DNA from: Adineta vaga
Lineage: Eukaryota > Animalia > Rotifera
Assembly: GCA_021613535.1 (NCBI GenBank)
Contig: CP075493.1
Coordinates: 8,618,001 to 8,682,000 of the forward strand
Reading direction: 5' to 3'
Length of the DNA stretch: 64,000 nt
Shown here: one piece after another, positions 1 through 64,000 of the stretch
How the letters are laid out: every line of letters starts with the position of its first letter
How positions within the stretch are numbered: position 1 is the first letter of the stretch
The notes under the pieces: model-generated
Database searches by the model: none
Told to the model about the DNA's origin: nothing
The model's input: only the letters and a program-made list of their open reading frames with translations
Made by a program: the position numbers and the translations under genes

Positions 1-450
1 GTAACGATTTGTTATCCAGTATTTAATGGTAATAATTCGTTCAATAGCCAGGAATACTTTCAACCAATTAGTTACATTTTTTGTATAACGATAGAATACA
101 ATGTATATGGTTGAAGTTATGGTGTTCACTGGAATGATATCTGCTTGGAAAAGATAATACACAGCAACAGAAAATAAACGAACAATATCAAATATAGCAA
201 TAAAAGTAAGAAATAATCCATAGGGAAAACGACAGAATGATGAACGATAAATAACCAAAAGAAGTGTCGCATTTCCAAGAGTACCAAATAAAATACAAAG
301 TATACTGATGCTTTGACCAAGATGAAAACCGATAAGAATTGCTGGAGTTGGTTTCAAAATTATATCGGAGGAATAATTTGTGTCAATCATTGTTTGATTC
401 ACACTATAGATAGTTGTTGATACATTGACAATACTATTATTATAAGCCAT
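1..450 (-). CDS. Rhodopsin-like (class A) GPCR, N-terminus to TM3; runs off the window
   Basis: Not in the ORF track. Reads MAYNNSIVNVST...ILFGTLGNATLLLVI (TM1 GN)...IAIFDIV (TM2 D)...WLKVFLAIERIITI (DRY-like). Several N-terminal NxS/T sites. Confidence 0.85.
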   Translation of the reverse strand, partial: MAYNNSIVNVSTTIYSVNQTMIDTNYSSDIILKPTPAILIGFHLGQSISILCILFGTLGNATLLLVIYRSSFCRFPYGLFLTFIAIFDIVRLFSVAVYYLFQADIIPVNTITSTIYIVFYRYTKNVTNWLKVFLAIERIITIKYWITNRY

Positions 451-1720
451 TAAATGCAAGATGTACGCGATAGATAGCTACAAATTTTAGAATGAAAAAA
501 TGTATCTCATTTCTTTATTAATGATAGTTCTTTTTCTCTTCTCACATTAAACTGTGTCACGTTTCTCTCATCTTTAAATTACGATAAAAGAAGGTTTTTT
601 AATAATTATATTATTATTTCATGATTAAGTTGAAAAGCGTTAGTTTATTATTACACTGTAGAAGAAGAAGAAGAAGAAGAAAAACACCGCATAACATTAG
701 TATTAGGTCATTCTGTGAAAATTTATTCTTTTTTCGGTGAACGACATTGCAGATAATTAAATGCGATTATATATTTATTCTATAGATGAAAGATTCTTAA
801 AAATTGTGTTTTCTGGCAGTTATAGAGGCCTCTATGTTGATATCAACGTTCAGTTATACATATATATATATATATTACACATTCGAACTTTCTGCTCTCT
901 ATTTCTTTTTCTCCTCTATGTTTTCTCTCTCGTTCATTGTTTTTCCTTATTCTCATTTATCATCACTTATTGTAACATGTCTTTGATTTTATTTTCAAAA
1001 AAACTTTTTCCGGAACATGACTTCATATTGGGGTAAAACTCATTATATACGAGAATCTCACAGTGTTGTACAACTTTTAGGATACTGAATAAACTCTTAA
1101 TGTGAAAGTAAAAAATATGAAAGTATATTGCAGTTTTCTTTATATATTCTAACCTCAGGGAAAATAAATACAGTTTGTGTTGATTCCTTTTTATTTTTAC
1201 TCCTAAATAACAATGAGATTTTTCAAGCTTAAAAATATATAAATAAATTTTTTGATGAAAAAAAGCAACGTTTTTTTTAATTATCTTTTCATTAAGATAT
1301 AACAGCATCTAGATGAATTCCGTCAGCTACAGACACATCATCAAACGCCCTTCATATTATCTTCAAGAAGAATTTTAAAACTTCATCATCCTTGAAAAGA
1401 AATGCAAGGTGAGAATAGATCAAAAAGTTCATAATTTGATATTTTAGTAAATCTTCCTTCTATCATTAGTATTTCCTGCAAGAGGAATACTTTTGTGAAA
1501 TTAACATCTGTAAATCCTACTTAATGATGTGCAGTTAGTAGGATGTTTTCATCATTCCGATACACATTGTATACACAATCGCTAGGGCTCAGATAAAATT
1601 TTCAAAGACTTCTTGAGGGCACTTCAAATGGAAGGAATTGAATGCTGTCATTGAAATTTTGCAGACATCAAATTTTCGATATGATTCATATACAGATGAA
1701 AGATTTGTTTGATTATAAAT

Positions 1721-1839
1721 GCTTACGGCCATACCACGTTGAATACACCAGTTCTCGTCCGATCACTGAAGTTAAGCAACGTCGGGCTCGGTTAGTACTT
1801 GGATGGGTGACCGCCTGGGAATACCGAGTGTCGTAAGCT
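1721..1839 (+). rRNA. 5S rRNA: 5S rRNA gene, single copy
   Basis: GCTTACGGCCATACCACG...GATCACTGAAGTTAAGC...TTAGTACTTGGATGGGTGACCGCCTGGGAATACCGAGTGTCGTAAGCT. 5'/3' ends pair, boxes A and C are intact, and a T-run follows. Confidence 0.98.
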
Positions 1840-1845
1840 TTTTTT
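1839..1845 (+). terminator. Pol III terminator (oligo-dT) of the 5S gene
   Basis: T-run directly after the 5S 3' end. Confidence 0.85.
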
Positions 1846-1884
1846 AACTTCGAAAACACAAAACAAACTACAAAGATATTTATT

Positions 1885-2723
1885 TTAATTATTCTCATCA
1901 AGTTTTAAGTCAGTAGAAAAATTTTCTGTTGATAATTGTCTAACTACATTCAACTTAATCAAATTTTGTCGTTCAGTATTTGCATCATACTCTTGTTTTT
2001 CTCGTTTCCAACATTCATAATAAAGATAAGCGTCAAATAGATAAATAAGATCACCGAAGATTTCTATTATAACTACACCATTTGGATAGATAACATTTGA
2101 ATGAATATAAAGACGATAGGCCAATGATGTTGCACATAAATATATGAAACCGGCAATTATGTTCAATAGATGAGCCCACATACATACATCCTAAATAGAA
2201 AATAGAAGAAAAGTTATTCTAATATGTTCTATGTTTTCCTTTCTCATACCTGAGAAACGCAGCCACGTTTAGAGTCTAATGATTGTTGTCTTCGAAGTGA
2301 AATACGCCATCCGAGAAATGTAAAAATTGATTCTGTAAGAAGCGCTAATATTCCGAAGAAATTCAATAATAAAACTGTTTTTATATATTTAATTTGATGA
2401 AAAGCTAATGATGCAGCAATTAAGTAGAGAAAACTTCCAAGATTTTGAAAAATACATGCTACTAATTCAGCACGATAATGTATAGGTTCATTTTCGTCTT
2501 CACGTAACTTCACAGCATACATATACCAATCCATAGTATATAGAATGGCATCAATAACGAATAAAATAGCAAGAAAAACATAAATACAACGAGACAGATC
2601 ATCGTCAAATGTAATAAATAAATATTTCACTGTATCTACTACTAAATATCCAAACATTCCAAGAATGTATATAACAGTAGCCCAATAGTTCCAGTACAGA
2701 GGTGACACAACTGTTGAAGGCAT
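1885..2723 (-). CDS. Multi-pass membrane protein of unknown function (2 exons, ~260 aa)
   Basis: ORFs 2244-2723 and 1885-2181 join through GT-AG intron 2191-2249 (CVSQ|DVCMWAH). About 6 hydrophobic helices with repeated aromatic/Gly patterns. Confidence 0.8.
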
Positions 2724-3085
2724 CAGATTTCGATTTTCTTGTTCAAAATCACTTTAAAAGGATAAATCTAAGAAATTAATTCATCTAATACAAAGCACAT
2801 TACCTGATCTGCTGAAACTACAAATGATTCTCTCAATCTGACAAGTCCGTTTCTTTCTTTCTTTCTTTCTTTGGCATCGATATTGATCGACAACAGCTTG
2901 ATATTCATTTTACAGATCATTAGATACTTGAATACTGTTAAAATATATCGATGGATGCATCGAAAAAATAAAATATTTACTTCAAAAGAAAATAGGAGAA
3001 AAACAATCCTCAAAAAGAAGAAGAAGAAGAAGAAAAGTATCGATCATCCGTGATCTTGTCTCATACAAAGGCACACATGCTGTTT

Positions 3086-4820
3086 TCACATTAATGTTTT
3101 CGATGTGGAGCAAGAGAAAGCTTGTAAACCGGTTATAGCTCGACCGAGTATCAATGCATGAATATCATGTGTACCTTCATACGTATTAACTGCTTCTAAA
3201 TTCATCACATGTCGAATAATATGATATTCATCCGAGATTCCATTTCCACCAAGAACGTCACGACATTGTCGAGCGATTTCAAGTGCTTTGCCACAAGAAT
3301 TACGTTTTATTAATGAAATCATTTCAGGTACTGCTCTAGAATAAAATATTCAAAATATCGTTAAAATTTGAATATATTTTTCAAATATAAATACCGATTT
3401 TCATCTTTCAAACGACCAACACGTAAACATGCTTGAAGACCAAGTGAAATTTCAGTTAAAGCATCAGCAAATTTTTTCTGAATCAATTGAGTTTGTGCTA
3501 ATGGACGACCAAATTGTTTTCTATTTAAAAAAAATACATTTTTATTTGAAAATCTATCATTCATGATCTTTTCTTACCGTTCGATTGTATATTGTCGAGC
3601 AGCCTGAAGACAAAATTCTGCAGCACCTAATGCACCCCAGCCAATTCCATATCGTGCATTATTTAAACAACCGAATGGACCCTATAAATATAAATGTTCA
3701 GTGAGAAGAATTCTTTCGAATTGAAGTCATACTTTTAAACCTTGAACTTTGGGTAATAAATTTGCTTTTGGTACATGAACATCATCCATCGCAATTTGAC
3801 CAGTAATAGAAGCACGTAATGAAAATTTTCCTTCGATTTTTGGTGTCGTAAAACCTTTCATCGATCTTTCTAAAATAAATCCACGAATTTGTTTATCATC
3901 ACATTTGGCCCATACTACAGCAATGTCAGCGATCGGAGAATTTGTAATCCTAATAATGACATATCAACTTAGTCAAAAATATCCCATGAAATAATATAAA
4001 ACAAACCAAGATTTTGTGCCATTCAATATGTACACTTGTTGTTTCTCATCCCAACGTGCTTGTGTTTGCATTGAACCAGGATCTGATCCATGATTTGGTT
4101 CGGTTAATCCAAAACAACCAATTAATTCACCCGTAGCTAGTTTAGGTAAATATTTCTCTTTCTGTTCGTCTGTTCCATATTCATTTATTGGAAACATTAC
4201 TAATGATGATTGAACACTAAATGCTGAACGATAACCACTATCCACACTATAAATACAACACATAGATTAATTTTACATTCAAAATATCCGATTTTCTTAC
4301 CGTTCAATTTCTCGAGCTAACAAACCATATCCAACATAAGAAATACCAGCACAACCATAACCTAAATTTTAATATTAGAAAAAAGAATCTTCTAAGCAAA
4401 AACAGAAAGTAGTTACCATGAATAGTAGGACCAAGAACACCGATTTCACCTAATTCGCGCATAATTTCCGGATGAAAAACTACAATATTCAGTTTTATGG
4501 CCGATCAACGAGGAGAAAACGTAACGTACTTTCTTTTCGATTTGCTTCTATGATTCTTGGCATCAATTTTTCTTGGCAATAACCACGAAATTGATCACGT
4601 ACCATTCGTTCATCATCGGTCAATTGAGATTCAAGATCAAATGCGTCTTCATAATTGAATCGAGCTTCTATAATAAAAAATAACAATAACATATTGAAAT
4701 CTTATCATTCAAACTCTCATCGCTCGTACTTGTCGATGAATTTTGAAATTGAATAGCAAATGATGGTTTTAAACAATGACGAAAAATTGCAATTGCTCGA
4801 TTGTTAATATTATTCAACAT
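3086..4820 (-). CDS. GCDH: Glutaryl-CoA dehydrogenase, mitochondrial (multi-exon)
   Basis: [86 protein letters not shown]. Basic N-terminal transit peptide. Confidence 0.96.
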
Positions 4821-4944
4821 TGTAATCTGAAAAAATATCGTCGAACTAACAATAGAATTTTCGGAACAAACATTATCGAGTGATCATAGTAATATTTATA
4901 TACATATCAAGACAGATCACAGATAAGAAAAAGAAAGAAATTAT

Positions 4945-5476
4945 CTAATGAGGTTTGGACATGACACATAAAGCTACTCCACTTGCCACACATAGCATAC
5001 CAATTAGAAATCCTAAAATGAAAATGAATAAATGTAGATTATTTACGAGATAAATTATAATTTTACGAGAATTTAATAATTGTGGACGTGAAATTACATC
5101 ACATATATAAGTAATGAGCAATGTTAAAGCATTTGTAACAGGTACAGCAGTTGAAAAATCTAAAGAAAAGTTATACAAAAAACTAGGGCAATGTTAATTA
5201 AATCATTATACCAGTTTTGGAAAGACTGTAGTAGTAAAGTATGGAACCACATTGATTGAGTAGAAATGGAATCCAATACTAGACGAAATAAAAATCATTT
5301 TGATTGATAAAAATCTATTCAATTACTTGTGCATTTGTAAAAAAGTACCAAATTTCAGCACCAAATTGTTTTAATCGATTATCATAATGAATTTTTTGTA
5401 GACCTGTTGAACCTTGTTTTAAAAACCAATTCGTTATACCCCAAATGAAAGCAGTTAAGATGCAAAAAATAAACAT
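4945..5476 (-). CDS. TMEM234: TMEM234-family small membrane protein (4 exons)
   Basis: AFIWGITNWFLKQGS, YWIPFLLNQCGSILYY, STAVPVTNALT, GMLCVASGVALCV. Confidence 0.9.
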
Positions 5477-6888
5477 GGGATTTGGTAAGAATATCAAATC
5501 AATTCTTGTAGTATGCAAGGCTTCATTATATAATAAGCATAGGAACACATGTACACACCCACTTTGCTGACTCATGTTAAGGCGACATCTAGTTAAGAAA
5601 TCTTTTGTTAAATGAGAAAATTCTATCATTTGATTTCGATTATTATGAATTAGAAATAAAATTTCATTTTTAAATATACATATATGGAAAGAGGTAATGT
5701 AAAAATGAATATCCCAATGAAAACTATATGACGAATCATTTTTGAAAGTAGAAGAACGGAACGGAGACGGAGCGTTTACTTTACTTTACATTATCTGTCC
5801 ATATTCAATTCATACAAACGAATACTGTCTAAATTTATGAATATTTATAAACTTGAAACAAATATGTCCACCTTTTCAAGATTCTTCTCTTTACACAAAT
5901 TGAGAGATGATTTTTTTAAATATATAAAATATTCAATCATTACTTTTTTTCTGAGCAGATGCAAATCTATCATATCAATCAATTTCTAGTCAAGTCTGTT
6001 TGACAACAAAAATGCTTTCTAGTAATCATATGATTTGATTTTTCAATTATTCGACAAAACTCTTTTGCGATGAAAAGAAAAGCTTATTTTTCATCTGTTT
6101 CATGACTCATAAATACAGCATTTGACATATTGTTGAAAACAAAAGAACAACAGAATTGATATATCAATAATGAAAATAGAATTTTTTATATAATTCTGCA
6201 TTATATCTGTCAACTAAACCATATTCGCCTATCAATCATAGGAAACTTGTGTTATTACCACCCTCTTTTGTAATTTTTCTCTTTTACAGGTTGCCATGGT
6301 AAAAGTTGTTTATCAATTATTTAGATCAGACACCTCTTCATCTACAAGATTTCACTCCAAAAAAAAAAAGAAAGAACTGTTGATACGCAAAGTTTTACTC
6401 GAACTGTTAGTGTTCCGTTGACGAAAAATGAGACATAAAATATGATCGAATAAAAAGAAACGAAAAAAAACAACAAAATGTGACCTTGTGTACACATAAC
6501 CAGTACTGCGATCGAAAAAGCATATTCAACATTCTCTTTTCTATTCAATATAAAAAAAAAACATCGAGTAGAAAATTTTCGATTATGATAAATATGCTAT
6601 CTTGATGTTAATTAGACGAAATATTTCAAATCTTAATAAACAGTAAGTTCATTTCTTTATTTTAGATAAACATTGTTGTTTATGATTTTTTTTTCTATCT
6701 TGATTATGTAGAACTTATTTTTATCACAAAAAATACCTGACACAGATGAATCCATATCGATCAAACTTAGGACATTTTTCAAATCAATTGTTATCTTGAT
6801 ACATGTACTGATTTTTCTTCCGTACAAATATGTGGTAGATAGTTTGTCATTACTATGAAAAATAAATAGTTTTGTTAATTTTTGTAGA

Positions 6889-8182
6889 GAAAAATAACAG
6901 CTCGATTAGTAGTGATATTAAAGAATTGTAGTCAATGGAAATTCTCAAGTAATAAAGGTAGGAAAGATAGTTTATCTATTACAAAAGTTCAATTTTTTTC
7001 CATGTAGATTATTATAGTTGTGAATATGGTTCTGTGAAATATTATATCTATTGTGGTTTTAGTGGTCTATTAAGTTGTGCTATAACACATACAGCTGTTG
7101 TGCCATTAGTATGAAAATGAATTGATTTTTTTTTCTCTCGAAATAGGTTATTCTTTTTAGGATTTGATTAAATGTCGTTTACAAGTAAAACCTCAAAAAT
7201 ATGAAAATCTCATTCATGCATTTCAAGTCACAATAGCGTATGTTGAAAATGAAAAAACAAATCATATGTAATTCTATGCAGATTGATTACTATTTCTAGT
7301 GAAGAAGGTGTCTTTAGTTTAACTAAAGGTTGGGCACCAACATTAATTGGTTATTCATTACAAGGTTTTGGAAAATTTGGTTTCTATGAAATCTTAAAGA
7401 TTTTCTATAGTGTAATACTTGGTGAACAAAATGCATATCTCTATCGAACACTAGTTTATCTATTAGCAAGTGCATCAGCAGAATTTCTTGCTGATGTGGC
7501 ATTAGCACCATGGGAAGCTGTAAAAATACGTATTCAAACTCAGGATAACTGGGCATCTACATTACAACAAGGTTTACCAAAATTCTATGGTATTTGAATT
7601 ATTCATTGTTACTTTTATATTCAAATTCAAATATTTTCTTTCGTATTTTTCTTTTTTTTGTAGCTGAAGAAGGTCTAAGAGGGTATGTAAAATTCGAGAT
7701 GAATTATGAATATTTATCTATGATTTGATTTGTTAGTTTTTACAAAGGTCTTGTACCATTATGGCTTCGTCAGATTCCTTATACAATGATGAAATTCGCA
7801 TGTTTTGAACGAACAAAAGAAGCACTTTATAAATATTTTCTACGGAAACGTCGTGAACAACGTACAAAAAAGGAAGAACTTGGAATAACATTTCTAGCAG
7901 GATATATTGCTGGTATATTTTGTGCTATTGTTAGTCATCCAGCTGATACAATTGTATCAAAATTAAATAATGAAAAAGGTCTGCATTTATTCGATGCCAT
8001 ACGACGTGTTGGATTTGCAGGTAAAGATTGAAATTTGAATAACAAGAAAAGAAACGAATCATTCTTCTTTAGGATTATGGAAAGGTCTCGGTCCGAGAAT
8101 TTTTATCGTTGGTACATTAAGTGCTGTTCAATTATTCTGCTATGATACTGTAAAAGTGATTCTTGGTGTACCACGAATGTGA
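6889..8182 (+). CDS. SLC25A3: Mitochondrial phosphate carrier (SLC25A3-like); 5' exons uncertain
   Basis: YSCEYGS, THTAVVPLDLIKCRLQV, KGWAPTLIGYSLQG, ASASAEFLAD, RQIPYTMMKFACFE, AGIFCAIVSHPADT, LWKGLGPRI. Three Px[DE]xxK carrier motifs. Start codon not resolved. Confidence 0.9.
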
Positions 8183-8527
8183 TCAATCCTATGAATAAGA
8201 AATCTGAGTTATATATGTACAATTTGTAATAGTATTATAATTGTTTCTCTAATGTGATGGATAATTTATTGAATAAATATAATCAAGAAAACACCGCTGT
8301 CTCTTTCTCTCTTCTATATTCATCTCGGTGTCATTTCATTGACGTTATGCTGAAATTTTCCATTGGATATTATTGAAAAAAAAACAGGTTGATTTTGAAC
8401 ATTATTCTCGATTATGATATTTATTTTATTTTACGTAAAACATGCACATAGAGAATAAATTTCAACGTGTTCTAGTTTTTTTTTGTAAATGAAGAAAGAA
8501 ATGCCTTATTATTTCAGATGGTTTTAA

Positions 8528-8950
8528 TCACATTAAATCTATTTTTTCCACTTTTATATCAACCATATCACCATAACCTTTTGTCAATACAGGAACATTT
8601 GAACTGGTTATAAATCGTATTTTTCCATCGGCAACAATTCGTACACGTACAGAATAATTGGATGATTTTTCAACATCTTTCTCATCATATTCAAGCGTGA
8701 ATGTGATTGGAAATGTTCGAATTTGATTTTCTAAAATTAATTTTGATATTGTATGAAATTTACGTACATATGGGCCATCTTGAGAAGCGATATCTGCAAT
8801 AGAACAAGACACGCCTATGAATAGAATTCATCGATATGAATTCTTACCTGATAATGTCATATCATCGAGATAAATAAGGATTTTATGATTATCATTAAGA
8901 ATTTCACTATGTTTTTCATAGTCAATCGTACCTTCAATACGTCTGACCAT
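8528..8950 (-). CDS. YbaY/YscW-like protein (bacterial lipoprotein family), 2 exons, no signal peptide
   Basis: MVRRIEGTIDY...|GVSCSIADIASQDGP...FPITFTLEYD...YSVRVRIVADGKIRFIT...PVLTKG..VDIKVE fits the YbaY pattern (D.S..DAP; P..F.L.YD; Y.V.ARI; FIT; PVLT.G). Intron 8815-8847. Confidence 0.75.
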
Positions 8951-10596
8951 TGTAAGCGCTGAAGATGATCGTTGAAATCTGAAATTAATAAAAATGCGAT
9001 TGAGTAAGATTTCGAAGGATAGATCGTATGTTCATTAGTATGTGTGTTACTTAGAGGAGGAGTTTTGAAAAGGAAACGGAAACTAATGTATATAGAAAGT
9101 GATTGTTTGTCTTTTTCTTTTTTACTCTACTGCGATAATCATCGATTACGGGGGAAAATGATGAATCTATCGTTTTTCTTTCTTTTTCATACAGAGAAAT
9201 TATAATGTCTAACATCGTCTACTCTCTTCTTTTATTTTATGACAAAAAAGAAAAAAAGATTCAAAAAGGAAAATCTATTTTTTTAACTAATCAAATGTTG
9301 AAAGTAATTGAGAAAAAAAACTCTTTTTTTTCTTCTTTTATTTAATTGATTCACGTCACTTTGAAGAATCTCTTATCATTATCTTTCGATCTGTCACTTC
9401 AGAAAGAAATCAATGAGCATAAAGTATGACAAGAGATATGCCAGTGGAAGATATTCTCATAATGAACTCATCAAGAAAATTCTGGAAATTACGCACTCAT
9501 ATTAACTTTAATTTTTTTCATCTATTTATACGATTCATATGTATGAAAATTTGATGATGTATTAAGAAGTTAAATAGATAAATTTGAAATGAATGAATCA
9601 TTGTGTATATTATCAACTTTCGATCGGGCTAGCTCATGACAACTCTAGTTAAGTTCTAATTAGAATCAGTCGAATATTTTTGCTTGTGAAAATTTCTATA
9701 TTTTTCGAAAAATCATTTGTTTTTTTATTGTCATGTATAAGAAAAATTTAATTGCATGCGAAAGTCATTTTTTCAACTTTCAATTTATTCGATTTATAAG
9801 ATACATTTATATTATGAATAGCCATAGTCAAAGAATCAAATGCATTGTCGACCTTGACTACATGATGAATCATCATTCAATTGTTCTTCTGTTTTGATCA
9901 AGTGAATCAGTGATTTTTATCTGTATTCGATATACATCGTGTTTGATTAAAAACGGATATTTTTTCTAGTTATCTCCATAAAAGATACCTACGTATCAAT
10001 GTTTATCTTTGTATAATTAAGAAAAAAGTTATTATCAAGCTCAAATCAATCCACCTCATTATTCATTAGCATTGAAAGAGCATATAGTAAGTACAGTATA
10101 GTTTCTTCAGATTGAATAAAAATAAGTTTTTTTTTTAGTTTTACAAAATAAACATAATAAACACTCGATGTCCGAACCTTAAGGGCATCCAACAAAAATA
10201 TGAGAACGACGAAAAACATATTTTGACAAAAACGAACTAGAATAGAATAGCGTAGATTTCTATCTTACAATGCAATGAGTTACCTCGTTATATAAAAGTA
10301 AATAATGACATCGTGTATAGAATCTCACACTTATCTTTGTTGATTTTGATATGAAATATAAATTATATTCATGAGTGTATGGGGATTCGCTTGCAAAAAA
10401 TAAGAGTGTGTGCAGTGACATACCTCGAAGTATAGCTTGTTATTTTGCCTATAAACATAGAAGTGTAGTTTTGTTTTTCGTATTGTTGTTAAGAATATAT
10501 ATCTTGACATTTACTATAACTGTTCAGTAGTATTATGTGTGATCATAATCTATTTTGAATAAGAAATGATATCTTCTAGACTTAATATATAGAATT

Positions 10597-11282
10597 ATGG
10601 AAGAACATGGGATGTTTATAGAAACAAATGTCGTAGAAAACGAACGAAGTGAACATGAAAACTATCTCCGTGCGGCTATTCAAGTAATAACAGAAGAGAA
10701 ATCTTGTTTTTTTCATTGATTGAATATATACATATTGTTTTTTAGTTAGCAGAAGATAATGTTGAACATAAACTTGGTGGTCCATTTGGTGGTAAGTATT
10801 TTGTTTCGAATTCGTATTTATTTCAAATATCATTTATTTGTTTTTAGCGGTTGTCTGTAAAGATGGAAAAATTATTGCTAAAGGTGCGAATCAAGTTGTT
10901 CCAAATAATGATCCAACAGCACATGCTGAAATGGTAGCAATTCGACTTGCTTGTCAAGAATTAAAGACACATAATTTAGAAGGCTGTGTTATTTACTCTT
11001 CATGTGAACCATGTGATGTGTTTAGGTGCTATTTATTGGGCACATCTTGATCATATTTATTTTGCACATTCAAAAGCAGATGCAAAAGAGAGTAAGAGAA
11101 TATTTTAAATAGAAAATAAATAAACTATTCGAATTTTTCTAGTTGGATTTGATGATCATTTTATTTATGAAGAATTAGCGCGTGAATTACATGAACGACG
11201 TGTTGGTGTTACTCAACTACTTAAAGATGAATCAAAAGCTTTTTCAATGTGGAAAGATTGTCAAGCTAAAGTTCATTATTAG
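10597..11282 (+). pseudogene. guaD: Guanine deaminase of the cytidine-deaminase-fold (Bacillus GuaD) type; 4 exons; frameshifted in this sequence
   Basis: YLRAAIQ|LAEDNV..GGPFG|AVVCKDG...NDPTAHAEMVAIRLAC...SSCEPC, then 2 nt missing at ~11015, then MCLGAIYWAHL...|IGFDDHFIYEE...W...KVHY*. Introns 10684-10745, 10792-10847, 11092-11142. Confidence 0.9.
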
Positions 11283-11367
11283 TTTGTAGTAATTTATCAT
11301 TTTTTTTTATTAATAAACGTAGAGCACAGAAAGAAAGATGTCTTTATTCAGAAAAGTTTTTTTTTCT

Positions 11368-11697
11368 CTATGATCCACGATAAGTACTATAACCAAATTT
11401 GTTTAATAAAAGTGGTACATGATAATGAGCAGTATCTTTCGTACAGAATTCAATTGTGACCGAAGGGAAGAAACCATCTGGCATATATGTTGAAACATCG
11501 AAGATAATTCGCCATCGGCCAGCTTGCCATTTATCTGCGGGAACTAAATCAAAAGCACGACCATCATTATTCGTATTTGTTGTTGTCGGCATTGATATCC
11601 ATTCTCCATCTATAAGATTTTCGACACGTACTGGTACATTAGCAGCTGGTCGACCGCAGGATAAATCCAAAATATGAGTTGTTAAAGTTTTAGTCAT
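11368..11697 (-). CDS. uraH: 5-hydroxyisourate hydrolase (transthyretin-like), intronless
   Basis: LTTHILD..GRPA, TNNDGR, FFP, HYHVPLLL..FGYSTYRGS C-terminal signature. Confidence 0.97.
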   Translation of the reverse strand: MTKTLTTHILDLSCGRPAANVPVRVENLIDGEWISMPTTTNTNNDGRAFDLVPADKWQAGRWRIIFDVSTYMPDGFFPSVTIEFCTKDTAHYHVPLLLNKFGYSTYRGS

Positions 11698-11766
11698 CTA
11701 GAAGTTTATTAAATAAAAAAAATTTCAAATGTTCTCGAAAACAAAAAAAAACATGTTTTTATCGTT

Positions 11767-12718
11767 TTAAAGTTTTGATGTGAGAGCAGTTTTTGTTGAT
11801 GATCGATTCATTGTACATTGAATATAACCATGAGGATCATCGATTGGCATAAAAATTTCATTTTTATTTTGTTCACCAAAACGAGTTAAATCGACAGGTA
11901 AACAATGAATATTTGGCATTGTTAAATGAATTTTATTGATGGATAGAACACGTTCTAAAACAAATTTACCCATAGCATGAAGAGTATGTTGAACACTTTC
12001 AGAAGCATGTTCAGCAAACATATCAAGCATTAATCCACGAATTTGTTGACGTGTTTTTTCGAAATCATGAATTGATGAAGTATCTTCATAATTCCATTTG
12101 GCTTGAATAGCCGTGCCGAACAGACGATCCGTCGCATCAGGTAACGTTGTTAATGAATCGCGATAAAAATTCGTAAAATTTGAATTTGCTGTTTTCATTA
12201 CTTTAAGATCTCGAAGACCGGAAATAATGGAAAATGCACCATGTCTTGAACGTTTGACAGCAGTAAAATGTACTTCATTGCTTGATTGTACAAATGATGT
12301 TGGATGACGAGCATTATTTGATGTAACTATATGCGACCATTCTTTACGTTCAACTTTAACTTGAGCACTAGCTATTTGAGCATGATGTTCAATTAGATAA
12401 TTGACAAGTTCTTTAGCAAAATCTTCAATTGCCGTTGCACGTGTTCGTTGAGCAATATAATAAACTTTAAAAGAAAACAAGAAAAAATTGTTTATCTTAT
12501 CATGAAATGAATACGTAAGTTTTACCAGTATTTTTCATTGTATCAGTTGGTAATACTTTGGAATTGTCGGCATCAACATAACTACTAAGAAAATCACCAT
12601 CGATAAGAACACGTACAGTCCATTCATCGAATGTGTTGCCATTGTATGGTGAACGACGTACTCGTACAAGACGAACACCTTCTTTACCATAACGATTTTC
12701 ACCTACACTTGCCATCAT
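11767..12718 (-). CDS. uox: Urate oxidase (cofactor-independent uricase), 2 exons, C-terminal PTS1 (SKL)
   Basis: NRYGKEGVRL, DNSKVLPTDTMKNTVY, GLRDLKVMKT, TTLP.ATDR, SESVQHTL, MPNIH, NEIFMPIDDPHGYI. Intron 12465-12525. Confidence 0.97.
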
Positions 12719-13767
12719 ATGTCTTTTTATTTCTTACTAGAAAAAAGAATGATATGAATATGTTTATTTATATCCAACGCATGCATATGATAGATTTCTT
12801 CTTTTCTCTCTTTCTATTGATAAGATAAAACGAAGAAATAACACGCAATATTTATTCGTTCTGCCCTTTTCTCTAAATAATGACTCGTTTTAAACTATCA
12901 GGTTAGATATACAATAAAATCTTTTTCTCATCATAATCTTAAAAGAATAGAAAAGACAAATTATAACCAGTGAAAATAGCTGTAGATTCGTAGGAAAGAA
13001 AAAAAGTCAATGTACCGAAAATGAATTAAGAAAAACAACATGTTCTAGTTGGCCTACTTACAAAAAAAACTTTAGAAATGCACATAAAGTTCACTTTTAG
13101 ATTAAGAAGAGATATGTTATATAATGGCAGTTGTTTCTTTGACGATAAATCCGAACGTTTGAGACTGAAAATGATCCTAACAAGATCACCCTATATGAGC
13201 TCCATAATTATTCAGTGACAAATGAAAATCAAGGTATTACTCTGATAGAACTACCACTGATTTATTTGAATTAATCAACGACCTACCTATTCGAACATTG
13301 AGTCGAATTACTACGAAATAATATCTTTATTTTGATGTCCTCTATTGTCATTTATGTATCTGTAAAATTACAGATAAAAACACATCATTCATAATGCCTA
13401 AAATTGATATGCTAGAAGATCATTTCGATCTTAATTTCATCATGTTGAAGTATTTTCTTGGTCAGATTATAAGTAGAGTAGGACAACAAGAAAGAACCTA
13501 GCGAACTCCAAGTTGTTTTATGTTACTTTACCAGTTGAATATTGAATTTATCTTTTATCTAACCCTCATTCATACCTACCTTTAAATATAAGATATTGCT
13601 GGCTTTTTTATAATTCCGAGAGAAAATAGTTTAGTACTATATGAAATTTGATTTGATGTTTTTGCGCATAATTAGTGATAGAATCACGGATTCTATTCGA
13701 AAAATACTTCATCAATACACTTGTGTACTTATGAAATAAAAAATAATGTTTTAAACTATATTATTTT

Positions 13768-14015
13768 ATGAATGGATTTCATGTGCATTTCAATGATGTT
13801 GATATTATACACGAACATAAGAGCTTCGAAATCCAGCAATCTAAATTAATAGAAAGTTCATTGATTCTGCACATTATTGACAAGAAATTATTATGAGTTA
13901 TGAACATCAAATAGATAAATAGGATTTGTACTAGTTTTGACGTCAATGCACAGATACATATTGGAAAACTTATAAAATTACTGCGTCATTTCAATCATCT
14001 TCGCATACTTAGATA
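13768..14015 (+). pseudogene. Possible decayed LRR-type gene fragment
   Basis: Stop-interrupted frame ending IHIGKLIKLLRHFNHLRILR, reminiscent of rotifer F-box/LRR-like proteins. Weak. Confidence 0.25.
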
Positions 14016-14425
14016 AACTTTATCAATATGAAATTAATGCCGAATCAGATATGTATTTGAAAATAGATCGATAGCAAAACGAAAACAATAAGCACACAAA
14101 TATTGAAAAAAAATGAGGCATTACAATGTCTAATTTCTCATTTGTTTCAGATTTGTGTTGACATTCATTTCATCCTATTTTCTGTTCTTTTTTTTCTTAA
14201 AACACAACAAACAATTTGATTGTTGTAAACCATGTTCTCATCTAAAGAAACATATACAATACCAACGATCATTACGCAAAGATACGAGACGAATGAAAAA
14301 AAGAAAAAAGGAGCACCACATTATTGCACAACAAAACAAGAGAAGAAATTAAAATATTGAAGAAGAAAACGACGAAAAAGATAATAAATACCGGGTAAAA
14401 ACGCAAAATAAAAATGAATAAAGAT

Positions 14426-17400
14426 TCAAGCAACTGATTCGTGTTCACTGTTATTTAAAGACGAAAGGGTGGCGGATTGGGCAATAGAACGTTTGATACT
14501 TGCATTTTGACGATCATATTTTTGAGAATAAAGCCAATCAGTTCTAGAAAAAGTTTTAAAAAATAAAATTGATTATGTTTTTTTTCATAAAACTATACAT
14601 ATGTGAGTACAAAGCAAAATACATACACACACACACAAACACCATAGTTCAGAAAAGAAAAAAAATGAAAAAGCTAATAAGCATTCTCGCAATATTAAAT
14701 GGTAGAAAATAGGCATGCGTGAAATCGATCAGGTATTTTTCATTTCTTGGTACGTTCATATTCCATACTTACAGATTTTAATTAACAGAAAAACCGTAAA
14801 AATCTTCTTCTCGTACGCCGTAAGTCATATCTGAATAAATATGACGAAAAGAATTAATTATACATCCGTCCTGTTCTATCTCTAAGGACGAGAACAATTC
14901 GATCGTTATTGTTTCATATGTGAAAATAACCTTGATTAGTAGATAGAGAGAAAGATAAGAGTCAAACAGAAAAGCATTATTATAGTTATTATTTATTGTC
15001 ATAATTAGGTTAAATCTTTTTATATTCCTCTACCGTTGTTTCTTTTCCTATTGAGTATGATGATTTTGTTTCTTCTCTAAAAGTAAGATATAACAATGTA
15101 AAAAAGAATCCGTATTGTATTCCTATCACCAAGATTTTATACAACAAATAAAAACAAAACCAAAGAGATGACACCGAAAAAAAGAAATCGTTTTTCCCAT
15201 CACAGACAACAGATATGATTATGCTACCTTTTTCTTTCTCTAATTCATTCTTGTGATTAGTTATGAATGAATATTATCTAGAGAAAGAAGAGTTATGTTT
15301 ATTTCTCATTAATATAATCTTTTTCGATGAAACTCAGTAGTAAGTAATCCCTGCAACTTACTGTTCTATTGCAACTGGAATTGAAAGACGATTGTTAGGA
15401 AATTGTCGTTCAAGTTCAGCAATAGTATATACATAATTGATTTTATGATAAAATTTGTTACTAAACAATGAGAAATACATAGACTAATCCAAGAGAGAGT
15501 AATGAGAATGAATTCTACCTAAAGAATGGTCTTGAAAGAGCAATAACAGTACGAAGCCATCGAGTTGGATGTACAACATAGACTGAACGAAGATTTTTAC
15601 GAAGTCTAAATATGATTGAATTTTTTTGTTTAAAAAAATTTTTATATCGAAAAAAAAATTTCCTTACCGAAAATTAACCATTTGATAACATTTACGAAGA
15701 AATTTCAAATCTGGTGTCCGATGTTTTGGTGTAGCACCATGAAAATAAACGAGAATATAATCATTTGTAACTAACTTGTCTAATTTATGATAAACATAAC
15801 TAAAACGAAATGATTGTAACCATGAATGAGAGAAATATAAAAAGAAATGAATTTACTAAAATAATTGGTCCATTATGTATCGATATTCTCTTAGACGATG
15901 ATCAGGTAACCAACAGCCATATATTGCAATGACAGCCGTTTGATGATCTTCTTGTAATGTTCCGGCTGAACTGATGACACATTTGAATGGTGTAATCGTT
16001 TTTGCATCAATATTAATAGGCGTATTATCAATGACACATGCAATCACATCCTGTACTTCATCAGAATCGACACCACTATCATCTTTCGATGTTGAACGAA
16101 GTAGAGCTTGAGAAGAAAAAGAAAAGAGAACTATTTTGATTACGGCATATAGACGGATATGTTAGTTTTTCATTAGAAAATATTGATGGGTAAATGAACG
16201 GAAATGAAGAAACATAGTTTCCTGAAATTGTCTCCATAAAGTAAAGAAATGATTCTTTTCTTTCTTTCTTTCTATTTATTTCAAGCTTGCGCACACGCAC
16301 AAACTAATTTCATTTACATCATTATGAATGAGTTGTTCTTCTCAGTAGAATTGATTAAGAACATATTCTTTTGCTTGTTTCTTGGTTTCATCTATCTTTG
16401 CTTTTCTATTCCTTTCGATTTCTACACCACTTGATTGTTTGTCGGCCGCTCTCTTTTCCCTTAACACTCTTCTATACCCTACGGCGTCACAAGAAGAACT
16501 TAATGTTTATGAACGAAGAAGAAAAGAAAAGAGAAAGCATAAGAGTAGGGATCTACTCATATTTCTAGCCCGTTTTTTGAAGAAGACTACCATGTTCTTT
16601 GTATGATTGAGTAGCGATGCGCTTATTTGAACTGACAAAGACACGCACATACATATATAGATATATATAAATATATTAGATCTTGTTCACAAAGCAAATC
16701 TCATTTTATCATTATTATTTTCCTAACTTAGTCACTATGGACACCAGTGAGGTATAGTTAAACATAGTGATTTTTTTTTCTAGCGGAGATTGATCTTTTT
16801 CTCTTTGCTTTTAGAGAAAAATAATCAATGGTGAACGATTTGAAAGAAGTAATGATAATAGTGCAACATTGAAAAAAACGCTACTACTTGGTTTTACACC
16901 CTTAGTTATTGCGATCGTGTTGTATATTAGCTTAAGTGCATGTATTCATCTATCACGATGTTATGCAAATTGGAAATTGAAAAAACAATTAGAAATTGTG
17001 CGATGTTCAGAGCAATGTTTGATTGTTTCGAATCCATCAATCGACGATTCTGACCAACAATCAACCCCTGAAGTGGTCTGATTTATCATGCAGAACAAAT
17101 ATACATCGATTTATTATCCATCAATGTGAATGTCATCGACTGGAAGACCGAATAGCGACGAGAATATCGCATGCTAAAACCTAATTCTGTTTCTCAGTTG
17201 TAGTAAGAGCTGGATTTGTGTGTTGACGTAGAAATTATCAGCTCAGCTGCAATTCTGTTTCTCGGTCTAATATGTTTTTTGCTGTTGTTGTTGTTGTTGT
17301 TATTATTATTATGATTATGATTATTATTACCATTATTGCCTTTTTTTTTCTTCTCTGCGTTTTCAACACTTCGTTAGGACGATCTAACAGTTTGTCAACT

Positions 17401-19647
17401 CATAGAATCGTCCATTGTATATATGCATGTATGTATATTTCGTTGAAAAGAAATAAAGAACAAAAGCAAACTTCAGCTACAACAATCTTTTCCTGAATGA
17501 TTAATCATCACATTATCAAGAAAGTAACCGTATACTCTGTCGATGATAATGGAATCTTGTTCGCGTCAATGTCTTCGTCGAACATTATATGCTGTTATGA
17601 TTGGAACATCACCTATTGTTCTATGTCTTCTATTAATTGCTATAGCACGATTAATATTACATCAACTTGAAACAACTTGTTTTCGTCGACAAAATTCAAC
17701 TGATCATCGTCGTTCATCTTCAATATTTCATCAAGGTGGACGTCCAACTCTATCATATACTCCTGTATCAACAACAGAATTACAACGAATTATTCAAGGT
17801 AAACAACCAAGTGACTCATCGTCGAGTATTGCAAAAAATGAACATGATTCACCGAGAGCATCCAGATTTATGAAATCAATTTTATCACGGAGTGAACAAT
17901 CACCCAATTCCTCATCAACAAATACGCTTGCCAATTTAGTTATACGTCGAGATGCTCTTGGTACATCACCAATGACAGCATTATTAGTTCCAATGTCTAC
18001 ATATGCAACACCAACGGTTGATATTGTCAATGAAAGAAGTGCTAGACGAGCAAGAGGTATACTTATGAAACAGGATTCAATCGAGAGAGCAACATTACCA
18101 CCAATGCATAATAGGATTCGTACTGTTGAATTTTTCGATATGAATAATTCATTCGATACTGAACAAATTGAATATGATCCAGTATTACCATTGAGAACAA
18201 CGTCAACAAATACTGGAAACTTCACAGTCGACGAACATCTTGACTTTCATTCAGTTCGTTCAGTACCATATTCCTTATATCATGTTAATTAATTTCTCAA
18301 AAGTCAGTTTTTTTTCTTCGTTACACAAAAAGAACGAAAGAAACAACATATCCATTAAAACTAAATCATATTCAAATTTTCTCTTTCACATTACGAGAAT
18401 ATAAAATGTAACGTTAAATATGAACATATTGTATGCATGTCAACTACGTAATAAGAGTGAAAAAAAAGTGAACAGTTATCGGTCAAGGTTTTTCGTTTCA
18501 TCACATTTATGTACGTGCGTACATGCATGTATATATATATATATATATAGATGTATATATACATCTACGTTGAAACTACTTTCAATCGTTTGTATTGACC
18601 ATGACTATTCATTCAAATATGCGTCTTTCTTTTTTGTTCTCTCTACATTCTTTTGTATGGTCAAACGTAACATACATCTGTTTGCAATCTAATGGCCAGT
18701 AGCACTCTTGCTATTCCTATACTTTATCATAAACCTACTCCTTCGATTCGAAAATCAAAACTGGAGGCAACAAAAGTTCGAAGTGAAGATGAATTACTTA
18801 AATTCTTCTTACATGGTTCTTATGATGTTCAACGAGGCAATGTGCACGTAACACAAGTCGAGCAAAGTTCTGATAAAACAATATGTATTAAAGAAGAAAC
18901 CAAAACAATATCCAGTACAGTTACTGATGATTCGAAAAGTAAATCTCGTTGTATGTTTGAAGAAACTTATATGATCAATATCTCTGTCAAGCAACCTGAT
19001 ACGACAGCATTATCAAAACAAATCGATGTACGTATTGAAAAAACACCATCAGATTCTCAAATTGCCAATGAAAAAGTTGATGTTGATGAAATTTCAAGTA
19101 TTTTCGATGAAGATGAACATGAAGAAGTCGAAAGTGTTCTCTTTAATGAAGTTAATTCATCAGCATCTGAAGCACCTTCAACAAACTTAACTTTAGCAGA
19201 TATGATTAGTAAATCTTTAACAACGATTCCCACGCGTTCCGTAGAAAATGTTAATAAGAATAAAAATTGGTATGTAGAAAAACCTGATGAAAGTAAACCG
19301 CGTAAAAGTACTGAAGATATATCTGGAACGAAAGTGACTGAAAAAGTCACGAAAACACCATCACCATCAACATTGATGTCATCAGGTATACGACCAACAG
19401 CTCTAACTACAAATATCAATGAAGATAAAAAACTTTTCGAATATCTTGATTATCTTGATACCAAAGAAGAATCCAAAAAATCGGTCAATGCATCCAGTAT
19501 ATCAACGACAGTAATCAGGAATAGAAACCCGTAGAAAAAAACTGTAACACTCTTTATCTCTATTTTCTTTTTAGACTAAAAGTCCTAAATCAAATTCACC
19601 TGTCCAAAAACATTCAGTAAAACCAACTCAACAACAACAGCAACAGC

Positions 19648-19687
<40 letters not shown>

Positions 19688-22600
19688 TGAACCAATTCCA
19701 ATCATTGATCTTGAACAACTTTGTCGTTCTTTAAATGTTAATGATTTAAAAGATGAATTAATACGCAAAAAAATCTATGAACTTAAAGTTTTAATCGATG
19801 AACGACATAAGAAACAAAAACTTCAAACACCAATAGTTACTCCACGAAAAGATAATCTTCCTGTTCTTATAGCCATGCCACCCTCTGTTCAACAACGACG
19901 AAAAACAACTGTTGTTCAACCAGCTTCTCTACTCAAATCAGAAACAATTGATTTACAAGTACCATACGATTCAACTTATCATGATATTATTTCAAATTAT
20001 AATAACAAACATACATCATCACCTCCAACTCATAAACAACAATATACACGACAACAAATAGCAGCAATAAATGCAGGTCGTAAATATCAACATACCTGAG
20101 TCAAATGATTTCACTCTTTGTATGTCAGTTGTCGTTGTTGTTGGAATAGTCGGAATTATTTCTGCTTCTGTGCGTGAATCTATTTTGTATTGTGCATCTG
20201 TATTCGGTAATATAACTGCGGATTTTAATGGAATGTTGTCAGCTGAAGGATCTAATAAATACAAATATCTTACAGTTTTTTGAGGAAAAACATTCTCTGC
20301 TTTTCTTTCTCTTCTACTTACGCATTTGAGTTTTTGCTGGTGAAGGTAAATTTTCACTTTCAGATGGTAATGTAATTGTTTCCTGAAAAATAGATTTATA
20401 TTTTATGAGTGAAGATCAGACAATCTGTACAAACTTTTGCGTCTCTTTTAGTAACGATAGTATAATTGGATTCTGTTAGATCTGTTTGAAAACTTGGAGT
20501 AATATCATCAATTTCAATATCATTTGAATCACCTTTTGTTGATAATTTTGATTCATCGAAAGTATCGTTAGGTGGCGTTGGGACACGTATATTTTGTACA
20601 CGATCATCAAAACGTACAGCTTTTGAACCTGATTGATCATCGATTTCTTCATTAGAACGTTTTCCTTTAAGTGTTGGTGGATTAAATGAATCTGAAAAGA
20701 AGTTTTGATTTGAATCAAGTTCTTTTGTTGATGAAAACTCGCTATCATCGAATGCAGAAAGTCGAGTAGTTGTCGGTACAGGTGTTAGATTTTCTTCTTT
20801 GTGATCTTCAAGTTCCCATGGTTCATTATCACCAATAGCATTCGATTCAACTGTTTCAAATGATTTATCAACCGATATCCATGGTGCATTGTCATCGGTG
20901 GATTGTTGTGGTGATGACGACGATTGATTAAAATTATCATTGAATTGATTAGGAATACTAGCGAATTTCGAATCGAATTCGGGTGAATGAAGAGGTTGAT
21001 CACTAGCAAATGCTTCGAAATGTGATAAACGTGAGTTATTAGCAAAGAAATCCTCTTGATTGTTGGATTCTCGAAACTAATATTAAAAAAAAACGTGGTC
21101 CTTTGAAAGATAATTAACATGAAATAAAAGTCACATACTGTTATATCTTCTGTACCGTTTGATTCTTCGTCGACGTTTGTATCTGCTGTGGTTACTGCTG
21201 GCGCTGATGATGATGATTCGTTCTAAAAATATATTTATATACAAATTATTCAAGCATAAAAAAAAGAAAAATAATCAAAATCATTGAAATGCAAAATAGC
21301 TAGAAATGATAGAGCGATACATTTTTAATCGATTAACTTCCATACTAAAAAGAAGTGATGATAGGAAGAAGTAATATTAGAAGTCGTCAAATGATATGTG
21401 TATAAATGGAAATCTAAGTTACCTTTCGAAAAGTAAATGAATCATTGAAAGTCGAATTGTCATCTCCACTATCATCTATGACAGGTGCTGTTAATGTATA
21501 CTTCATGAGATCATTAACAGCAGTAGTTGCTTTCATAGAATTAGTTAATATTGATGGTGGAATATAATCACTGAATGTACTTGTTTCATCATCTTCTGTT
21601 TCTTGATTAGTTTTTATTGGATTATTTGTTGAAGAAAATAAATCCACATCATCAAATGTTTTCGAAAACATCATCATTGGATCTTCATTCTTATTCACTT
21701 CTGTTGTTGTAGTTAACCATGGATCAAAATCATGTTTCGTTTCATTGTCAAACAAATTTTCATTTGTTGTATCATCTGGTACTTCGAAATGTTGACTCCA
21801 AACACTATCAAATTTTTGATCAAATGGATCAGGTATTTGTTTATTCGTTGCTTTCGTTTGATCATGCCAACTGATAATTGAAGCAAGATTTTCGGTTGGT
21901 AAAGTTTCATTAATGTCTGATTTTGATTGAATTATATCTTCATCGTGTACTTCAAATATTGCCTGTCCTAATATTTGATCAACTAAATGTTCGACTTGTT
22001 GATTGGATTCATTAACTTCAGTCAAAGCTGTTTGTAAAATATTTGAAACAAGATTTTCAGCAGCTGGTGTTACTTGATTTTCTTCATCTTCTTCATATAA
22101 TATCATGGATTGAGGAGCATGATTTATATTCGGTTGTTCTAACTCATCAATAGGAAATAAATCATGATGAATTGCATTAATCATTGGATTAGCAACAGTA
22201 TGATCGACATGTAATGGTGGTGATGGTATTGGTTCAAATGGTAATGCACACATATGTATATCTTTGATAATACTTTCTAGATTCTGTATTGAAGTAAATT
22301 CAATTCTTGATTCAACAGAATCTAAATGACTAAGAATCCAATCTAAATATTGTTTTAAATCATGATCTTTTTCTTCTTCTCGATTTTCAATGTTGAAAAG
22401 TGAATCCCATGTTAAATTTGAAATTGGTACGTCGATTTTTTGATCGGATGAATTTCTTTTGTCAGTATTATTCACTAAATCATCCCAGGAAAATGTATTT
22501 GGATCAATATCGGTATTTGATTGTATTTCATTATTATTCGATTGTGTTAGATGAGACATTGATTGATTCCATAGTTCATCGAAATTATAATTTGCTAAAG

Positions 22601-25600
22601 GTTGATTGGATGAAAGATTTGCTTGCATACCAAATTCTTTTCCATGCGAATCGTTTGAATCGATCAAAACGTCGTCAAACATTCCAGACGTTTTTGATGC
22701 TGTTGTTGTTGTTATTGATGATGGTGATATTGTCGTCGGAGCAAATGGATCAAATAGATTTGTTGTTGTCTCATCGAGAAGATCATTCTTATGTAAATGA
22801 TTCATGTTTGAATTTGTCGTTGATATTTGCAAATCGTCGGTAATTGGATGAGTTGAGATCAATTGTAAATGATTTCTTTCGTCTAATAATAATAAGTTAG
22901 GCAATGAAGAGGATGTATCAGGGCCGATATAAACGACAGGAGACTGTGATTCATCATTGAGTAAAATAGGTGACGTTGACGCTGTTAAAAAAAAGAAAAA
23001 GAAAATGTAGTCCGTATTTTTTTTGTTCTTTTCTTCCTCGCATATTTTTTCCTTTTTTTTTACTTACCATTACCGCCATCATCATTATTAAGATTTTTAT
23101 AAAAAATAACATTTTTCTTCTCAGGTTTCTCTTCCTGTTCGGCGTCGACTTTTATCATCGTGTCAATGACACAAGAAGATGAAGATGGTATTTGCTGACT
23201 ATTTAAAACTTTCTTCTCCCATAATTCCGTTTCATTTCCATTATCTTTTATTTCATAAGATAATACGTCTGACAGATTTTGCGTTTTATTATTACCTGGA
23301 GTTTTAAATGACAGTGAATGGTTTTCTTCAGTAGTTTGAGAGGGATTGATAATTCCATGGAATTGAGAAAGTGTTTTTAATAATTCAAGATCATCATCAT
23401 CATCATCATCTTCTTCTTCTTCTTCCTCCTGAGAATCGATATTTATATCCATCATTTGATAATCTTTTTTCTGATGTACAAATTGTTGTACGTCAATGTC
23501 GGAAGTATTTGTTTGTTCGAACGATAAACATTGTTTCTGTTGTTTTCTATAAAGTGTTTCAGAAGTATCGTCTTTTTTTGCTTCTTCTTCTTCTTCTCGT
23601 TCTTGCTCGTCGTCGTTGCTGCCTCGGGTAAGGTGATTGACAGCTGTGAGAGAGGAATTATTTACTGGAGGTGTCAGTATTGTTGTTTGCCTTGGATATT
23701 GAGACGATGACGATGACGAAGCAACTAAGTTCTTTTCGCCATTTGATTCTAACGATGAATATCTCGGGTGTATAGTTCGAAGATGCTCGACTGATTCTTT
23801 TTCAATTTTATTATCGATCAACAGCTGCAATGATGGCTGGAAGGTACTACTAGTAACAGAATTTGCTTGCTTGATTAAGTCCGATTTCTATACAAAACAA
23901 GAATAGATAAATTGATTTGTTCTTTTTCTTCTGTATTTGTGCTTAGTTAACTGATATAAATAGATAATGATGACAGCTTCTATCGATTCACAGTTGCATA
24001 ATTCCTTTTTTTTTCATGTATTCTACTCTGAGATCATATCAGCTGATAGAATTGTCTAAGTACGTCAAAACACGAGAAGAAAAGTTCTCGAGTTTAAATG
24101 AACAAAATTACCTTATTAGTGTTGTCATCATGTTTATATAGAATTTCTTCAAATACTTTGGGATTATGCATCACAGCAAGAAATTCATCATCTTGATTAT
24201 TCTCATTTAATAAATGTCTCATATTAATAATCTCATGAATAAGTTCATTTTGATGAATATTAAATTGTAATTCGACAAGGTTTTTAACATTAGATGTAAG
24301 AGTTGGAAAGATTGGTTGATTAGATCTATGCATTTGTAAATCATTATTATTATCACCATCATCATCATCATCATCATCAGTAGCAGCAGCAGTAACGTCG
24401 TCTTCTTCGTCATCAAGTGCAGCTATAGGTGCTACTTGTAAGATTTTTTCTTCATTATTTTCTTCATCAATATCGACAATAGATGTTTCATCGGGAATTG
24501 GTGATAAAGAACGTGTACTATTACTTCTACTAGTTGAAGAAGGTGAACGATGAACATCAAGATTAACTTTTAAACATATATCTTCACTATCATCACGTTC
24601 GAAAGTATCACAATTGAAATTCATCACATGTTCATCATCATCCTCATCGTTCCTATCATTATTATCAGCATCACTATCAGATGATGTTTCTAATTCATCA
24701 TCACTCATAAATGTTCGAGCTTGATCAGCATAACCCATACTTAATTGTGATGAAACATTTGAACATTGAGAAGGACTACGTGATGAATCAATAAAATTGA
24801 CTTGATCAAATGGATTGATATTTAAAACTAATGGAGAATTGATTCGTTGCGGTTGAACATTGATATTTGATGAAGTCGTATGAAGAATAAGATCATCATT
24901 CCATTGCGCAACTTCATCATCTGTATCAATATCATCGTCCTGTTCATCTTGCAAATGTGAAGAAGATAAAAGTGAATCGGGTGATGATGAACGTATCGAA
25001 TCCGATTGATCAAACATATCCATTTGATCAAATGGAACTTGACCATTGTCACCACTAGCATCATTGTCATCTTCAGGTAGATTAGGATCATCAATATCAG
25101 GAATATCTTTAAATAGAGATGGAACAACAGCAGTTGTATCATGTTCTTCATCATTAAAACCATTTAAATATGTATCATCTTCAATATCATTTTCATCATG
25201 TGAATTTTCAATATGATGAACAAGTTCATCAAGAAGATAATCTTGTTCAGTATGATTAAGTAAACAATCACTATCACCATTTCGTTTTTTGTTCATTATA
25301 GTAGAAGAATGTTGAATTGGTATACCATCAAAATCATCCTCATTATCATCATCGATATCTTCCATTGAAGCTAAAGGTGGCGGTGATGATTGCATTCTTC
25401 TTGAATTTGTATGTTCAACAGTGGAAGTATTTGTTTGTTCTTCTGTTGCAACTACTTCAGTTGACGGAGACGAAGAGGCAACAAATGCTTCTCTACTAAC
25501 AGGATTTGAATCAGTAAGTAAAAACGAACCAAACATTGGTTGATAGAATTTGTTAGTATGATTGTCAGTGAGAACTATATCACAAGATACTTCATCAACA

Positions 25601-26876
25601 GACGATGTATTCTTCTCGAATATTGAAGGTAAATTATCATACAATGTTGTCAGATCTTCAACATCGGAGGTCATATTGATCAGTTGAACATTTTTCTTGC
25701 GTTCGTTGCGAAAAAAAAGCAAAGAACACGGATAGCAATAAAGAAAGAAAGAACACGCCAAAGAGAATGAAAAAAGAAGAAGAAGAAGAAGAAAAAAGTG
25801 CTGTAGAATTGGCAATAGCTGAATAAGACCGACCGAAAAAAAAGATGATGATGAGTCTGAAACAAGAAAGAAAAGCGAGCGACTAATAAGCAACTAAGCT
25901 AAGAGAATGGAGAAAGAACAACAGCAGTAGCAGCAGCAATAAAAAGCGTCAAAGACACTCTTTTCTCTTATTCTTCTTCCCTTGTTCTAACGTTTTTTCA
26001 TATACACCACTCTTACGACTCAAAACTGTCCTTCATTCATTCATAGTACTGAGGCAAGAATTCTTTTCTTTGACTTCCATTATACGTATGTGACATATTT
26101 ACAGACGAAGGCAAACGAAGAAAAAAAAGTCGACAAAGGAATTGTATAAGTACAATAAAAATGTCGATAGATTTTTCTATATTTTACAGATATACTCTCA
26201 CTCACTAATGCATCAATATACTTGCTTATGGGTAATCTAATCAGAAAGGTAAATGTTGGCTAAATGACAGACGACCTATTTTCATATGTAATCGATATAT
26301 ATATATATATGGTATGATATCATTGAAACAAATATATCTATATGTATAGTCTCTAAAGAACGAATATAACAGACATTATGATATGTGTTTATTTGTGTGA
26401 ACAAAGACGAATGTTTTATTTTTCTTAGTCATTTGCATGTTTTCGTCTCATTCATCAACATTGATATCTGACATCTAAATAAAAGAATTTTCAGCTGAAA
26501 TTCTTTTTTCTCGAAGTATCATTATGATTGTAAAATAAAAAAGACATAGCATAGGAAAGTATGAGTTATGCAGATTAATAATCATCTCTCATTTGTTACA
26601 TGTCACTGAATACAAGCAATTAACAAATGCATTCGCCCAGCAAAAGAAAAAGAAACTTACAAATTCTAAGTCCAGATCCGTCTTATCGATAGCAATAAAA
26701 TCGGATGATGAATTTGATTCTATTGAATTTTGTGTTGTTAATTCTTCTTTATCTGTCATATGAATAAGAATTTCTTCGAATGATAAATACTAAATATTCT
26801 ATAACTAGTACAAACCAGGAGTTGAATCATCCGATTGATTATCTTGTGTATTAACATGAGCATCATCGCTTTCCAT
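14426..26876 (-). CDS. Large acidic disordered protein with a C-terminal BCH (BNIP-2/CRAL-TRIO) domain, PRUNE2/BMCC1/BNIP2-like; ~13 exons, probable alternative first exon 24113-25676
   Basis: BCH motifs AVIAIYGCWLPD..YRYIMDQLF, YILVYFHG, FLRKCYQMV..RLRKNLRSVYVVHPTRWL, SNKF..KINYV. Phase-compatible splicing links exons at ~26.7-26.9k, 23065-23887, 21423-22982, 21139-21222, 20435-21076, ~20321-20382, 20096-20251 and 15858-16106 onward. Confidence 0.8.
16737..17081 (+). CDS. Small single-pass membrane protein (~93 aa), nested antisense in the BCH-gene intron
   Basis: MDTSE|RKIING...KKTLLLGFTPLVIAIVLYISLSAC. In-frame intron 16752-16814. Confidence 0.55.
17543..18292 (+). CDS. Single-pass membrane protein with a Ser/Thr-rich tail (249 aa), nested antisense
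   Basis: Long uninterrupted ORF with codon style like neighbouring genes. N-terminal TM segment AVMIGTSPIVLCLLLIAIA. Confidence 0.75.
   Translation: MIMESCSRQCLRRTLYAVMIGTSPIVLCLLLIAIARLILHQLETTCFRRQNSTDHRRSSSIFHQGGRPTLSYTPVSTTELQRIIQGKQPSDSSSSIAKNEHDSPRASRFMKSILSRSEQSPNSSSTNTLANLVIRRDALGTSPMTALLVPMSTYATPTVDIVNERSARRARGILMKQDSIERATLPPMHNRIRTVEFFDMNNSFDTEQIEYDPVLPLRTTSTNTGNFTVDEHLDFHSVRSVPYSLYHVN
18692..20099 (+). CDS. Uncharacterised low-complexity protein with polyQ (~447 aa, 2 exons), nested antisense
   Basis: ORF from 18692 splices through intron 19511-19574 into TKSPKS...Q19...ELIRKKIYELKVLID, ending at stop 20099. Confidence 0.8.
19629..19685 (+). repeat. (CAA/CAG)19 coding microsatellite (polyQ)
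   Basis: Read directly from the sequence. Confidence 0.9.
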
Positions 26877-27760
26877 TGCTTTATTATTTAGTCAAATCAA
26901 TCTAAATAAACAAAAGAATGCATGATATAAAACTTCTAATCATTGATAAACGCCTTTAGCAAACATAAAATATGTATTATAGCAATTAAATATTATTCCT
27001 TTCAGATTTGAATGATTAACTTTTGATGTAAACAAGCAAATCATGTCGAGCACATCTTTAATCAATTAGAAAGAATAAAAATAAACAAAATTTTTCATTA
27101 ACTCATTCATATCATTCGAATTATTTATATTGAAACTTGACTTTTCAAGATTATTATATCTACTTACTTATCAAGATATGTTTATTTTACCTGTATCTTA
27201 TTAAAAATAGAAGAGTATTATTTTTTTTCTTTTGTCGAAAAACAAAAGGTGTATGAAAGATGAGATCTGAAAAACTCACGCACAAACATCATACAAAAAA
27301 AAGAAGACGTGTCTTATCATATGATGCTGCTCTGTCACAGTGAGACATTTTGAAAGATAGAACAGAGTAAACGAAGAAAAATGAATAAATCATGCTGAAT
27401 ACTTGGAATATATTTGATAAATAGATTTTATAGACTAATAATATTTTATCTGAGAACAATCAAAAAGAGACAGAATAGATTGTAATGAAATTATTGACTC
27501 GATCTTTTTTTATTACTGTTGAGCATCTGAATTGACTTGATTTAAACTCGTATAAATAGACATTTATAATTAGATTTCTAATTCAATTTTTCCAATTCAT
27601 ATTTTCAATAATTCATTTCTCAGTCATAAATCAGTTCTCAAAATAAAATCATCGAATGACAATTCGGAAAAAGAAAGCAAACAATGACGTAGACATTGTT
27701 GATTCTTTTATTTCTTTTCATTTGAAGCAATTGAATTTTGGTAGGTGAAGATAAAACAAT

Positions 27761-28788
27761 ATGCTACATGCAAAATCAACTGCATTGGAAGTTGTTCAAA
27801 CTTTAAATGTTGATCTGACTGGAAAGACTGTATTGATTACCGGAGGTACAGCTGGTAAGTTTCAATAGTTGATTGATAGTAAAAATTATGCAAAGTTTTT
27901 TTCTTGTTTATATCAATAGGTATTGGATTAGAAACTGCACGAGCACTTGTTTCAGCTCATGCGTACGTTATTATCACTGGACGTGATATGATCAAGGGTA
28001 AGAAAGCTGTTGAAGATATTCAACAATCTACGAATTCTAATCAAATTGAATTAATGGAATTGCATCTTGATTCATTTGAATCCATTCGTTTATTTACTGA
28101 AGAATATATAAAAAGAAATTTATCTTTACATATTTTAATATGTAATGCTGGTGTTTTTACTGGTACTCGTAAAATAACAAAAGATGGATTTGAACACAAC
28201 TGGGGTATTAATCATTTAGCTCATTTTCTACTTGTTCAATTACTATTGCCTGTCTTACGAAAAAGTCAACCAGTACGGATAATTGTGGTTAGTTCATTAG
28301 CTAATCGGCGAGGTGGAATTGATTTTGATGATGTTAATTGGGAAAAACGTCACTATGATAAATGGGCTGCTTATGCACAAAGTAAAGTTGCAAATATACT
28401 TTTTGCTAAACAAGCAAGTCAATTATATGGTGATCAAGGTATTAAAGTGTTTAGTCTCCATCCTGGAACAATTTTTACTGATATACAAAAGGAATTTACT
28501 CAAGAAGATTGGGATAGAGTTGGTTGGATAGATAAAGAAACAGGAAAACCCATAGAACGTATTAAAACTGTAGAACAAGGCGCATCAACTAGTGTGTGGG
28601 TAGCATTAGCACCTGAATTAGAAAATCAATCGGGAGCTTATTGTGAAGATTGTGCTATTAGTCCAGGTGTTGTCCATCCATCAACTCCTATTTTATATGG
28701 CTTGGCAGCACATTCAGTAGATATGGAATTAGCAAAACGTTTATGGAAATTAAGTGAAAAATCAGTTGAAAGTTTTTTAATGAAATAA
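27761..28788 (+). CDS. Short-chain dehydrogenase/reductase (retinol-DH/WWOX-like), 2 coding exons
   Basis: STALEVV..VDLTGKTVLITGGTAG|IGLETARAL (TGxxxGxG), NAG, NHLAHF, VSS, YAQSK (YxxxK), HPG, KTVEQGAST, RLWKLSE. Confidence 0.93.
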
Positions 28789-28794
28789 ACAATT

Positions 28795-29444
28795 CTAAGA
28801 ATCTGTATTGACTATAGGAATAGTTGGAAGTACAATATGTTGTCCGTAAATATATGGATTTAATTGTAAACGATTAGGTAAACTTGGAAAATAAGATGGC
28901 TGTTTTTGATCAAACATTTGATCGAATTCCATTTGAAGTTGAGTTTCACGTGCATGAATTTTTGAAGAAGTTATTGAACCATATAACCATTCAAGTTCTA
29001 ATTGACGTAATTTTGAACGATTGATTGGAGGAAGTTTACTAATAGATTGTACATTAGGACGCACTAGAATTAAGAAAATACAATTGAAGTTTTATATTAT
29101 CTGCCTATGTTACTTTGTTCACCAGGAATCAATTCAATTTGTTCAGCTTCATTTCTCTCTTGAGTTTTTTGATCTTCTATACATGACAAAATGAAACAGA
29201 TGTTTTGCCATTTGTTTGCATGAAAAGAGAATAAATCATTTCACATACTTCGATTCGCTTTATGATCTCGTGAAAGACGATAAAAGTCAAGTAAATCATC
29301 ATCAATCATAAATTCTAAGTCTTCATCTTCTTTAGCAATCGGTTCATTTTCTTCATTTCTATTCATCATTATCGGTTCAGTTCCTTGAATCCATGTCATA
29401 GCTGTCTGATAATTTTTCCAATAAGTCAAATCATGATTTTCCAT
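28795..29444 (-). CDS. GEMIN8: Gem-associated protein 8-like (3 exons)
   Basis: YWKNYQTAMTW; acidic stretch then LLDFYRLSRDHK; LYG...KIHARETQLQMEFDQMFDQKQPSYFP.LP matches the Gemin8 C-terminus. Confidence 0.8.
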
Positions 29445-29648
29445 GATTATTATAAATTGTCTAAAACTATAACACACATATAGTTCTATTGTATTTATTT
29501 CAAATCAATTTTTTGTGTATTATGTACAAAAATAAACGTATATATCGATGTTCGATTGACAGAAGTATACGAAATAAGAAAAGAAAAGAAAAGAAAAGTT
29601 AAATACGTTCTTTTATGTTATAAAATAGAAAATAATGATCGTGCTTGA

Positions 29649-31231
29649 TCAATATGTAATTCGGTGAGAAACATTGTCAAAAGTAAAGAAATCCAACCAA
29701 TTAGACTTGTTCTTTGGATGAATTCCTAAAGAAAAATAGATATATAGAAAACGAGAATTGGTCAATAGTGGGGATACATACCCATGTTCGATCGAAAAAT
29801 ATAGCAAATAGTAGAAAATCTTGAGTATTAATCGCACTTAAATATCGCCAAAGATAAAATATCAATATTGTCAATGGTGAATGAAGAAGAGTTAACTGTA
29901 ATGCCTAGTTATATTGAAAATAATAATTGTAATAGAAAAAAAATGTCTTAATGTCTTCTTCTTACTTGTTGTTGTGCTTTATTTGTACTTGAATCTAATA
30001 AATCTTCATATAATCGTACGGATCTATCCCAAAACATAGCAGATAAAGAATATCGTAAGGCAAACAAGCTTAATGAAATAATAATTTTATCTTTTGTTTC
30101 AAGAAGATTACAATTCGTTTCTTTTTGTTCATCTTCAAGATTCAATATCATTAATTCCGATTCTTCCGAGCCAATATCAAGGGTTGGACTAGATCGTACT
30201 GATAATGATTGAGTTGTTTGTCGTGTTTTTGAACGAACTATTGGTCGTTGTTTAAAAAAGTAAAGTAGACAACCAACAACAAGACATGTGCCACCTAAAA
30301 TATCACTTATAGCATCGACATAATATCCTAAATCACCATAGTAAGATTTATATCGTTGATTTTTCGCGTGTGCACGAAAAACGACACCATCAAGGCAATC
30401 AAGAAAACTACGCGCTTGAAAGATTAATACACCAATTTGACGTCGAAATAACGATTCACTTGAGAAAAATTTGATTGAGATCAATGAAAGAAAACAATGA
30501 AAAAATGAGACAGCATTGGCTGAAATCATTGGAAAATAATATGTAAAATAGAATTTCGATTCGAGACATTCAGCTAATGGTTCTCGAATAAATTGTGTCT
30601 AAATAAAAGGAAAACAAATCCTGTGATTAACATTATGATAATAAATGAACAAATATGCTATCCATGAACGTCTATTTAGAAATCGTCTAGTTTATCATTC
30701 AAGAGTATTATCAATACTGTAGCTATTCTATTTTAATCAATTCTATTTTTTCCAGAATAAAATCTGACATGTGTCGTCAATCGGAGTGAATAAATATTCC
30801 GTCTTTTGCAAATTTAAATGTCTATATGTAGATGGTTTAAATGTATCAGATGCGATTCTAATCCTTAGTTTGATAGAAATGTAATCGTATACGTAGAAAA
30901 AGCCACTTACTGTTTGGCCAACCATAATTTTTTTGATTGGTAATGAACTAAATATTTGAATATCATTTGAAATAGAAGATAATTTTTGATTGATAAAAGT
31001 TGAATTGGTTTTATCGGTGGTTATTAAACTAAGATCTAATGGTCCTCGTGAACGTATTTTAAAATAAAGGATTACATCCATAATTTGTAAATAAATGATA
31101 AATAATAGGAAACATGAATAAATCGGATGCGTGATGAGAAGATGAAATGTTCGAACGCAAAAATGTCCACGTTGATAAACAGGTCGAGAAGGACCAGGAC
31201 CATTACTTATTTTTCGTATATCGCCAATCAT
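29649..31231 (-). CDS. CDP-alcohol phosphotransferase, ceramide phosphoethanolamine synthase (Cpes)-like
   Basis: ISANAVSFFH, SESLFRRQIGVLIFQARSFLDCLDGVVFRAH, GYYVDAISDILG (DG..AR-like...G...D...D), FWDR. Confidence 0.8.
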
Positions 31232-31946
31232 GATGAAATAATAATACCCAACATATAATCAAAGTACACTAAGGAAGAAGAAGAAGGAGAAAAAGGAGAA
31301 TCGAGGAGAAGTGTTTAAACATCAGGCCATAATCAGCTGTTCGCTCGCGATTGACAGGCAGACAGTTTATTCGTAGTCGATATGTTCTTTTCTTTCTATC
31401 GACGATGAAGAAATGAGAAGAAAAATAATGTTGACCAAATACACATAAGAATATGGGGAGATTGTCGTCTGTCTCGACTCACGTGCATTCATCTGTACCA
31501 ATAATCAGAAAGAATGAAGATCTATTTTTCTTCTCATTTTCTCCCTCTCTTTGTCAGTTTTTTCTCGATAGAATGCAAGGCATTTTTCCTCGCATCGATT
31601 TCTAGATGACGAAGAAGAACAAAAAAAAATAGACCTTTTCTCCTTGCTAAATAGACTTGTGCTGTGCGATGAGAGAAAAAACACACGCCCAACTTATATG
31701 GATCCAATAATCATTTGCAAACACACATACATGATAACGTTATAGTTGTGCTATTTGCTAATATAGAATTGAGTCATCGGACATGCTGATAATTTGCAGT
31801 TCCTTTTTGCTTGATAAATATGAAATCGATTATATTCAAGATTGAAAAAAAACACAGATTATTAATTAATAAAAAGAGAGAGAGAGAGAAAAGGCCAAAT
31901 AAATAGAAATGTGTGTTTTTTTTCTGAAATTAAGAGGGGAAAATGA

Positions 31947-33543
31947 TTAATTTGTATCCATTGTATTGTCAGACGGATTTGTTCTCTTTTTATAATGTTT
32001 AGTTAAAGCTTGTATAAAGACTTGAAAATCACTTTGATGGATAGCATTGTTTACTTCTTCTGAAAGACCAAGTTGAGAAAGAATAGATTTCAATTCACCT
32101 GATCGAAAAGCAGTACTAAATAGAAATAAAAAAACATATTTGAAAGACAAGTTGTACTATTGAACAAACCTAAATGCATTAGTAATCTGTTGAAATTCAG
32201 GTGACTGAATTGATTCTCTCAATTCTTTTTCTGTATTTGATATTGAATGACCTTCAGGTAAATGTGATCGCAATTTTTCTTGAATATCTTTATTGCTTAA
32301 TAATGGAATCAAAGTCTAAAATAAGAACAATAAAAATAGCCTTGAATGAGTTTCCTAGTAAAGAACATACTTCACTATCTGCAACATTAAGAGAAGATTC
32401 TGATGATGCTATTTCAGTTTTTTCAGTTGTACTGTTATTTAGATTCGCAAGAACATTTGTTAAAGCACTCATCTGTATAGAACTATTTTTTTGTCCGACC
32501 GATGCTGTCGAACTTGTAGCAGTTGAAGGAACTGTCGCTGCTGCTGCTGCTGTTGTTGCTGCCGTTGTTGATGATGATGAACTACTACTACCACGACTTG
32601 TTGAAGTTGATGTTGTTCCTGAGGTAAGTGTTGAAGTTGGCGCTGTATTTGGACGTGAACTTGCTGATTGTTGAGCTCTTGTACTTGCACGTGATGGTAC
32701 GAGTCTTTGTGAAGCTGAAGCACCTGTATTTTCACCGCTGCGTTGAAGTCCTTGCAATAAACTAGCAGCACCACCACTACCACCACGTCCAAATGTAGAA
32801 AGTAACGATGCAAGATCAGTTGGATTCATACCTATAGCAACATATAGACATTAAGAAGAAATACAGAAAGGAAAGAAAAGAAATGAATTTTTTTACCACG
32901 AATAACATTTGATATATCATTTGTATCGAGGCCACCAGCACCTCCCGCCATACGTTCCATGAGAGGTTGCAATGGATGAGCACTATTCGAATTATCATCA
33001 AAACCAGGCGTTGGTGGATGATTTAGCTAATAAACAGACGATCAATCATGGTCGAATTTGAGACAATAATGACTTACAAAATCGTTAATTTTTTTACAAA
33101 ATTCTTCATCTTTATCATCTTTTGATTCTTGCATCCAAAAGAAGAATTTACGAGCATTACTCTTCCATTTAAGAATATACACACGTCCTAAACAAAAAAT
33201 GTTCTTTTCCGACCATACAGATAAATGAAGCTCATATACCTGTCGTATTTTGTGTAACTTTTTTGAATTCGATTTCATCTGGAAATATCACCAAATCATC
33301 TTCTGGTGAACTATTTGATCGATCTTTCCAACATAAATGCATGAGCATATCATTACCTTGATATAAATAAAGAAGTCCCTTTCGTTTATCAGGATAGACC
33401 TAAAATGTAATGTTCAAAGAGAAAAAAACTATGATGAAATTGATTTCACAGACCATGTTACCGCGTAAATTCATTTTGCCGGCTTTAAATTCGATTAAAT
33501 TTTTAGCACGTACTTGAGAAGTTGCTCCACCGAACAGTGACAT
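31947..33543 (-). CDS. ADRM1: Proteasomal ubiquitin receptor Rpn13
   Basis: PRU domain: [47 protein letters not shown] domain: HLPEG...QSPEFQQ. Confidence 0.95.
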
Positions 33544-34142
33544 GTTTGTTATGTTTAAATTTTGAAAGAAATGATATTGATAACGTTCGATACGCACATA
33601 TGATGATGATGATGATGACTAATACCGTACACTGATTCGATTGGTACAATTTACCATCAATCTGGTTCCCACACCCTCTTGTTAACACTTCTTCTGAAAT
33701 GTGTATGATATAAACAAGAGAAATTAACTTCATTCAGATGTCTATTTTAATTAAGACTGTCATAGAGTTCAAATAAGATCTATTCAAAAAAAGAAAAACT
33801 TGTATTAACTGGTGGCTCCCTCTCTTCTTTCTACATAGTACACGGTGTGACACACACATCTCTAATCTCTAAAGTAAAATTGCTCCTTAAATCAGACACA
33901 AATATCCATTCTTCGATAAGAAAATACATTTCAGAAATTTTCATTTTTATTCGATTCATATTCTATATTTATTTCAAAGAGTTTACTTTACTACATGTTA
34001 CTGCTAATATATCGTATATGAACAGAAAAAATATACAAAAAACGAAGTTCAATATCTGATTAACACGAAAATATCATGAGACTTTAACATAAAGACATGT
34101 CTTGTGTTTTATGCAAATCACAGAAATAAAAATATCACAGAA

Positions 34143-35697
34143 TCAATCGTCATCAGTATCATCCTTTGGCATTTGTACACGTGCTTTCTTCTTCGCTGGA
34201 CGTTGATCATAGATTGATGAACTTTGCACAAACTCAGCAGCTTCTTCTTTTAATAAATCAATTTCACTATCATCTGTAGAAACATCTTCATCGTCATTTT
34301 CCGATTGTCGAGCTTTTCGATGTGGTTTCCAGGCTTTATCCGAAGCATCCAAAGAATCTCCTACTATATGCAAAACGAACATTAACGTGAAAATAAAATA
34401 AAAGATCAATTATTTGTATACTCTCTCGATCAATTCGTGCACTATCATCAAGTTTTTCATCATCAATAAAACTATCATTGTAATCATATTCATTTGGTAA
34501 TCCATCGTCATCATCTTCATCATCATCATCATCATCTTTTGCTAAAAATTAACTCAATACAATCCATCACTATAGCTTTGTTCCTTCGTACCTTTACGTT
34601 TCGATGAATTCTGACTAGGTTTAGTTACTGATGATCGTTTCTTTGTATGACTGTATTCAGTAAAATGATCAGGATTTTTTCGATAGCAATCAGTTCCATA
34701 TGGGCATTCAGGTTTTGTTTCATCTGTATCATTCTCTTTGTTATCCCAATCGGGATCTCCAGGATGAATAGCTTCTTGTCGATGCGCTGGATTTTTTCTA
34801 TAACAAAATTTTCCATAGGGACATCGTTCCCGTTTCGAAGACTTTGTAGTTGTCTTTGGTGTTTGAACTGTAAAAGAAAACACGGGAAAATGAATAAAAT
34901 TGGAACAAAATAAAACAAGTTTTATTAACCATTTGTTGTTTTAGTAGAAGATACTCCATTAGATTCCTTCTCCTCTTCATCATTATTATCATCGTCGTCG
35001 TCGTCATCATAAACAACTCCTTCAACTTTCTTTCGTCCAATATCTAGAAAGAAAAAGATTCAAAAATCAAATTCATATTATAAAGTAATTTACATGTTCG
35101 ATATTTCGAGGGTGATGGAGTTGTCTTTGTGGGTGTGATCGTTGTTTTACTCTTGTCTCGTCCTTTAGGAGTTTTTGGTTCTGATGTTGCAACATTCGAC
35201 ATCCATGTTGGTAATGCTCGAGTGGTACGCAAGATAATACCACCTTCAGGTTGTAAACTTGGATCTTTAATAGGAGATTTCTCTTTACTGTCACTCTTGA
35301 CCGGTGAATGTTCTTTGTTTTGAACTGGTGATTTGGGCACTGCCGATGGTTCTTTTATTTGCTCTTGATTTTGATCTGGATCTGTCAATTTAATTGATAT
35401 ACGATAAAAATAATCATCTGGTAGGAGACCAATTTCATCGTTATCATCCAATTGAAATTCTTGATCTTTTGTTAAAGTGATCAATTGACTTGATTTTGTT
35501 CTGTAAAATGTTGGATTATGATGAATAGGTTTTATCCATAGAGTTCCATCAGATTTTACATGTAGTTCAGCATGGTTGCGAGAGATTTTCTTATCTAAAC
35601 AACCAATATTTGGTGTACGACCAATTGTTGTTACAGTTGTATTATCAAGAACGAGTCGATTGCCTTTTTCTAATGGTATCAATTCTATAGTAGACAT
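34143..35697 (-). CDS. APLF: Aprataxin and PNK-like factor
   Basis: FHA domain (IGR..ISRNHA..NP), Ku-binding-like RALPTWM, two PBZ fingers (CPYGKFCYRKNPAH; CPYGTDCYRKNPDH), acidic tail with EYDYNDSFIDD. Confidence 0.93.
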
Positions 35698-35948
35698 TAT
35701 GTGAATCACAAACTAATATCTAATCAAATTTATTTCGATTTTTATCTGTCACTGTCAGTCATTGCCAAACGTCGATGTAAGATCAGTGTTTGGTTAGTTA
35801 TCAAATGAAAATTGAGAAAAATAAATGAATTTTAGATGTCGCTGAAAATTAGAATTTCACCTGTCCAATGAAATTACATAATATTTATAATAAGAAAAAT
35901 ATAAGAAACTGTTATATCTATATATCAGAATCACATCTGAACTGAACA
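35698..35948. promoter_or_regulatory. Probable bidirectional promoter between APLF and HPF1
   Basis: 251 bp between two divergent ATGs. Contains a CCAAT and a TGACTGACAG motif (minus strand). Confidence 0.55.
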
Positions 35949-37555
35949 ATGACTGAACGTAAACGTTTGTCCGATGATACAGATGAATCTTCAATGAATA
36001 ATTCGAAAAAAATAAAACTCATTCAAACAACATTACCAGTTGGTACAACTACGCGACCTTTATGTAAATACGGTGCGAAATGTTATAGAAAACAACCAGA
36101 TCATTTACGAAATTATCGACATCCATCACTGGATAGAAAACAAGAAGAGGAAGAAGAAGAAGCTGATGACGATGAAGATTTTTCAACAACTAAACTGACT
36201 ACGTCTGTTCCAGTATCATCATCATCTAAGAAAATATCTCCTGTGAATTCATCATCGTCATCACCAGTGAAACAGACAACAGAATCAAACAATTCAAAAA
36301 TAAGTCTGATGGAATTAGCAGAATTACATGGTGAAAAATTACTTTCATATCTCTATCAAATGGAATTTCCAAATGATCTTCATGAATTCTGGAATTTTTG
36401 CTCAAATATGAATAAAACAAATCCTCAAGGTAAGTAAGAATCGTACATCATTAGAGAGACAACATTTCGAAAAATGATTTAGATGTACTGAAAAATTCAC
36501 TCAATTTGGAATTAGTTGGTCCATTCGAAATTCTTGGTAGTGCTTTGAAAACATGTAAAACATTACCCAATATGCATTTACATTATCGATACTACTACGA
36601 TACACCTGAATTTATGACTATTATTCGAACGTTGAATAAACAAAGTCAATTTCACATTGGTTATTATAGGTGAGTGACAGTTTCCTCTATTTCTAAAGTT
36701 CGAATATGCAAAGCTGAGTTATTTAGTAAAAGTTCTATTGTATACGAATATCAAACATTTGAGATAATTATTGAATTCTTATTGTTCATTATAATCGAAT
36801 TTCTTTAGAGATTCACCAGATGAATTACCATCCTTTTTGGCTTCGAACGATGCTAGTGTTAATAATCAATTCAAAATCTGTGGAGACAATATTTTTGCTG
36901 CAATCTAGTAAATTAAATCGAATCGATTGAAATAATATTACTTTCGTCTATTTCTTCAGTTCATATGCTCGTCATCTTCTTAAATCAACGGATAAATCTG
37001 ATCTGAAAAGTTTCATTTCTGATTTGGAAAATTATGCCAAAAAACATAAATTTTCTTTGGATGAAACAACATCGAAAATAACTGCTCGAAAGAAAAAAGT
37101 TAATTGTACATTATTAAATTCCTTAGGAATGGTAGTTCCATGTGAAAATGATATTGGTTATCGTCCTGTTCCATTTACTAAAGGTTAGAAGAACAAGATT
37201 TTTCATACAATCTCATATTTTCTATTTTCTTATAGATCAATTCAAAAAAGTCTGTGATAAATTTTGTAATAGTTCATCGGAAGAACTGAGTGAAAAAGCT
37301 GACGATGATTTACAACATGTTATTACATGTATACAATTTGCTAATGATGAATGTGATTATGGTGAAGGTTTAGAATTTGGTTTGAATCTTTTTTTATATG
37401 GTGCATCAAAATTGCATTCACGTGTTCTTACTCTTTTACCACTTGGATATAAATTACTTCATCGAGAACTTTATGGAGAAATTATAACAGCTCATCTTTC
37501 ATCAGGTCGTTCGAATTTAGTTGAAGAATTAAATGAAATTACAAAAAACAATTAA
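35949..37555 (+). CDS. HPF1: Histone PARylation factor 1 with an N-terminal PBZ finger (5 exons)
   Basis: CKYGAKCYRKQPDH; FPNDLHEFWNFC; LVGPFE; LHYRYYYDTPEF; HIGYYRDSP; GMVVP..DIGYRP; FANDECDYGEGLE (catalytic DE); YKLL.R...II.AHL. Confidence 0.95.
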
Positions 37556-38123
37556 TTTTCTAGAGATAAATTTTTGTACATGTTTATAATTTGTTCATTG
37601 TCATTTAGAATTTTTTTGTGTTTATTGTAAAATAGTTGGGATTGATACGGACGAGATACATAGGATAATTGAAGATATAAATCAGATTGAAGACGATTAA
37701 GATGTATGTGATCAATATCGATATTATTTTGAATAAGATTTTCATCAAAACAATGAATAAGTTCCAAGCAACGATTGGCTTGATCTTGTTCCAATTGTTT
37801 AACATAAGATTGCATTAAACGATCAAAGAATTCATCAGTTTCCATTGGCATACTCTGATGATAATGAACAAGACGTTCAATTGATCTTGCATGATTAGTA
37901 ATGATTCCTAAGAAATCAATTCTATATTTCTAATTGTTCTCATATAAACTAGATTTGAATACATACTGGGAATAATCATCCAGATCAGTTCTGTTTGTTC
38001 TAAAGTTAACTTCGGTTGATTCAAATGTTCAATTGCTTGACAAATATTTTGATAGGATTCATTTAAACGATTGGCTTGAAGAGCCATATTAGCTTGCCAA
38101 AAATATTCATCGCTAATATTCAT
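37552..38123 (-). CDS. Divergent, truncated 14-3-3-like protein (170 aa, 2 exons)
   Basis: Intron 37908-37966. QANMALQANRLNE resembles QAKLAEQAERYDE, LTLEQTEL resembles LTVEERNL, and Y...LE.....C......D..LI resembles helix 4. Confidence 0.65.
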
Positions 38124-38604
38124 AACTACATCTATAGAAAAATTTCGATTATCTAAATGTAAAGCAAAATAAAACCACGTGGGTATTGGATATCTTCTTA
38201 GTCTATTGAATTCGAATATGATTAGATTTTGTTTAACAGACAGAACGACACGTTGAACTTAGAGAAAGTGTCGTCGTTATTTTTCTTTTCTATTCTATGT
38301 TTTTTTCCTCTGTCGACGTTATATCCAGAGAATAACTAGATATCAGAGCGTTCGAAACGAACAAACAAACCAGTTTCGGTGCGTAGTTTAATGAGAGATA
38401 GAAAAGAAAAAACATAAAGAATGATGTCGACGTCGATCGACCCTCAGAATAATAGTCATAACAGTAATGGACGACCATTGAGAATTGTTTCAACAAATCG
38501 ACTCTTTACCAAAGTCAGAACTGAACAACCAACTGAAACAGGTAGATGAAATTAAAACTTTATCTTTTCAAAATTCATCTCTTTTCATAGTGTTACCATC
38601 AATA

Positions 38605-40013
38605 ATGGATACAACAAGTTTATTTTCTGACCACCACCATCACCACCATCATCATCATCATCTTGATGTCTTTCCAAAAGATGAATCTATACTTGATGAA
38701 ACAACGATGATAACAACATCGTCTTCATCACCATCATTTGGTGATTTTCATCGAAATCTATCAACATCAACATCGACTCTATCATCACCAACATCATTTT
38801 CACCATTACAACATGATCATAGTTATGGTGTATCAACTAATTCATCTTCACTTCTCCCATCACCATCATCACCTGATTTAACGATTCATAATTCAACAAA
38901 TACAAGTTCACCTGTTGTTGTTACATGGCCACAAATTAATTGTCGAGCCTTACGTCCTGATGATTATCATATGTTATTGGAATTATTATCATCAAACACG
39001 AATGCAGATTCACCACCGATTTTCTTTGGTTCAGCATTAATTGATCCAGCAACATCGACACCGTATTCAGATGCTACACGTACTCAACCAAAGAAACGTG
39101 TTCGTCCTGGTCATGTCAAACGACCAATGAATGCATTTATGGTTTTTTCACAAATTGAACGTCGAAAAATGGTTCAACTTGCACCTCATTTACCTAATGC
39201 TGATATTAGCAAGTAAGTCAAGTATTTTCTTTCATGATTTGATTTATAAAAAGATTAATATAATATGCTTTAGATGCTGTGGAGCCAAATGGAAACGAAT
39301 GTCATTACGTGAACGACAACCATATATGGAAGAATCTGAACGATTAAAACATCTACATGCCCAACAATATCCGAGCTATAAAGTAATGATTTAGCTCTTT
39401 TTCTATTGCTTTGATCGATTGGAACTTTTTTTTTAATCTATTCGTTCCTGTATAAACAATGTATCAGTTATAAACAGAAAATGCACTGTTATTGTAAACC
39501 TTTAAACATTACAAAACGATTAGATATTCTTTTGAAACGAAATCACTCTTATAACTATTTGCGTCTTTTTTTTATTAGTATCAACCACGAAAACGAAGCA
39601 AAATGACTCAATCAACAAATACATCGTCCCATCCACCTCCAGCTGCTGCTTCGTCATCATCATCACCACCCCCACCAAGTATAATGCCAAGCATTCCATC
39701 TCAAATATCAACTATTCCTAAAGAACAACCCCAAACACCACCACCATCGCTTCTTCAACCATCCTCATCCTCATCGACACCATCATCATCATCATCATTA
39801 CCATCGAATTCCAATGATCCAATATCATTATTAGTTGCAACATTATTTGATCAAAAATTAGCAATGTTTGCCAGTAATCTTCAACAATTTAATATCGATC
39901 ATCTGCAATATCATTTTACACCACCCAATACGCAATTGTATTCAACACCAACGCCGATGCCTTTTGATCCCGTGGCTTTTCTCGCTAAACAACAACAACA
40001 TCGACTAGTTTAA
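38605..40013 (+). CDS. SoxC: SoxC-like HMG-box transcription factor (3 exons)
   Basis: TPYSDAT...[31 protein letters not shown]...[25 protein letters not shown]-terminal polyHis. Confidence 0.88.
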
Positions 40014-40942
40014 AAATTGTTGAGAAAAACTTTGATATTTCATAGTTATATAAATATATACATAGTAGATACACAGAGTAGAGATTTAGAGTGATTGATA
40101 GATAACTAAAAACAAAAATTTTTACTTTCATATTTCACGTTTTATTTTATTTTGTTGTGTGTGCTATGTGATTTCTTTTTTTCTTCTCGTTATGTTTGTT
40201 TTGGATCTTGCTCTACAGTACTTTTTCTTCTATTTGTTTTGTTTTGTTTTGCGCTATTTAGTACTCCGAAGATGCACATTAAACCATATGAAAAGAAAAG
40301 AGATTTCTCATTTTTATAAGTAAAATATAGAAAACATTCAAAAAAAAACCCTCACTTTATTCATTTATCAATGAAAATCTATGATTGTACTAAAATATGA
40401 ATGGAAGTTTTTTAAAGGTTTATTTAGCAATTTCGAAAAGAAATTAGACAATTTTGTTAATAAATCGAATAGATTTCAAACATAAAATTTCATCTTCATC
40501 TTTTGTGGACATACTTATAATCGATTTATTTCACATAACATTCTGAGTTTTAGACAGAAAAAGAAAACTAAACATTTAACACTCGTTTTAATTACCATAT
40601 CAAAATGGTTTAAATTGGTGTGAGAAGAGATAAACAATATGATATGAACGAAACAAACGAAGTAAATGAATTCCTTTTTTTCTTTTCGCTTTCCTACGGT
40701 TTCTACTAGAGAAAAGAAAATAATTCAATTCGACGACTGCTATTAATATGTTCAGAAGAAAGAAGAAAGAAGAAGAAGAAAACAATACACGTGCTGCTAT
40801 TACATACATACATACATCTATTCTGTCCTTGAATTCATCGCTATCCACTTCATTTTCTTCCCTCCTCCCTATCGCATCCACTTTCATTTCCATCTTTTAT
40901 TCGTATAATACACACACGACACAACCATACGATCCTAAAATC

Positions 40943-41877
40943 ATGTTTATTTCGAAAACAATTTCAAATCCGTCAAAAAAATTAAATATCAATATACCTT
41001 CTCATTCCAAGCAAACAACATGTAAATTATTTGTTGGTAATTTAGCTACTCATACTACAAGTACGCATTTACAATCGATCTTTCATACCTATGGACAAAT
41101 TATTGAATGTGTTAAAGTACGTGAAAGATATGGTTTCGTACGATTTTCTTCAAATGACGAAGCGCAACAAGCTTTAAATGCTTGCAATGGTATACAATTA
41201 AATGGTTATCCTATGATTGTCGAATATGCTCAAAATGAAATACTTATTAGTCCAAAATCGCCACGTAATTCATGTCGATATCATTCAAAAAAATTACCGA
41301 CACCTATTCCTATTAATCAAAATGATGATATACCTTACTTGGCAGTGGAGACACATAAATATACATCTTCAACGTTAAATCCAGATGCATCAACATTTAC
41401 ATTGACTTGTTCAACAAGTGATTATTATTCTCAATCAGATCGACCATCGAGTCGTTCATCATCGGAACCATCGAATTGTTTATCACCATCAATTCTTTCA
41501 GCAACATTGCCAGTTTCATGTTCGGATGATGATGAAGATGATGAGCAAAATTATCGAAAAACTATTCATGATAAACGACAATCATTAAATGTTTTTATTG
41601 GTGATCGGATTTTGAAATTATATGGATCAAATACTGATGTTAATAATAATCATACATCCATACCATTTGATAGTAAATTTCGAATTGAATTTTTTGAAAA
41701 ACAAAAAGAAATAATCTTCGTTGTTGTTTTTTTTAACTAGATCGTGATATTGATCCACGTGATCCCATCTTTATATGGAATTTTGCCTTTTATCCTGATG
41801 TTTCTATCAGTCCATTTGTCAAACGTTCTGATATCAAAACTTTACTTGAACGTCGTGTCTCACTTTATTCTCAATAA
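40943..41877 (+). CDS. Single-RRM RNA-binding protein (RBM4/lark-like RRM), 2 exons
   Basis: KLFVGNL (RNP2), RERYGFVRF (RNP1), NG.QLNG...VEYA. Intron 41673-41740. Confidence 0.85.
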
Positions 41878-42078
41878 GTAGTATTCTTTATTTAACAAAA
41901 CTGCTGGTCAGTATATATATAAATCCCCTCTGTTACTGCGGTTGTGTGTCTTTATATTTATTAATAATAATGTTAATCGTTCTTTCGTCTTTCTAATCAT
42001 GTTGTGTGTAATACAAAATAATGTCCTACTTCTTTATTTTTTTTCAATTTATTTCTTTATATATCTGTAAATGTGTGA

Positions 42079-42098
42079 GTGTGTGTGTGTGTGTGTGT
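42079..42098 (+). repeat. (GT)10 microsatellite
   Basis: Read directly from the sequence. Confidence 0.85.
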
Positions 42099-44809
42099 GC
42101 AGATCCTATGTGTTCTGCACTACTATATTTCTTCTCAATATATGTTGAGTTTGATACTATGTTATCCGCCGCCGTCCCTTATCTTCCTATTAAATTATCT
42201 AGTAGAATTTCTTTCTCTTTTCTTTTCTTTTTCTTAATCAAAACTGTTTAAAAAACAAAGGTAACAATGTCTTCTCATTCTTTAATCTTTTCTCTTCGAC
42301 TACTTTATTTTTTTCTTTTATATATACATTCGTCTACTTAGTAATTCTAATATTTGTCGGTGTCTATGTGTGCGTCGGTGACGATGTATATTATGAAAAT
42401 TATATTAAGAATATATACGGAATGTTCTTTTCATAGATAGAAATGATATGATATTTCTTTTATTTCTCCTTTACAAAATGATAATCCTTAAAAGTCAAAC
42501 GAAGAATTTTGAAAAGTATAAATGAACAATCAATTTAAACTAGTTTGTTCAGTTTACTTTTATTAAATTTAATTCGAATGTTTGATAGATTAAGAAAGAC
42601 TATGTTGTATGGTTTTATTTTATTTTTATGACCATGCCGTGCATACTCAACATTTGATTATAGATGATTGATGACTAGATTTTTTAACTTTTCACCTGTT
42701 GTCATACCATTAGAATGACATATAACAAATGGTTACTTTATGTAATCTTCACTGTTTCGTATCTCATTTATCAAACGTAATGAGGAATTTCTTGGTTATA
42801 CTTTATTGTTTTGTGCGTGTGAAAATGTTCGTTTGTCGATCAGTTGAGAAAGGTAATGTTTATTTTTGACTCATTTTTTGTTCTTGTTTCTTTAATGAAT
42901 ATATGTTCATTTTATCATGATCATTCATTTCTCATAAATGTAAAAAGCGAATAGAAGTTTGCTTTTTGACTGATTTGATTGAATGAAGTTTGCGTTAACT
43001 TGACAAGTAAACGAGCAAGACGAGACATATAGCGAAGGGGAGAGAGAGAGAGAGAAAAAACGAGAGAACGAGAAATCGCAGCGCGATCTGTCAACATCAA
43101 TCAAGTCTTGTTGTCATAGATTTAGGTTTGTATAAAACGGACGGACGAACAAAACTCGAATTCGCTATATGCAGTTCGATCATTTATAACTATAGAGGAG
43201 GGAATAGATCTGCAGAATTTGACATTTATCGTTGTGTCTGACAATGAGAAAATTTTCAACTTATTGTGATCTATCTTATTCATGTTTTTTTTGTTCATTC
43301 TTCTCAATGGTGTCAACAGAGCAGTCGAACGATGACACTTTAATGTTTGCGAGCATGTTATGTTTGATTTATTGCATCTGAATTGTAATGATGGCTCATA
43401 AATCAAAAAAATACTTCTCTTCGTTTCTCGTTCAATCTCATTTATGATCCTTCTTCTTCTTTTTTTTCTGTCTGCTTTTGGAAAAGTCATCTTTCACATT
43501 GTCATCAAGCGTTGCCGTTTCACCAACAACGCTTCAATTCGAATATTTATGCCACGACATCTCATTCATCAAAACTTCCTATATATATATATGCCCGCGT
43601 ATACTAGTCACATCTAATTGCCCATTCATTCATTCAGCTCAGTTTCATGCAAAGAAGTTATAGAATATAGATAAACTATTCTTGTCGTCCATACGCGTGA
43701 GGAGAAAGCGAGAAGTTACTAAATTCGAAAGATATGATGATAATATACTTTAAATAAGTTTAATTTATTAGAAAGATGACACTCGACCTATAATGTCATC
43801 AAATGATCAATCTTTTCCTTTCTATATATACATATACATTTATCGTTCAAATCGGTATTGTGATCATTCTATATCTTTCTTCAATCCGTTTTCTTCTCAG
43901 TTCCTAATAATATCGATGATAGAAGTCATATTCTTAGTAAATCTAGTTGTTTCATAGTTCGAGAAAGATAGATGATGAGCATCGTTGTCATCTTCTATTG
44001 TTACTTGTCATTTAGATGAGTGACGAGTATATATACGTGCATTGCGCGACAAATCGAGCTCGTTTATCTTCATCAACATTTAGATCAAAACAGGCAGCCA
44101 ACCTGTCAGTATCAACGGTCGTTGTCGGATCGTACTACTTTCATATACTAATGAGATTGCTCGCTACCAGTTAGAAATAAGACTGCTACATACCACTCGT
44201 CATCGAATCAATCCATCAAACAATCACCTCTTTTATTTTTAGTCTTTCTTTCTTTCTTACTTGCTTTATTTGTTTCGGCAACATTTTTTACTAATCATAT
44301 ATAGACGTATATGTACATGCGTTTTACAGTAAAAAAAAATTTTCTTTCATGTGGAACCACTTGCAATATACATGTACATTTCGACATCACATGACTATTT
44401 CTTATGATTGACATTTGATTGACAGTCGAAGTTAATCAATATGACGTACCAGACTTTATTCGATCGTTCGTTTATTCCATTTCTTTTTCAGATTAGCAAA
44501 TGTTCATTTAGATATATATGCACATCTATCAAAAACCTCTAAGATTGATAGTTCGTTCAATAGAAAAATATATATATATATATATACATATTTTTCTCTT
44601 TCGCATTGTATAAAATATAATATATAGATTTGTCTATTCCTATCAATCAAACATCTACACATATATGTATAGAGCGGTAAGCATTTCTTTTGTTCTCTTT
44701 TCCTCCGACATTAACTCATCCATCACTCATTTACACGAATTATTTGTAGAAAAAAAAAGAAAAGAAAAGGCTCCTTTCGTTTTGCTATTCACTTCACGTC
44801 TATTGTAGA

Positions 44810-46297
44810 ATGACCGACAATAGCAGCGCACCTGTTGATTTACGTATCAAACGTAAACGTATCGATGTTAATGAGGACAAATTATCAACAAGAAAGAAAC
44901 CTCGTCATTATGACAATGAGATTCCGTTGGATTTATCCGTTAAACCATCTCATCAGTCTTTACAGTCAACACCAACGATATTACCATTCTATAATCCAAC
45001 AAATCTATTTTTCAATTCATCTGCTTTACTCTATGACCTATTCCTAGCAAATCTAAATGCTTACTGTCAGCAACAGGCGCAAACTGAACCGTCATTAGCG
45101 ATACCACCGATATTATCAAAATCTACTAAACAACAACAACAAGCAAGTCTTTCTTCTCGCTTTTTAAGAGAGACTTCTACGACAAGTAAACATGAATCCT
45201 ATGCTTGTTCATGTGGTGAACGATATTCAAATGTTGCCCAACTTGTTAGTCATCTTAAAATAACAAATCATCATGCTCAATTATCTTCCACACATGATGA
45301 AGTCGCAAAACTTGTTCGTGGACAAGATATCTGGTTGTCACGTGATACAAATCCGGCTAATCAAATTTTAAAATGTCTTCGTTGTTCATTATCATTTGAG
45401 ACTCTACCTGATTTAACAGCTCATATGATGAAAACAAATCATTTTACACAACTTCTTCCTTCATCATCAAATTCCTATCCACATTCGCCTACAAAACAAC
45501 AACAACAGCAACAACAACAACAGCATTCACCAACAAAATATACTTCACGTTCGACTTGTCTTGTCTGTTCACAACAGTTTGCTCGTGAAGTCGATCTTGT
45601 TGATCATTTACAACGTTTACATCAGATACGTTTTAATTGCACAACATGTGGAATGTATTTTGAAAATGAAAATCTTTATAAAGAACATTTATTAAAAGAA
45701 ATGCATCATCGAAATGGTAAAGCAACTCGAAATCGAGATTATTTTGTTCATCAATGTCGAACATTACAAAAACGACCAATAATTCAAACGAAGTAAGTAA
45801 GATTGAGTTTGTTTTTAAAAAATAAATTAACTAAAATTTAATTTAGACCGGAACGACCAAAATCTCAGTCTTCAATTGATCGGGATGTCGAACGTTTAAC
45901 ATCAGATTTAGTGGATCGTATCGTATCAGCACAAGAATCAATAACACCATCGACAACAACAAAATCTGGAAATGCTCTATCACTTTTACAAAATTTTGTT
46001 ATTCAACAAACACCATCGACCAAATTTTTAAATCAATCTACACCCGTTGATTTAAACAATAATTGTGATGATGAAAATAGTAATCAAAGTATTGCGAATT
46101 CATCTGTATCAAATGAAACAAATTCTAATGAAAATCCATTAGCATCATTAGAAAAAATGCTTGCATATTCAGCAAATTCAATTGAATTACCTTCGTCATC
46201 ATCATCATCATCAATCAATGATCATGAAACAAAAAAGAGAAAATTTGATAAATATCGATTATTTGCTGAAAAAATGCTTCGATCAACTTTATCATAG
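44810..46297 (+). CDS. tsh: Teashirt/tiptop-like zinc-finger transcription factor (2 exons)
   Basis: CtBP-binding PLDLS and PVDLR; KLVRGQDIWL...QILKCLRCSLSF.TL..LT.HM.KT.HF (tsh/tio signature); NPLASLEKM. Confidence 0.85.
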
Positions 46298-46807
46298 ATC
46301 TACTAGTTTTGCTTTTGTGTTTTATTGCTTTATATAAATCAATTATCTTTTCTTTTATGTAAAATTTGATCTATCTATCAACAGTTCAAAACAAATAGTA
46401 GGTTTTCAGTCGATCAACTGTCTAATGAATCATTGATGGTGGTATTATTGATTGTTAGAGCATAGCTAACTCGTTTTAATCGATTGAAAAGTTGGAATGA
46501 AAACAATGATAAGAAGATTACTTTTTTAGATTGACATCAATTGAAAGTAGTTATTTCAATGCTATATCGATGAACAACAAGTCGAATGTAGAAGAGAGAA
46601 TACTAGAAGAATTCTGAAATGTATGTAAAACAAGTGTGTTATTCCGTACTAATAAAAAATAAAATTGATTTTTCATTCTGTACATGATTCGGTTATAGTT
46701 TGAGTGATACGTGATTTTGTTCTCGAAAAGCAAAACAAAAAAGAATGAAAGAAGAAGAAGAAAAATCAAACTAAATGTTTTATAAATATTAAAAATAACC
46801 TCCTTAT

Positions 46808-48586
46808 TTAAGAATAGACAATTTCAAACTTTCCCAACGAACGATTTTTATCGTCAAGTGCTTGTTTGAATGTTGCAACACTAACTTGTCCATATTGATT
46901 TGTAGCTGCTGCTGTTGTCCAAGCATAAACAAAATCTTCACCTGATACATAAACATTTGCATTAGCAAATATATCACGTATTTCTTCCATCGTTCTTGGT
47001 ATTAATAAATCATCTTCTGTTAAACCACGATCACTCCAAACAGATGGTGATAAGAGAGCACCGACAATTGTATTCGAACCAATTGGTGCACGATGTTTAT
47101 GATTTGGTGTTGCAATCGCATATTGATCACTGACTTGAAGCGATGGTAAACCATACTTACGTTTAACAACAGGTTCAAGACGAAATGGTGCTTCATTTAT
47201 TTTATCATAACTTGTTTTCCAACCATCCGGTACCATTTCATCAATTTGAGAGACAAGTTTGCGTGGATAATATTTACCATCGGAACCTTCGATGAGATCA
47301 GCAATATTTAATATTGGTCGACCTTGATTATCTTTAATGGTACCAATAAAATTCGTATTATTATTATTTTTCTTTTTTTCATTATCAATAAATTGTTCTA
47401 GACCACTCGCATGTCCAGTACGATAGCAAAGAAAATTACTAAATTCAAGAAAATTTAATCGTCCATCACGATCTTGATCACATTGTTGCATTAACGCATC
47501 AATAACTCCATCGGAAACACGAAGATTAAAATTTCTTGCAATCGTATTTGTTAATTCTTGAACTGATACAAGACCATCTTGATTTGTATCATAATATTGA
47601 AAAGCTTGTAATTGAGTTTTAAATGTTTGTAAATGAAGTGAACATAATTGTGTACGTAATTTTGATATAGCAGCTTGTGATTTTTGATCAAATGTAGCTG
47701 GTACATTGGTACGTTGATGAATAATTTCACCAGCTGATAAACGATCAGATGTTGATGTTAAACCAAAACGATGATCCATTGATAAACCAGTTTCTGCAAG
47801 AAAACGACGTGTACGTATAGCTGCATTATCACTACGAGATTCATCGAATTCATTGACAATATCAGATACAACTGGTGTCGTATGATGTGAACGATTCCAT
47901 ATTAATGCTTCACGTGCATGGCGACCATCAGCATAAACTGGTGTAGGAACACCATGAGTTTGTTTACGAATTAATTCACTATTTTCATAATTACGTTCTA
48001 CTTGTTCACCTGGTTCAAAATCTTTATGACTGAAAACATACCTGAACATAAAAAAAAATAAATGTAGATACATATTTTACGATCGGTAAAAGAAACTATG
48101 TTTCCTTTTTAAAAATCCATCTTACATGCTTCGCGGTTGTTCATAATCGAATTCAATTTCTGTATGTGATTTTTTTGGATTAACAATATCTCCTGCTTTT
48201 TCACTTGATACTGTTGGCATACCAAATGTTGTTCTGTATCTATCAACAGTTGATGGCAACAACTTTTCTTGTTTAAGTCTTTGTCGATTTCTTTCATAAA
48301 CAAGTTCATTTAGATTGAATAAACGATTTTCAAAATTTGTTATCGGTTTTGGATTAATGATTTCTCCATTTTTCTCATTTCCTATATTACCTACATCACC
48401 ATGTGTCTTTTCACGATGAGTTGGATCATAAGCACGTCCTGGATGAACACGAGGTTGAGCTACATTTGGTGATGTATAATTTCGATAACGTTGTACAGTT
48501 TCTGGTGTAGAGAATTCACCTGGTTTGTCAGTTAAAACTTCCCAAAGTTGATCATGTGTTAAAGCTTGTTTTATTGTAGCTGCCAT
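46808..48586 (-). CDS. EFHB: EF-hand domain family member B (ciliary microtubule inner protein, CFAP21)
   Basis: TPETVQRYR, RVHPGRAYDP, THG, INPKP, FGMP, AGDIVNP, YVFSH.DFEPGEQ..RNY; two EF hands (YDTNQDGLVS, CDQDRDGRLNFLEF). Confidence 0.85.
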
Positions 48587-49252
48587 TGACAAAAAAAAGA
48601 AATATTGTGTTATGTTTGTTGCTTGCAACTTCTCTCGTCAATCTACTGTTTGTTCGGATGCCAAGCAACGATAAACGAACGAACGAACGAACGAAGAACA
48701 GCTTTGTCTTTTTATTCCTTCTTTTCTTTTTTGTGTTCTCAATCATTAAAACACCTGTAGTTGAGAGATTTTGTTTTGTTCCATACTTACAATTATAAAA
48801 TTTGAAACATTTCAACTATTAATTATTTCTATACGAATATTGTCAAAAACAAACAATTTGAAGGAAATTGATTGCTCTTTCCGTCAACACCATGACACGG
48901 ACTGGAAAATGCATAGTTTCAAGAGAAGAATGGAAAAATCAAATCGATCAATATAAAATTAGAGAGAAAATATGTCGGTATGATACCTAATCAAGTTTAC
49001 AAAGAAAATTGTCTACCTATAATTTCGTTTAGATTCCCGGTCTAACGACAGGATGTTGATCACTTGAATGTTCATACGATAAATCATTATTCTGTGGAAT
49101 TTTGAAAAAATGAAACAAGTTATGAAAGTTATTTTTCATCATTTGTACCTCGACAAATATTTCATATTGGAACAATTAAAGCACTGGCTCGAGGTTTCAA
49201 TCTTTTCTTAAAGATATTGTAAAGCTGATTTTGTATTTCTTATTTGTTGATT

Positions 49253-49558
49253 AGTTGTCGTCAGTCATATTATCAGACAATTTATAATTTCAATTTATTT
49301 CCAATAATCAATTCGAAAATCAAAGAAGAAGAGGAATATATTGGAATAATACCTACACGTATTCATATATTCTTAGTAATCATATCTTTAGTAATTTTTG
49401 ATTTTTATACAATAATAACAAAACATTAACAATTTCATTTGATTGAATATCTTCCCATGAAACAATTTGAAGAATTAATCAAATTCAATTCGTCTTCATT
49501 AAATTGGCCATGTTTACATTTTTCAATATCATATGGTCGTTTATGTAAATGTGTATAA
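49253..49558 (+). pseudogene. Decayed fragment of a rotifer-expanded multi-TM family (NLF...TR...CPC..SI.Y)
   Basis: YNFNLFP..IPTRIHIFLVIISLVIFDFYTI..H*QF..FEEL..SLNWPCLHFSISYG. In-frame stop at 49427; CPC changed to WPC; nothing coding follows. Confidence 0.55.
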
Positions 49559-51806
49559 GATATATATTGAATGTAGAATAGTTATTTTAATAATTTGAAT
49601 TTCTTCGAAAAACCTTCGTTTCGATATTTTCTACCAAACGCTCCCCATTTTATCTCGACTTTAGAAATGAACTTTTGATAAAAGAATAATACATGGTTTG
49701 CGAATAGCACACGATATAGATATTATAGATATCTCGTCTAATGACAAGATGTTTACCACTTGAATCAAATGACTTGATTAAATCTTTTCCTAAAGATATT
49801 GTAGAACTCATTTCGTATCTCTTATATTCTTATATCGAAAATACATTTATCTTATATTGCAAGGATATGGGTATATGAACTCATATTTTAACAAGATTCG
49901 ATAATGGAGAATAGGGATAATATGCATCTGTGAGATCAACGATAACATATGTAAATATATAAATAAGAAAACGTGGCAATAAAGAAAATTACAGAATCAG
50001 CTATAACAGAAAGAACGTAGGAAAATTAGATAACTGTAACCGATAAAGATAGAGACTAAGGGTCAATCATTTTATTGAGTAGAATTATCCATACAGTGTG
50101 TAGATATAATTTCGAACGTTTACATAAATATGCGGCTTTCCCTTGATTGATTGCATGTATATCTTTTAGAATGATATCAAATAAAGTTATATTGGTGTGT
50201 ATTTGCAATTATAAGATTCATTTATTTGCCTAGCAAATGGCGATTGACCACAATGCCGGCACATGCCCACATTTGATGATTGCAAGCATGTATTGTCATG
50301 ATACTTTTTCCCATGTATTAGTTCAAGTATTGTGCGCCTCTTTATTTTCTTTTTTGATAAACAATAAGAATTCATCTGCCTAAATCTGTTCGTTTACAAA
50401 TAGTATTTTTCTATCAGCAATTGATCGGATCTATTTTCTGTCTAAACGGACAATTTATACATCAAATACTCGCCTCGTATATCCATTGTAACATCGATCT
50501 AACAATATATTACTAGATTACGTAAAAGATCCATTTATTTTCATTGCATTACAATGACTGCATTGCGTACGGCATACCCCCCAAAGGCTAATAATGTCAT
50601 TGTGGCGGATAACAATCGATTGTTGAAGCGCACACGAACATAGTTTCTTGATCGAGTTCCAAGTAGAAATGTGAACGATAATGCTAGCTAGTCGACCGAT
50701 TACTTTCTCTCATTGATCATTCAATCATTCGTCTAATAAATCTGACATATTACGTATTTGTATCAAAACAATTATTCACCTGTCTAGGTTTGGATAGAAG
50801 AAGAAAAGACTCAAAAGCCACGTTCACACTTGAATAGAAAATATGTATAAACTTTGAATGTCTAATGAACTTCTGAGTATCAAATAATTAGAAAAAAAAT
50901 CATTTCGCCTTCTTTTTTTTGTGTCTTATCTATTTATGTTTTCTATCCACATCATTGACAGAGATGTAATCATAAGAATATATATATATATAGAACAAAT
51001 AGAAAATATAGATAGAGAGTAAGAGGACGCTCTTCCGTTTCTCACCCCTACTGACAATTCTATATACACATCTGCTTACTGATTTTGCTCATGGAACTTT
51101 ATCGAGTGTAGAGTGTGGCGGTCAGGAGAAAGAATTTGTAATGAGGCTGACCAATAGAGAAAAAGGAAAGCATTGTTCATCAACGTCTCTTTCTTATTCT
51201 TTTTTTCTTTCTCCTCCCTCGTTTTCCTCTTGACGTATATGAAGGAGAAGAAGAAGAAAGAGAGAGAGAGAAATAGGAGAGGAAAATCCCGCCGTCGTCG
51301 TTGTCGTCGACGAGACGTATGTATTGTATGTATGTGTATGAAACATGAACGAGAGAGCGCACAGTAGAAGCGTGTGATAGAAGAGAAGAGAAGAGAAAAA
51401 CGGATGGTTGTGGTTAAAGAAGAGAAGTAGAGAGAAAGAGAGGACCCAACGGGCGTATGTAGAGAACATCTATTACTTCTTCTCTGACAACAAACAGTAC
51501 GAACGAGCAGGAATTCGCATCCATAGATTTAGGTAGAAAAAAAATTGAACAACAACAATAATAACAATCATTCTTCTTCGGATTGATTATGACATCGTCT
51601 TTTTTTCTGCTCATGTTGTCCGCTGTACAAATATATCCAACTGATCCATTGGTATAGACAAATTTCGAGCACATCGATATCGACTTTAATCCTTCTACTC
51701 CTATCATTAATCATCAATTATCTACTCAAATTTTATTATCTTTCACGTCTATTCACACAATTCAACACGTTTTTCGTATGATGAGATACAATTAATTTCA
51801 ACTAAA

Positions 51807-54800
51807 ATGAATATTATTGAAAATGCTGAAAAAGAATGTGCCGTACTCGGCTCATTATTTCAAGGAATTGTTAATGAAATGAAGGTATGTACTTATGAAT
51901 TGTTATCCGCTAAAAGAAGAAAATCATGAATGTGTGACACTAAATATATATATATATATATAGATGTATGGAGATGTATGAAGACCTTTCAATCCCAAGG
52001 TCGTCTTCATAATTGCATGCAACAGTTATATATTGTAGCGTGAAAGATGATCATCTTACCTATAGAATAGAGGGGAAAGAATCTTTTTCTCATTTTCATT
52101 TTATTTCTCTTATTTTTAGAACAGTTCAACATTATGGGAAGATTTAGTATCGAAAGCCACCAAAATGCATATTCAACTCAAGTACGTTTAATATAATTAT
52201 GTTTCATCAACCTTGAAAAATCGTATTGAACTATAGAAGCAGAATAGTCTTATGCACGAGATAGTCATTGTATTTGCCTGATCGAATCAACAGGAAAAGC
52301 ATTTGACAAGAAATGCTATTTTTTGACTACAGACAAAGCTGATTTTCTTTTGTGTCTATCATCCTCCTAGATATTTTTCATTGATGAATACGATCAATAA
52401 TTCAATGATATACACGCACGCAAAGCAGTTCATACTCGTATGTATAAGGAGTGCGAGAAAGTTAGTTTAGTTCAGCTGTCACAATAATTTCTCTTCTCGT
52501 CATTAGCACTTGAACGATTACTGATGTTCGATAGTAGTATATAGACTAGACAATCATTAGTTAACATGAATGAAGAAAAAAAAACGAACGACAAAGAAAA
52601 AAAAGAATGAATGAATGAATGACTAGTCGGTCAATATACAATCTATATACCCTTCAGCTTAACCGACACACTAGCTAGACAACAGACGAGTATATGTGAA
52701 ATTAGTTTGTTTGATATTTACAAACTGATTTTAGTATTAGAAATGTCATGAAATAATTTTTATAATTTTCTGATGTAATCGATATCAATTTTCTTTTCTT
52801 TTATTATTTAGATCGACCATTACTACTTTCAGTCTATTTCTTGATGCTTTTCAACGTATTGCTGATTTAGCAACAAATACGAAAGGTGCAACTCGAGATA
52901 TTGGTACTGCATTAACACGTTTAATTTTACGTCATAAATCGATTGAACAAAAATTAAAATATTTTACAAATGCTTTAATTGAATCATTTATTCAACCATT
53001 AAATGAATCTGTTGAAGATTGGAAAAAATCTGCAAATACATTGGATAAAGAACATGCTAAAGGTCTTAAAGGTACTAAAAAATTGAAGAATTTTCTTTTC
53101 ATTTTGGCATAATAAATTCTATTGAATAGATTATAAAAAACTACGTAATGAGCTACGAAAAAAAGCATCTGAAACTGTTAAATTACAAAAGAAATGTCGA
53201 AAATGTAAGTTCATTAAATTTAATCATTTTCCATGTTTTCTTCTCATTATTATTATTCTTTGTAGTACCAAAACATGATGCATTACATAATAAATTGAAT
53301 TCTGCCATACAAGAAGTATCGAATTATTATGGAATGTTAGAAGAACGTGAGAAACAAGCACTTCGATCAGCAATGATTGAAGAACGTAGTCATTTTTGTA
53401 CATTATTTACTTTATTAAAACCTGTTATGGTATGTATTAGAAGACGATAAATTTCCATAAATAAGTTTTTATTTACTTTCGATTTTGACAGGACCTTGAA
53501 ATTTCAATGGCATCGGAAATGAGTCATATCGAAGATCTTGTTCAATGTTTAAATAAACATACAGCAGATCCTCAATGTTTACCGACTGCTAGTGAACAAG
53601 TAATCAAAGATGTGAAAGGAATTGATTATAGTACGATCGTTGCATTCAAAGTAAGTAATGAGTTATGAATAATGCAAATAATTCAATATTTTCTTTAGAC
53701 TCCACCATCATCACCTAGTTCTTTAAGTTCACGGAAATCAAGTGTTTGTTCGATAAATAGTATCAATAGTTCGTCGTCGAATTCATTAAATAATGCACAT
53801 AGTCCAAATCATAAACAAGGTCAACAACCACAATTACAAATGTCGATACCGATTCAACATCAATTCTATCATTCGAATGGCAATCGATCATTATCAATAC
53901 CTGTATGAACGAAAGAAATAAAAAGAATTTCTTGTTACTTATGTAGAACAACTGTGTTTCTTTTCTCGTATAGTCACATGTAGCAGTTAGTCGTATATCT
54001 AGTGTTTCATCTCAAGATTCGGGATTTACATCACAAGAACAGTTCTTTGCTCGACCACCATCACCATTAGAAGAATCGGAGGTAAACTTTTTCTTCTGTT
54101 TTATTTTAAATTAAAAAAAAATATATCTTTAAAATCTAGCGTGAAATTGATGGAAGTACAAGTCCATTGTTAGTCGTTTCTTCTACATTGAATGCTTGGG
54201 CAAAACGACCAGAAATTCCATCGAATGGTAAACATCCTGCAACAGTAACTGGTGCACCAGAACCAATTAAAAATTATCGACCAGCTATCACAGCTCATAC
54301 ATTTGATCCACCACCGCCTAGTCTATTCGAAAAACCTAATTGGCAAATTTATGAAGAAACAAATCCTCGTTTAACAACTGTTCGTATTTTATATAAATAT
54401 AAACAAAGAGTTTTTATATTTGTTTCAAAAAATTAGATTTCGGATGATAGTATATTATCTCGTCAACATTCTGTACCATCGCGTCGTTGTCGAATACGTG
54501 ATCTGAGTTTAGAACGAACATCAACAAAACATATCAGTAATGGACGAATTAAACCTACTCAACCGCCAATTGTACCACAAGAATATTATGGCACGGTTGG
54601 TAATCGTCATAGTCCAGGTATGAAATAGGATTATCAATCTTGTGTAAAATAAAACCTTTTCCGTCAGATAGAGAACAAAAAAAAAGAAACCCATTTCTTT
54701 CGCATATATGTATGTAACTAAAGATATTAATTGCTCGTCTATTGAACAGTCAAGGTTAACTGACATATCATATTATATTTCATCATCGTTGTTCTTTGCC

Positions 54801-55961
54801 GAACTTTCACCATAATCGAAGTCAAACCTTGATTATAAATTGATAGTTAACACAGAAGTGTTTTTCTTTAGCTCAAGAAAATTGTCTTCTAAACAATCTT
54901 TGATGTAGATTTGTTCTTTTCTCTCGCTTAGTGTAAACTATTTACTGTATTATAAGTGTCAGTATATCCATCAGGGTTATATTAAAACATGTCAAACAAA
55001 ATTAATAGTACCTCTTTTTCCATGAGATTATTCTGCTTGACTGTAAAGAAGAAGAAATCTATCAATAGAAATCTCAAAGGAATAGAAAATGTAAAGTACA
55101 ATGGCGTTACTTTGATATTCAAACGAGAATATTTTAATGAAATATTTTCAACTTCATCAGATTTCGTGCTAATAAGAAAATGATGTTGCATGTGTAGATA
55201 TAGATTGACATATTTTTATGAGTGTTTTGTTTTGACAGAGAATAACAATCAACGTCTTCGAAATGGATCAATACCATCTGAAACTATGGTAAAGAAAACC
55301 ATTCTGTTTTGAAATATACTAAAAATGCGCTTTTATTTATAGATACCTGATCCACGTGCAATTGTATGGCGTGATCATCCGCAACAAAATGGTAATCATT
55401 ATGGTGATAGACCATCATTTGAATCGGCTGATGAAACATTAGATGAAAGTAAGTTATCATTTTATTTAGTTTTTCATCTTACTAAATATTTTCTCTATTT
55501 TAGTGTATGAATATTTAACAAAAAGTATGTAAATTTTGAACGACAATTTTCTATATATCAATGTACTTAATGCTTTCAGGTATTCATTCATCTAATCAAT
55601 CACATAAAAACGAAACTCTTCGTCTATGTCGATTGCTGTACATCCAAATGAAAAACCTGCTCCACCAGTACGTCGGACACCATCTATGAGTACGAATACT
55701 CATCATATGAATGGAAATAGTATGAAACTTCATATGAAATATACTCAGGAATTAATTCAAGTAAATCATACAGATGATTTTCCACCTCCGCCGCCTGATT
55801 TTTTTCTTTCAAACGATCCAAAACCTGCCGTCTCAACAACAACAGCAACAACAACTCCAGCAGATGATTCACATTCGTCGTTTCTTGCTGAAATTCAACG
55901 TGGTTTTAAATTACGTAAAACGATGATTGATCGAGATAAATCCGCTCCACGTATCAGATGA
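51807..55961 (+). CDS. MTSS1: Missing-in-metastasis I-BAR/WH2 protein (many exons)
   Basis: EKECAVLGSLFQGIVNEMK, WEDLVSKATK, FLDAFQRIADLATNTKGATRDIG.ALTR..LRH, LDKEHAKDYK, SSQDSGFTS, C-terminal WH2 IQRGFKLRKT..DKSAPR. Confidence 0.95.
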
Positions 55962-56376
55962 AACTAATCAATAAAGTCAAGCATACTATGTTTGTCTTTT
56001 ATCCTTCTCAGGAATGAATGATTTTTGTGCAGATAATTCAATGGTATTTCTATTTAATCTTGACAAAACTATTCGATATAAACTCGATGTTTGTTTCTTT
56101 TGCTGTTGTATATAACTTATCTAATCAAATTTATTCGTGTATTATTCTTTTTCTGAAAATTTCGTTTTTTTTTGTTGTTGTCGTATATTCTGTTTTGTTT
56201 TTCTGCTCTTTTTTTTCCAAAGACAAGCATCATATACATATTATTATCTAGTTTAAATTTCATATCGATGAGAAAAAACATCCAGATGTTTGACTGTGTG
56301 GGAAGTAAATGATGGAGAGATAAATGAAATATTAAAATCGGTATTTTCTTTTTACAAAAAACTTATTTTTTCGAAA

Positions 56377-57643
56377 ATGAAGTGTTCTGGTAATGCAAAG
56401 ATATTTTCTCGATTGAAAATCGTTTCATTTGATTTCTTTTTTTGAATAGTTCTCTATTCATCATTGATTATTGCTGTTGCACTTTTTGCTGGTTCATCAG
56501 TTCAAGGTGTTCCATCCCATTCATCAAGATATTTGGCAAAAAAGGTTTCGAATTGTTTTCTTTTTTCTAACGAGATTTTATCTATATGATTAATTAATCT
56601 GACAATAAGTGGTAGAGAGGAGAAGAAAGAATCACTTCAGATGATATCTAATCAGATTTTGTAAATAATATTTGAAATATATTGATTTGATAAGAGAACA
56701 ATGACTTTGATGTATACGTGCGTGTAAACGCCTTGATCATGTTTAAAGGCGAGAAGTTTCGTGAGAATGCGATCAAAATATCTAACCTTACGGAAATTAT
56801 TTATTCTCGTTTCTTTTTTTCTTTCAGAGAAGTGAAGCTGAAAGTCGTATCGAACCAGTTACAACAAGTCTTGTGAGTATATATATATAGCAAGATATGT
56901 ATTAATAATTTGATTATTTGTATATAAAGATTGTTAGCGCCGTTGCTCCTATTGTTCTCAATCTCTTTACTGGTCTTTTGGGTAATTTATTCAACAAACC
57001 AAATGATACTGAAGAAGTTTGTTTGAAAATAGGAAAGAAACCGAACAAAAAAAAAAACACATTTTGTTATCTATGTTTTTAGCGTGTTGTCTATGGCCGA
57101 CCAATGCAAGTAAAATTATGTGGTGTTGAAAATTGCATTCAATTATTAGATAAAGGTTCAGGTTTAACAACTGTTGGTAAAGGTGATACTGTTCAACATG
57201 CATTAGGTGATGCTATTGGTGCTATGTTAACAGTTTTATTAGAAAAACGTTTATTAAGTATGCATGATTTATGTCGTGAACATATTCATTTTCCTCATCC
57301 TGATACTCAAAACTGTCCCGGTGTGGAAATCAATACTTGTGAACTAAGTAAACCTACTCTTCCACAACGTAAGTTTGAGATCGAAAGATTCAGATTACAT
57401 TTAACTATGTGAATACTTTAGCTGCATGTATGGATTCTCACGGTGACGCTTATTGTAAAAAAATGAAAAGTCATTGCAATGAAAGTATGTATTCAACATT
57501 TATGATGCACAATTGCTACAAGACATGCACGTATGTTAATTAGGAGAGAAACGTTTTCTTGATTTTAATAATTGTGTTTGCCTTTTTTTCTCTTCGATAG
57601 AAATAATTGCTATAAACCACCACCTGGTCCATGTGATTATTAA
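56377..57643 (+). CDS. Secreted protein with a C-terminal ShKT domain (7 exons, ~225 aa)
   Basis: Signal peptide MKCSVLYSSLIIAVALFAGSSVQG, KKR site, and ShKT CMDSHGDAYCKKMKSHC...MMHNCYKTCTNNC. All splice phases are consistent. Confidence 0.8.
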
Positions 57644-57772
57644 TTATGGCAGAAAAGTATTCATGTCTTTCTTTATTTATATTGAAAGAAATAAAGCGAT
57701 AATCATTGCTGAAAATTAATAAAATGAAATATTTTTCAATTGAAAAGAAAATGGAGAATGTTTTGTTTTTGA

Positions 57773-59948
57773 TTAGATAACAGAAGTTTTACGATTTATT
57801 TCCATTAATTCTTCATTAACTTCATGATCATTTCTATTTTTCTCATCACGAATATCATCACGTGCCCAAGGTTCCGTTTCACCACGAGCTAAGAATGTAA
57901 ATGCAACAGCTGATATAAGAAATGATGCAGCATAAAGCATAAATGCTGCTCTCCATTCTAATGCTGTTTTCTAAACAATCAAAAGCCAATTTTTTAATAT
58001 AAACTTTCGAAAACTACTTACATTTTTTGTAATAATACCCGTTAAATATGGTGCACCGAATCCTCCAATACTTGCTAAAGAACAATAAATGAAGAAATAA
58101 TTTGTTTATCAAGAATTTGAATTTGATTTTTTTTTCTCACAAATTGTGTTACAAATACCAAATATAACACCTGAATGAACTCCACTAAAATCTCCGACAT
58201 TGACAATATATCCACCTGACATCATAAAACCACTAGAGAAACAAATTTATCGAAGATATGAATCCTATTATCTATGTTACCTTAATGCCATTCCAATAGT
58301 TAATAATAATACAGCTAAATATCGATGTTGACAATCAAGAAATGATATCAATAGAAGACAAATAGCTGGTGCTAAAGTTCCGATACCATGAAATAATTTT
58401 CGAGCATTTACACGTTTCAAATATTTTTTTCCAATAATGAAATCTGCCAAACCGCCGGTTAACATTACAACAATAAAACTAGCAATATGTGGTAATGCTG
58501 AAAGAAAACCATTTTCTGCAATACTAAATAATAGAACTTCATTCATATATTCAGGAACAACAGTCCAAACAGCTATGAAAAGTCATATGATGGTTTTGAG
58601 AGAAAGAAAAATTCTCCTTTTCTTTACCATAAAGACCGAAATCACAGAAAAACATTGAAATAAGAATACACCAGAAACCTTGAGATCGAAGTAACGAAGA
58701 CCAAGGTGTTTTCTAATTGTTAGAAAAATCATAAATGAATTTGAAAAGAAAAATCTTTCATACAGTATCGATATCTTGAATCTTTTCTTCAGCTTTACAT
58801 GCTCGAATATATTCTTTTTCATTGGCTGATAAATGTCTATTTGTTGTTGGTTTATCACTTGCAAAAATAAGCCAAACAACTGACCAGATAATACCCAAAC
58901 TACCTAAACAGAAAGAATTGTAAAAGATACATTCACAAAGATTTAATCGAGTGTTTCTTTTACCAAGAAGATAAAAGAAATATGCCCAGCCATATCGAAA
59001 AATGAATGGGACTGCATCATTCAATGAAAATGTGCAGAATAGACCACCGATCATTAAAGATATGATGGTACCCATTGAAAGTCCTAAATATCATTTGATG
59101 AGAAAGACATTTAAGAAAATTTTCAAACTATACCAGAACTTTGAAATGAAAGTAAAGTTGTTCGTTCCGATGCTGGAGCCCATGCTGACCAAAATCGAAA
59201 AATAGTCGGCCAAAGACCACCCTAGATAATAAAGAGAAGATAATTTAACAAATCTATTTAAGACTATCTAATATGTACTTGAGCAGCACCAGCGACAATA
59301 CGTAGTATGATAACAAATGATGGATGTAATTTCGATAGAACTGGTAATAGGATTGTTGCCAATGATGATATAAATATTAATAAAGCAAGAAAACGTTTCG
59401 GACCAAATAGATTCACAGCGACTGATGATGCTATTTGAGTCAATGCATAACCCCAATAGAATGAACCGAGAAGAAAACCACGAGTTGCTTTTGGCCATAG
59501 AAGAACTTGACCAGGCTATAGCATTGATATACAAAAATATGTTTGTATATAGAAATGTTAAACTATCTTATACAGATCGAATTTTTTGTACTGTATGCTG
59601 ATAACATGATGCTGGAATATTTCGATGATTGTTCAGAGGATTATCATGAGATATTGTTGCGTTACTATCCGCATCTGGATTGGTCATACAAACGATACCA
59701 ACACTAAAATATAACACTTTCTAAAAATTGGCTCAGATGTCGAATTAGTCTTACGCAAGACCATTTCGTTGGGCATAACAAATAAAAAAACCCAAAAATG
59801 CCAAAAATGCAAGTAACAAACGATGGGAACAAAAAAGTGGAGCTGATAGTAAAAGATGAACTCGAATAATTTTTTCTAGAATAAAACTATTCATACCTTT
59901 TACTTGATTTGTTTCATTGGCTGTGTCTACAACTTTACTGGTTGTCAT
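57773..59948 (-). CDS. SLC17/sialin-like MFS anion transporter (multi-exon)
   Basis: WSSSSMAK..GFLLGSFYWGY, WSAWAPASERT, GWAYFFY, SDKP..NRHLS..EKEYI, VPEYMNEVL.F.IAENGFLSALPH, GICNT, EWRAAF. Confidence 0.92.
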
Positions 59949-60788
59949 AATTACAATATTGTCTATAGCAAAAGAATACAAAATATTAAATATATTTATT
60001 CGCTACTAGCTGATACAATGATAAGCGACATAACACTTCTATATTTCATGAGACGCGTAGGAAGTAAGCAAACTTATCAGTAGCTTACATAAACATTCTC
60101 AAAAAGTACTATTTGCATATTCATAATGCAAACTATACTCACTTTTGTTGCTTCTTCTTCTTCTTCTTTTCTTTCGACGTATACTATTTCAAATGATCAG
60201 AACTAATTTACGTTTGAATTTATAGTATCAATCTTTTGTTGCTAGCCATCATATAACATTCTTCCCTTTGAAGAAACAAAACAATTATGCATAAATATGT
60301 AGATTTCTTGAATCGTGAGTGAATGTTGAGCAATTAACAAGTCAAGGATCAAAGGTTACTAGTTAGGAGTAAACGTGATAGAAAACTGAATATTATACAT
60401 TACTGATAGTACAGAATTAGATTTAATAAATATTCTTTCACTAAATCGAAAGATAAGCAGGCATATGAGAAATTTTACTAAGCAATATAGTTACCAGACC
60501 AATTAGAAAATAGCTTTTCTTTTCCATATTCTATTTGTATTCATCTTGATCTTTCAAAATATTTAATCTTCCGACATTTCATAGGTTTTACTTTTTATAT
60601 CAGACTAATTTCTCAGACCAAAAACAAAACAATTAAAAAAGGAGCTATCCATGAAGGAGTTCTATTCGTTTATTTTGAAACCATTGTATAGTGAGTCGAT
60701 TATCGACTACACTAATACATATGTTACTGAAAGACTACGAATAATCTGCAAGAACAAAATCAACAAAGATTTTTATGTATATATATAT

Positions 60789-62769
60789 TCATTGTCTTTC
60801 TAAGAATAAATCGATTGAGTCATCATTACATTCTGATGTTTGTTGAGTTTGATCGAGAAGAAAATCATCGAAAGTATTACTGGTCATTTGATTTTCTGTT
60901 GGATGACGTTGTTTATGATGAGCATAGAGTTGATTTTGATGAAGAAAACCTTTTTTACATAATTCACAACTAAAAATATGAATAAATAATCATTTTTCTT
61001 CGAGTAAAAAAACTTAAATTAATTTGTTTACCGAAATGGATACTGATGTGAATGTCGAACAATATCATGATCACGTAAATGCTCTGGTCGAACGAATGTT
61101 TTCACACATGCATGACATTGAAATAATCCTCCTGATGCACTATGTTTTGCTGCATGTTGCTTCAATTTATCTTTTCTAGAATCCGAACAAAAAATGCATT
61201 TCAGTTTAATTTAATATTTCTATTAAAATATATTCTCACCGAGCAAATGCTTGTTCACATCCATCTTGTTCACATTTAAATGGTTTAACATCTGAATGTT
61301 TAGTCACATTATGTCGATTTAAATGAAATGTTGTTTTAAAAGTTAGTTTACATGTTGAGCAACTTTTTTGATTAGGTACATCGGTATTATGTTGAGTAAC
61401 GACATGTCGAGAAAGATCATTACGTTTCTGAAACGTTTCAATACATATTGTACAGCGATAACGTGCAGCATCAGAATGTTTAGCAATATGATTATGATAG
61501 GAATTATTTGATTCAAATTCTGCTGGACATAATTGACAAAGAAATTTATGTGTTTCATAATGCATATGATATTGCAATTGTTCGGATGTTTGAAACGATT
61601 GTTTGCATATTCGACAACGAAATGTACGTTTACGCCGACGATAATAAATATTACTACGAGATGTACGTCGAGAGCCTAGATGATGTTTTTGACTATGAAC
61701 ACGTGCATGAAGAATATAATCGACAGGTCTGTCGAATAATTGAGCACATGCTTCATTTAAACATCGAAAGACAGGATTGAGACAATGAACTAGAATGATA
61801 TTCAAAGATAATATACTTAATACGAAGTAAACACGTTGAAGGTAATTTTTATCAAGCGTAAAGGCACACATGAGCCTATATGTCTGAAAACAATATTAAT
61901 TCAAGGAAAAATATAGTCCTATGACCTTTTCTTTTTTCTCTCGTTTTAGACTTCCTTGATTCAATATGTGACGAGATTTACACTGATATCGTATAATAGT
62001 AAATTATCTATATAAAAAGATAAGGTTCTCTCAAGCACTACAGAAAACAAATTGAATTATTCGAGAAAATTTTGTCATCGACTTACTCATTTTTTTATGA
62101 ATATTTAACGATGCATTGGAAGCAAATGATACAGTACATTGTTTACATTCGAGAGATTTTATTGTTTGTTCATCAAGTAAATCAGTATAACTTGACGATG
62201 AGTCATCCGGAAAGAAGCCTAATTTTGTATTCGTATTTTCATTTACATCAATCCAAGTTGAATGTTCAAAAACATGATTTTCTAAAACAACTGGTGCATC
62301 AAATTGTTCATCGCATACTGGACACTCCAAAAGACTCATTTGAGATAATTCATTTTCTATCGAAGTATATTCACTTGAATTTGACATAATTCCATTACTA
62401 GATTCAGTATTTGCAATAATAGTCGTTTGTTCAATTGGTGCTGAGAATAATAAATCAAATTCACTTGTTGAAGGCAGTACAGAATGTGTCGATGAATAGA
62501 AAAGATCCGTATTCGATGGTGTAGGCAATGAAACATCTTGAATAATTGCATCTAAATCAGATTCAAGAAGATGTGCTGATGAAGCATTGGATAGATGAAA
62601 TAAATTTGTTGGTTGTTGACCAGTACAAGTAGATCGATGAGTTAAAAAAAGAGTTAAATCTGTAAAATTTACATGACACTTGCCACAGATAAATAAATCT
62701 TCTGAAGTATTCAAAGCTAAAATTCCGTATTATATTACATGAATAGATTGACTTTTTCGACTTACTCAT
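60789..62769 (-). CDS. Multi-C2H2 zinc-finger protein, ZNF341-like
   Basis: N-terminal EDLFICGKCHVNF..L..FLTH, more than 10 C2H2 fingers, AFAR|KDKLKQH. Stop at 60789. Confidence 0.8.
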
Positions 62770-63310
62770 AGTTTATGATTGACTTAAAAGTGATACAATA
62801 ACGGGTTGAATGAGAAAGCAATAAAAATCGTTCTTTTTCTATCAAGTCTATTAATCTTATAGGCATTCGACTTCGACATACAACATGCTCACCTCACCTA
62901 TGTTACTCAAAATAAATATTTTCTACCAATCATAATCATTGACGATAGATGATGATAGAGACGAAGAATTTTTCTTACAGAAAAGCAAAGCAGTTTATTT
63001 CATTCTTTTTGAAATTCATGTCAGAATATTATCAATCTCCAATAAAATATATTGATTAGAAAAGATTTTAAATTAATGCTTATAAAAGTCGTTCGTTAAA
63101 GAGGCATCAATCGAATAAAGTTCTCATTTTGTTTACATATATTTTTCTCTTTTGAAATCCTTTGTACGTACATCGACACGCACAATTAAAAGAAAAGAAA
63201 AAACGAGAGCACAAGAATAAACAAACAAACAAACAGACACACTGATACGCGAGTATACTCGTAGAAATCAAATGAGTAACAAAGAATCAATCGGATGTCA
63301 TTTTCATTTC

Positions 63311-64000
63311 TTATGAATTGTTATTAAGTACAGTTTCACATTCAGATTCATTGTTGCTTGGTAAGAATGGAATTTCGTCTGCTATAGTTGTCATATCTTC
63401 TATTTCATTTGTCGATGTTTGTTCGACATTTTCAACGGGTTTGATATCTTCTTTTTTTAAGAATATTGCTTCAACGAGATCAACAAATGATGCAGATGAT
63501 ATATATGTGGATTGTATTTTTTCATCTTGTAATGTTGAAGATTCTCCTATAATGTCGTCGCTATCAGTTTTAATAGTTGTTGCAGAGTCCATAGTTGGTG
63601 TATCAGATAAAAGATTACTAGTTCCATCCATAATTACCTTCGATGGTACAGAAGAAGCATCACCAGATGAAAGATCAGATGTGATCGTATTATCATTCAT
63701 TGCCTATTTAAGAAAATAAATAAACAATCATTTAATAAACGAAATATTTGACGAGTAAAATAGTTTTGAAAAGGCATACTTACTTCATCTCGAACATCTT
63801 GATAACATATTGGATGATATGTTTTCCCATCGATTCGCATGGCATCTTTCAAATGCCATTCTTCTCTGTTATCATCAAAAAAGTTCTCAAAGAGATCATG
63901 ACATACAAAACAACGCTAAAAGAATACGAAAAACATTATCCAACGAAACAATAGATATGTATTATTCCAAACATACATCATCATCACCATCGCCATCGCC
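63311..64000 (-). CDS. PCF11: PCF11 cleavage/polyadenylation factor, 3' end (partial)
   Basis: Exon ~63784-63915 reads RCFVCHDLFENFFDDNREEWHLKDAMRIDGKTYHPICYQD, the PCF11 C-terminal zinc-binding motif. An acidic last exon follows. Confidence 0.88.

Follow-up and report, generated by a model that had tools for sequence, protein, structure and literature searches.

To our knowledge, no animals carry more foreign genes than bdelloid rotifers, and we know of only poor documentation of how such genes are integrated into pathways. In our literature search, no paper connected uricase or the catabolism of urate with bdelloids or with rotifers in general. Here, we analyzed a 64,000-nt stretch of the Adineta vaga genome (the window), in which positions 10597-12718 hold three adjacent genes of purine catabolism: a guanine deaminase-type gene (guaD, plus strand), the 5-hydroxyisourate (HIU) hydrolase gene uraH (minus strand) and a uricase gene (minus strand). 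Like other horizontally acquired genes of bdelloids, these genes have bacterial nearest relatives, spliceosomal introns and a host-like GC content, are expressed and are conserved across genera; unlike them, they are three consecutive genes of one pathway and lie mid-chromosome, at C1:8.63 Mb in a contig set with a mean of ~17 Mb. We consider it probable that this bacterial-type trio was horizontally acquired by an ancestor of Adineta and Rotaria, and that its members are now ordinary working genes of the rotifer.

Several described systems resemble the locus in part. The purine operons of Terriglobia (e.g., L009) likewise combine a deaminase gene of the GuaD type with uraH and, adjoining uraH, the gene for a uricase of 282 aa. 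In those operons, however, uraH precedes uricase, guaD lies 2-8 kb away with the genes for xanthine dehydrogenase (XDH), OHCU decarboxylase and allantoate degradation in between, the genes have neither introns nor an SKL tail, and the rotifer uraH and guaD have closer relatives elsewhere. GuaD of Bacillus subtilis (PDB 1WKQ/1TIY) shares its fold, zinc motifs and C-terminal Tyr with the rotifer deaminase, and B. subtilis pucL-pucM shares the order of uricase then HIU hydrolase, but PucL-type uricases are distant (51-54 bits) and fused to OHCU decarboxylase. The yeast DAL cluster (Wong and Wolfe 2005, cited in PMC13751858) is likewise a eukaryotic cluster, in which genes for purine and allantoin catabolism were brought together by relocation. 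The yeast genes are native, whereas the rotifer cluster is foreign and covers earlier steps of the pathway.

The first-pass annotation, made from the letters of the window, had placed three purine-pathway enzymes within 2.1 kb with gaps of 85 and 69 nt, and both the coordinates and the family profiles agreed with this (Table 1). The longer gap separates guaD from uraH (11283-11367) and the shorter one is the uraH/uricase spacer. The guaD coding sequence as a whole runs from 10597 to 11282, and its first exon encodes a 29-codon N-terminal extension and the start of the first helix. Profile and similarity searches were run exon by exon, and the full-length GuaD protein was represented by orthologues (A. 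steineri P0405 and the spliced transcript contig L134).

Table 1. Features of the guaD-uraH-uricase locus, in positions of the window.
Feature	Positions	Strand	Evidence and remarks
guaD 5'UTR exon, 3' end	10057..10086	+	Donor GTAAGT at 10087; matched by loose RNA-contig ends at 10580 (X11, X12, X14)
guaD 5'UTR intron, GT..AG	10087..10579	+	Loose ends of RNA contigs; fourth guaD intron
guaD coding exon 1	10597..10683	+	Joint 10683/10746 in three RNA runs; kept in L006, L007, L109
guaD coding exon 2	10746..10791	+	GGPFG motif; RNA joints; kept in L006, L007, L109
guaD coding exon 3	10848..11091	+	HAE and PCxxC zinc motifs; PF00383 E 1.2e-15; RNA joints
Assembly error	11015..11015	+	G in window, CCA in reads (Pro codon of PCPMC)
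guaD coding exon 4	11143..11282	+	GFDD, C-terminal Tyr (...VHY); stop 11280-11282; AATAAA 11312-11317
uraH, 5-hydroxyisourate hydrolase	11368..11697	-	109 aa, one coding exon; TIGR02962 103.7 bits
uricase/uraH spacer	11698..11766	-	AATAAA 11710-11705, pyrimidine run, AG acceptor abutting the uraH ATG
uricase coding exon 2	11767..12464	-	Ends SKL (PTS1); TIGR03383 217.4 bits
uricase intron, 61 nt, phase 1	12465..12525	-	Joint in X11, X12, X14; position common to L006, L007, L109; spliced out in L131
uricase exon 1	12526..12736	-	Coding 12718-12526; 5'UTR 12736-12719, from AG acceptor 12738-12737

The three coding introns of guaD are 62, 56 and 51 nt long and the single uricase intron is 61 nt. 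All four, with GT..AG borders, were spliced out in the RNA contigs of three studies (X11, X12 and X14), and spliced orthologue transcripts were also present in other bdelloids. Thus, the three guaD introns and one uricase intron annotated earlier were each recovered in RNA, and guaD has a further intron in its 5'UTR. The trio lies among native genes encoding a mitochondrial carrier, an acyl-CoA dehydrogenase and a CRAL_TRIO protein. The three genes, their intron positions and their flanking genes are common to Adineta steineri, Rotaria sordida and an environmental bdelloid contig; in L006, L007/L008 and L109, the same order and orientation, the CRAL_TRIO and YscW-like flanks and the intron positions were found. 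The GC content of the rotifer genes is 33-38%, the level of the host, compared with 55-56% in the bacterial genes and 55-60% in the Terriglobia operons. Because the introns are spliced, the neighbours metazoan, the GC at host level and the synteny shared across four bdelloid sequences, the trio is integrated animal DNA, as had been claimed, and contamination was ruled out by the spliced introns and common synteny. Moreover, 17 of the 20 coding variants between runs were synonymous, and in comparisons with A. steineri and R. sordida dN/dS of the trio was 0.08-0.30, showing that the three genes are under purifying selection.

In the window as assembled, a single base stands between CEPC and MCLG of guaD, which shifts the frame and leads to a stop at 11048. 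This one-base spacer inside PCxxC, with a stop 33 nt further on, would be expected if guaD were a frameshifted pseudogene in a decaying trio. However, the intact CCA codon was read in all four runs from four studies, both DNA (including X1) and RNA, and an intact 3-nt codon occupies the same position in orthologues of three other bdelloid sequences, so the frameshift is an assembly error and not a sign of a pseudogene. The guaD transcript is also present and spliced, all four guaD coding variants were synonymous and guaD dN/dS was ~0.11-0.26. Given the intact reads, the pseudogene reading was dropped as extremely improbable. The two-base error, at C1:8629015, does mean that gene predictors will miscall guaD in this assembly.

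With the reading frame intact, guaD carries the motifs GGPFG, HAE, PCPMC, IYWA, GFDD and a terminal Tyr; HAE is seen in the window itself, while PCPMC is broken in the assembly and seen in the reads of the four runs and in the orthologues. PF00383 matched exon 3 in the profile search. The A. steineri orthologue aligned end to end with B. subtilis GuaD (1WKQ) at 179.8 bits (E 4e-52), but its score fell to 104 bits with guanosine deaminase and to 80 bits with TadA. The assignment to the Bacillus GuaD type, with HAE/PCxxC motifs and a CDA fold, was borne out by this end-to-end match and the retained motifs. The paper on 1WKQ reportedly gives GFDD and the C-terminal Tyr a role in substrate binding, and both are retained here. 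Could the deaminase act on another base, a nucleoside or tRNA instead of guanine? The nearest bacterial proteins are called just 'nucleoside deaminase' by NCBI, the Sphingobacteriaceae gene lies outside any purine cluster, and the search gave no match to an NCBIfam model for this subfamily. Against this, besides the much higher score on the guanine deaminase and the retained GFDD and C-terminal Tyr, the TadA model gave 73 bits with a cut-off of 150, and a 52%-identical Terriglobia homologue adjoins a xanthine permease in a purine operon. We therefore regard a substrate other than guanine as unlikely and treat the gene as a putative guanine deaminase.

The closest non-bdelloid matches of guaD came from Sphingobacteriaceae, with an identity of 74-76% across 81 aa and of 58% across the whole protein, and the bdelloid guaD clade was nested among Sphingobacteriaceae in the trees. 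Similarly, the A. steineri orthologue scored 219-224 bits on Sphingobacteriaceae proteins versus 150-186 bits on the GuaD of Terriglobia. Sequence comparison thus gives good support to a bacterial origin of guaD.

For uricase, exon 2 alone reached 217.4 bits on TIGR03383 (cut-off 168.4), and PF01014 matched exon 1 with 38 bits and exon 2, in two stretches, with 138 bits, in keeping with the two tandem uricase (T-fold) domains of a factor-independent urate oxidase. Each of the 55 columns that are invariant between aligned bdelloid and bacterial uricases was retained. The top 47 matches were bdelloid-like and were followed by 282-aa proteins with 49-54% identity at ~237-265 bits. The closest non-rotifer uricases were those of Acidobacteriota (Terriglobia), at ~250 bits and 50-53% identity, and 80 genome loci, almost all from Acidobacteriota, matched at 45-53% identity. 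In contrast, the solved vertebrate uricases scored 112-133 bits, and vertebrate and fungal enzymes together 104-133 bits. A quick tree, with its root on one very long branch, united the bdelloids in a single clade (100), which stood either next to the Terriglobia or within their group. For uricase and HIU hydrolase, the comparison with non-bdelloid metazoans covered solved vertebrate structures and a search for named metazoans among the best 120 matches. A bacterial origin of the uricase is well supported on this basis. Since the donor lineage is just ~50% identical, the true donor would be unsampled. The first-pass annotation had held that horizontal transfer should be given up if uricase and HIU hydrolase branched with metazoan orthologues and the linkage was absent in related species; we found the uricase apart from the solved metazoan enzymes and the linkage present in relatives.

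The UraH protein scored 103.7 bits on TIGR02962 against a cut-off of 87.45, starts with ...THILD, which includes the N-terminal catalytic His, and ends with YRGS. Its nearest matches, all at ~93-110 bits, were Bacteroidota, Acidobacteriota, marine bacteria and one oomycete. ESM Atlas look-ups for the locus returned family-level matches only, from mixed taxa, and were uninformative on origin. Thus, the claim that the whole trio was horizontally acquired held for guaD and uricase, which have bacterial relatives, but was weaker for uraH, on which an oomycete scores like the bacteria. If uricase, HIU hydrolase or both had been vertically inherited and were merely divergent-looking metazoan genes, it would fit that both enzymes are common in animals, that the uricase has the eukaryotic SKL signal and that the HIU hydrolase scores near-equally on the zebrafish (67 bits) and B. 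subtilis (68 bits) proteins. Nevertheless, the uricase scores on Terriglobia were about twice those on the solved vertebrate and fungal enzymes, the best 120 matches of either protein held no named non-bdelloid metazoan, and the genome has no second, metazoan-type copy. The SKL signal itself sits on a tail of ~12 residues that is missing in the bacterial relatives, as expected of a later addition. Taken together, these results make vertical inheritance of either gene very unlikely.

We then considered how three foreign genes came to lie side by side. The adjacency of three functionally linked foreign genes is unlikely to arise by chance, and a piece of a bacterial purine operon with all three genes may have entered once, followed by loss of the intervening genes and rearrangement of the order. 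Of the Terriglobia loci that carry the closest uricases, nearly all have uraH immediately upstream of the uricase gene, and ~60 of 80 have a GuaD-type gene 2-8 kb away. In addition, AU tests did not reject placement of the bdelloid guaD (p 0.33) or uraH (p 0.14) beside the Terriglobia cluster genes. However, the bacterial order is guaD (divergent, upstream), uraH and uricase, while the rotifer order is uricase, uraH and a convergent guaD. Both uraH and the A. steineri guaD orthologue match other bacteria better than Terriglobia; for uraH, the identity is 39% to the Terriglobia cluster genes versus 52-57% to other bacteria. No sampled genome was best for all three genes. Five Acidobacteriota genomes that matched uraH best were worse for uricase (39-43% identity) and guaD (38%), and a PF01014 uricase occurred in only 1 of 301 Bacteroidota genomes, at 33% identity. 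Given that the nearest bacterial lineages differ among the three genes, the evidence leans against a simple block transfer; we rate such a block as somewhat less likely than two or three independent acquisitions whose genes later became adjacent, which we tentatively prefer. The resemblance to the pucL-pucM order, which had been offered as support for a bacterial module, is a weak argument because the ~80 closest bacterial uricase loci run from uraH to uricase, and the likeness is probably coincidental.

The minus-strand pair also has features of a shared transcription unit. The AATAAA, the pyrimidine run and the AG abutting the ATG in the uricase-uraH spacer are kept in six bdelloid sequences, with spacer lengths of 51-122 nt (51-106 nt in four of them), and RNA contigs free of the uricase intron cross the spacer into uraH, although assembled contigs can merge overlapping transcripts. 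These observations suggest that uricase and uraH may be co-transcribed. The arrangement resembles the spliced-leader (SL) trans-spliced operons of nematodes in its same-strand pair, short spacer and poly(A) signal followed by a downstream splice acceptor, but no SL-bearing read was observed for the rotifer locus. A more specific and rather unlikely proposal is that the cluster was assembled in an animal from bacterial genes acquired separately from different lineages, and that uricase and uraH, possibly with the CRAL_TRIO gene upstream, are expressed as a polycistronic unit resolved by SL trans-splicing. Operons were unreported in rotifers as of 2021 (PMC7986045), and this unit, if real, would be the first of its kind in the group and composed of foreign genes.

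The remaining pathway genes lie outside the locus. XDH and OHCU decarboxylase are absent from the window, as had been pointed out, and both are encoded elsewhere in the genome, the latter as an allantoinase::OHCU-decarboxylase fusion with a PuuE-type allantoinase; an allantoicase is encoded there as well. The suggested search for native guanine deaminase, uricase, uraH and OHCU decarboxylase genes returned this fusion and an amidohydrolase-type guanine deaminase, but no second uricase or uraH. The CDA-fold guaD is thus an addition and not the sole guanine deaminase, since the amidohydrolase type is also present, while the uricase and HIU hydrolase of this locus are the only copies in the genome. 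In the proposed pathway, the GuaD-type zinc deaminase would convert guanine to xanthine, the cofactor-free uricase would oxidize urate to 5-hydroxyisourate, and the HIU hydrolase, whose gene follows that of uricase after 69 nt, would turn this unstable product into OHCU; the decarboxylase/allantoinase fusion and allantoicase may then continue the route in the direction of urea and ureidoglycolate. Among the bdelloid uricases, 44 of 47 end in SKL or SKI, whereas the bacterial enzymes stop soon past the last conserved Arg and have no such tail. Because the bdelloid copies gained this C-terminal tail, the uricase is probably peroxisomal; the N-terminus of UraH, inspected by eye, does not match the PTS2 motif. 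The trio may serve to salvage nitrogen from purines or to clear urate. Given that these copies are the sole uricase and the sole HIU hydrolase, urate breakdown appears to be at least partly dependent on acquired genes.

As the trio is spliced, expressed and conserved across bdelloid families, we regard it as a genuine, though fairly typical, example of bdelloids making use of foreign genes. Three enzymes of the same pathway have been clustered and retained since before the split of Adineta and Rotaria, and have gained introns, the base composition of the host and a probable peroxisomal signal. If the donors of the three genes differ, the locus would represent selection gathering foreign pathway genes in an animal, in parallel to the DAL cluster of yeast.

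The 64-kb window lies at C1:8.62-8.68 Mb of a 100.8-Mb assembly in six contigs, and the purine-catabolic trio (guaD, uraH and uricase) sits there among ordinary animal genes for a mitochondrial carrier, an acyl-CoA dehydrogenase and a CRAL_TRIO protein. Its GC content is 33-38% in a window of 31% GC; that of the bacterial relatives is 55-56%. The gaps between the genes are 85 and 69 nt, as first stated, and a genome-wide search found uricase and HIU hydrolase each in single copy. Exons were searched singly, and the whole GuaD protein was represented by natural full-length orthologues. Exon 3 of guaD was matched by PF00383 (Pfam), while uraH reached 103.7 bits against TIGR02962 and uricase exon 2 by itself 217 bits against TIGR03383, both above the NCBIfam cut-offs. 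The Adineta steineri GuaD orthologue aligned over its full length with Bacillus subtilis guanine deaminase (E 4e-52), keeps GGPFG, HAE, PCPMC, IYWA, GFDD and the terminal Tyr, and scored far under the TadA cut-off.

Genes of the trio and further purine-catabolic genes (window coordinates unless a contig is named)
Feature	Position	Strand	Remarks
guaD, CDA-fold zinc deaminase	10597-10683, 10746-10791, 10848-11091, 11143-11282	+	coding exons
guaD 5'UTR intron	10087-10579	+	RNA contig loose ends match 10057-10086
uraH, HIU hydrolase	11697-11368	-	109 aa
Uricase	12718-12526, 12464-11767	-	~297 aa, two exons
Guanine deaminase, amidohydrolase-type	C1:12505715-12507004 (L098)		intronless, 456 aa; TIGR02967 400 bits (cut-off 375)
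PuuE-type allantoinase (polysaccharide-deacetylase) domain fused to OHCU decarboxylase	C4:4701086-4701562 (L096), C4:4704967-4705443 (L097)		two tandem intronless ORFs, ~473-484 aa
Allantoicase	C3:12333799-12334719 (L103, L104)		378-aa open frame

Four studies supplied the one DNA run and three RNA runs that we compared with window 10500-12800. The four coding introns, three in guaD and one in uricase as the first-pass annotation had read them, were removed at GT..AG joints in each of the RNA runs. The assembly has a single G at window 11015 (C1:8629015), between CEPC and MCLG, which breaks the guaD frame within PCxxC. All four public runs, the DNA run included, have CCA at this site, restoring PCPMC. 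The orthologues likewise have an intact codon, whether from A. steineri, Rotaria sordida, a bdelloid contig of environmental origin or a spliced transcript contig. What looks like a frameshift is thus an error of the assembly, and the reading of guaD as a frameshifted pseudogene is rejected; with these two bases missing, gene predictors will truncate or mis-split the gene. Coding differences among the runs were mostly synonymous (17 of 20), and comparison with A. steineri and R. sordida gave dN/dS values of 0.08-0.30 for the three genes. Two uricase haplotypes were seen in region 12088-12202, with six differing sites in 55 nt (12118-12172), all synonymous. The uricase-uraH spacer also varied in length, with insertions (+A, +AAAAC) at 11714 and 11737 in some runs.

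The trio's nearest protein relatives, 65-90% identical, belong to Adineta and Rotaria. The linkage recurs across bdelloids: uricase is followed by uraH and then by guaD in convergent orientation in A. steineri (L006), R. sordida (L007, L008) and the 821-kb environmental contig (L109). CRAL_TRIO lies upstream in the first two, and both A. steineri and the environmental contig have a YscW-like gene on the far side of guaD. All coding intron positions are identical across the compared orthologues. Since Adineta and Rotaria share both arrangement and intron positions, the trio and its introns are older than the split between Adinetidae and Philodinidae. In the A. vaga window, a 94-aa ORF at 8528-8812 (minus strand) matched PF09619 (E 1e-11), the YscW family of lipoprotein chaperones of bacterial type III secretion, with counterparts beyond guaD at L006 11217-11646 and L109 9568-9807. 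Possibly this ORF, too, is foreign and has moved together with the trio.

When 5.8 billion proteins were searched, the bdelloid uricases were immediately followed by a set of 282-aa proteins (49-54% identity, ~237-265 bits), one of them encoded on a 4-Mb bacterial contig within a complete purine-catabolism operon. Scanning prokaryotes with each species represented by a single genome gave 80 matching loci (45-53% identity), nearly all in the Acidobacteriota class Terriglobia. Solved uricases scored much lower, at 133 bits (reconstructed mammalian ancestor), 112 (zebrafish), 104 (Aspergillus) and 51-54 (Bacillus), and a single one of 301 evenly sampled Bacteroidota genomes gave a match, at 33% identity. 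Bdelloid uricases formed one clade (support 100, stem ~1.0 change per site) beside or within the Terriglobia group; this came from a quick tree search whose root depends on one long branch, so we claim proximity to Terriglobia and not nesting.

With the exon-3 region of a bdelloid guaD orthologue as query, the bdelloid sequences were followed by Sphingobacteriaceae (Mucilaginibacter, Pedobacter) at 74-76% identity. The full-length A. steineri protein was 58% identical to a Mucilaginibacter protein and 52% identical to GuaD encoded by the Terriglobia operon. In the trees, Terriglobia genes formed a clade without bdelloids (100/96), and bdelloids nested among Sphingobacteriaceae-like sequences; a bdelloid placement outside that group was not rejected by an AU test (p 0.33). 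The Sphingobacteriaceae guaD is solitary, outside any purine cluster. Bdelloid uraH, for its part, was separate from the clade of Terriglobia cluster genes (99/95) and fell in an unresolved part of the tree, together with various bacteria and a single oomycete; an AU test on its placement gave no rejection (p 0.14). Its top matches (52-57% identity, ~105-110 bits) included marine bacteria in which uraH adjoins a membrane (PuuD-type) urate oxidase gene; best scores were 102 bits in the sampled Bacteroidota and 93 bits in the sampled Acidobacteriota, and the Terriglobia operon uraH was just 39% identical to the rotifer protein. Judged from sequence, a foreign origin of uraH is likely.

The nearest lineages of the three genes differ, and among the sampled genomes none was best for all three. 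We put separate acquisitions of the trio at slightly under an even chance. Derivation from one bacterial purine-cluster block is possible, on the doubtful side: uraH lies directly upstream of uricase in nearly all Terriglobia loci and a GuaD-type gene 2-8 kb away or less in about 60 of the 80, so a single donor cluster with all three genes exists in nature, but its gene order and orientation are unlike the rotifer arrangement.

A tail of ~12 residues ends in SKL or SKI, a classic peroxisomal signal, in 44 of 47 bdelloid-like uricases, and the bacterial relatives end before it. We count this tail, which the bdelloid proteins gained and which probably directs them to peroxisomes, among the signs of domestication. 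In six bdelloid sequences the uricase-uraH spacer varied both in length (51 to 122 nt) and in sequence, yet its end was constant in all six: AATAAA, then a brief stretch of pyrimidines, then an AG immediately before the uraH ATG. Intron-free uricase RNA contigs from A. vaga and another bdelloid extend across the spacer into uraH; such contigs can merge overlapping transcripts. We regard uricase-uraH as a candidate operon. More than half of bdelloid transcripts receive a 23-nt spliced leader (PMC1925144), and no rotifer operons had been reported as of 2021 (PMC7986045). RNA contig L134, from a bdelloid other than A. vaga, begins one base ahead of the uraH ATG (position 1-2), exactly at the conserved acceptor, as would be expected where the graph branches into spliced-leader and unspliced forms; on its own this is weak evidence. 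Upstream, one contig of one RNA run (X11) joins a CRAL_TRIO coding exon (donor 15362) to a uricase 5'UTR acceptor at 12736 on the minus strand. The joined exon is conserved and ends ...IPVAIE, with GTAAGT at 15361, which suggests read-through transcription from CRAL_TRIO into uricase.

Elsewhere in the genome, an amidohydrolase-type guanine deaminase is encoded at C1:12.5 Mb, so both types are present. OHCU decarboxylase, the third uricolysis step, has no copy in the window, as first noted, and is encoded by the fused genes at C4:4.70 Mb. There are also several XDH-like loci; at one (C6:12205419-12206129, L100) a molybdopterin-binding XDH-type domain stands in an unbroken 732-aa frame, and the others are exon-split. 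With these enzymes the genome encodes a pathway leading from guanine via xanthine, urate, HIU, OHCU and allantoin to allantoate, two of its steps by the trio locus alone.

Taken together, the first-pass interpretation was largely right. The trio is conserved, expressed, selectively maintained and bacterial-type, in a bdelloid genome. Horizontal acquisition is borne out by the bacterial neighbourhood of uricase and guaD; for uraH a foreign origin is likely, and separate acquisitions are somewhat favoured over a single block. The literature searched held no paper on a bdelloid purine-catabolic trio. Horizontal gene acquisition by bdelloids is well known; what goes beyond a routine transfer here is a possibly mosaic pathway cluster, with an acquired, putatively peroxisomal tail and a candidate operon.
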